This document shows, piece by piece, positions 1 to 9,976 of a stretch of DNA of 9,976 nucleotides. Under the pieces are notes generated by a model, which had not been told where the DNA came from, made no database searches, and worked only from the letters and a program-made list of their open reading frames with translations. Source of the DNA: a virus (lineage: Duplodnaviria; Heunggongvirae; Uroviricota; Caudoviricetes); IMG/VR virus record IMGVR_UViG_2778260993_000012; one strand, given 5' to 3'. The translations under genes were made by a program, and so were the position numbers. How positions within the stretch are numbered: position 1 is the first letter of the stretch; each line of letters starts with the position of its first letter.

Positions 1-74
1 CCCGTAACGCCTCTGCCACGCGCGTAACGTGACAGGGATTAAGGGTAAACTAACTGATTTTACAAGTTTTTATT

Positions 75-1361
75 TTACCCCACTTTCTTATGGGGCATAC
101 ATGGGACACTTTCAGATAGTCTTTTGTTAAGGAGTTCTATCTGTTCGTGATTGTTGTCTTTCATCCATGCTCCGTAAACATTGAATACCATTTGTGCGTT
201 TGTGTGGCCCATCTGGCTTGCGATAAAACTAGGATTAGCTCCAGCGGCAAGTGACCAGCATGCATAAGTATGCCTGGATTGGTACGATTTTCTGTGTCTC
301 AGACCTGCGCGTTTTAAGATACTTGTCCATGACTCCCTGATGGAGTCAACTTTGTAGTGAGGTCCAGACAACTGCTGCTGTTTTATTACCTGAGGGCTAA
401 AAACAAAAGTACATTTATGCACAGCAGTTCTCCCATATTCCCTCTGCTTTACCTCTACAGAATGTTGCTTTCCAAGCATGGTCATTTCCGCCTGGCTTTT
501 AAGAGCATCAATAGCTGGTTGAACCAGATGAATTGTCCTTCCGGTGCCAGCATCGGTTTTTGGTGGAGTGAATTCGCCAAGTTTTGTATAATTTCTACGG
601 ATGGTTATAGTCCTTGCTTTAAGGTCTATATCTTCCCATGCCAGCGATACCAACTCCCCGTGACGAATACCCGTGTATACAGCGAGAATCCACAGGTTTT
701 TTGTTTGTTGATGACGGCAAGCCTCAATAAAACGAATAAATTCGTCACGGGTGAGAGGATCTGGTTTTACCTTGGACTTTTTTAAGGGAGCCAGACCGTT
801 AAATGGGTTTCCTGAGGTATAACCATTATCTGTTGCAAATTGAAACATTCCAGCTATGGTTGTCATATAGTAGTTTACCGTGACCACTGAGCGCCCTTTT
901 ATGGAAGAAGTCTTTCCATTAGAAAGCTTTTGGTAACCGGTCAACAAATCTCTCCTTACGAAAAGTAAATCCTCTTTTGTTATGGATGAAACCAGTTTTT
1001 TTTCACCTAACATTGGTAACATGTTTTTAATTACTGACTGGTAACGGTTAAGTGCATTCGCACAAATCTCAATTTTCTTAAGGTCCAACCATTTTTCCGA
1101 AAGTGCCTTAACGGTTATCTCTCTTTTTCCCAGACCAAAGTGTTTCAGGTTAGGGGAATTAGGGAACTGCGCGGCGTAGTCGAAACTCCCCATTCTGATT
1201 GCAAAACAAACTGAAGTGCGAAGCTCACCAGCGATCTTCCGGTTTTTGGCGGTGTCAGGAACACCGAGGTTTTCTCTGACACGTTTGCCATTATAGTGAA
1301 ACCATATACGGAGTGATCCTCCATGGTTTTCAACGCCTGTCGGGTATGATGCGTTACTCAT
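75..1361 (-). CDS. int: Phage integrase, tyrosine recombinase of the lambda family (428 aa)
   Basis: Complete ORF. The N-terminus (SLRIWFHYNGKRVRENLG) looks like an arm-type DNA-binding domain. The C-terminal catalytic region has the conserved Arg (TGIRHGEL), the His/Arg box (SRHTYA) and a terminal Tyr region (HTNAQMVFNVYGAW). GGGAGG ribosome-binding site 6 nt upstream of the ATG at 1361. Sits at the end of the element next to an excisionase, as in lambda. Confidence 0.9.
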   Translation of the reverse strand: MSNASYPTGVENHGGSLRIWFHYNGKRVRENLGVPDTAKNRKIAGELRTSVCFAIRMGSFDYAAQFPNSPNLKHFGLGKREITVKALSEKWLDLKKIEICANALNRYQSVIKNMLPMLGEKKLVSSITKEDLLFVRRDLLTGYQKLSNGKTSSIKGRSVVTVNYYMTTIAGMFQFATDNGYTSGNPFNGLAPLKKSKVKPDPLTRDEFIRFIEACRHQQTKNLWILAVYTGIRHGELVSLAWEDIDLKARTITIRRNYTKLGEFTPPKTDAGTGRTIHLVQPAIDALKSQAEMTMLGKQHSVEVKQREYGRTAVHKCTFVFSPQVIKQQQLSGPHYKVDSIRESWTSILKRAGLRHRKSYQSRHTYACWSLAAGANPSFIASQMGHTNAQMVFNVYGAWMKDNNHEQIELLNKRLSESVPCMPHKKVG

Positions 1362-1394
1362 AAAACCTCCCAGACGTCCAGGAGCATTAACAGG

Positions 1395-1649
1395 TTAACC
1401 GGAACTTGCATTTTTGGCACCTGGTTGTTTCTGGTTTTCGATCCATCGCATAATTTCTTCGATGTTGTACAGGCATTCACTGTAATGCCCCGGCTCGCCT
1501 TCTACAGCGTAATGGCGGTATTCTTTTCCCTGCATCCATGACTTTCTTCTGGCCCGCTCGATGGTGCCAGGCTTGAGCCCTGTTGATGCAATGAGGACTC
1601 TCTCCGTACACCATTTGCTCGGGGTTATCTGATAGATGATTGTCTGCAT
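1395..1649 (-). CDS. xis: Excisionase-like protein (Xis / recombination directionality factor), 84 aa
   Basis: Small ORF directly upstream of int on the same strand. The W...P...R...GKEY pattern resembles lambda Xis (WNARQRRP...GREYLFHESAV). AGGAG ribosome-binding site 6 nt before the ATG at 1649. Family assigned from motif and position only. Confidence 0.65.
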   Translation of the reverse strand: MQTIIYQITPSKWCTERVLIASTGLKPGTIERARRKSWMQGKEYRHYAVEGEPGHYSECLYNIEEIMRWIENQKQPGAKNASSG

Positions 1650-1805
1650 GCCAAGCTCCTAAAACGTTTATCCGCGGCAGTGGCACCACACTTCAAACAT
1701 TCGTCTCACAATTTCGCGACAGTAGAAACCGTCAACATCTCGCGTCAGGTCATAGCGACTGCCATAACGCTGGTGGACCCATAGTTCAAATGCTTTATTC
1801 ACTCT

Positions 1806-2048
1806 TCACTTCCTTTTCATGGCGCGTAATTTTTTCAGGTGAGCTTCCTGCTCTGTTTCTGCCAGTATTTGTCGGTATTCCTGGTGATCAATATGTTCAA
1901 ACTGGTTGTTGAATTCACTGATGCGTACTCGACCGGAGTGTCCGTCCATGCGTCGAAAGAACACTGAGTGCTCAGTGCTGCGAGTAATCACCACAGGGTA
2001 TCCGGTCCTGTCCGTGTATATTTGCCCGCGTTGAATAAGTGTGAACAT
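1806..2048 (-). CDS. Small conserved phage protein (80 aa), possibly DUF4222-like
   Basis: ORF from the ATG at 2048 (the track's longer version begins at a TTG at 2081). The N-terminus MFTLIQRGQIYTDRTGYPVVITR resembles small proteins found next to xis in enterobacterial prophages. Family name is tentative. Confidence 0.5.
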   Translation of the reverse strand: MFTLIQRGQIYTDRTGYPVVITRSTEHSVFFRRMDGHSGRVRISEFNNQFEHIDHQEYRQILAETEQEAHLKKLRAMKRK

Positions 2049-2052
2049 GTGG

Positions 2053-2136
2053 TTATCCCCAGCGGCAAATCGCAAAAACAATCAGCGCGATCGACATTGC
2101 AACACCAACAATTGCAAATGCATCAGGCCAGGTCAT
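2053..2136 (-). CDS. Unlisted 27-aa hydrophobic peptide, predicted single transmembrane helix (MTWPDAFAIVGVAMSIALIVFAICRWG)
   Basis: Not in the ORF track because it is below the length cutoff. The ATG at 2136..2134 overlaps the TGA stop of the upstream gene (ATGA junction). A strong ribosome-binding site, AGGAGGTGA, lies 5-6 nt upstream, inside the end of the preceding gene. Stop TAA at 2055..2053, 4 nt before the next ATG. An 18-residue hydrophobic core is typical of small membrane peptides. Confidence 0.4.
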   Translation of the reverse strand: MTWPDAFAIVGVAMSIALIVFAICRWG

Positions 2137-2897
2137 TGATTCACCTCCTGCGGCGGCTCTGGTAGCTGCATCCAGAACAAGGCGTTCCCTAACCACGATA
2201 AAGTGCCATCGCTCAACTCCACGTATTCCCCTTGCACCTGTCCTGCCATATACTCACCGTGCTTTGAATAAATTAAAATCCAATCATCTTGAGCGGGCAT
2301 TCGCTCACTACAGCTTATCCAACCATCCGGAGTTACCGGAGAGTTGCCAGACAGTGCGTTCTGCAATCGTTCCAGCTTAACGTATTCCTGAACCCTGTTT
2401 CCGTCGCACGCCTGAAGCCATTGCACAGCCTTTTGCGCATCAGTGTGAAAGGCACAAGTGCGACCGTCATCAAATTGCATTTCGTAGAGGTCAGCAACCT
2501 GTTTAAACTGCGTTTGTGGCAACTTGTAAGCCCGGCTTGCAGGTACGGCACTATAGAGCATGGCAGCGCGGCAGGCATTCCAGCCTGTAGCGTATGCAGC
2601 CGCTTTGCTGCTGCCTTCAACTGGCGTATCCTGCCAATACATTTCTTCCGGCACTACCGGCGCTGGAGGGACAGTGTAAAGCTGGTGCGTTCCATCAGGC
2701 AGCGAGTGACCTACATACTCACCGAACCCGTCAACACACATGCTCCCATCTTCAATAATGCATGACGCTACTGGCTCCGCTTCCAGCGATGCCAGAGCAA
2801 TTTCATAAGCCCGGCGCTCAATATTGTCTCGAACGTCCAGGCTGCCTATACGCTCTTTGATTTTTTTAATCAGTTCTTTGTCGGTGAACGTTGTCAT
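2133..2897 (-). CDS. Phage accessory protein with C-terminal DUF551-type domain (254 aa)
   Basis: Complete ORF with an AAGGA ribosome-binding site 7 nt upstream of the ATG at 2897. The C-terminus (GWISCSERMPAQDDWILIY...FWMQLPEPPQ) matches the DUF551 signature (W-I-S...E-R-L/M-P ... W-M-x-L-P-E-P-P) as I remember it. Confidence 0.7.
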   Translation of the reverse strand: MTTFTDKELIKKIKERIGSLDVRDNIERRAYEIALASLEAEPVASCIIEDGSMCVDGFGEYVGHSLPDGTHQLYTVPPAPVVPEEMYWQDTPVEGSSKAAAYATGWNACRAAMLYSAVPASRAYKLPQTQFKQVADLYEMQFDDGRTCAFHTDAQKAVQWLQACDGNRVQEYVKLERLQNALSGNSPVTPDGWISCSERMPAQDDWILIYSKHGEYMAGQVQGEYVELSDGTLSWLGNALFWMQLPEPPQEVNQ

Positions 2898-2907
2898 GTG
2901 TTAGTCC

Positions 2908-3171
2908 TTATCCTGCTGTGCTTTCAACTGATGAGGGGAATAAAATCTCTTCATCAAATCCGGCATTCATATCATGGACAGCAACACACCAATCCATCGA
3001 CGAACGATTATCAAGAGCCTCCATGATTTCATCCATGCGGCGTAGGTCATACAGGTGAATGCTTTTATCGCCAATGGTGTAAAAACCAATTTTTTTCGGT
3101 GATGGACAGCGATCAAGAACGTTCTGTAATTCATTCAACCATGCCCGTTCTTTTTTTGTTAAAGTTGCCAT
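2908..3171 (-). CDS. Small phage protein, 87 aa, in the position of lambda ea8.5; function unknown
   Basis: ATG at 3171 (MATLTKKERAWLNELQ...) with a GGAGAG ribosome-binding site upstream. The start sits 1 nt past the stop of the upstream Ea22-like gene. The track's 97-aa version adds 10 residues that overlap that gene. Confidence 0.55.
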   Translation of the reverse strand: MATLTKKERAWLNELQNVLDRCPSPKKIGFYTIGDKSIHLYDLRRMDEIMEALDNRSSMDWCVAVHDMNAGFDEEILFPSSVESTAG

Positions 3172-3172
3172 A

Positions 3173-3958
3173 TCACTCTCCTTTGATGCGAATGCCAGCA
3201 AGCCAGTTTCTTATGCCGATATATTCAGCGTTCCTGAAACCGCTTTTTACATATACAAATGGCAAGCGAAGATTGTGACCATTGGCTGCCAGGTAGTCTT
3301 TACAACCCTGTTCGGTGAAACAGCAGGTAACGAATTCATCAATATCTTTCACAGCAACGCGCCGCCATTTTTCTGGTGGCTCTCGAAAGTTTTCATGAAG
3401 TAGTTCGAGACGACGACTTTGGCGTTTATTGGCTTCATTGCCATCTTCATCAACCCAGACAATCCGGTCATAGTCATAATCAGCATCAACAACGATTTCG
3501 CGCTTTTGATACACACAAAACATAGGGTCTGACGTTATATGATTGTCCTGTGTTCGAATATTTTCACCGATGATGCCAAACGAATCTGGTGCAGATTTTG
3601 TCTGCAACTCTGCTATGCGCTTACTTCCATCCGCGATTACTCCCTCGTAATACACACGCTGCTCGTTGAGTTTTGATTTTGTCTCCTCAAGCTCAACTCT
3701 CAGCTTCCCTACCGTTAGCGCAATATCCTCGTTCTCCTGGTCGCGGAGTTTGATGTATTGCTGTTTTTCGTCCAGCTCATCCAACAGCCCGGCGATAATG
3801 TCCACTTCCCGATGACGGATTTCTCGCTTAAACGCCGCTAAAGCTGCATCACAATCCTGTTCAGCGTTTGGACTGTCTGGCTTTTCCTGATACCACGCCA
3901 GAGTCGATTGATAGTTTTGTGCTGCCTTACGCAACGCCTGATAGTCAATCTCGCTCAC
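3173..3958 (-). CDS. Ea22-like protein (coiled-coil early protein), about 261 aa
   Basis: The central motif QQYIKLRDQENEDIALTVGKLRVELEETKSKLNEQRVYYEGVIADGSKRIAEL and the ending IRIKGE match my recollection of lambda Ea22. I place the start at GTG 3958 (VSEIDYQALRKAAQ...), which has a strong AAGGAGG ribosome-binding site at 3963-3969. The track's 377-aa version (start 4306) is basic and low-complexity upstream of this and overlaps two other genes. Confidence 0.55.
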   Translation of the reverse strand: MSEIDYQALRKAAQNYQSTLAWYQEKPDSPNAEQDCDAALAAFKREIRHREVDIIAGLLDELDEKQQYIKLRDQENEDIALTVGKLRVELEETKSKLNEQRVYYEGVIADGSKRIAELQTKSAPDSFGIIGENIRTQDNHITSDPMFCVYQKREIVVDADYDYDRIVWVDEDGNEANKRQSRRLELLHENFREPPEKWRRVAVKDIDEFVTCCFTEQGCKDYLAANGHNLRLPFVYVKSGFRNAEYIGIRNWLAGIRIKGE

Positions 3959-4193
3959 TGGTGCCTCCTTTACGGATCTGCGCTGCGATGCACGAAAAAA
4001 AAGACTCTCGCGTATGACAGTTAAGAGCTGGTGCGAACGCCGCGTTAAGAACGGCGGCATCACAGCCGTCATCAATATAGAGCGCAATTTTTTTCTCCAG
4101 GCGCGCTTTGGCTTCCTGCAACTGCATACCCCGGCACGCACGCGGGATATACTCAGCAATTTGAGCGATAGATTTTTCGTTCTGTTTAAACAT
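3945..4193 (-). CDS. Hypothetical small phage protein, 82 aa
   Basis: ATG at 4193 with a GAGGTGA ribosome-binding site 4 nt upstream. Its 3' end overlaps the Ea22-like GTG start by 14 nt and its 5' end overlaps the upstream gene's stop by 8 nt. Confidence 0.5.
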   Translation of the reverse strand: MFKQNEKSIAQIAEYIPRACRGMQLQEAKARLEKKIALYIDDGCDAAVLNAAFAPALNCHTRESFFSCIAAQIRKGGTSERD

Positions 4194-4389
4194 GCTTCAC
4201 CTCGATAGGCTTGATGGTATCGATCAGCAGTCGGCGGCGAGTATTTTCTGCAAAGTGGCGGCGTCCGGTTTCTTTGTGGTAAAATTCGTTTTTTCCGACG
4301 ACCCACATCCGCTTTGTCTGGTGCAGTTTTTTTACCTGCGGACCGTCTCGGGTGATAACAATTCCTGTATGAGTTTTTATCACGCTCAT
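4186..4389 (-). CDS. Hypothetical small basic phage protein, 67 aa
   Basis: ATG at 4389 overlaps the upstream stop in an ATGA junction. GGAG lies upstream. In the position of lambda orf61/orf63. No family recognised. Confidence 0.5.
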   Translation of the reverse strand: MSVIKTHTGIVITRDGPQVKKLHQTKRMWVVGKNEFYHKETGRRHFAENTRRRLLIDTIKPIEVKHV

Positions 4390-4748
4390 TTTTTATTCTC
4401 CGGTGCTTTCGGCATTACTGCCCAGTGAGTGATATTGACGTTTTCAAGGTCCCCGACCTGAAATGTCCACTGCCATTCTCCGGTTTCTTTTTGTCCCCAG
4501 GTGTACCAGAGAGAACGCCAGCCAATTAGCCAGCCTTCTCCGTTAGCATCAAATAACAGAACACTTTCATTTGCTGGCGGCAGTTCAGCTGACACTGGTA
4601 TTATTTTGTTTTCCAGTGCCGCACATTTAGCTTCAAGCGCATCGAATTTACGTACCAGGTACTCAGCATTTGTTTCATTCACTTTCAGATCTCGTGGTAC
4701 ACATTTCCCGCGAAGAAACCCTTCCATTTCGAAAACATTCATGCGCAT
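4386..4748 (-). CDS. DUF551-type phage protein, about 118-120 aa, coiled-coil N-terminus
   Basis: The C-terminus (AELPPANESVLLFDANGEGWLIGW...ITHWAVMPKAPE) resembles DUF551. Start is either ATG 4748 or ATG 4742; the latter forms an ATGA overlap with the upstream stop. Same length as E. coli K-12 YfdS (120 aa, from memory). Confidence 0.6.
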   Translation of the reverse strand: MRMNVFEMEGFLRGKCVPRDLKVNETNAEYLVRKFDALEAKCAALENKIIPVSAELPPANESVLLFDANGEGWLIGWRSLWYTWGQKETGEWQWTFQVGDLENVNITHWAVMPKAPENKK

Positions 4749-5275
4749 GTGCGTAACTCCGATAACTCGTTAAAGCGCTCCATAAACATCCCGTAGGCAT
4801 GGCCCGGTGCCAGTGGAATAACTTTGAACATTTCTGTTGCCGGGATACCTTCCAGTACTGGCCAGAAAGAGCCATCATCAAGCCCGAGATCGCGGCGTTC
4901 GGTTGCCAGCATGATGAGATCGGCATATTTCACAGGCGTGCTCATAACCGGGGGTAACCCGTATTTCTCACGGATTACGGCGTCTATTTTTTCTTCCATC
5001 CGTTTATAGTCAGGAAGAAGGCGTTTCAGTGGAGCGGGAATATCCTGGCAATACGCTTCTGTTGCATCATGCATTAACGCTTCAAAAGCAAATTCCTGCG
5101 GCACCAGCTGGCTGCAAAGCACCGCATGCTGGGCGACACTGTAGAAGTGTGAAAGATGTCCTGCAAAGCGACAGATATTTGAAAGGGAAACCGCGATATC
5201 GTTAATCACGATGTCGTCTTTATTTATCTTGTCATAATAAAAATGCTTCCCGGAAAAAGTTTTAATAAATGACAT
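4739..5275 (-). CDS. yfdR: HD-domain phosphohydrolase, YfdR-like putative 5'-deoxynucleotidase (178 aa)
   Basis: HD-family metal-binding motifs (SVAQHAV...LMHDATEAYCQDIPAPLK). Start set at ATG 5275 because of a GGAG ribosome-binding site 6 nt upstream; this gives 178 aa, the length I recall for E. coli K-12 YfdR. The track's 199-aa version starts at 5338 with no ribosome-binding site. Symbol assigned by family and length, not confirmed. Confidence 0.7.
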   Translation of the reverse strand: MSFIKTFSGKHFYYDKINKDDIVINDIAVSLSNICRFAGHLSHFYSVAQHAVLCSQLVPQEFAFEALMHDATEAYCQDIPAPLKRLLPDYKRMEEKIDAVIREKYGLPPVMSTPVKYADLIMLATERRDLGLDDGSFWPVLEGIPATEMFKVIPLAPGHAYGMFMERFNELSELRTCA

Positions 5276-5369
5276 TTCGTTCTCCACTTTATATGCGCTG
5301 CACCGCGCTGAATTCGGGTAAAAGGAATCCCGCACCATCCGGCGATTATTGAGTTAATTACGTTTCCAT

Positions 5370-5391
5370 AAATGCCCCCGCAGGGGCATTT
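5370..5391 (-). other. Perfect 9-bp stem-loop (AAATGCCCC-CGCA-GGGGCATTT) 12 nt downstream of the YfdQ-like stop
   Basis: Read directly from the sequence. No U-tract follows on either strand, so it is not a classical intrinsic terminator. It could be a weak terminator, an RNA-stability or processing hairpin, or a protein-binding palindrome. Confidence 0.3.
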
Positions 5392-5403
5392 GCAGTAATG
5401 AAA

Positions 5404-6228
5404 TCAGGCGGTGAAAGTACCAATAAAGGTTTCTACTTTGCTGTCTTTGAATTTCTCAACAAGCAGATCACGAAATTCGTTAGCCATTTCTTCCTGCACT
5501 GCTTCCAGCTGAATAATGCGCAGAACCAGTACAGGACGATCGCCAGTGATAATGCTGAGGCGTAATTTAAATGGACGTTCTTTCAGACCTTCAAACGGAA
5601 CGCATTTAAATTCAAATGCCACTGGCATAATATCTTTGGTTTTCGCTTCGACAGACTCCATCAGGGAGCGTTTGCCGCTGAAGTCATTATCTTCAAAATC
5701 AGCGGTCTGGTTTGCTTCAATCGTGATTTTACGGACAGCCGCAGCCGCTTTTGTTGCCTGAATAGCGTCACCATTAGCATCAAAGCCCACAAGGTAGTCG
5801 GCCCAGTCTTCAATCCATTCTGCCAGTGACTTCTGGGAATGACGCTCGCCGTTAACAGACAACAGAGCAGAGAACGGTGCTGTCTTTTTCAGTTTGAGAG
5901 TGGCGGTGTTATCTGCGTGACCTGGTTCATCAATAGTACCCAGGTTAAGCACACTGACGGCTCGCATATTATCGGCATCGATAAAGCAGCGGGTGCCTTC
6001 ATCTGCAAGATCTTTAGAATAACGGGTAAAGTCATCGATGCTGGCAGTGGAAAGCGCACCACGGAAACGGAAGCGATTTAAATTAAATTTTTCCAGATCA
6101 TGAATGCGGAAATTCTCAGGCAATGCCACAGCATCGGCACCAATCTTACTGATAATTTCATTAACACCCTGAGCAGAAATAAGAGCATGGATTTGATTAA
6201 TTGCGGTTGCGTCTAAGTTCTGAGACAT
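5404..6228 (-). CDS. yfdQ: YfdQ-like phage protein, DUF2303 family (274 aa)
   Basis: Complete ORF with a GAGGA ribosome-binding site 7 nt upstream of the ATG at 6228. Length matches E. coli K-12 YfdQ (274 aa) and the neighbouring gene order matches the K-12 yfdP-yfdQ-yfdR-yfdS cluster, all from memory. Function unknown. Confidence 0.65.
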
Positions 6229-6293
6229 AATAAGTCCTCACTATATAAAGATATTCAGTGATGAGATAAATAATCAGTTAATTAAGAACGATA

Positions 6294-6656
6294 TTAATGA
6301 CCTGCTGCGCGGAGTTTTCCGTCAGGTTCACCGGCAAGAGTCAGTAATTGTCCCTGGTCTTCCTGCAGAATAGTCAGGCGACCACCGCGATTGACATACA
6401 TCGGCGTTTCGGTGGTGTCTTCTTCAGAAATTTTCCCGCGGTTAGTCGGGCGAACATATGAGAGTTTGTGTTTGATTTTCACACGGTTCTCATCAAACGG
6501 TTCGATTTCCAGGTTGAGCGAGACCTTACCTTTGGTTTTCGTGTTCATCACACCGGAAGCGACTTCACTGAGAACTGCGCCGATTTTTGTTTCAAATACG
6601 CCGCCGTCCAGCTCCCCGATAAATGCCTGCACATCAGTACTGCGTTCGCTAGCCAT
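6294..6656 (-). CDS. YfdP-like small phage protein (120 aa); first gene of the leftward early operon
   Basis: Start set at ATG 6656 (MASERSTDVQAFIGELDGG...) with a GAGGAG ribosome-binding site 8 nt upstream. The track's 182-aa version (start 6842) adds a Cys/Arg-rich extension that runs into the structured leader. Same length as K-12 YfdP, from memory. Confidence 0.55.
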   Translation of the reverse strand: MASERSTDVQAFIGELDGGVFETKIGAVLSEVASGVMNTKTKGKVSLNLEIEPFDENRVKIKHKLSYVRPTNRGKISEEDTTETPMYVNRGGRLTILQEDQGQLLTLAGEPDGKLRAAGH

Positions 6657-6676
6657 TTTGTTGCTCCTCATCATAT

Positions 6677-6804
6677 CGACCCTGCAAGGTCGGTTGGTTT
6701 CTCCACAAAACAGAGAAGAACACCTGCGGTGGCAGCCGCCCGGATGGATTGGGTTATGAGCCCGTCGTCCGGTGATGCTCTTCTCTGTTTTGTAAAAAGA
6801 GCGG
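6677..6804 (-). promoter_or_regulatory. Structured 5' leader element with mutually exclusive helices, directly upstream of the first early gene
   Basis: On the minus-strand RNA, segment B (plus 6777-6793) can pair with upstream segment A (plus 6794-6802) as a 9-bp local hairpin with two G-U pairs, or with downstream segment C (plus 6705-6721) as a 15-bp long-range helix. A boxA-like sequence CGCTCTTTTTAC (plus 6793-6804) overlaps segment A. A further hairpin (plus 6677-6692) lies 8 nt before the ribosome-binding site. Function is inferred. Confidence 0.3.
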
Positions 6805-7327
6805 TACCAGCCGGAAGCAAGTGTACAAACTGGTACTGCCAAAGCAGTGGCTGTTGTGGTGACCGGTGCTGATCTCCGGCTTGCGGTTATTTCAGACTCT
6901 CACGGGCGTTTGATTGCCCCGCCGAACAGCTCTTTTCCGCAATAGCTGCAATGTCTTTCGCGCATCAGCCTGCGCATTCACCACAACGCTGAGAGCATTG
7001 CCGGTGTCCGAATCGAACGGACCTTTTCCCTGCCCAACCCTCCCATCTGAATGGGACTGTCTGGAATTGAACCAGCACTTATGCCTTGCTCGTCAATGCT
7101 CTCATCGTTGCGTCCTGGTCTCTTCCCAGGCGTCAAACCGAATCGCCACGCTGGTTAGGCGTCTTATCAGCATCCTCATTGACTTGCACATTCCGGCTAC
7201 CTGGTTTGTTTGCCCGAGCAAGGAGTGGATTGTCCCCTTTAACGTCCCCAGACCGCTAACGACGCATGTGCCATACGCCGTGTTACAACCAAATTTTGTT
7301 AGGACCTTGTTTGTTGGTCTGGAAAGA

Positions 7328-7379
7328 AAGATAAAATGAAATTGCGCATTATGCAAGTGTTTTGTTGCGAGATGCGCAA
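7328..7379 (-). promoter_or_regulatory. oL/pL-like region: two 15-bp palindromic operator sites overlapping a leftward promoter
   Basis: Sites TTGCGCATTATGCAA (7342-7356) and TTGCGAGATGCGCAA (7365-7379) share a TTGC-N7-GCAA pattern with centres 23 bp apart. Candidate minus-strand promoter: -35 TTGCAT (plus 7351-7356), 17-bp spacer, -10 TATCTT (plus 7328-7333). The first operator overlaps the -35. Confidence 0.5.
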
Positions 7380-7392
7380 TATGATGGGTGAT

Positions 7393-7414
7393 GAAAAGCC
7401 ACCTTCTGGTGGCT
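7393..7414 (-). terminator. Intrinsic terminator downstream of the repressor gene
   Basis: On the minus strand: 7-bp stem AGCCACC / GGTGGCT with a 4-nt loop, followed by TTTT, starting about 20 nt after the repressor stop. Confidence 0.6.
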
Positions 7415-7434
7415 AATTGATGAGGAGGTCGGGG

Positions 7435-8127
7435 TTAATTGTGTCGCTTAAGGGTTTGTGACTGACTGATTAAGACCTTCCCAAAGACCATAAACCGGTG
7501 TTCGTTTTCGCTGGTAATTCCCCATTCACGGTAAATCTGGTTATCAGAAATCACCAGTAGTTTGTCAGGTATCATTTGCAGTCGTTTGACATAAATTTTA
7601 TCATCAAAACCAAACACATAGATACCATCCCCATCAAACTGATTGATACTGATATCAACGAAGATGAGATCTCCTGGCTCAATGGTTGGACACATACTGT
7701 CCCCACGAACGTTGATAACTTTAATGTGATTGGCTGGTCGTCCTCCAAACATCGATACAGCATTATCAGTTATGTATTCAATGGCATGAATCACATCAAT
7801 GACATCACCGCCCTGGATAAGGCCATTTCCCGCACTGGCACTGACATCCAGCATTTCAATACGGAATACATCCTTCACCTGCGCAACATCCTCACCAGTA
7901 CTGTTTTTACATACAGTATTACTTTTGAAGTCTGAGGTAAAGAGATCTGCAATATCAACACCTAAGCTCCTGGCAATATTACTCAGGGCTTGTTCAGTGA
8001 ATTGTTTCTGCTTACCTGTTTCCAGGCGTGAGATATTCGCCGCATCCACTCCTATTGCTTCAGCGAGATCGGCGATTTTCATGTTCTTCGCCTGGCGAAG
8101 TTGTCTGACTCGATTTCCTATGTTCAT
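7435..8127 (-). CDS. cI-type phage repressor: N-terminal helix-turn-helix (XRE) domain plus C-terminal S24 (LexA-like) autopeptidase domain, 230 aa
   Basis: The N-terminus (VRQLRQAKNMKIADLAEAIGVDAANISRLETGKQ) is a helix-turn-helix. An Ala-Gly cleavage site lies in SASAGNG. RGDSMCPTIEPGDLIFVD carries the catalytic Ser, and VKRL the likely Lys. Divergent from a Cro-like gene. No Shine-Dalgarno sequence before the ATG. Confidence 0.9.
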   Translation of the reverse strand: MNIGNRVRQLRQAKNMKIADLAEAIGVDAANISRLETGKQKQFTEQALSNIARSLGVDIADLFTSDFKSNTVCKNSTGEDVAQVKDVFRIEMLDVSASAGNGLIQGGDVIDVIHAIEYITDNAVSMFGGRPANHIKVINVRGDSMCPTIEPGDLIFVDISINQFDGDGIYVFGFDDKIYVKRLQMIPDKLLVISDNQIYREWGITSENEHRFMVFGKVLISQSQTLKRHN

Positions 8128-8224
8128 GCGTTTATTACATTTCTTTATTGCGCGTTAAGCAAATCAACTTGCGCAAAATATTTGCGTGAAATAATATGCT
8201 TATCACGCAATATGTGGAGGTTAT
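8128..8224. promoter_or_regulatory. oR-like divergent control region between the repressor and the Cro-like gene
   Basis: Operator-like sites of the same family as oL: TTGCGCGTTAAGCAA (8148-8162), palindrome TTGCGCAA (8169-8176), ATGCTTATCACGCAA (8196-8210) and inverted repeat TTGCGTGA...TCACGCAA (8182-8210). Candidate rightward promoter: -35 TTGCGC (8169-8174), 18-bp spacer, -10 TAATAT (8193-8198). Candidate leftward promoter: -10 TGTAAT (minus strand, plus 8134-8139), 6 nt from the repressor ATG. Confidence 0.55.
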
Positions 8225-8485
8225 ATGCAATCACCATTACGAAATGTGCGTAAGGCGCACGGATTTACTTTGCAGCATGTTGCTGCGGGTGTTCAGGTTA
8301 ATCCAGCGACGCTGAGTCGTATTGAGAGACTGGAACAAATTCCATCTATCGATCTGGCAGAGCGTCTGGCCAATTTTTTTAAGGGAGAAATCAGCGAAAT
8401 GCAGATTCTCTATCCTGCTCGCTTTCAATCTAGTCAAAACCGGAATGAGTTAAAACCACAGGAAAAGGAGGTAAGCCGTGGGTAA
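8225..8485 (+). CDS. Cro-like / YdaS-like helix-turn-helix regulator (86 aa)
   Basis: GGAGG ribosome-binding site 5 nt upstream of the ATG. Helix-turn-helix motif (FTLQHVAAGVQVNPATLSRIER). Divergent from the repressor. Overlaps the next gene by 8 nt. Confidence 0.75.
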   Translation: MQSPLRNVRKAHGFTLQHVAAGVQVNPATLSRIERLEQIPSIDLAERLANFFKGEISEMQILYPARFQSSQNRNELKPQEKEVSRG

Positions 8486-9029
8486 GCATCACTGGAAAGT
8501 GGAAAAACAGCCTGAGTGGTACGTGAAAGCGGTCAGAAAAACTATCGCGGCGTTGCCGGGTGGTTACGCTGAAGCAGCTGAGTGGCTGGATGTAACAGAG
8601 AACGCTTTATTCAATCGCCTTCGTGCCGATGGCGATCAGATTTTCCCGCTGGGATGGGCAATGATTTTACAGCGCGCGGCTGGCACTCACTACATTGCGG
8701 ATGCTGTCGCACAGTCTGCTGGTGGGGTGTTTGTATCGCTTCCTGACATTGAGGAAGTAGAGAACGCCGATATAAACCAGCGCCTGCTGGAAGTCATCGA
8801 ACAGATCGGGAGTTACTCAAAGCAGATTCGTTCGGCAATCGAAGATGGGGTAGTGGAGCCACACGAGCAGACAGCAATGAATGATGAGTTGTATCTGTCA
8901 ATTTCGAAGCTCCAGGAGCATGCGGCACTGGTCTACAAAATTTTCTGCGCTCCAGAAAAGAGTGACGCCCGCGAGTGTGCAGCTCCGGGCGTCGTGGCGT
9001 TTTGTGTCTGTGGAGAAACTAACGCATGA
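8478..9029 (+). CDS. Early regulatory protein in the cII position, possibly YdaT-family (183 aa)
   Basis: GTG start at 8478 with an AAGGAGG ribosome-binding site 6 nt upstream. Follows the Cro-like gene as in racR-ydaS-ydaT or cI-cro-cII layouts. Family call is tentative. Confidence 0.45.
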   Translation: MGKHHWKVEKQPEWYVKAVRKTIAALPGGYAEAAEWLDVTENALFNRLRADGDQIFPLGWAMILQRAAGTHYIADAVAQSAGGVFVSLPDIEEVENADINQRLLEVIEQIGSYSKQIRSAIEDGVVEPHEQTAMNDELYLSISKLQEHAALVYKIFCAPEKSDARECAAPGVVAFCVCGETNA

Positions 9030-9174
9030 ACAGTTTAACGGCAAATAACCGTTTGTCGCAACAGCTGGTGGTCAGTGTCGCTGCACACCTGTTGTTACGG
9101 CATGAATGCAGATTACCAAATCACCTGGCTGTAAGTAACCACAGAGAACTTTACCTGACTGTGGGGGGCGAGTT

Positions 9175-9354
9175 GTGCAGGAACTTAACCGCTGGTTTCG
9201 TGACGGAAGAGGACTTTATGTTCATGTTATTCGTTGGGAGCCAGAAACACAGCGCGTTATCTATCTTCGCAAAGACTACCCGCATGAGTGCTTTAGTCCT
9301 TTGTGGAAATTCAGGCGTGATTTTGTTGAGTGTGAAGGACCACCAGCATATTGA
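9175..9354 (+). CDS. Candidate small ORF, 59 aa, GTG start (VQELNRWFRDGRGLYVHVIRWEPETQRVIYLRKDYPHECFSPLWKFRRDFVECEGPPAY)
   Basis: Frame +1, not in the track. The composition looks globular (Trp, Tyr and charged residues) and a G-rich stretch precedes the GTG. It overlaps a long open frame +2, so only one of the two is likely to be real. Confidence 0.25.
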   Translation: MQELNRWFRDGRGLYVHVIRWEPETQRVIYLRKDYPHECFSPLWKFRRDFVECEGPPAY

Positions 9355-9439
9355 TTCTGCAATTCCGGGACGTTACACTGTTCAGGCACCTTATAAAACG
9401 GGTGCCGGGATTGGCGTCCTGAAATTGATTACTGAGCAT

Positions 9440-9461
9440 AACCGCGCTCATGCGGTTTTTT
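9440..9461 (+). terminator. Terminator-like hairpin with U-tract (AACCGC-GCTCAT-GCGGTT followed by TTTT)
   Basis: 6-bp stem, 6-nt loop and a T6 run on the plus strand. Weak stem. It lies between the candidate small ORF and the Rha-like gene, and inside the open +2 frame. Confidence 0.3.
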
Positions 9462-9631
9462 CGTGTCATGAGCATTACTACGCCCAAATTATGGTGGGGC
9501 GTACAGGGCCGACTTCGGTCGGGCCGGGTTCGGTAGTCTCCGGTAACGCCAACCCTGTACGTCTCACCACCTCTGTGATTGGCGTCCCATGTGGTGAGTT
9601 TTCTAAAAAACTGACTACCGGGGCTGTCACT

Positions 9632-9976
9632 ATGACTACTCTCCCAACCCTCTCTCAACCTGAAATTGCCATCGTTGATGGTCAGGCTGTTACATCTTCT
9701 TTGGCTGTTGCTGACTTTTTCTCTAAACGTCATGACGATGTTCTGAAAAAGATCCGCATTTTGGATTGTTCTCCAGAGTTTTGTGCCCGCAATTTTGCGG
9801 AGACATCAATTTTGGTACGCCAGCCCAACGGCGGTACTCGCAAACTACCTTGCTATCAAATAACCCGCGACGGCTTTGCGTTTCTTGCTATGGGTTTCAC
9901 GGGTAAACGTGCTGCCCGGTTCAAAGAGGCATACATCAATGCCTTTAACCAGATGGAGAAGAGTTTATCAGGTGCC
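9632..9976 (+). CDS. Rha-family phage regulatory protein (pRha domain), truncated at the 3' window edge
   Basis: The N-terminus (MTTLPTLSQPEIAIVDGQAVTSSLAVADFFSKRHDDVLKKIRIL...ITRDGFAFLAMGFTGKRAARFKEAYINAFNQME) matches the Rha signature as I remember it. Start placed at ATG 9632. The same frame is open back to ATG 9026, so the true start is uncertain. Confidence 0.7.
   Translation, partial: MTTLPTLSQPEIAIVDGQAVTSSLAVADFFSKRHDDVLKKIRILDCSPEFCARNFAETSILVRQPNGGTRKLPCYQITRDGFAFLAMGFTGKRAARFKEAYINAFNQMEKSLSGA

Follow-up and report, generated by a model that had tools for sequence, protein, structure and literature searches.

A conserved 27-codon reading frame in Escherichia and Shigella phages is a probable gene for a single-helix membrane microprotein

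The comparative and positional data for a short reading frame in a phage accessory region are best explained, overall, if the frame encodes a genuine 27-residue, single-pass inner-membrane microprotein, an accessory phage product that may act by packing against a partner within the membrane. Whatever the protein does in the cell, it is very likely that the frame genuinely encodes a membrane microprotein, judging from its pattern of substitution, the persistence of its start signals and the sharp limits of its homology.

Position and translation signals of the reading frame

The window analysed here is a 9,976-nt stretch of phage DNA. Its gene content includes int, xis, Ea22-like and YfdQ/R-like genes, an S24 repressor gene and a CII-like gene. 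The reading frame is located in the early-left region of the window, between the Ea22/DUF551 genes and xis/int (Table 1). Its 27 codons translate as MTWPDAFAIVGVAMSIALIVFAICRWG, and the TAA occupies positions 2055-2053. The initial annotation had proposed an unlisted ORF at this site without stating its strand. The ORF is on the minus strand, and its ATG (2136-2134) overlaps the upstream TGA as ATGA, as had been proposed; the sequence across the overlap between the DUF551 gene and the small ORF is CAATGACC. The ORF is indeed unlisted: in the 99.8%-identical RefSeq genome NZ_CP129252, PGAP leaves a gap of exactly 84 nt unannotated. The genes from xisR to yfdR in this genome are close-packed, with gaps of at most 18 nt or short overlaps, the one longer gap being that filled by the small ORF.

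The ribosome-binding site that had been proposed upstream of the ATG is present and contains AGGAGG, but the proposed spacing of 5-6 nt does not hold: the ATG is separated by 4 nt from the end of the longer Shine-Dalgarno string, AGGAGGTGA, and by 7 nt from AGGAGG itself. At the other end, the distance of 4 nt to the next gene is confirmed. The stop codon is followed by CCAC and then by the ATG of the DUF4222 gene at 2048, a neighbour that is specific to the context of the window. The upstream DUF551-domain protein is annotated as WP_115785322.1 in locus L001, and the frame of the small ORF remains open for a further 20 codons upstream in the window, giving a 47-aa ORF with a GTG start. A consensus scan of the window detected no promoter-like or terminator-like site close to the ORF on either strand; no sigma-70-like promoter was found 5' of the ORF on the minus strand by the same scan, which is a weak type of evidence and applies to the window context only.

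Table 1. Features of the small reading frame and its immediate neighbours in the window
Feature	Position	Strand	Basis or details
27-codon ORF with TAA stop	2053..2136	minus	Sequence, homologues and frame-specific purifying selection; homology block corresponds to ORF nt 0..83
Predicted transmembrane helix AFAIVGVAMSIALIVFAIC, codons 6-24	2065..2121	minus	Hessa sum (19 residues) -2.62 kcal/mol; Kyte-Doolittle mean 2.75
Shine-Dalgarno AGGAGG	2144..2149	minus	7 nt before the ATG of the ORF, within the 3'-terminal codons of the DUF551 gene
ATGA stop/start overlap	2133..2136	minus	DUF551 TGA 2135-2133 overlapping the small-ORF ATG 2136-2134
Upstream gene, 254-aa DUF551-domain (P22 EaA-like) protein	2133..2897	minus	Pfam DUF551 E=2.5e-10, residues 192-250
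Downstream gene, 80-aa DUF4222 protein	1806..2048	minus	Pfam DUF4222 E=4e-16

Evidence for selection on the encoded peptide

Substitutions among homologues are concentrated at the third codon positions of the sense frame. Codon positions 1, 2 and 3 had entropies of 0.26, 0.16 and 0.71 in the first sample. There, pN/pS was 0.25 in the ORF frame; the remaining sense frames, both of which are interrupted by stops in 37/37 sequences, gave 1.2 and 2.1. The reading frame was intact in 94 of the 95 copies. A further sample of 120 copies was anchored on the 3' end, and hence carries no selection for an intact 5' end. Here, pN/pS was 0.31 (bootstrap 95% CI 0.15-0.55) versus 1.06 and 2.15 elsewhere, and the start codon, open frame and stop were all in place in 112 copies. 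Decay in this sample takes the form of two frameshifts, four in-frame deletions and two lost stops. Among the lowest-identity E. coli matches, the frame or the start codon was lost in two of the six inspected.

Conservation acts on the protein. The commonest peptide is encoded identically by 18 distinct DNA sequences. Alleles that are approximately 20% apart in DNA have kept their length, start, stop and hydrophobic character, which rules out mere recent sharing of the DNA. These patterns indicate purifying selection on the peptide sequence, in agreement with the initial proposal of a true coding ORF.

The start signals are similarly persistent. The ATGA start is found in 96 of 98 non-redundant contexts, a count that scores the four bases and not the openness of the upstream gene; in the loci inspected, an upstream gene ending at the TGA that overlaps the ORF start was seen directly. 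Residue 2 is variable (T/S/N/I), yet the first base of its codon is nearly always A and serine is written as AGY. A GGAG or GAGG core is positioned at -16 to -5 in 94 of the 98 contexts, and several of the upstream sequences are mutually unrelated. Translational coupling to an upstream gene is thus upheld by the ATGA and Shine-Dalgarno counts, but it is not specific to DUF551, as other upstream genes occur. The initial annotation had taken frameshifts or stops in close homologues, with the ribosome-binding-site sequence kept merely as codons of the upstream gene, as evidence that would count against the ORF. The Shine-Dalgarno is instead kept where the upstream gene is one other than DUF551 (933W L0139, phage Av-05, Ea22-like genes), and also in loci L093 and L094, where the tail of DUF551 lies outside an open gene, its frame having closed 10 codons earlier.

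Predicted helix and conserved residues

The best 19-residue Kyte-Doolittle mean of the peptide, 2.75, is the highest of 60 short ATG ORFs in the window, the runner-up reaching 1.81. Together with conservation at the protein level, this places the ORF beyond chance, as had been argued from its start signals. The corresponding mean in other alleles is 1.98-2.42, and every variant has a hydrophobic 19-mer between W3 and W26, consistent with the single transmembrane helix originally predicted. The peptide falls within the size range of small membrane-protein regulators, which have at most 50 aa and a single transmembrane helix.

The family extends over 27-28 codons with the pattern M-x-W-P-(E/D)-A-F ... 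G11-x-x-x-(A/S)15 ... C-R-W-G. The window peptide has M1, W3, P4, A6, G11, R25 and W26; all of these are invariant in 24 distinct peptides with the exception of P4, which is found in 23. The substitutions W3R, P4S/T and F7L are fairly common in a wider sample. Within the helix, G11 was present in 24/24 of the first peptide set, with one G11R in the wider sample, and position 15 is alanine or serine in all 24 peptides; the wider sample has a single A15V. Between the conserved W-P-(E/D)-A-F and R-W-G ends, the changes replace one hydrophobic residue with another. The helical periodicity of the variable positions is non-significant, with approximately 11% of shuffles matching the observed value, so the proposal of a packing face derives from the G-xxx-A/S pattern alone.

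Distribution and mosaic context

Homologues occur at 2,712 places in 1,508 of 5,426 complete E. coli genomes (approximately 28%), with up to seven copies per genome. The tblastn search for homologues that had been suggested as a check returned 95 phage records with the peptide, at 59-100% identity, including those of 933W, VT2-Sakai and the Vequintavirinae phage Av-05. At least 492 copies were confirmed in IMG/VR. A species-level genome scan placed the family in Escherichia and Shigella only, apart from tiny contigs and one ORF from a metagenome-assembled genome (MAG). Matches in Xanthomonas, Acinetobacter and Segatella are in records of 369-1780 bp and were set aside as probable contamination. 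The MAG ORF is GC-rich and has its first 14 residues alone in common with the peptide. The K-12 prophages CPS-53, Qin and Rac, the three that were scanned, contain no copy, which may explain why the family has no name in K-12 ribosome-profiling catalogues.

The limits of homology coincide with those of the ORF. Between the window and distant loci, homology begins at the ATG or 15 nt before it, and ends at or near the stop codon. It covers exactly ORF nt 0..83 in four loci (L005, L010, L018 and L025), nt 0..79 in L058 and nt -15..83 in 933W. The flanking contexts differ, with at least six upstream and at least 13 downstream. In the commonest of these, the ORF is just upstream of a hok/sok locus; in some others, a GC-rich hairpin or a convergent gene is found 3' of the ORF. 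The sites themselves are accessory early regions, which run from the recombination genes to xis (exo-xis in lambda), and related regions. As judged from these block limits, the family travels among Escherichia and Shigella phages as a self-contained mosaic module comprising the Shine-Dalgarno and the ORF.

Database and annotation status

No Pfam, PHROG, NCBIfam or PADLOC match to the peptide was above threshold, the best being phrog_35838 (E=0.085), and Pfam PTR2, SCIMP, DUF883_C and B12D were dismissed as sub-threshold chance matches. A PDB profile search with the peptide returned zero matches. The 47-aa GTG-extended ORF retrieved two proteins only. Exhaustive phmmer searching recovered members of the family itself, entered with wrong start codons or as rare fusions or extensions, together with low-complexity noise, and no named relative. 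The apparent clustering with 121-aa DUF551 proteins does not reflect a fusion; it arose artefactually from entries that are partial and mis-framed. A collection of 15 billion proteins lacks the exact window peptide.

Members of the family do have database entries. Some are 27-aa entries named "bacteriophage protein" (E. coli O111:H11 CVM9545; FORC28_2400; Q457_08800), and others are 40-aa entries named "bacteriophage protein" or "putative prophage protein" (UniRef A0A2Y4Q9C4_SHIFL; WP_290124247.1). The entries resemble the window peptide in identity (48-100%), in the pattern W-P-(E/D)-A-(F/I) ... C-R-W-G, in core length and in their prophage accessory context. The 40-aa entries differ from the window ORF in that they begin at an upstream in-frame ATG and not at the ATG served by the Shine-Dalgarno. 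The expectation that annotation misses such ORFs is correct for RefSeq and for the phage records inspected, as none of 12 phage and RefSeq records, including 933W and Stx2 converting phage I, annotates the ORF. It fails for a few GenBank submitters, who list the family as "bacteriophage protein", with one allele given as 40 aa.

The family motif was found in no paper searched, and the exo-xis modelling paper does not mention a transmembrane micro-ORF. Among the accessible entries of Ribo-seq supplements for EHEC Sakai and EDL933, for which the lysogens were uninduced, the ORF does not appear; it is likewise absent from the accessible entries of the Hücker 2017, Neuhaus 2017 and Fesenko 2024 supplements. 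The peptide family is new and uncharacterised, and it is of an established general kind.

Alternative explanations

A membrane-damaging toxin is an unlikely reading, though the least unlikely of the alternatives. Such a peptide, whether type I toxin-like or holin-like, would depolarise or permeabilise the inner membrane on induction, or act in post-segregational killing. The peptide is small and nearly all hydrophobic, a property that it shares with Ibs, ShoB, DinQ and TisB as well as Hok/Gef; it has the top hydrophobicity among the short ORFs of the window, and the commonest context places hok/sok just downstream. However, the genetic architecture differs from that of a type I toxin. Translation of type I toxins is silenced, through a sequestered or absent Shine-Dalgarno or through a leader ORF. 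Here, a consensus AGGAGG at optimal spacing is combined with translational coupling in an operon, and neither an antisense promoter nor an antisense RNA is found on the plus strand near 2053-2136. Rfam gives no match over the ORF, and folding on the two strands is no better than in shuffled sequences (z = +1.3 and +0.9), the minimum-free-energy fold being weaker. Pfam, NCBIfam and PADLOC contain no match to Hok or to another toxin. A holin-like activity is further disfavoured by the position outside the lysis cassette and by a C-terminal tail of merely three residues, R-W-G. The presence of up to seven copies per genome also counts against a toxin.

It is more doubtful still that the peptide sequence is irrelevant and that the ORF acts as a ribosome relay, keeping the 84-nt spacer translated for the benefit of the downstream gene or as protection against Rho-dependent termination. 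A relay would fit the close packing of the operon and, in the window, the ATGA overlap at the start of the ORF and the 4 nt between its stop and the next gene. Selection at the amino-acid level, as reflected in the pN/pS values of 0.25-0.31 and the conserved ends, argues against this, as do the 13 different downstream contexts. Where a GC-rich hairpin or a convergent gene comes next, there is nothing to relay to.

Very improbable is the absence of any gene, with the block conserved as an RNA element, as a gene on the antisense strand or as recently shared DNA. Some GenBank records (POCJ13, Stx2 phage I) do annotate opposite-strand ORFs across the block, and an antisense frame that shares the wobble positions has a pN/pS of 0.28. 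This value is the artefact expected of such a frame, which contains stops in 2/37 sequences and has no start signals, while variation is concentrated at the third positions of the sense strand. The block is also limited by the start and stop of the sense ORF, whereas the antisense ORFs extend into non-homologous flanks. An RNA element is opposed by the lack of an Rfam family and of excess RNA folding on either strand, and recent sharing by alleles that keep the features of the ORF at approximately 20% DNA divergence.

Finally, a C-terminal membrane anchor added to the upstream protein by programmed frameshifting or read-through is scarcely credible: in the window, 20 codons upstream of the ORF are open in its frame, and an upstream Ea22-like protein is, on rare occasions, found fused in frame with the peptide (P0024, 143 aa; P0027, 206 aa), but each fusion is on just one to three contigs and so looks like sporadic stop-codon loss, no slippery heptamer X XXY YYZ occurs in ...CAGGAGGTGAATCAATGACC before the overlap, the upstream genes are mutually unrelated across contexts, and nearly all of them supply the ORF with an ATG and a Shine-Dalgarno of its own.

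Proposed mechanism and relation to known systems

If the ORF encodes an accessory membrane microprotein, its production would likely involve: transcription within the leftward early operon; translational restart at the DUF551 stop codon; and insertion of the product into the inner membrane. Within this operon, the ORF appears to follow the cI-type repressor gene region and to precede xis and int, a position that suggests transcription on induction or infection and not in the repressed lysogen. Ribosomes terminating at the DUF551 TGA could then restart at the overlapping ATG, aided by the strong Shine-Dalgarno. The resulting peptide would be essentially one inner-membrane helix bracketed by interfacial Trp3 and Trp26. 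By a weak positive-inside rule, acidic residue 5 would be placed outside the cell and Arg25 inside.

Within the bilayer, the small-residue positions G11, A/S15 and S/A22 may pack against the transmembrane helix of a partner. A host protein of the inner membrane is the probable partner, given the narrow host range and the variety of phage backgrounds and neighbouring genes. The consequence could be an accessory role in lytic development, such as host takeover or the exclusion of competitor phages. The copy in the Vequintavirinae phage Av-05 argues for a role in lytic growth.

A close comparison is with small single-pass membrane regulators. AcrZ (49 aa), MgrB (47), MgtS (31), KdpF (29), CydX (37) and PmrR (29) are similar to the peptide in size, and resemble it in having one transmembrane helix, almost no soluble part and a normal Shine-Dalgarno. 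In contrast to these, the peptide is phage-borne, mosaic, multicopy and coupled to an upstream gene, and PHROG, Pfam, NCBIfam and PDB profile searches revealed no homology to a named small membrane regulator. Binding to a larger membrane protein within the bilayer, as for these regulators, is offered as a working analogy, with the conserved G11-xxx-A/S15 pattern as indirect support. A mechanism in which the peptide modulates a bound partner is put forward tentatively, as a plausible candidate.

A more specific version of this mechanism is a portable, host-specific effector, whose helix would bind a particular host membrane protein early, redirecting the cell or excluding a competing phage. This is possible, although on balance rather unlikely. 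Candidate targets may include a transporter, a DNA-entry route, a protease, or a component of division or respiration. The exclusion proteins T4 Imm and Sp, HK97 gp15, P22 SieA and lambda/Rac SieB are similarly phage accessory proteins of the inner membrane, but are larger (approximately 80-200 aa) and have no homology to the peptide. T4 Imm is an early lytic-cycle gene. Prophage-type exclusion genes differ in having their own promoters and being expressed in the lysogen; the consensus scan of the window, a weak indicator, predicts no promoter for the ORF.

If the peptide is made, RefSeq omits a conserved gene in the prophages of approximately 28% of complete E. coli genomes. The Stx phages 933W and Stx2 converting phage I are medically important carriers without annotation of the ORF. 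Accessory early-region genes shift the balance between lysis and lysogeny, and hence toxin production. Were the effector reading true, few known phage factors for host takeover or exclusion would be as small as this peptide, and its gene, carried by more than a quarter of E. coli genomes, would be one that the annotation of the Shiga-toxin phages 933W and VT2-Sakai has missed. Function is directly testable by knockout, as a change of ATG to ATA converts the upstream TGA into TAA and leaves the upstream protein unchanged. Single-helix small membrane proteins are an established class, thousands of which are already predicted in large catalogues, and the micro-gene introduces no new principle. 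What the present case does offer is a way to separate micro-genes from chance ORFs, namely a homology block with exact ORF boundaries in mosaic phage genomes.

The small ORF and its translation signals

Judged by sequence comparison, the small ORF is a conserved coding module; it has a ribosome-binding site of its own, overlaps the stop of the gene upstream with its start, and encodes a peptide that is essentially one hydrophobic helix between Trp3 and Trp26. The minus strand, read as the reverse complement, runs ...CCGCCGC AGGAGG TGAATCA ATG ACC TGG CCT GAT ... CGC TGG GGA TAA CCAC ATG TTC... This confirms what the initial annotation had described: the ATG/TGA overlap, the 4-nt gap to the next gene and the membrane-type peptide. 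The ribosome-binding site is likewise present; its spacing had been put at 5-6 nt, and the longer string AGGAGGTGA in fact ends 4 nt before the ATG. The peptide contains one 19-residue hydrophobic stretch, AFAIVGVAMSIALIVFAIC, with a Kyte-Doolittle mean of 2.75 and a summed Hessa value of -2.62 kcal/mol. The window has 60 ATG ORFs of 20-45 codons, and the small ORF ranks first among them in hydrophobicity by a wide margin (runner-up, 1.81 on the Kyte-Doolittle scale).

Features of the window, by position or gene order
Feature	Position	Strand	Remarks
Integrase gene	75..1361	-	
Rac-type excisionase gene	1395..1649	-	
44-aa ORF			listed between excisionase and DUF4222 genes
DUF4222 protein gene	ATG at 2048	-	80 aa; starts four bases after small-ORF TAA; Pfam E=4e-16; listed consecutively with small ORF and DUF551 gene
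Small ORF	ATG 2136-2134, TAA 2055-2053	-	27 codons; peptide MTWPDAFAIVGVAMSIALIVFAICRWG
Stop/start overlap	ATG 2136-2134, TGA 2135-2133	-	TGA of 254-aa ORF
Shine-Dalgarno AGGAGG	2149-2144	-	7 nt 5' of ATG
DUF551 gene (254-aa ORF)	2897..2133	-	DUF551 in C-terminal part, residues 192-250; Pfam E=2.5e-10
Ea22-like gene			listed after DUF551 gene
67-aa ORF	4186..4389	-	after second DUF551 gene; start also 4 nt inside upstream gene's end
Second, shorter DUF551 gene	4386..4748	-	E=2.7e-4
YfdR-like and YfdQ-like genes			listed after second DUF551 gene
S24/HTH repressor gene	7435..8127	-	
Cro-like ORF and CII-like gene		+	
c4 a1b1 target	within 9373-9574	+	weak Rfam match
isrK Hfq-binding RNA	9386-9462	+	RF01394, 60 bits
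C4 antisense RNA	9487-9574	+	RF01695, 82 bits

The translation signals persist in nearly all of 98 non-redundant contexts. A GGAG or GAGG core lies at -16..-5 in 94 of them, within differing surrounding sequence, and the Shine-Dalgarno takes the forms CAGGAGGTGAATCA, GGAGGATATTTTACG, TGGAGAACAATAA and GAGGAGGGGGATAA. An ATGA start occurs in 96/98, a count of the four bases only; that an upstream gene ends at the overlapping TGA was confirmed in individually inspected loci. Residue 2 is T, S, N or I and its codon nearly always begins with A (Ser as AGY), which preserves the upstream TGA. In two homologous loci, L093 and L094, a stop ends the DUF551 frame 10 codons sooner, and CGCCGCAGGAGGTGAATCA-ATG is still present. 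The Shine-Dalgarno is therefore not merely the PEPPQEV codons of the upstream gene, the circumstance the initial annotation had named as telling against its proposal. That proposal, a real, unlisted, translationally coupled single-helix membrane-peptide gene, is supported by the comparative evidence.

In L093/L094 (1462-1584), the small-ORF frame reaches an upstream ATG, itself overlapping the TGA of the preceding gene (GAATGAAAATC). These loci therefore have two nested starts, for 40 aa or 27 aa.

Selection on the peptide

A first sample, picked by peptide similarity, comprises 95 copies (38 distinct DNA sequences, 18 distinct peptides). The frame is intact in 94 of the 95, at 27 or 28 codons, and the commonest peptide, MTWPEAFTTVGIAMAVALVVYSICRWG, is the identical product of eighteen different DNA sequences. 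Mean column entropy at codon positions 1/2/3 is 0.26/0.16/0.71. The Nei-Gojobori pN/pS is 0.25 in the sense frame of the small ORF; the two remaining sense frames, with stops in 37/37 sequences, give 1.2 and 2.1.

Because this sample had been chosen by peptide similarity, a second, unbiased sample of 120 loci was anchored solely on 23 nt of the 3' end, and the unselected 5' part was scored. Here, an intact ATG ORF is present in 110/120 and a GTG start behind a strong Shine-Dalgarno in 2/120; decayed copies carry the same 1-nt frameshift (2/120), in-frame deletions of 6-12 nt (4/120) or a lost stop (2/120). Over codons 2-19, pN/pS is 0.31 (bootstrap 95% CI 0.15-0.55), versus 1.06 and 2.15 in the other frames. 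The variants W3R, P4S/T and F7L occur in this sample. Among the six lowest-identity E. coli matches, one is frameshifted, one has ATG changed to ATA, and three have changes at otherwise conserved positions, e.g. V10K and R25S/H. Given these variants and the losses of frame or start in low-identity copies, selection on the peptide, as read from substitution patterns, is real but not absolute. This is as expected for an accessory gene that also resides in decaying prophages.

In L090, L098, L151 and L170 (about nt 1501-1584 in each), the small ORF is frameshifted by one and the same 1-nt deletion (ATGACCTGG to ATGAC-TGG). A complete E. coli genome is among these four loci, and their downstream alleles are of at least two kinds. 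The deletion has either arisen repeatedly or spread by recombination as a pseudogene allele.

Module boundaries and flanking contexts

In blastn comparisons with loci that have different neighbours (L005, L010, L018 and L025), the homology block of the window is exactly ORF nt 0..83; it spans nt 0..79 against L058 and nt -15..83 against phage 933W. Identity inside the block is ~79-81%, and nearby mosaic blocks, at different distances, reach 92-94%. Flank clustering gives at least six unrelated upstream gene ends: DUF551 (...PEPPQEVNQ before the stop), 933W L0139 (...IEQKVNQ), Av-05 (...KKKGMNQ), Ea22-like (...LPLENNK), ...GLISVEDILR and ...GLIGAEDSLR. On the downstream side, 13 contexts occur, among them the DUF4222 gene, hok/sok loci, GC-rich hairpins right after the stop, and convergent genes.

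In the commonest context (933W, L005, L098, L101 and L102), the gene ends ~90-110 nt 5' of a locus of the hok/sok type (hokW/sokW in 933W), so that the promoter region of the hok mRNA must abut or overlap the 3' end of the ORF.

Alternative readings

The peptide may be a type I-like toxin, although promoter, Rfam and folding scans find none of the testable architectural features of type I systems at the small ORF. Attachment of the peptide to the DUF551 protein by programmed frameshifting is unlikely: a slippery heptamer is absent, the upstream genes are unrelated across contexts, and natural in-frame fusions (database entries P0024 and P0027) occur in only 1-3 contigs. In these entries (143 aa and 206 aa), an Ea22-like coiled-coil protein is fused in frame to the microprotein through loss of the intervening TAA, placing a C-terminal membrane anchor on the upstream protein.

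An antisense-strand gene is annotated in POCJ13 and Stx2 phage I, and one antisense frame has a pN/pS of 0.28. However, those opposite-strand ORFs extend into non-homologous flanks, and the antisense frame in question shares the sense wobble positions and contains stops in 2/37 sequences; this reading is rejected. A conserved RNA element is rejected as well, as no Rfam family covers the small ORF and folding is no better than that of shuffled sequence on either strand (z = +1.31 and +0.86).

Probable operon membership and proposed mode of action

The window is the left arm of a lambdoid prophage, and over 1251 nt it is 99.8% identical to the prophage at mlrA in E. coli STEC1585 (NZ_CP129252). 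RefSeq annotates the xisR-to-yfdR genes of that genome as overlapping or separated by no more than 18 nt, except that 84 nt between the DUF4222 and DUF551 genes are left unannotated; this gap coincides exactly with the small ORF. Near the small ORF, neither a sigma-70-like promoter nor an intrinsic terminator is predicted on either strand. Given this tight packing and the lack of a predicted promoter or terminator of its own, the small ORF looks like an ordinary early-left operon member. Short stop/start overlaps are the rule within this operon.

With no predicted promoter of its own and a position between the early genes and xis/int, the small ORF would be transcribed with the early-left operon upon induction or infection, and translated via termination-reinitiation. 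The peptide has an acidic residue 5 at its N-terminal end and Arg25 at its C-terminal end, and its predicted orientation in the inner membrane is N-out, C-in. On the model of AcrZ, MgrB, MgtS and KdpF, it may act inside the bilayer via helix-helix packing. G11 is invariant and residue 15 always A or S in the first set of 24 peptides; the wider sample contains G11R once and A15V once. The variable positions seem to gather on one face of the helix, but the effect is not significant.

Carriers span podovirus-type Stx phages (Sepvirinae), lambdoid prophages and a Vequintavirinae phage, and their host range is narrow. Because neighbours and phage types vary within this narrow range of hosts, the partner would more likely be a host membrane protein than a phage one. 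The Vequintavirinae are a subfamily of virulent phages, so the presence of the gene in Av-05 suggests that it serves the lytic cycle and not lysogeny.

Distribution and prior annotation

By tblastn, near-full-length homologues of the 27-mer (59-100% identity) occur in 95/50,697 phage records, including 933W, VT2-Sakai, Min27, Stx2 phages I and II, Shigella phage POCJ13 and the Vequintavirinae phage Av-05. Conservation of peptide and frame in related prophages, proposed in the initial annotation as a check, largely holds in the two samples described above. A back-translated pattern scan of IMG/VR gives at least 492 tblastn-confirmed loci. By blastn, 1508/5426 complete E. coli genomes contain the 84 nt, with 2712 places in all and a maximum of 7 in one genome. 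In a one-genome-per-species scan, the range is Escherichia and Shigella, save doubtful matches: very small contigs filed under other genera, which are probably contamination, and one MAG ORF that looks unrelated. Scanning of the K-12 prophages CPS-53, Qin and Rac found no copy, which plausibly explains the absence from K-12 small-protein catalogues.

The peptide has no match in Pfam, PHROG, NCBIfam, PADLOC or the PDB, and the small ORF is left out in 12/12 inspected records (3 RefSeq genomes, 9 phage records). In nr, exact 27-mers of other alleles appear in a few submitter annotations as 'bacteriophage protein' or 'hypothetical protein'. For the L093-type allele, annotation starts at the upstream in-frame ATG and gives a 40-aa protein in >1000 contigs (UniRef A0A2Y4Q9C4_SHIFL, WP_290124247.1). 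The window's own peptide has no entry in a 15-billion-sequence protein collection. Literature searches found no paper mentioning the family motif and nothing in the exo-xis literature, and the family was not found in the searchable portions of the supplements of three small-ORF studies. The family is new and uncharacterised, within a well-known kind, that of small single-pass membrane proteins and phage accessory genes; its wide spread, presence in Stx phages and ease of testing give it moderate interest.

The lambdoid accessory genes in PP818812.1 (L005), 'Actinobacillus phage vB_Apl-pPE4', are of E. coli type (Ea22-like, hok family), and the record's microprotein gene differs from the commonest E. 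coli-type allele by one synonymous base; the stated host looks doubtful. A GC-rich Pseudobdellovibrionaceae MAG contig (L095, 1501-1698) encodes a 66-aa ORF whose first 14 residues, MTWPEAFAIVGVAF, match the family and whose remainder differs; the match may reflect distant relatedness or mere chance.

Other observations on the prophage

In STEC1585 (L001, 654-1340), the prophage adjoins mlrA (yehV), a classic Stx-phage integration site, here annotated as a pseudogene with an internal stop. Window 1700-2950 (1251 nt) is matched over at least 80% of its length in only 1/5426 complete E. coli genomes and partially in 2913; on these matches, the window is a rare mosaic combination built from common modules. 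The C4 and isrK RNAs and the weak target match all lie downstream of the CII-like gene. Together they suggest a P1/P7-type or Gifsy-type antisense-controlled antirepressor/immunity module in a lambdoid prophage.

Follow-up and report, generated by a model that had tools for sequence, protein, structure and literature searches.

The gene set yfdP-yfdQ-yfdR has already been named and partly studied, and is common in lambda-like prophages of Escherichia coli. Work on the K-12 proteins showed that YfdR binds domain I of DnaA through Phe46, in competition with DiaA and DnaB, and that multicopy yfdQ plus yfdR plus either yfdS or yfdT, the last two being interchangeable helpers, blocks initiation at oriC, with yfdP dispensable (PMC4776307; Noguchi & Katayama 2016; reviewed in PMC5448010). 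The inhibition was seen only on overexpression and its authors allow for a possible artefact; initiation and HU resistance were unchanged by deletion of yfdQRST, and YfdQ, YfdS and YfdT were without strong affinity for YfdR or DnaA in pull-downs (PMC4776307). YfdR has also been reported as a weak dNMPase, and deletion of its gene as not raising CMP yield. Lambda P and Bacillus subtilis SirA resemble YfdR in being small proteins that bind the initiator and prevent oriC initiation, and SirA and YfdR both depend on an equivalent phenylalanine of DnaA domain I (PMC4776307). However, neither is related to YfdR in sequence; lambda P binds domain III and doubles as helicase loader, whereas YfdR is an HD-fold protein and, unlike both, requires YfdQ plus YfdS or YfdT in vivo.

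From the phage side, Zheng et al. (2025, PMC12315714) described a class of lambdoid phages, 'no Rec module, high Chi', that lack Rec genes and have at least 8 Chi sites in one orientation and no more than 6 in the opposite one. LLS, ST64B and phiNP lack a Rec module, and a yfdR/yfdQ/yfdP-type cluster is named in them. In that study the three genes form a single cluster without a known function; it does not split an obligate YfdP-YfdQ pair from a facultative HD gene, and does not mention that the pair lies next to SSB and Rec genes outside lambdoid phages. The Abc1/Arf-type genes of P22 are comparable to YfdP-YfdQ in another respect, since both occur in or beside Rec modules, are neither annealase nor nuclease and have unknown molecular functions. 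The two differ in that YfdP-YfdQ also occurs in phages without any Rec module, and they are not known to be related in sequence.

The window analysed here, meaning the whole stretch of 9,976 nucleotides (IMG/VR record IMGVR_UViG_2778260993_000012), is 100% identical in DNA to a STEC prophage in which RefSeq labels the genes yfdP, yfdQ and yfdR (Table 1). These belong to the early-left operon, being downstream of the CI-type repressor gene and on its strand. The ORFs of 120, 274 and 178 aa in the initial annotation are real, with correct coordinates, all on the minus strand and in agreement with the RefSeq names, and the module indeed sits where lambda has exo-bet-gam, as PMC12315714 found for LLS, ST64B and phiNP.

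Table 1. Features of the early-left region, in window coordinates
Feature	Coordinates	Strand	Description
CI-type (XRE/S24) repressor gene	7435..8127	-	PHROG 4/CI-like; RefSeq XRE family regulator
Leader between repressor gene and yfdP	6657..7434	-	778 nt; no RefSeq CDS; presumed pL transcript leader
yfdP	6294..6656	-	120 aa; PHROG 204; near-identical database homologues with Pfam PF27127; own GAGGAG Shine-Dalgarno
yfdQ	5404..6228	-	274 aa; DUF2303; PF10065; PHROG 210
GC-rich hairpin	5370..5391	-	AAATGCCCC-TGCG-GGGGCATTT; begins 12 nt past the yfdQ stop; local fold
yfdR	4739..5275	-	178 aa; HD-domain phosphohydrolase-type; PHROG 318; RefSeq yfdR
yfdS-type gene	4386..4748	-	120 aa; Pfam DUF551; overlaps the yfdR stop by 10 nt

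Compared with CPS-53 (KplE1) of K-12, the window has the same gene order, the same intergenic gaps and the same hairpin after yfdQ, and identities are 119/120 for YfdP, 271/274 for YfdQ, 175/178 for YfdR (differing at residues 151, 170 and 176) and 117/120 for YfdS. The cryptic-prophage counterparts named in the initial annotation thus exist, YfdP, YfdQ and YfdR being 98-99% identical. The genomic settings differ: CPS-53 is a 10-kb remnant at argW, whereas the window genes belong to a 47-kb prophage that lies beside mlrA and appears complete, having an integrase of its own, a repressor region and late genes of the lambda kind. Unlike K-12, this prophage also lacks full-length YfdT, and an N-terminal YfdT motif is found inside a 254-aa DUF551 protein.

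In the 778-nt leader we found no recognisable gene and no N homologue by RefSeq CDS and a PHROG search of the coding strand, and no Rfam family or intact tRNA by Rfam and ARAGORN. Pfam and PHROG searches of every early-left ORF of the window likewise gave no Exo/Bet/Gam, RecE/RecT or Erf domain. Across the whole prophage, no annealase (Redbeta/RecT/Erf/Sak4 types), 5'-3' exonuclease (lambda Exo/YqaJ/RecE types) or RecBCD inhibitor, the last a usual part of a Rec module, is annotated, and RusA in the nin region is the only exception among recombination annotations. The absence of such genes, noted in the initial annotation, is therefore upheld by both domain search and annotation, and the prophage resembles LLS, ST64B and phiNP in lacking annealase, exonuclease and anti-RecBCD genes while carrying the yfdR/yfdQ/yfdP-type cluster early-left. 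The two strands of the whole 47.3-kb prophage carry 15 and 5 Chi sites, where base composition predicts 1.2 for each, and the window has 4 where 0.33 are expected. These counts place the prophage in the 'no Rec module, high Chi' class. We read the yfdPQR stretch as part of the early-left operon of a CPS-53/SfV/ST64B-type lambdoid prophage that has many Chi sites and no recombination module of its own.

The initial annotation described the three genes as all translationally coupled. Instead, gaps of 65 nt (yfdP-yfdQ) and 128 nt (yfdQ-yfdR) separate them, each gene has its own Shine-Dalgarno, a hairpin follows yfdQ, and the sole overlap among yfdP, yfdQ, yfdR and yfdS is the translationally coupled one between yfdR and yfdS. 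The hairpin is a regular feature of this position. A hairpin of -12 kcal/mol or stronger follows yfdQ in 69 of 70 related loci, with a median energy of -17.2 against -10.9 in random windows; in 43 of the 70 the stem is perfect over 8 bp or more, against 1.3% of random windows; and RNAalifold predicted 10 pairs, of which 7 show compensatory double changes. A consensus scan for intrinsic terminators did not list it, because its T-run is short. The hairpin marks the 3' boundary of the yfdP-yfdQ unit, and it may serve as a leaky terminator or stabilise the mRNA.

The true partner of the DUF2303 protein is YfdP and not the HD protein, and the pair is obligate across gammaproteobacterial phages. Of 71 species-level genome loci, 69 have a YfdP homologue directly upstream of YfdQ, the two exceptions being truncated, and the same arrangement is seen in six distant phages (Vibrio, Xanthomonas, Thalassomonas, Halomonas, Acinetobacter and Stx). 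YfdP and YfdQ occur in 180 and 184 phage records with a shared host distribution, and distance-matrix correlations are 0.81 for P-Q, 0.53 for Q-R and 0.16 for Q-cI. Hence, yfdP and yfdQ co-evolve as a unit of constant order. In contrast, roughly one in five related loci lack YfdR, as do all six of the distant phages, and the 324 phage records or genomes with YfdR-like HD genes show a quite different host distribution. The functional pair of DUF2303 protein and HD hydrolase that had been proposed is thus not supported, the invariant partner of YfdQ being YfdP, and YfdR is a facultative, independently distributed HD hydrolase. The scan of viral contigs yielded solely near-identical E. coli prophages, and the diverse alignments used for the locus search contained no conserved stretch of 7-10 residues.

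In several lineages the pair is placed among recombination genes. The order is gam-recT-exo-ssb-yfdP-yfdQ in ArgO145; erf, yqaJ, in some cases a dnaQ-like exonuclease, yfdP and yfdQ in Vibrio and Thalassomonas phages, with an annotated ssb after yfdQ in a Vibrio phage; and yfdP and yfdQ followed by erf, exonuclease and ssb in a Xanthomonas phage. The gene after yfdP-yfdQ in Proteus columbae and Hahella clusters with the Vibrio-phage ssb, and a DEDD exonuclease is present in 21 related loci. This is guilt by association from a few lineages; most Enterobacterales loci have no SSB or annealase gene nearby. The pairing, the hairpin boundary, the facultative nature of YfdR and the adjacency to Rec genes are new in this analysis, as is the lack of a solved fold matching the models of YfdP and YfdQ described below.

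YfdQ matches DUF2303 over residues 7-272 (E 1e-92, 310 bits, cut-off 26.6), which bears out the initial family assignment, and its PHROG profile at E 2e-120; YfdP matches its own PHROG profile at E 1e-49, and its Pfam label was taken from the precomputed column of 99%-identical database proteins. The DUF2303/YfdQ family forms 1469 clusters at 50% identity, with representatives of 264-302 aa, and the window shows a trait derived here and outside the Pfam definition, a stand-alone YfdQ of about 270 aa with a YfdP-type gene ahead of it. In a scan for weak Pfam matches among 37 diverse YfdQ homologues nothing recurred beyond DUF2303; HHH_8 appeared in 3 of the 37 at E of about 1e-3. Invariant residues of YfdQ, E46, H104, Q132 and D141, together with a PGHxDH motif, could form a metal site. 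The protein is acidic (pI about 5, net charge -10), and a reading as DNA mimic is unconvincing because this acidity is only moderate.

A homologue of YfdQ forms a large homo-oligomer in PDB 9o7m ('YfdQ Protein'), which holds 36 chains of a Xanthomonas-phage protein that is 99% identical, over the aligned 90%, to YfdQ of phage MET23-P3. We rejected the idea that 9o7m comes from a virion reconstruction, as the capsid, connector and nozzle proteins of MET23-P3 match only distant PDB homologues; its YfdP-like and downstream proteins are absent from the PDB. Our literature search, in which one query was poorly worded, found no paper on 9o7m or on DUF2303 function. The AF2 model of YfdP combines helices at the N-terminus with a beta meander of three strands and a tail that is conserved and disordered (TETPMYVNRGGKLT), and that of YfdQ has a pLDDT of 78.6. 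Neither had a significant match among the solved folds searched, and neither was similar in fold to Rad52/Redbeta/RecT/Erf, RecA, Gp2.5, lambda Exo, Gam or Ku. Structural homology of the DUF2303 protein to ordinary recombination or replication proteins, an outcome that the initial annotation had considered, was thus not seen for the predicted fold.

YfdR is a member of its PHROG at E 1e-109, shows weak YfbR-like/HD_3 profile matches, and aligns with the solved HD protein Atu1052 (PDB 2gz4) at E 1e-13 over 159 residues. It shares with Atu1052 and E. coli YfbR the H...HD...D metal-ligand pattern (H50, H69-D70 and D119), which is at least 97% conserved among 55 homologues, so that its description as a 178-aa HD-domain protein stands. 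Unlike members of the YfbR family, it falls below the cut-offs for YfbR-type 5'-deoxynucleotidases (23.9 against 25.9 bits for PF12917, and 19.9 against 122 for NCBIfam NF003009), and for this reason the RefSeq product name '5'-deoxynucleotidase' is stronger than the scores justify. Since the metal ligands are conserved, YfdR probably keeps phosphohydrolase activity. The deoxynucleoside-5'-monophosphatase Dmp of T5 was rejected as a homologue, with nothing found by BLASTP and a different PHROG (415 against 318); as an early phage enzyme dephosphorylating dNMPs, it is a possible functional analogue only. At 175 of 178 residues identical to the tested K-12 protein, the YfdR of the window would be expected to bind DnaA domain I. 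The suggestion of a host-takeover role thus gains backing from experiments on nearly identical K-12 proteins, which comprise DnaA domain I binding and the oriC block (PMC4776307). By the same token, the initial remark that the module lacked characterisation does not hold, this work being published and the 9o7m structure deposited.

We propose an explanation with two units, yfdP-yfdQ and yfdR coupled to yfdS, in a Rec-less and Chi-rich prophage, and taken as a whole we consider its chances to be balanced. In the first unit, YfdP and YfdQ would act as a complex on intermediates of phage or host DNA replication and recombination, being accessory to SSB, annealase and exonuclease functions and not a substitute for them. 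In the second, YfdR would shut off host initiation during lytic growth, much as lambda P. Counting against this explanation are the overexpression that the oriC phenotype required, predicted folds of which neither matches a DNA-binding or recombination protein, the acidity of YfdQ and the small number of lineages behind the neighbourhood argument. As yfdP is dispensable for the oriC block and the pair occurs without YfdR, the primary role of YfdP-YfdQ is probably something other than this block. A more specific version, that the pair is a self-contained two-protein machine with folds outside the solved structures searched and YfdQ as large homo-oligomer, working on ssDNA or helicase-loading intermediates as an unrecognised function of phage recombination-replication regions, is tentative, and we think it rather less likely than not to be right.

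Much of the same evidence could be turned towards YfdP-YfdQ being a recombination system in its own right that has gone unrecognised, with a new type of annealase and/or nuclease in place of Red, RecET or Erf. The pair occupies the Rec-module position in phages without another recombination gene, and between repressor and integrase of prophages L092 and L109 yfdP-yfdQ are the sole recognised genes besides short unassigned ORFs. Adjacency to ssb is frequent, annealases are large homo-oligomers like the YfdQ homologue, the invariant YfdQ residues could make a metal site, and a yfdQ deletion is reported to be sensitive to MMS and H2O2 in work cited in PMC4776307. However, the pair coexists with complete sets of Erf or RecT, exonuclease and SSB in at least four lineages, the models resemble none of the recombination folds compared, and Zheng et al. 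(PMC12315714) reject the idea by a co-occurrence argument. Moreover, the class is Chi-rich and growth of LLS is aided by RecBCD, which implies reliance on host recombination. We therefore regard a replacement system as unlikely.

The position in an early operon would also suit a module that counters host defence, with YfdR hydrolysing dNMP/dNTP-pool or signalling nucleotides and the YfdQ oligomer serving as sponge or decoy. Large homo-oligomers are typical of some nucleotide sponges, the catalytic ligands of YfdR are conserved, HD genes of the YfdR type have a wide but patchy distribution over lytic and jumbo phages that are unrelated to one another, and in Vibrio phage 34E29.1 the third gene downstream of yfdQ encodes a Tad2-like anti-Thoeris domain. 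Yet YfdP, YfdQ, YfdR, YfdS and two neighbouring proteins had no PADLOC hit, Pfam and PHROG annotation gave no known anti-defence family, DnaA is the only documented partner of YfdR, and YfdP-YfdQ is syntenically fixed in a core position, unlike typical variable anti-defence cargo. An anti-defence role is thus improbable. A benefit to the lysogen, in which low prophage expression damps replication initiation or helps stressed cells to tolerate DNA damage, a role put forward for cryptic CPS-53, seems unlikely as the main reason for keeping the genes. It would fit a module that is 98-99% intact in a defective K-12 prophage and whose DNA is matched in 3127 of 5426 complete E. coli genomes, the damage sensitivities of the yfdQ deletion and the reported H2O2 sensitivity of a yfdS deletion (cited in PMC4776307), and a report that YfdQ production alters the behaviour of another phage in BW25113. 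On the other hand, the repressor-controlled early-left promoter region is upstream of these genes, which occur also in strictly lytic podophages in which repressor and integrase are not annotated, and which can be removed as yfdQRST without the effects looked for in PMC4776307.

This instance of the module is ordinary, its genes being named, present in K-12 and partly characterised, and over half of the complete E. coli genomes contain matching DNA. The YfdP-YfdQ pair itself is a large, strictly paired family in a core early position of many temperate and some lytic phages. If the two-protein machine proposed above is real, it would be the only phage contribution to recombination-dependent replication in phages of the 'no Rec module' kind. 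Knowing what the pair does would close a gap in the understanding of replication in Rec-less, Chi-rich lambdoid phages, and might also explain why YfdQ is required in the YfdR-dependent block of host initiation.

Our results showed that the yfdPQR module consists of two units, a YfdP–YfdQ pair and an HD-domain gene that is separable from it and widely scattered. Among 71 loci (sampled at one genome per species, largely from Enterobacterales, with Hahella in addition), a YfdP homologue was located directly upstream of YfdQ in 69; of the other two, one is cut off by the end of its contig and one has a fragmentary yfdQ. The same adjacency was found in six distant phages added to the sample, namely Vibrio phage 34E29.1, Xanthomonas phage Tabio, Thalassomonas phage BA3, Halomonas phage H4907, Stx phage ArgO145 and Acinetobacter phage Mystique, whose YfdQ is just 26% identical. 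Records of YfdP and YfdQ in the phage collection were 180 and 184, respectively, distributed over hosts in the same way. Iterative search placed a YfdR-type gene after yfdQ in 56 of the 71 loci (clustering in 53), and none of the six distant phages has one beside the pair. YfdR-like HD genes occurred in 324 phage records, dominated by phages without YfdP–YfdQ and mainly with Bacillus, Caulobacter, Rhizobium, Pseudomonas and Stenotrophomonas hosts. Moreover, correlations of pairwise-distance matrices were highest for YfdP–YfdQ (r = 0.81), followed by YfdQ–YfdR (0.53), YfdP–YfdR (0.43) and YfdQ–repressor (0.16). The initial annotation correctly assigned YfdQ to DUF2303 (Pfam E 1e-92) and paired it with the HD hydrolase, but the partner of YfdQ is YfdP.

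The window is 100% identical to an E. coli STEC1585 prophage adjoining mlrA, in which RefSeq names yfdP, yfdQ and yfdR, and DNA of 4300-6900 was matched in 3127 of 5426 complete E. coli genomes. Compared with K-12 CPS-53, YfdP differs by 1 residue, and YfdQ, YfdR and YfdS by 3 each. The feature is already known and partly characterised, and the first observation was mostly right; it knew of no characterisation, but yfdQRST has been studied (PMC4776307). In the source genome, the integrase end of the prophage directly abuts mlrA (L001:4054-4740), an annotated pseudogene interrupted by an internal stop codon. Two RNAs of the early-right operon, an isrK Hfq-binding sRNA (9386-9462, plus strand) and a C4 antisense RNA (9487-9574, plus strand), scored 60 and 82 bits, each exceeding its Rfam gathering score. 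By the annotation of the source genome they lie immediately upstream of a gene for a Rha-family regulator; this position suggests a P1/P7-type antisense immunity element within a lambdoid prophage.

The early-left operon runs on the minus strand from the repressor gene towards excisionase and integrase, and its remaining ORFs encode Ead/Ea22, two DUF551 proteins, a DUF4222 protein and members of small PHROG families without known function. Translational coupling, initially proposed for all three genes, holds for yfdR–yfdS alone (10-nt overlap); gaps of 65 and 128 nt separate yfdP–yfdQ and yfdQ–yfdR, and yfdP, yfdQ and yfdR each have a Shine-Dalgarno sequence. The N-terminus of the 254-aa DUF551 protein matches that of K-12 YfdT, and hence yfdT looks like a shortened form of this longer protein. 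The 778-nt leader that separates yfdP from the repressor gene (6657-7434) contains neither a recognisable gene nor an N homologue. Its DNA at about 6850-7300 matches Salmonella phages SPN1S and SPC32N, phage P1 and many Klebsiella phages, and the matching DNA of SPC32N is annotated as tRNA-Arg. Two T-arm-like hairpins, GTCCGTTCGATTCGGAC and CTGGTTCAATTCCAG, lie on the minus strand of this leader, in which ARAGORN and Rfam detected no intact tRNA, so that they are possibly remnants of tRNA genes.

Coordinates of features in the window and of exonuclease examples in collected loci
Feature	Position	Strand	Remark
Integrase	75-1361	minus	
Excisionase	1395-1649	minus	
DUF551 protein	2133-2897	minus	254 aa
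DUF551 protein	4386-4748	minus	same operon
yfdR	4739-5275	minus	178 aa; open frame reaches 5338, annotated start 5275
Motif 3' of hairpin	about 5358-5369	minus	
yfdQ 3' hairpin	5370-5391		
yfdQ	5404-6228	minus	274 aa; ORF and RefSeq name
yfdP	6294-6656	minus	120 aa; ORF and RefSeq name
CI-type repressor gene	7435-8127	minus	
Chi site	1769-1776	plus	
Chi site	8718-8725	plus	
Chi site	9064-9071	plus	
Chi site	9340-9347	minus	
DEDD exonuclease	L147:10461-11033		
DEDD exonuclease	L104		gene next after yfdQ

In 69 of 70 loci, a GC-rich hairpin begins about 11-12 nt past the yfdQ stop codon. Its median stability was -17.2 kcal/mol; random windows drawn from these loci gave -10.9, and the region following yfdP gave -6.0. 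Perfect stems of 8 bp or more occurred in 43 of 70 loci versus 1.3% of random windows. Stem sequences vary from lineage to lineage, and RNAalifold of 37 distinct sequences gave a 10-pair stem, 7 pairs of which are preserved via two-sided changes. The U-run past the stem is short. Judged from sequence, the hairpin may act as a leaky terminator or 3' stabiliser, separating yfdP–yfdQ from downstream genes. Just 3' of it, the motif TTTAGTGAAGCG / TTTATGGAAGCG is conserved across genera (alignment A5, columns 39-47) and is a candidate processing site or yfdR promoter/operator.

Most Enterobacterales loci have the order replication gene, cII-like, cro, repressor, leader, yfdP, yfdQ, (yfdR), small genes, xis and int, and in certain loci integrase follows yfdP–yfdQ nearly directly. 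In 21 loci, a gene for a DEDD 3'-5' exonuclease (PF16473) stands between yfdR and xis; this Rv2179c-like family (E 3e-72) occurs in prophages of many Enterobacterales species and is absent from the window. In Proteus columbae and Hahella, the gene 3' of yfdQ clusters with the annotated ssb that follows yfdQ in the Vibrio phage. The pair is preceded by gam, recT, exo and ssb in ArgO145, and by erf, a yqaJ-domain protein and (a DnaQ-like exonuclease) in the Vibrio phage and BA3; in Xanthomonas phages it is followed by a 400-470 aa protein, erf, yqaJ exonuclease and ssb. Thus, YfdP–YfdQ associates with ssDNA-handling genes, yet is additional to annealase and exonuclease, which argues against its being simply a Red system in disguise. 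The podophage 34E29.1 also encodes a Tad2-like (anti-Thoeris) domain; its gene (L002:6712-7221) is the third one downstream of yfdQ, with ssb and a small ORF in between.

As first noted, none of the early-left ORFs encodes an Exo, Bet, Gam, RecE, RecT or Erf domain. Across the whole prophage, RusA of the nin region is the sole annotated recombination gene. Chi (GCTGGTGG) occurs 4 times in the window against 0.33 expected, and in the 47.3-kb prophage (L162:668-48000) 15 times on the late-gene strand and 5 times on the other, with 1.2 per strand expected from base composition. Zheng et al. (PMC12315714) described Chi-rich, Rec-less lambdoid phages, showing that RecBCD boosts growth of the type phage LLS and that LLS, ST64B and phiNP have a yfdR/yfdQ/yfdP-type cluster. 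Being Rec-less and Chi-enriched, this prophage fits their 'no Rec module, high Chi' class, and this membership explains its lack of Rec genes.

In the AlphaFold2 model of YfdQ (pLDDT 78.6), two alpha/beta regions follow an N-terminal helix. The YfdP model is weaker (pLDDT 69.4) and combines helices and a three-stranded meander with a disordered tail that is conserved. Invariant residues of YfdQ (E46, H104, Q132 and D141) and its conserved PGHxDH motif could form a metal site or oligomer interface. The initial annotation held that structural resemblance of DUF2303 to ordinary recombination or replication proteins would count against its proposal; no such resemblance was found in fold libraries (releases up to April 2026) lacking PDB entry 9o7m, 'YfdQ Protein'. 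This entry has 36 chains of a 274-aa homologue that is 99% identical, over an aligned 90%, to a protein of the CP2-like podophage MET23-P3 of Xanthomonas; a literature search found no paper on it. Reading 9o7m as a virion map was rejected: capsid, connector and nozzle proteins of MET23-P3 have only distant PDB relatives, and the PDB lacks both its YfdP-like protein and the downstream proteins.

The HD nature of YfdR is confirmed by its match to the solved HD protein Atu1052 (2gz4, E 1e-13) and by H50, H69-D70 and D119, which are near-invariant among 55 homologues with identity down to 49%. However, YfdR scores below the curated cut-offs for YfbR 5'-deoxynucleotidase (Pfam 23.9 vs 25.9 bits; NCBIfam 19.9 vs 122), and its label '5'-deoxynucleotidase' rests on sub-threshold similarity. 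Noguchi and Katayama (PMC4776307) found yfdQRST as a multicopy suppressor of hda-185, demonstrated DnaA binding and genetic requirements for the near-identical K-12 proteins, and showed that extracts over-supplied with YfdQRST inhibit oriC replication in vitro; yfdQRST deletion gave no initiation phenotype, and the authors concede a possible overexpression artefact.

We give about an even chance to host takeover via DnaA by yfdR–yfdS, combined with a yfdP–yfdQ complex in phage DNA replication or recombination. The yfdR–yfdS product would bind DnaA domain I and, with help from YfdQ, suppress oriC initiation in lytic growth, and YfdR probably also keeps phosphohydrolase activity. The putative YfdP–YfdQ complex would act primarily on intermediates of phage DNA replication or recombination, assisting SSB, annealase and nuclease or host RecBCD. 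That YfdP–YfdQ is a novel recombinase seems improbable, since the pair accompanies annealase and exonuclease genes rather than substituting for them; Zheng et al. (PMC12315714) likewise judged a hidden recombination system unlikely because ArgO145 carries the cluster alongside a full Rec module. To the anti-defence function initially proposed, and to a stress function benefiting the lysogen, we assign a similarly low probability. The analysis thus corrects the initial annotation in placing YfdP as the DUF2303 partner, the HD gene as separable, the YfdR label as sub-threshold and the prophage in a Rec-less class.

Follow-up and report, generated by a model that had tools for sequence, protein, structure and literature searches.

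Genes and promoter region of the window

The window, a 9,976-nt stretch of DNA, represented a lambdoid Stx-type prophage with 99.6–99.9% identity over the queried region to the Stx2 phages 1720a-02, Stx2a_1447, and WGPS2. The minus strand carried int (75–1361), yfdR, yfdQ, yfdP, and the repressor gene, and the plus strand carried cro and a CII/CP76-like gene. Of the early-left genes, yfdP was the first credible one; it starts with the ATG at 6656 and extends to 6294 (RefSeq WP_000135680.1; phrog_204). The CI-like S24/HTH repressor was encoded at 8127–7435 on the minus strand, as given in RefSeq and in the phage records, and an intrinsic terminator of the repressor gene, AGCCACC-AGAA-GGUGGCU followed by UUUUC, was located on the same strand at 7393–7414; in SfII the homologous site is annotated as a terminator. 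In the complete phage, Q was present and N was not annotated.

The 15-bp operator pattern TTGC-N7-GCAA occurred at 7342–7356 and 7365–7379 in the pL region (OL) and a third time at 8148–8162 (OR), giving three matches against 0.38 expected by chance. On the minus strand, a candidate pL promoter consisted of a −35 hexamer TTGCAT (7356–7351) and a −10 hexamer TATCTT (7333–7328) with a spacing of 17 nt. These hexamers are weak, and a consensus promoter scanner made no call for pL; both are kept in SfII. Based on their position, transcription is predicted to start near 7320.

The interval between pL and yfdP is a non-coding mosaic of RNA modules

No annotated or credible gene was found between 6656 and 7435 in RefSeq, the phage records, or the list of open reading frames, and RefSeq called no gene at the interval in 5426 complete Escherichia coli genomes. 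The leader ORFs started with TTG or GTG without Shine-Dalgarno sequences and matched zero Pfam families, and an N-like protein was found neither by Pfam among these ORFs nor in the annotation of the complete phage. In alignments of the leader, indel lengths were not multiples of three. Three PHROG families matched leader translations; all are listed as "unknown function", some of them on the antisense strand, and they are probably spurious ORF families, that is, calls over conserved DNA. ORFs are also annotated over the leader region in the mEp460 record. Several "hypothetical proteins" and PHROG families would accordingly be explained as probable mis-annotated RNA genes. The interval 6657–7320 is non-coding. 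The minimum free energy (MFE) of the 664-nt leader RNA was −249 kcal/mol, compared with −215.5 ± 6.9 kcal/mol for shuffled sequences (z = −4.85). The earlier note on this DNA had described an untranslated, structured leader of about 660 nt downstream of pL and the lack of an N-like gene, and both descriptions were borne out by these results, including the fold.

The same note had taken the interval as a single leader or switch, which did not hold. Instead, five conserved RNA modules make up the leader as a mosaic; they fold independently and are conserved separately, as cassettes that also stand beside tRNA genes in P1, epsilon15-like, and Klebsiella phages. Downstream of pL the order was module A, module B, module C, a DicF-like element, module D, and yfdP. 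In similarity searches, sub-segments of the leader were kept separately in very different phages: the segment 7294–7117 lay directly 3' of tRNA-Ile2 in the ban operon of phage P1, the segment 7204–6981 directly 5' of tRNA-Arg in the Salmonella epsilon15-like phage SPN9TCW, and the segment 6787–6737 directly 3' of tRNA-Arg in Klebsiella phage GZ7. Module A was preceded by a short 5' leader (7284–7320), and the sequence AUUUGGUUGUAACA (7297–7284) was common to phage P1, where it directly follows tRNA-Ile2. Between module D and yfdP were a conserved GGAGAAAC box (6704–6697), a small hairpin with a UGCA(G) loop (6692–6677), and the yfdP Shine-Dalgarno sequence GAGGAG (6669–6664), all on the minus strand. 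The conserved flanks of the cassettes could in part represent recombination "boundary sequences" rather than RNA function. Integron attC-like sites were considered for the CCACAAC/GTTGTGG flanks and rejected, because GTTRRRY was not fitted and invariant G·U pairs make the structure strand-specific.

Module A is a conserved pseudoknotted RNA

Module A (7283–7109, minus strand) is a conserved pseudoknotted RNA of approximately 175 nt, supported by a covariance model and by covariation. Helix P1 is the hairpin CGGCGUAUG/CAUGCGUCG, helix P2 closes a variable insert and is followed by a P5/P3 junction, AACC in the P3 loop forms a pseudoknot with a downstream GGUU, and helix P4 is CCUGG-GAAGAGA-CCAGG. 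All six helices (P1, P2, P5, P3, the pseudoknot, and P4) were supported by an alignment of 28 sequences (A2), in which 95.9% of cells were paired, compared with 27–48% when the partners were slid. Both sides had changed in 13 pairs, and the observed score was reached in none of 500 shuffles. The pseudoknot itself covaried, being AACC/GGUU in the lineage of the window and CACC/GGUG elsewhere. The invariant U·G pairs of module A would be A·C on the opposite strand, which indicated that the structure belongs to the minus-strand transcript. The unpaired nucleotides were very highly conserved.

The covariance model R1 scored 137.7 bits on module A of the window (E = 9e-43) and recovered 23 copies from bacterial genomes, among them those of Kosakonia, Citrobacter, Klebsiella, Enterobacter, Kluyvera, Phytobacter, Erwinia, and Buttiauxella; the covariation result was repeated on those 23 sequences. 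Module A was present in 1831 of the 5426 complete E. coli genomes and annotated in none, and it also occurred in epsilon15-like phages, in phage P1, and across 12 or more genera of enterobacteria. Phage genomes had a single copy each, situated in the pL leader in the phages with such a leader. A set of 125 loci, all with the invariant core GGTAGCCGGAATGTGCAAG, was made up of 120 viral contigs, the window, and four reference loci. In this set, P1-like copies followed tRNA-Ile2, epsilon15-like copies preceded tRNA-Arg, and about half of the copies were in lambdoid pL leaders. In one lineage (L012/L042) module A started within a few nucleotides of the predicted pL start, in phage P1 it was situated 2.3 kb into the ban operon, and elsewhere it sometimes followed other cassettes; since module A can thus be far from promoters or behind other cassettes, one explanation may not suit all of its contexts. 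In SfII the leader was retained and module A had decayed.

An Rfam search, which the earlier note had proposed, gave no match to the leader. Module A was matched neither in a scan of the whole window nor in a scan of 6600–7440 at a permissive E value, where the Rfam 15 models, including YrlA, 6S, riboswitches, and ribozymes, gave noise only (E of about 7–9). None of the sequence strings of module A was found in the searchable literature. Module A is a strong candidate for a new RNA family, which lies outside Rfam and is unannotated in about a third of the complete E. coli genomes, and whose carriers include the Stx2 phages of O157:H7, P1, and Salmonella and Klebsiella phages.

Modules B, C, and D

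Module B (7110–6984, minus strand) had a 20-bp closing stem (7110–7091/7003–6984; inverted repeat I2, 90% complementary) that carries a conserved AGAGCAU/AUGCUCU box. It enclosed the hairpin CUGG-UUCAAUU-CCAG (7075–7061), a middle hairpin (7056–7041), and the hairpin GUCCG-UUCGAUU-CGGAC (7022–7006). The first and third of these are the two T-loop-like hairpins that had been noticed before, and both have a 4–5-bp stem with a 7-nt UUCRANY loop, an agreement with the T-loop motif only and not a family membership. Module B was approximately 88% identical in SPN9TCW, where it adjoins tRNA-Arg. Across loci the 5' strand and the closing helix were kept, and the interior varied or was swapped.

Module C (6987–6853, minus strand) was closed by the 10-bp stem GUUGUGGUGA/UCACCACAAC (repeat I13, 10 of 10 positions complementary) and contained two hairpins, GCGCA-GGCUGA-UGCGC on the 5' side and GCCGG-AGAUCAGCA-CCGGU on the 3' side, with a variable centre between them; the loops of these hairpins are complementary to each other (GCUGAU/AUCAGC). 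Compensatory variants were observed at four loci (L045, L054, L012, and L335). Copies of module C were also found after DicF in Qin and after put in locus L143.

In module D (6793–6705, minus strand), a 20-bp closing stem (6793–6774/6724–6705) surrounds a three-way junction with the arms CCGGA/UCCGG, GGG-CUCAUAA-CCC (6763–6751), and GCGG/CCGC. This stem is the long-range helix that had been proposed as 15 bp in length; the helix exists, and it comprises 20 bp, or 25 bp in the MFE structure. In the module D alignment 94.5% of cells were paired, compared with 35–53% with slid partners, both sides had changed in 11 pairs, and none of 500 shuffles reached the score. The comparison across relatives that had been suggested as a check on the helices thus revealed compensatory changes in modules A, C, and D. 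The module D family comprised at least 120 viral loci. The arm CGGGCUCAUAACCC shares 14 identical nucleotides with the anticodon arm of E. coli tRNA-fMet, whose sequence was verified; this motif served as the search pattern for the family, and its invariance is therefore by construction and not evidence.

The DicF-like element and its terminator

DicF is a regulator of cell division, metabolism, and virulence in EHEC. Between modules C and D, the window contained a DicF-like sRNA element with an intrinsic terminator (6852–6794, minus strand; repeat I16), consisting of a stem (6840–6830/6810–6801), a 19-nt loop, and a U-tract (6800–6794). The terminator reads GCAGUACCAG-19 nt-CUGGUACCGC-UCUUUUU, and its loop is longer than the scanner limit. 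The element, which carries UUUGGCAGUACCAGUUU together with a 10-bp stem and U7, was homologous to K-12 DicF in position and in part of its sequence (UUUGGCrGUAyCAGUUU and the terminator). When DicF (...GUUUGGCGGUAUCAGUUUUAC...) was compared with the window (...CUUUGGCAGUACCAGUUUGUAC...), the 5' arm of the terminator was common and the seed was not, the DicF seed UUUCUGGUGACG being replaced by CAACAGCCACUGC. The Rfam DicF model (RF00039) gave no match in the window at E <= 1 or in 6600–7440 at E <= 10. Because this model fails and the 5' seed differs, the label DicF-like rests on synteny and on a similarity of approximately 20 nt. In RNAduplex predictions against the ftsZ leader, DicF and the window variant alike performed no better than shuffled sequences.

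The position of the element corresponds to that of dicF: it is located in a repressor-controlled early-left operon, has the same flanking cassettes, and ends in a Rho-independent terminator. In the dicBF operon of the K-12 prophage Qin, cassettes of the same family were found on both sides of dicF, and the synteny was traced through a mEp460-like variant (L109), in which the Qin cassette CCGCGAAAUGGCGCGGCGGUAAGUAUGGCGGGG... is followed by a DicF-like terminator element of the window type. The dicF region of Qin, the closest documented relative of the leader, had not been considered in the earlier note. For Qin DicF, the products detected were one of 190 nt from RNase III and one of 53 nt from RNase E, a transcript past dicF was not detected, and efficient termination is documented (bioRxiv 10.1101/2023.04.14.536235). 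By our own mapping, the RNase III cut in Qin falls in the closing stem of a cassette. By analogy, the homology with Qin supports processing and termination in the leader of the window; module A is absent in Qin, and this precedent is therefore silent on module A.

Proposed role of the leader and alternative explanations

We propose, with a probability of roughly 0.6, that in this N-less lambdoid Stx-type prophage the interval makes up the non-coding head of the pL operon and consists of an array of RNA cassettes of the family that flanks dicF in Qin. After inactivation of CI, RNA polymerase would start at about 7320 and transcribe modules A, B, and C, the DicF-like terminator element (6840–6794), module D, and the ribosome-binding site of yfdP. 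The 20-bp closing helices of the cassettes would serve as substrates of RNase III, and cleavage by RNase III and by RNase E would release small stable RNAs, among them a DicF-like sRNA whose 5' seed has diverged. The terminator would limit transcription into yfdP-yfdQ-yfdR and the remaining early-left genes, and the dense structure may protect the long untranslated RNA from Rho. Module A would be a separate, highly conserved type of RNA that binds a protein or the polymerase, with antitermination in cis as its leading candidate role.

In a stronger form of this last proposal, module A would act in cis as a processive antiterminator made of RNA only, either a large relative of the put RNAs of HK022 and HK639 or a functional analogue; it would fold on the nascent pL transcript, bind RNA polymerase, carry the enzyme past the DicF-like and later terminators, and replace N. 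We regard put-like antitermination by module A as a serious but minority hypothesis. The phage has Q and lacks N, and module A would be on the early transcript between pL and an intrinsic terminator that precedes the first gene; such a terminator in the leader calls for some control of read-through. The order of promoter, module A, module B, tRNA or cassette C, terminator, and gene was repeated in unrelated epsilon15-like phages, and the start of module A close to the predicted pL start in the L012/L042 lineage resembles putL, which begins within a few nucleotides of the pL start (PMC9378689). When HK022 putL, HK022 putR, and the annotated HK639 putL-like RNA were compared with module A, helix P1 and put stem I had ACGGCG...CAUGCGUCG in common, including the CAU whose U28 contacts the β' zinc-binding domain in put (PMC9378689). 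A search with the pattern ACGGCG-N(8–24)-CATGCGTCG yielded mostly chance matches, only the class with an 11-nt gap being real put, and 26 genuine put loci were recovered. At some of them (L143 and L180) put was followed by a C-type cassette, which places put and module A in equivalent slots. The single copy per genome, as in HK639, and the conserved unpaired nucleotides, typical for an RNA that binds a conserved host machine, are also consistent with antitermination. However, model R1 gave no match in HK022, HK639, or 23 put loci at E <= 10, and when the leader was compared by blastn with the immunity region of HK022, only noise was returned. Module A did not match the put consensus (AAACCAUGCGUCGG...GGCGGG-N-AGGAW-N-CGGCAAU, approximately 70 nt, two stems): the bases of stem I alone were common, the hallmarks GGCGGG...AGGAU...CGGCAAU were missing, and module A exceeds put more than twofold in size and has a different topology. 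Its occurrence deep in the operon of phage P1, with no terminator before ban, and behind other cassettes at some loci, as well as its decay in SfII, which keeps the leader, also argue against this role. The suggestion of a put-like element made in the earlier note was thus upheld for the position, as the 5'-most module occupies the put slot, and for the stem I motif, but not for homology, by blastn or by covariance model.

A wider proposal, that module A represents a new class of RNA-only, polymerase-binding antiterminators and that the leader is one case of an exchangeable RNA-cassette system spread across the Enterobacterales, is at present tentative and rather doubtful. If it is true, the only part that module A has in common with put would be the stem in contact with the β' zinc-binding domain, and module A would work in N-less lambdoid phages, in P1, and in epsilon15-like phages. 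Exchangeable cassettes, some of them tRNA-arm mimics, would head the early operons of temperate phages, put and DicF being two characterised members. The question of how N-less lambdoid phages carry polymerase through their early operons becomes testable with the present results.

It is unlikely that the cassettes yield stable RNAs which mimic tRNA, are processed together with phage tRNAs, and occupy tRNA-binding host factors in trans as decoys or sponges. Module B would then mimic T-arms and module D the anticodon arm of initiator tRNA or tRNA-Ile2, and possible targets would be anticodon nucleases, toxins of the VapC type that cleave tRNA-fMet, or enzymes of modification and processing. In three unrelated phage groups the modules are immediate neighbours of real tRNA genes and have the same orientation as these, and the T-arm-like hairpins, which have canonical 7-nt T-loops, are repeated in the cassettes of other loci. 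The second of these hairpins is directly adjacent to the closing stem's 3' strand, as in tRNA, and the arm of module D has its 14-nt identity to tRNA-fMet. On the other hand, ARAGORN found zero tRNA or tmRNA genes in the window at default settings and gave only implausible calls at relaxed thresholds, Rfam revealed no Y RNA or tRNA-like family, no partner protein was linked to the modules, the invariance of the anticodon arm is an artefact of the search pattern, and the proposal is based on resemblance alone. The tRNA-arm mimics hint at a possible interplay of phage and host through tRNA-binding factors.

Less probable again is that 6840–6705 works as an attenuator or switch in which the pairing of a boxA-like sequence decides between termination and read-through, with NusB/NusE on boxA. 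The string CGCUCUUUUUACAA, which resembles boxA (GCUCUUUA), is located where the terminator meets the module D helix, and in the MFE structure this helix is extended into the U-tract. The boxA-like sequence CGCTCTTTTTAC pointed out in the earlier note is indeed present at 6803–6792, but it is the 3' arm and U-tract of the terminator of the DicF-like element; relatives mostly have CCGCCCUUUUUAC or CCGUCCUUUUUAC at this position, in which the boxA core is lost, and no boxB-like hairpin follows. The three segments of the supposed switch likewise exist as inverted repeats I1, I6, and I16, and so does the local hairpin, the stem of which belongs to the intrinsic terminator. The I6 pairing is only 71% complementary, and, judging from the mechanism of intrinsic termination, the alternative pairing could not act on termination, because the 3' partner of the long helix would be made approximately 90 nt after the U-tract, too late to compete with the terminator hairpin.

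That the interval codes for a small protein or several, such as an N-like factor or the ORFs of the mEp460 annotation, the structure being incidental, is very improbable. A 25-aa ORF with CxxC can be read by eye in module C, and the mEp460 ORFs and the three PHROG matches point the same way, but no Pfam family was matched, the PHROG families are of unknown function and partly antisense, RefSeq has no gene here across 5426 genomes, the alignments show compensatory pair changes and indels out of frame, and the TTG and GTG starts lack Shine-Dalgarno sequences.

Comparison with known systems

The preferred reading, a cassette array at the head of the pL operon, can be compared with five known systems. 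The accessible literature gives no account of this cassette organisation, tRNA-arm mimics included, as a system. With the N/nut system of lambda the leader shares the position after pL and a boxA-like string; however, it has neither an N gene nor a boxB, and the string is an unconserved terminator tail, so that no lambda-type nut site was recognized. With tRNA-like domains (the T-arm/acceptor minihelix, YrlA, and tmRNA) it shares a long terminal stem, T-arm-like hairpins with UUCRAUU loops, an anticodon-arm mimic, and the linkage of modules to tRNA genes. In contrast to these domains, the leader modules have no cloverleaf or CCA end and were matched by neither ARAGORN nor Rfam, and the leader has no Ro/Rsr or other partner gene nearby.

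The put RNAs of HK022 and HK639 are likewise cis-encoded structured RNAs just 3' of pL in lambdoid phages without N. They have the stem I bases ACGGCG/CAUGCGUCG in common with module A, a C-type cassette can come next, and HK639 has one copy per genome. Whereas put comprises two stems in approximately 70 nt, module A has five helices and a pseudoknot in approximately 175 nt, without similarity by covariance model or blastn and without the put stem II motif.

In the leader of the C1-controlled ban operon of phage P1, the same cassettes are accompanied by a DicF-like terminator and by module A (131.5 bits with R1); all of them are co-oriented with transcription, and in this leader the P1 record has annotations for a "dicF-like region" and for three tRNAs. 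Unlike in the window, the modules of P1 are spread over 2.5 kb and interleaved with tRNA genes and tciABC, and module A directly follows tRNA-Ile2, before ban.

The dicF region of Qin is likewise part of a leftward operon under repressor control, in a lambdoid element without N. Cassette types and their order agree with those of the leader, with a long-stem cassette, a CCGCGAAAUGGCGCGG... cassette (present in L109), an sRNA in the DicF position with the terminator UUUGGCGGUAyCAGUUU, and a GUGGUGAAUGCG... cassette. The Qin array differs in that it follows three small ORFs (ydfABC), whereas the array of the window directly follows pL, and in that it has no modules A, B, and D; the sRNA of the window differs from Qin DicF in its 5' seed, its longer terminator loop, and the failure of the Rfam DicF model. 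The comparison places DicF and put RNA within a larger family of modular RNA cassettes, and the closest known system to the leader is the dicF locus rather than nut or put.

Results

Three PHROG families, phrog_3651, phrog_33599 and phrog_36251, matched the window within the intervals 6468–6869 (plus strand), 6674–6820 (minus strand) and 6914–7336 (plus strand). These families, together with the "hypothetical proteins" mEp460_036 and mEp460_037 of phage mEp460, coincide with RNA modules or with the strand opposite yfdP, and they are probably spurious ORF families arising from conserved DNA that encodes RNA.

Full-length copies of module A, the pseudoknotted RNA of the leader, were found at two loci (L343 and L355, the latter scoring 166.6 bits) on metagenome-assembled genome (MAG) contigs labelled Oscillospiraceae or Bacillota; both contigs are most likely enterobacterial phage DNA that was mis-binned. 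In phage SfII (L005), positions 1640–1690 held a decayed module A, CGGUG-CAUGUGUCG, from which the apical part was deleted. SfII retained its pL promoter and 5' leader despite this decay, and 3' of the decayed module lay a moron-like insert whose genes occupy both strands.

In the segment between module D and the first gene, window 6704–6677 on the minus strand carried the conserved box GGAGAAAC, followed by a small hairpin whose loop reads (U)GCAG. Of the 45 sequence clusters, most had this pair 3' of module D, closely upstream of the ribosome-binding site of the first gene.

On the plus strand, window 9373–9574 showed three Rfam matches in tandem, in the order of a c4-a1b1-like target (21.7 bits), isrK (60.1 bits), and C4 antisense RNA (82.3 bits). 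This region is a P1/P7 immI-type control module for the antirepressor, with Rha/antirepressor genes downstream.

Comparison with known RNAs

Positions 30–47 of the E. coli sRNA RydB resembled GCCGGAGAUCAGCACCGG, the hairpin on the 3' side of module C (window 6880–6863, minus strand), with a non-significant Rfam E-value of 6.8. In P1 (L003), the sequence UUUUCUGGUGAUGAC at 2700–2720, immediately 3' of module A and closely upstream of the ban ribosome-binding site, was similar to the DicF 5' seed UUUCUGGUGACG. By eye, the Shine-Dalgarno region of ftsZ, CGGAGAGAAACU, was complementary to AGUUU and UCCG, two segments of the DicF terminator loop; the window variant (6830–6811, minus strand) kept both segments, set apart by 8 extra nt. 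In the HK639 record (L129), an "M3-like RNA" is annotated at 37910–37969, in the interval from cII to the replication genes; the pR side of the prophage studied here continues beyond the end of the window.

In a comparison by eye, the closing stem of module B and stem II of put (HK022 putL, L128) had 10 nt in common on their 3' strands (CGGCAAUGCUCUC, window 7003–6990, and CGGCAAUGCUGCUC, respectively), and GAGCGC, the 5' strand of this put stem, was similar to the AGAGCAY box of the cassettes. Judging from this visual comparison, the cassette family may include put, the two-stem antiterminator RNA, as a minimal member.

Follow-up and report, generated by a model that had tools for sequence, protein, structure and literature searches.

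An Eta-Like Reading Frame across a Probable Antisense-RNA Immunity Cassette of a Lambdoid Prophage

In a DNA stretch of 9,976 nucleotides from a virus of the Caudoviricetes (IMG/VR record IMGVR_UViG_2778260993_000012), referred to here as the window, the region upstream of a Rha-family gene probably represents an immunity and antirepressor control cassette of an E. coli lambdoid prophage of the SfV/ST64B/mEp460 type, which contains a bridging frame resembling eta of phage P4. By sequence comparison, the cassette is homologous to the PLE-seqA-CI-seqC region of P4 and to the c4-icd-ant operon of P1. A mobile module was identified from about position 9351, consisting of a promoter-like element, an IsrK/seqA sRNA with its terminator, a C4/CI antisense RNA, a 57-nt leader, and a first gene, which in this case is Rha. 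A long frame on the same strand most likely lets ribosomes read through this RNA switch, as eta does in P4. The frame crosses a real small gene and the genes of two known phage regulatory RNAs, IsrK and C4, and the locus is considered a new example of a known system and not a new protein domain.

RNA Genes in Front of Rha

A candidate isrK promoter is located on the plus strand at 9351-9379, with a -35 element TTGATT (9351-9356), a 17-nt spacer, and a -10 element TACACT (9374-9379); the predicted RNA start is at 9386. This promoter was read from the sequence and matches 8 of 12 consensus positions. It was not listed by the consensus promoter scan, because the scan threshold was set to 9 matching positions; only a weak minus-strand site was returned. 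The mobile module is bordered on the left by a homology breakpoint at about 9351, and all isrK copies are preceded by this conserved segment. In an analogous arrangement, the promoter PLE of P4 lies inside eta.

At 9386-9462 of the plus strand, a gene for an sRNA of the IsrK/P4 seqA type was identified (Rfam RF01394, 60.1 bits versus a gathering score of 50). It contains two sites complementary to C4, a1 (TTGGCGT, 9411-9417) and b1 (GATTACTGAGC, 9427-9437), and ends in an intrinsic terminator with a stem at 9440-9457 followed by TTTTTC. The hairpin with a T-run at 9440-9461 pointed out in the original prediction is this IsrK terminator. A match to c4-a1b1 (RF03163) over 9373-9425 remained below threshold with 21.7 bits versus 46.7, and no tRNA or tmRNA was found in the structured stretch.

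The C4 or P4 CI-type antisense RNA is encoded on the plus strand at 9487-9574 and matches Rfam RF01695 over its full length (1-87) with 82.3 bits versus a gathering score of 45. Its outer stem is formed by pairing of 9492-9508 with 9553-9569 and is followed inwards by hairpin 1 (9509-9522) and hairpin 2 (9528-9539). The loop of hairpin 2 carries the b' core CGGTAGTC (9531-9538), and a' (ACGCCAA, 9546-9552) is single-stranded. The fold obtained with RNAalifold from 15 homologues, including P4 and a P1-like phage, comprises 27 pairs, 12 of them with double compensatory changes and none broken. Compensatory changes across homologues were identified in hairpin 1, and hardly any variation was seen in the stem of hairpin 2. 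The 15-mers GGGCCGACTTCGGTC (9506-9520) and GGGCCGGGTTCGGTA (9521-9535), described earlier as imperfect tandem repeats, are both present, but they are the adjacent inner hairpins 1 and 2 of C4 and do not form a tandem array. The idea that the stretch is a regulatory region is borne out by the scores for isrK and C4.

The 5' stem of C4 contains a conserved AUG (9491-9493, plus strand) homologous to the first AUG of Gifsy-1 orf45, which is in frame with Rha and 47 codons upstream of it. In 18 of the 18 modules examined, this AUG was found at C4+4, in most of them in frame with the downstream gene.

Between C4 and Rha, a leader of 57 nt (9575-9631, plus strand) contains the C4 target sites a2 (TTGGCGT, 9579-9585) and b2 (GACTACCGGG, 9613-9622). 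The end of b2 is located 9 nt ahead of the Rha ATG (9632), and the site overlaps a GGGG Shine-Dalgarno motif. Additionally, GTGGTGAG in the leader (9591-9598) could pair with the 3' strand of the C4 outer stem by complementarity, providing an alternative helix. The element GATTGGCGTCC occurs twice, at 9409 and 9577; by complementarity, CGGTAGTC pairs with GACTACCG, and GGATTGGCGT pairs with ACGCCAACCC.

Among the homologous modules, 14 specificity types were distinguished. In each type, a' has a perfect complement of 6-7 nt and b' a complement of 8-12 nt (G-U allowed) in both IsrK and the leader, so that changes in the C4 loops are matched by changes in both the IsrK and the leader sites in a three-way covariation. 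The distance from the end of b2 to the ATG is 8-10 nt in 13 of the 14 types; in the Yersinia type, the ATG is covered by b2. Specificity is combinatorial, with at least six a-types and at least nine b-types. Of 16 related loci that were tested, 15 contain both isrK and C4, as does P4, while the P1-like phage contains C4 alone; the spacing between the two is about 24 nt in lambdoid loci with both and wider in P88 and P4. Two minus-strand ORFs over the RNA genes, at 9311-9733 (140 aa) and 9478-9630, are regarded as shadow ORFs.

The Long Frame and the Genes It Overlaps

Upstream of the module, a ymfL-like early gene of the CII/CP76 family with 183 codons is located on the plus strand at 8478-9029; its product matches Pfam Phage_CP76 with 53.7 bits and NCBIfam phage_reg_YmfL with 167 bits. 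The TGA of this gene (9027-9029) overlaps the ATG of the long frame (9026-9028), and the ATGA junction noted before was found in place. From this ATG, the eta-like bridging frame spans 202 codons in frame +2 of the plus strand (9026-9631), in phase with Rha and continuing into it. The frame opens after a TAA at 9020-9022 and is stop-free from 9023 to the end of the window, which confirms the earlier claim that it is open from ATG 9026 through the Rha ATG at 9632. Within 9026-9631, frame +2 contains no stop, whereas 16 and 11 were counted in the remaining frames. The judgement that 202 stop-free codons are unlikely by chance holds, with a probability of about 5e-5 computed from base composition and with homologues that do not accumulate stops.

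Nested out of frame inside the long frame, a DUF4222-family gene of 59 codons with a GTG start was identified in frame +1 of the plus strand at 9175-9354. It matches Pfam PF13973 with 51.1 bits versus a cutoff of 27, shows 12/6/36 substitutions at the three codon positions of its own frame, and is annotated as the same ORF by RefSeq in two further records (L002 and L003). This ORF had been called more protein-like than frame +2, and its profile match and codon-position signature mark it as a real small gene.

In the long frame, substitutions are distributed flatly over the codon positions, with 10/17/16 in 9026-9174 and 60/70/70 without periodicity in 9386-9631 (49 modules). A broader set of 42 modules gave 85/90/96 in the bridging-frame region, again without third-position excess. 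The coding controls were DUF4222, with the values given above, and Rha, with a signature of 29/17/93 that begins at 9632. The comparison of codon positions proposed earlier for frame +2 therefore revealed no protein-type constraint. In an NCBIfam search, no protein family was found for the frame +2 product or for YmfM, and the translation, previously described as being of low complexity, does look like junk. Upstream of 9351, the content of frame +2 differs completely among genomic contexts. Without a codon-position signature and with content varying by context, a Rha extension of roughly 200 residues as a conserved N-terminal domain, one of the two alternatives in the original prediction, is not upheld. 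To judge from these alignments, the amino-acid sequence of the long frame is unconstrained, yet the frame is kept stop-free.

In each of the 57 distinct homologues, the frame is free of stops over at least 309 nt in front of the Rha ATG. Stops in homologues had been proposed as a means to decide between the alternatives; some were found 309-351 nt upstream of the Rha ATG, and none between the promoter and this ATG. Of the codon columns which are stop-free in the window and contain a stop in another module, only 1 is in the Rha phase versus 7 and 7 in the other phases (P = 0.019, with sequences that are not independent). When all variable stop columns are counted, 1 of 26 falls in the Rha phase.

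The genes inside the frame are also devoid of stops in the bridging frame. By synonymous resampling, zero stops had a probability of 0.043 in DUF4222 and of 0.0034 in a ProQ/FinO-like gene; in two toxin-antitoxin genes on the minus strand, the values were 0.035 and 0.055. For the four overlapped genes on either strand, the joint probability is about 3e-7 if they are independent, the single values being modest (0.003-0.055). In at least six unrelated contexts, the frame begins in an NTGA overlap with the stop of the preceding gene, often with a GGAGGTG Shine-Dalgarno sequence; in three contexts, a long upstream ORF was not found at the frame start. In about half of the contexts the frame closes within 10-25 codons upstream of the promoter, and in these early-closing contexts an in-frame ATGA start with a Shine-Dalgarno sequence is located just downstream of the closing stop. 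A stop eight codons past the C4 AUG was identified in one Yersinia phage, and in one relative (L008) a 1-nt deletion breaks the long frame within 9026-9174. The second alternative proposed earlier, a small gene plus a non-coding or regulatory stretch, was correct for the DUF4222 gene and for the regulatory RNAs, but the openness of the frame exceeds chance.

In some relatives, upstream frames of 800-1500 nt are present. They were considered as real fused proteins and rejected, since they are off-frame or antisense reads of DUF4222, of the ProQ/FinO-like gene, or of a TumE/HVO_A0114-like pair.

It has to be considered that the open frame might be a by-product which is never translated. One frame would then be open by descent because the RNA genes are G+C-rich and conserved, and the upstream part would be a chance shadow ORF of DUF4222 and other genes. 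The lack of amino-acid-level constraint, the closure of the frame 10-25 codons upstream of the promoter in about half of the contexts, the frameshift in L008, the Yersinia and P1-like phages that lack the long frame, and individual P values of 0.003-0.055 all fit this explanation. However, it is unlikely in view of the in-frame ATGA start and Shine-Dalgarno sequence just past the stop in early-closing contexts, and of the other two frames, in which stops come and go freely within the alignment (7 and 7 versus 1). In addition, all four overlapped genes on either strand are stop-free in the frame (jointly about 3e-7 if independent), and the homologous P4 frame was genetically shown to be translated and important, according to a passage in PMC10111431.

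A further proposal is made more tentatively and is held with slightly more doubt than confidence: the frame might be a pure "ribosome bridge" selected only for openness, with a selection that reaches the inserted genes, namely, DUF4222, the ProQ/FinO-like gene, and the opposite-strand TumE toxin-antitoxin pair, and YmfM/SfiC of E. coli K-12 might be the truncated relic of such a bridge. Selection on the openness of the bridge would extend over the inserted genes, which would therefore be forced to avoid stops in the overlapping frame.

Rha and the Ash Profile

The first gene of the module, on the plus strand at 9632-9976 and cut off by the end of the window, encodes a Rha-family regulator or putative antirepressor. 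The product matches Pfam Phage_pRha (PF09669) with 97.1 bits, the domain starting from residue 21 counted from ATG 9632. Its N-terminus, MTTLPTLSQPE here and MATIPTLTQPE in related modules, resembles those of P1-like icd and of P4 kil. An Icd/Kil-like division inhibitor was not found as the nested first gene in the window, where the Phage_pRha match takes its place.

Frame +2 additionally matches Pfam Phage_ASH (PF10554) at residues 117-198, corresponding to nt 9374-9619, with 36.6 bits versus a cutoff of 26. Together with the openness of the frame in all homologues and its gene-like ATGA start, this above-cutoff score would be expected if the long frame were a genuine extended protein with a functional N-terminal "Ash" domain fused to Rha. 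The long form is also called in RefSeq and GenBank (WP_001087315.1 with 387 aa, mEp460_041, ST64B sb41, and Stx1 phage Ant), and Ash is listed in the literature as a protein domain of Rha/Bro proteins. However, the PF10554 match spans exactly the stretch from the promoter -10 box through IsrK, C4, and the leader, and conservation on the amino-acid level was not seen in this region (60/70/70 in 49 modules, 85/90/96 in 42 modules), whereas Rha has a third-position excess (29/17/93). Variation instead tracks the RNA pairing. In P4, PF10554 matches the obsolete "cI protein" ORF, which is now the CI RNA gene, and the real epsilon matches PF25738. Upstream of 9351, moreover, the "protein" differs wholly by context, being an off-frame or antisense read of other genes. 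A fusion of Ash to Rha is therefore quite improbable.

An origin-like element with iterons, as suggested previously, is practically out of the question: two similar 15-mers adjoin at 9506-9535 and replication genes are present downstream in related phages, but the 15-mers are C4 hairpins 1 and 2 with a copy number of only two, an A+T-rich stretch is missing (G+C 0.50-0.52), and the whole stretch is accounted for by two Rfam families.

Comparison to Related Phage Systems

The immunity region of P4, consisting of PLE, seqA, CI RNA, seqC, and nested eta/kil, has the same element order and homologous RNA families as the cassette in the window; on the P4 sequence, isrK scored 60.8 bits and C4 74.9 bits. 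The P4 long frame starts in ATGATGATG at 8767-8759 (199, 198, or 197 codons), over the stop of ORF88, and passes the isrK-like and C4 matches to kil (ATG 8365, 65 codons). In both cases, the frame start overlaps the upstream stop, and the frame is in phase with a first gene located 54-57 nt after C4. In a passage of PMC10111431 citing Forti et al. 1999 (J Bacteriol 181:5225), it is stated that eta holds a constitutive promoter, that it is translated only from an upstream promoter and in coupling with the preceding gene, and that immunity-dependent termination is prevented when eta is translated.

Several differences to P4 were identified. P4 is a satellite phage, whereas the host element here is a lambdoid prophage. 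The upstream gene is the alpA-like ORF88 in P4 and ymfL here, and the first gene is the Icd-like Kil in P4 (NCBIfam phage_ICD_like) and Rha here, in the position of P4 kil and P1 icd. The first codons of P4 kil, MATTLTPSHPEF, are similar to those of Rha, MTTLPTLSQPEI, with only about the first 10 codons being shared. The frame in the window is longer than that of P4 by a 306-nt insert containing the out-of-frame DUF4222 gene.

For the immI operon of P1 and P7, associated with the names of Citron and Schuster (1990), the order is said to be a1 b1, c4, a2 b2, icd, and ant, and the C4 antisense RNA is reportedly cut from the transcript that is under its control. Its a' and b' are said to pair with a2 and b2 over the ribosome-binding site of the first gene, with the a1 and b1 copies located upstream. 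The P1/P7 locus and the locus in the window are alike in that specificity types differ by co-varying a and b sequences, and in a P1-like phage, as here, the C4 AUG is in frame with the downstream gene (icd). In contrast, a complete IsrK with its terminator is missing from the P1-like locus, where only 39 nt resemble the IsrK 5' part, and there is no long frame upstream of c4, the frame being open for only 57 nt. In that locus, icd is located between C4 and the antirepressor gene, whereas here Rha directly follows the leader.

For the isrK-orf45-anrP locus of Gifsy-1, it was reported that IsrK, an sRNA with a leaky terminator, pairs with the region which Rfam calls C4 and activates translation of orf45-anrP, anrP being an antirepressor gene; orf45 is translated and coupled to anrP (Hershko-Shalev et al. 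2016, PMC4825925). [quoted passage not shown] The Gifsy-1 leader ORF, in which nucleotides are conserved and amino acids are not, begins with an AUG located about 107 nt from the start of IsrK (PMC4825925). In Gifsy-1, the end of orf45 overlaps anrP in an AUGA, whereas the frame from AUG 9491 continues into Rha without a stop here, which resembles the fused S. dysenteriae case noted by the Gifsy-1 authors (PMC4825925). A long frame starting upstream of the isrK promoter is not discussed in PMC4825925.

In the e14 element of E. coli K-12, ymfM starts at the same ATGA overlap with ymfL and is in the same frame as frame +2 of the window. The YmfM protein (MNSLT...) is 32% identical over 99 residues to the frame +2 product, and ymfM also overlaps an out-of-frame DUF4222 ORF. 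The e14 locus is deleted after codon 112 and contains neither isrK nor C4 nor Rha. YmfM was described as SfiC, an SOS-inducible division inhibitor, and the phenotype was attributed to the YmfM ORF (bioRxiv 10.1101/2020.11.19.390815); in a word search of this preprint, no control separating YmfM from the nested DUF4222 ORF was seen. A position of ymfM equivalent to that of icd was considered and dropped, since the RNA cassette is absent in front of ymfM in K-12 e14, and ymfM is the 5' part of the long frame. If YmfM/SfiC should indeed be the relic of a bridge, the division-inhibitor phenotype may have to be assigned anew, with the relic peptide and the nested DUF4222 ORF as the two candidates.

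A Model for the Cassette

In the lysogen, the internal promoter would give rise to IsrK, and read-through of its terminator would yield a transcript from which C4 is processed. By pairing with a2/b2, C4 would block initiation at 9632 and/or at the orf45-like AUG 9491, leading to premature termination. IsrK would act as a target mimic titrating C4, as found for Gifsy-1 IsrK. The 202-codon frame is most likely the counterpart of P4 eta, spanning the linker, the out-of-frame DUF4222 gene, the promoter, IsrK, C4, and the leader in phase with Rha. On transcripts from the early promoter, ribosomes coupled from ymfL translation would translate the long frame and, by analogy to P4, would mask the IsrK terminator and C4-dependent termination; as a consequence, Rha and the downstream replication genes would be expressed despite immunity. 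According to this model, the openness of the frame alone would matter, and not the encoded peptide.

Distribution and Annotation

The module matched in 1,781 of 5,426 complete E. coli genomes and is carried by thousands of E. coli, Shigella, and Salmonella prophages. Its annotation is inconsistent, with "Rha", "antirepressor", or "peptidase" of 340-387 aa in some records and "ash family proteins" in others; DUF4222 is called only sometimes, and annotation of the two RNA genes was absent from every record examined. Many annotations and some papers assume a fusion of Ash to Rha, and in published surveys the Ash profile is taken either for P4 epsilon or for a protein domain without a known function. 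In this analysis, the profile maps onto the IsrK-C4 RNA cassette and the obsolete P4 cI ORF. The cassette is known in kind and is widely misannotated as long "Rha" or "Ash" proteins.

By the comparisons made here, P4 eta/kil, P1 c4-icd-ant, and Gifsy-1 isrK-orf45-anrP, which were studied separately, are joined in one architecture. For the prophage, the prediction is that translation of a frame which is indifferent in sequence would make early transcription immune to its own antisense-RNA switch.

Setting and Extent of the Open Frame

The window corresponds to the early region of a lambdoid prophage, with genes for an integrase (75-1361, minus strand), Ead/Ea22-like, DUF2303, and DUF551 proteins, an S24-peptidase/HTH repressor (7435-8127, minus strand), a Cro-like HTH protein (8225-8485), and a YmfL/CII-CP76 protein of 183 codons (8478-9029, plus strand). 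The region in question, 9026-9631, is directly followed by a Rha-domain gene on the plus strand (9632-9976, the window end). Escherichia phage 1720a-02 and E. coli chromosomes match most closely (~98-99% identity), ahead of mEp460, cdtI, ST64B, SfV, and Stx phages at 78-88%; a match is present in 1,781 of 5,426 complete E. coli genomes.

The originally described 202-codon stop-free frame was confirmed. Frame +2 opens after TAA 9020-9022 and runs without a stop through the Rha ATG (9632) to the window end, and its ATG 9026 overlaps the ymfL TGA (9027-9029) in an ATGA junction. Over 9026-9631, the three forward frames contain 0, 16, and 11 stops, and the chance of 202 open codons is ~5e-5 from base composition alone.

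Genes Nested within the Frame

Two plus-strand RNAs were identified by Rfam, isrK at 9386-9462 (60.1 bits, gathering score 50) and the C4 antisense RNA at 9487-9574 (82.3 bits, gathering score 45). The C4 fold was compared across 15 homologues, P4 and a P1-like phage among them; 12 of its 27 pairs show compensatory double changes and none is broken. The hairpin with a T-run (9440-9463) noticed originally is the IsrK terminator. The 15-mers at 9506-9535, originally placed in a possible origin-like or regulatory region, are present and represent C4 hairpins 1 and 2. The candidate isrK promoter, TTGATT-17 nt-TACACT (9351-9379), with the RNA start 7 nt 3' of it, is conserved, yet agrees with the consensus at only 8 of 12 positions and is absent from the promoter-scan list. 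The small GTG-start ORF in frame +1 (9175-9354, plus strand) proved to be a real gene, with a DUF4222 match of 51.1 bits, substitutions of 12/6/36 by codon position in its own frame, and annotation of the same ORF by RefSeq in other genomes.

Additionally, the left half of the IsrK terminator (9433-9450) recurs in the spacer before C4 (9469-9486) as an 18-nt imperfect direct repeat (78% identity). A minus-strand ORF of 140 codons (9311-9733) lies opposite IsrK, C4, and the start of Rha and is probably a shadow ORF cast by the conserved RNA region; in P88, a minus-strand hypothetical protein is annotated at the equivalent position.

For comparison, 80 IMG/VR loci were fetched by the Rha N-terminus, giving 57 distinct upstream sequences. 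Among these, homology to the window begins abruptly at ~9351; promoter, IsrK, C4, leader, and Rha move as one unit 3' of this point, and many unrelated sequences are found 5' of it. Of 16 related loci tested, 15 have isrK and C4 together, as does P4; in the P1-like phage, C4 is present and the IsrK-like part is limited to a partial 5' segment. Some prophages contain tandem IsrK-C4 cassettes of differing specificities, each preceding its own Rha-type gene (locus L056, 1255-1443 and 2115-2303; also the L028 upstream gene).

An Open Frame without Protein Constraint

A protein extension of Rha by ~200 amino acids, one of the explanations offered originally, is contradicted by the substitutions at the three codon positions, which are 29/17/93 for Rha (9632-9976) and flat in frame +2, with 60/70/70 over 9386-9631, 10/17/16 over 9026-9174, and 85/90/96 in a broader set of 42 modules. 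Because these counts are flat compared to Rha and DUF4222, amino-acid-level constraint is absent from frame +2.

It had also been proposed that stops ahead of the Rha ATG in homologues would support a small gene plus a noncoding region. Some homologues do close 309-351 nt upstream, but all 57 are open for at least 309 nt, including variants with C4 only 66-84% and the spacer ~30% identical. Where the frame closes early, an in-frame ATG is found at about -300, nearly always in an ATGA that overlaps the stop of a long ORF 5' of it, and often with a GGAGGTG Shine-Dalgarno; this junction type was seen with at least six unrelated upstream genes. In an alignment of 42 distinct modules, the codon columns where a stop is present in some sequences but not in others amount to 0+1 for the Rha phase, 7+5 for the second frame, and 7+6 for the third; new stops given the window's own state are 1, 7, and 7 (binomial P = 0.019, a modest statistic from sequences related to each other).

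In some relatives, additional genes separate ymfL from the promoter, namely DUF4222, a ProQ/FinO-like gene, or an opposite-strand TumE/HVO_A0114-like pair, and here the frame is stop-free for 945 to >1500 nt. By synonymous resampling, the probability of no stop in the overlapping frame, again a modest statistic, is 0.043 for DUF4222, 0.0034 for the ProQ/FinO-like gene, and 0.035 and 0.055 for the two minus-strand genes. Exceptions are a stop 8 codons past the C4 AUG in one Yersinia phage, a frame-breaking 1-nt deletion in one close relative, and the P1-like phage, from which the long frame is absent. As judged from these comparisons, frame +2 is kept open though its amino acid sequence is unconstrained, with a nested out-of-frame DUF4222 gene, a frame start of the coupling type, and avoidance of stops.

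The ProQ/FinO-family RNA-chaperone gene (51.7 bits; L011, 816-1208, also in L014) is located directly 5' of the IsrK-C4 cassette, and its product might help antisense pairing. In L037, the TumE toxin and its HVO_A0114-like partner (498-953 and 859-1146, minus strand) lie between DUF4222 and the isrK promoter, and the plus-strand frame crosses both without a stop. In the K-12 prophage e14, which has lost IsrK, C4, and Rha, ymfM (L093, 2823-3161; window 9026-9352) represents the first 112 codons of the ATGA-coupled frame. It is annotated as a cell division inhibitor with SfiC phenotype and overlaps the out-of-frame DUF4222 ORF (L093, 3002-3181); in the text of a bioRxiv preprint on YmfM, as covered by a term search, no control separating the two was found.

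Pairing of IsrK, C4, and the Leader

GATTGGCGTCC occurs twice in the window, in the IsrK hairpin-2 loop (9409-9419) and in the 57-nt leader (9577-9587), both copies being complements of the C4 single-stranded element ACGCCAACCC. The C4 loop CGGTAGTC (9531-9538) has a perfect complement in GACTACCG (9613-9620) and, if G-U pairs are counted, also matches GATTACTG of IsrK. This layout is the scheme of P1 c4 (a1 b1/a' b'/a2 b2) and P4 (seqA/CI/seqC). Fourteen specificity types were compared: the window, six IMG/VR variants, ST64B, the Stx1 and Stx2a phages, P88, a Yersinia phage, an e14-like prophage, and P4. In all, IsrK and leader alike contain a perfect 6-7-nt complement to a' and an 8-12-nt complement to the b' loop (G-U allowed). 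In 13 of them, b2 lies over the Shine-Dalgarno of the first gene and stops 8-10 nt short of its start codon; in the Yersinia type it spans the start codon itself. The a and b specificities are reshuffled among phages; ST64B, for example, combines the L056 a-type with the L011 b-type. By sequence, these are two RNA genes with covarying complementarity to each other and to the leader, and with b2 on the ribosome-binding site.

The Rfam c4-a1b1 model matches over isrK, with 44.1 bits in P4 and a weak 21.7 bits in the window; the homology of IsrK to seqA and of C4 to CI was already noted (PMC3632133, PMC4825925, PMC10111431). In Gifsy-1, IsrK G28/G31 pair with C162/C159 (PMC4825925). These pairs correspond to 9413/9416 with 9550/9547 of the window, and therefore the "orf45 3' end" of that paper is the C4 a' element.

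GTGGTGAG (9591-9598), a leader segment flanked by a2 and b2, is the complement of the C4 outer stem's 3' strand (9563-9570). All 15 types have a 7-9-bp counterpart, with covariation in P4 (GCTATCGCC/GGCGATAGC) and the P1-like phage, which points to an alternative helix in the transcript before processing. In Yersinia phage vB_YpM_41, a ryfA RNA match (134.6 bits; L090, 149-447, minus strand) lies ~1 kb 5' of the cassette.

The P4 Precedent and a Proposed Mechanism

In phage P4, the homologous frame begins in an ATGA overlap with the ORF88 stop (ATGs 8767, 8764, and 8761, giving 199, 198, or 197 codons) and runs past the isrK-like match (8692-8615) and C4 (8507-8420); inside it, a frame of 65 codons begins at ATG 8365. 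The two frames are eta and kil. According to the account of Forti et al. 1999 in PMC10111431, a constitutive promoter inside eta yields a transcript that ends early via CI and seqA interactions, Kil can be produced on read-through, eta is translated solely on transcripts from the upstream promoter and in coupling with the upstream gene, and Eta translation prevents termination. The window has the same anatomy, with ymfL corresponding to the P4 upstream gene, 9351-9379 to PLE, and Rha to kil. P4 Kil is itself Icd-like, and the first residues are alike in form (window, MTTLPTLSQPE; related modules, MATIPTLTQPE; P1-like icd, MATIPTPTHPEF; P4 kil, MATTLTPSHPEF). The window region is a lambdoid-prophage case of an already known type of system. 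The anomaly originally noticed is real and has a specific, precedented explanation.

By inference from P4, P1, and Gifsy-1, the internal promoter would produce IsrK in the lysogen, and C4 by read-through. C4 would block initiation at 9632, and perhaps also at the conserved orf45-like AUG 9491 (47 codons upstream of the Rha start and in frame in the window), leading to termination, so that the Rha-type antirepressor would stay off; IsrK would titrate C4. Once the early promoter is derepressed, ribosomes arriving from ymfL by coupling would translate the bridge and mask the IsrK terminator and the C4 targets. Because ribosomes would cover these elements, transcription is proposed to extend into Rha and the replication genes independently of immunity.

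The "Ash Domain"

The Pfam Phage_ASH match (residues 117-198, nt 9374-9619) falls on the -10 box, IsrK, C4, and leader. In P4, PF10554 matches an obsolete "cI protein" ORF (8168-8584, minus strand; 59.7 bits) overlying the CI RNA, and the true epsilon (derepression) protein (7888-8175) matches PF25738; one survey of P4-like satellites took PF10554 as the epsilon profile. Since PF10554 overlies RNA elements in both the window and P4, the conservation of the "Ash domain" is, on this evidence, imposed by RNA function. The window region reveals systematic mis-annotation.
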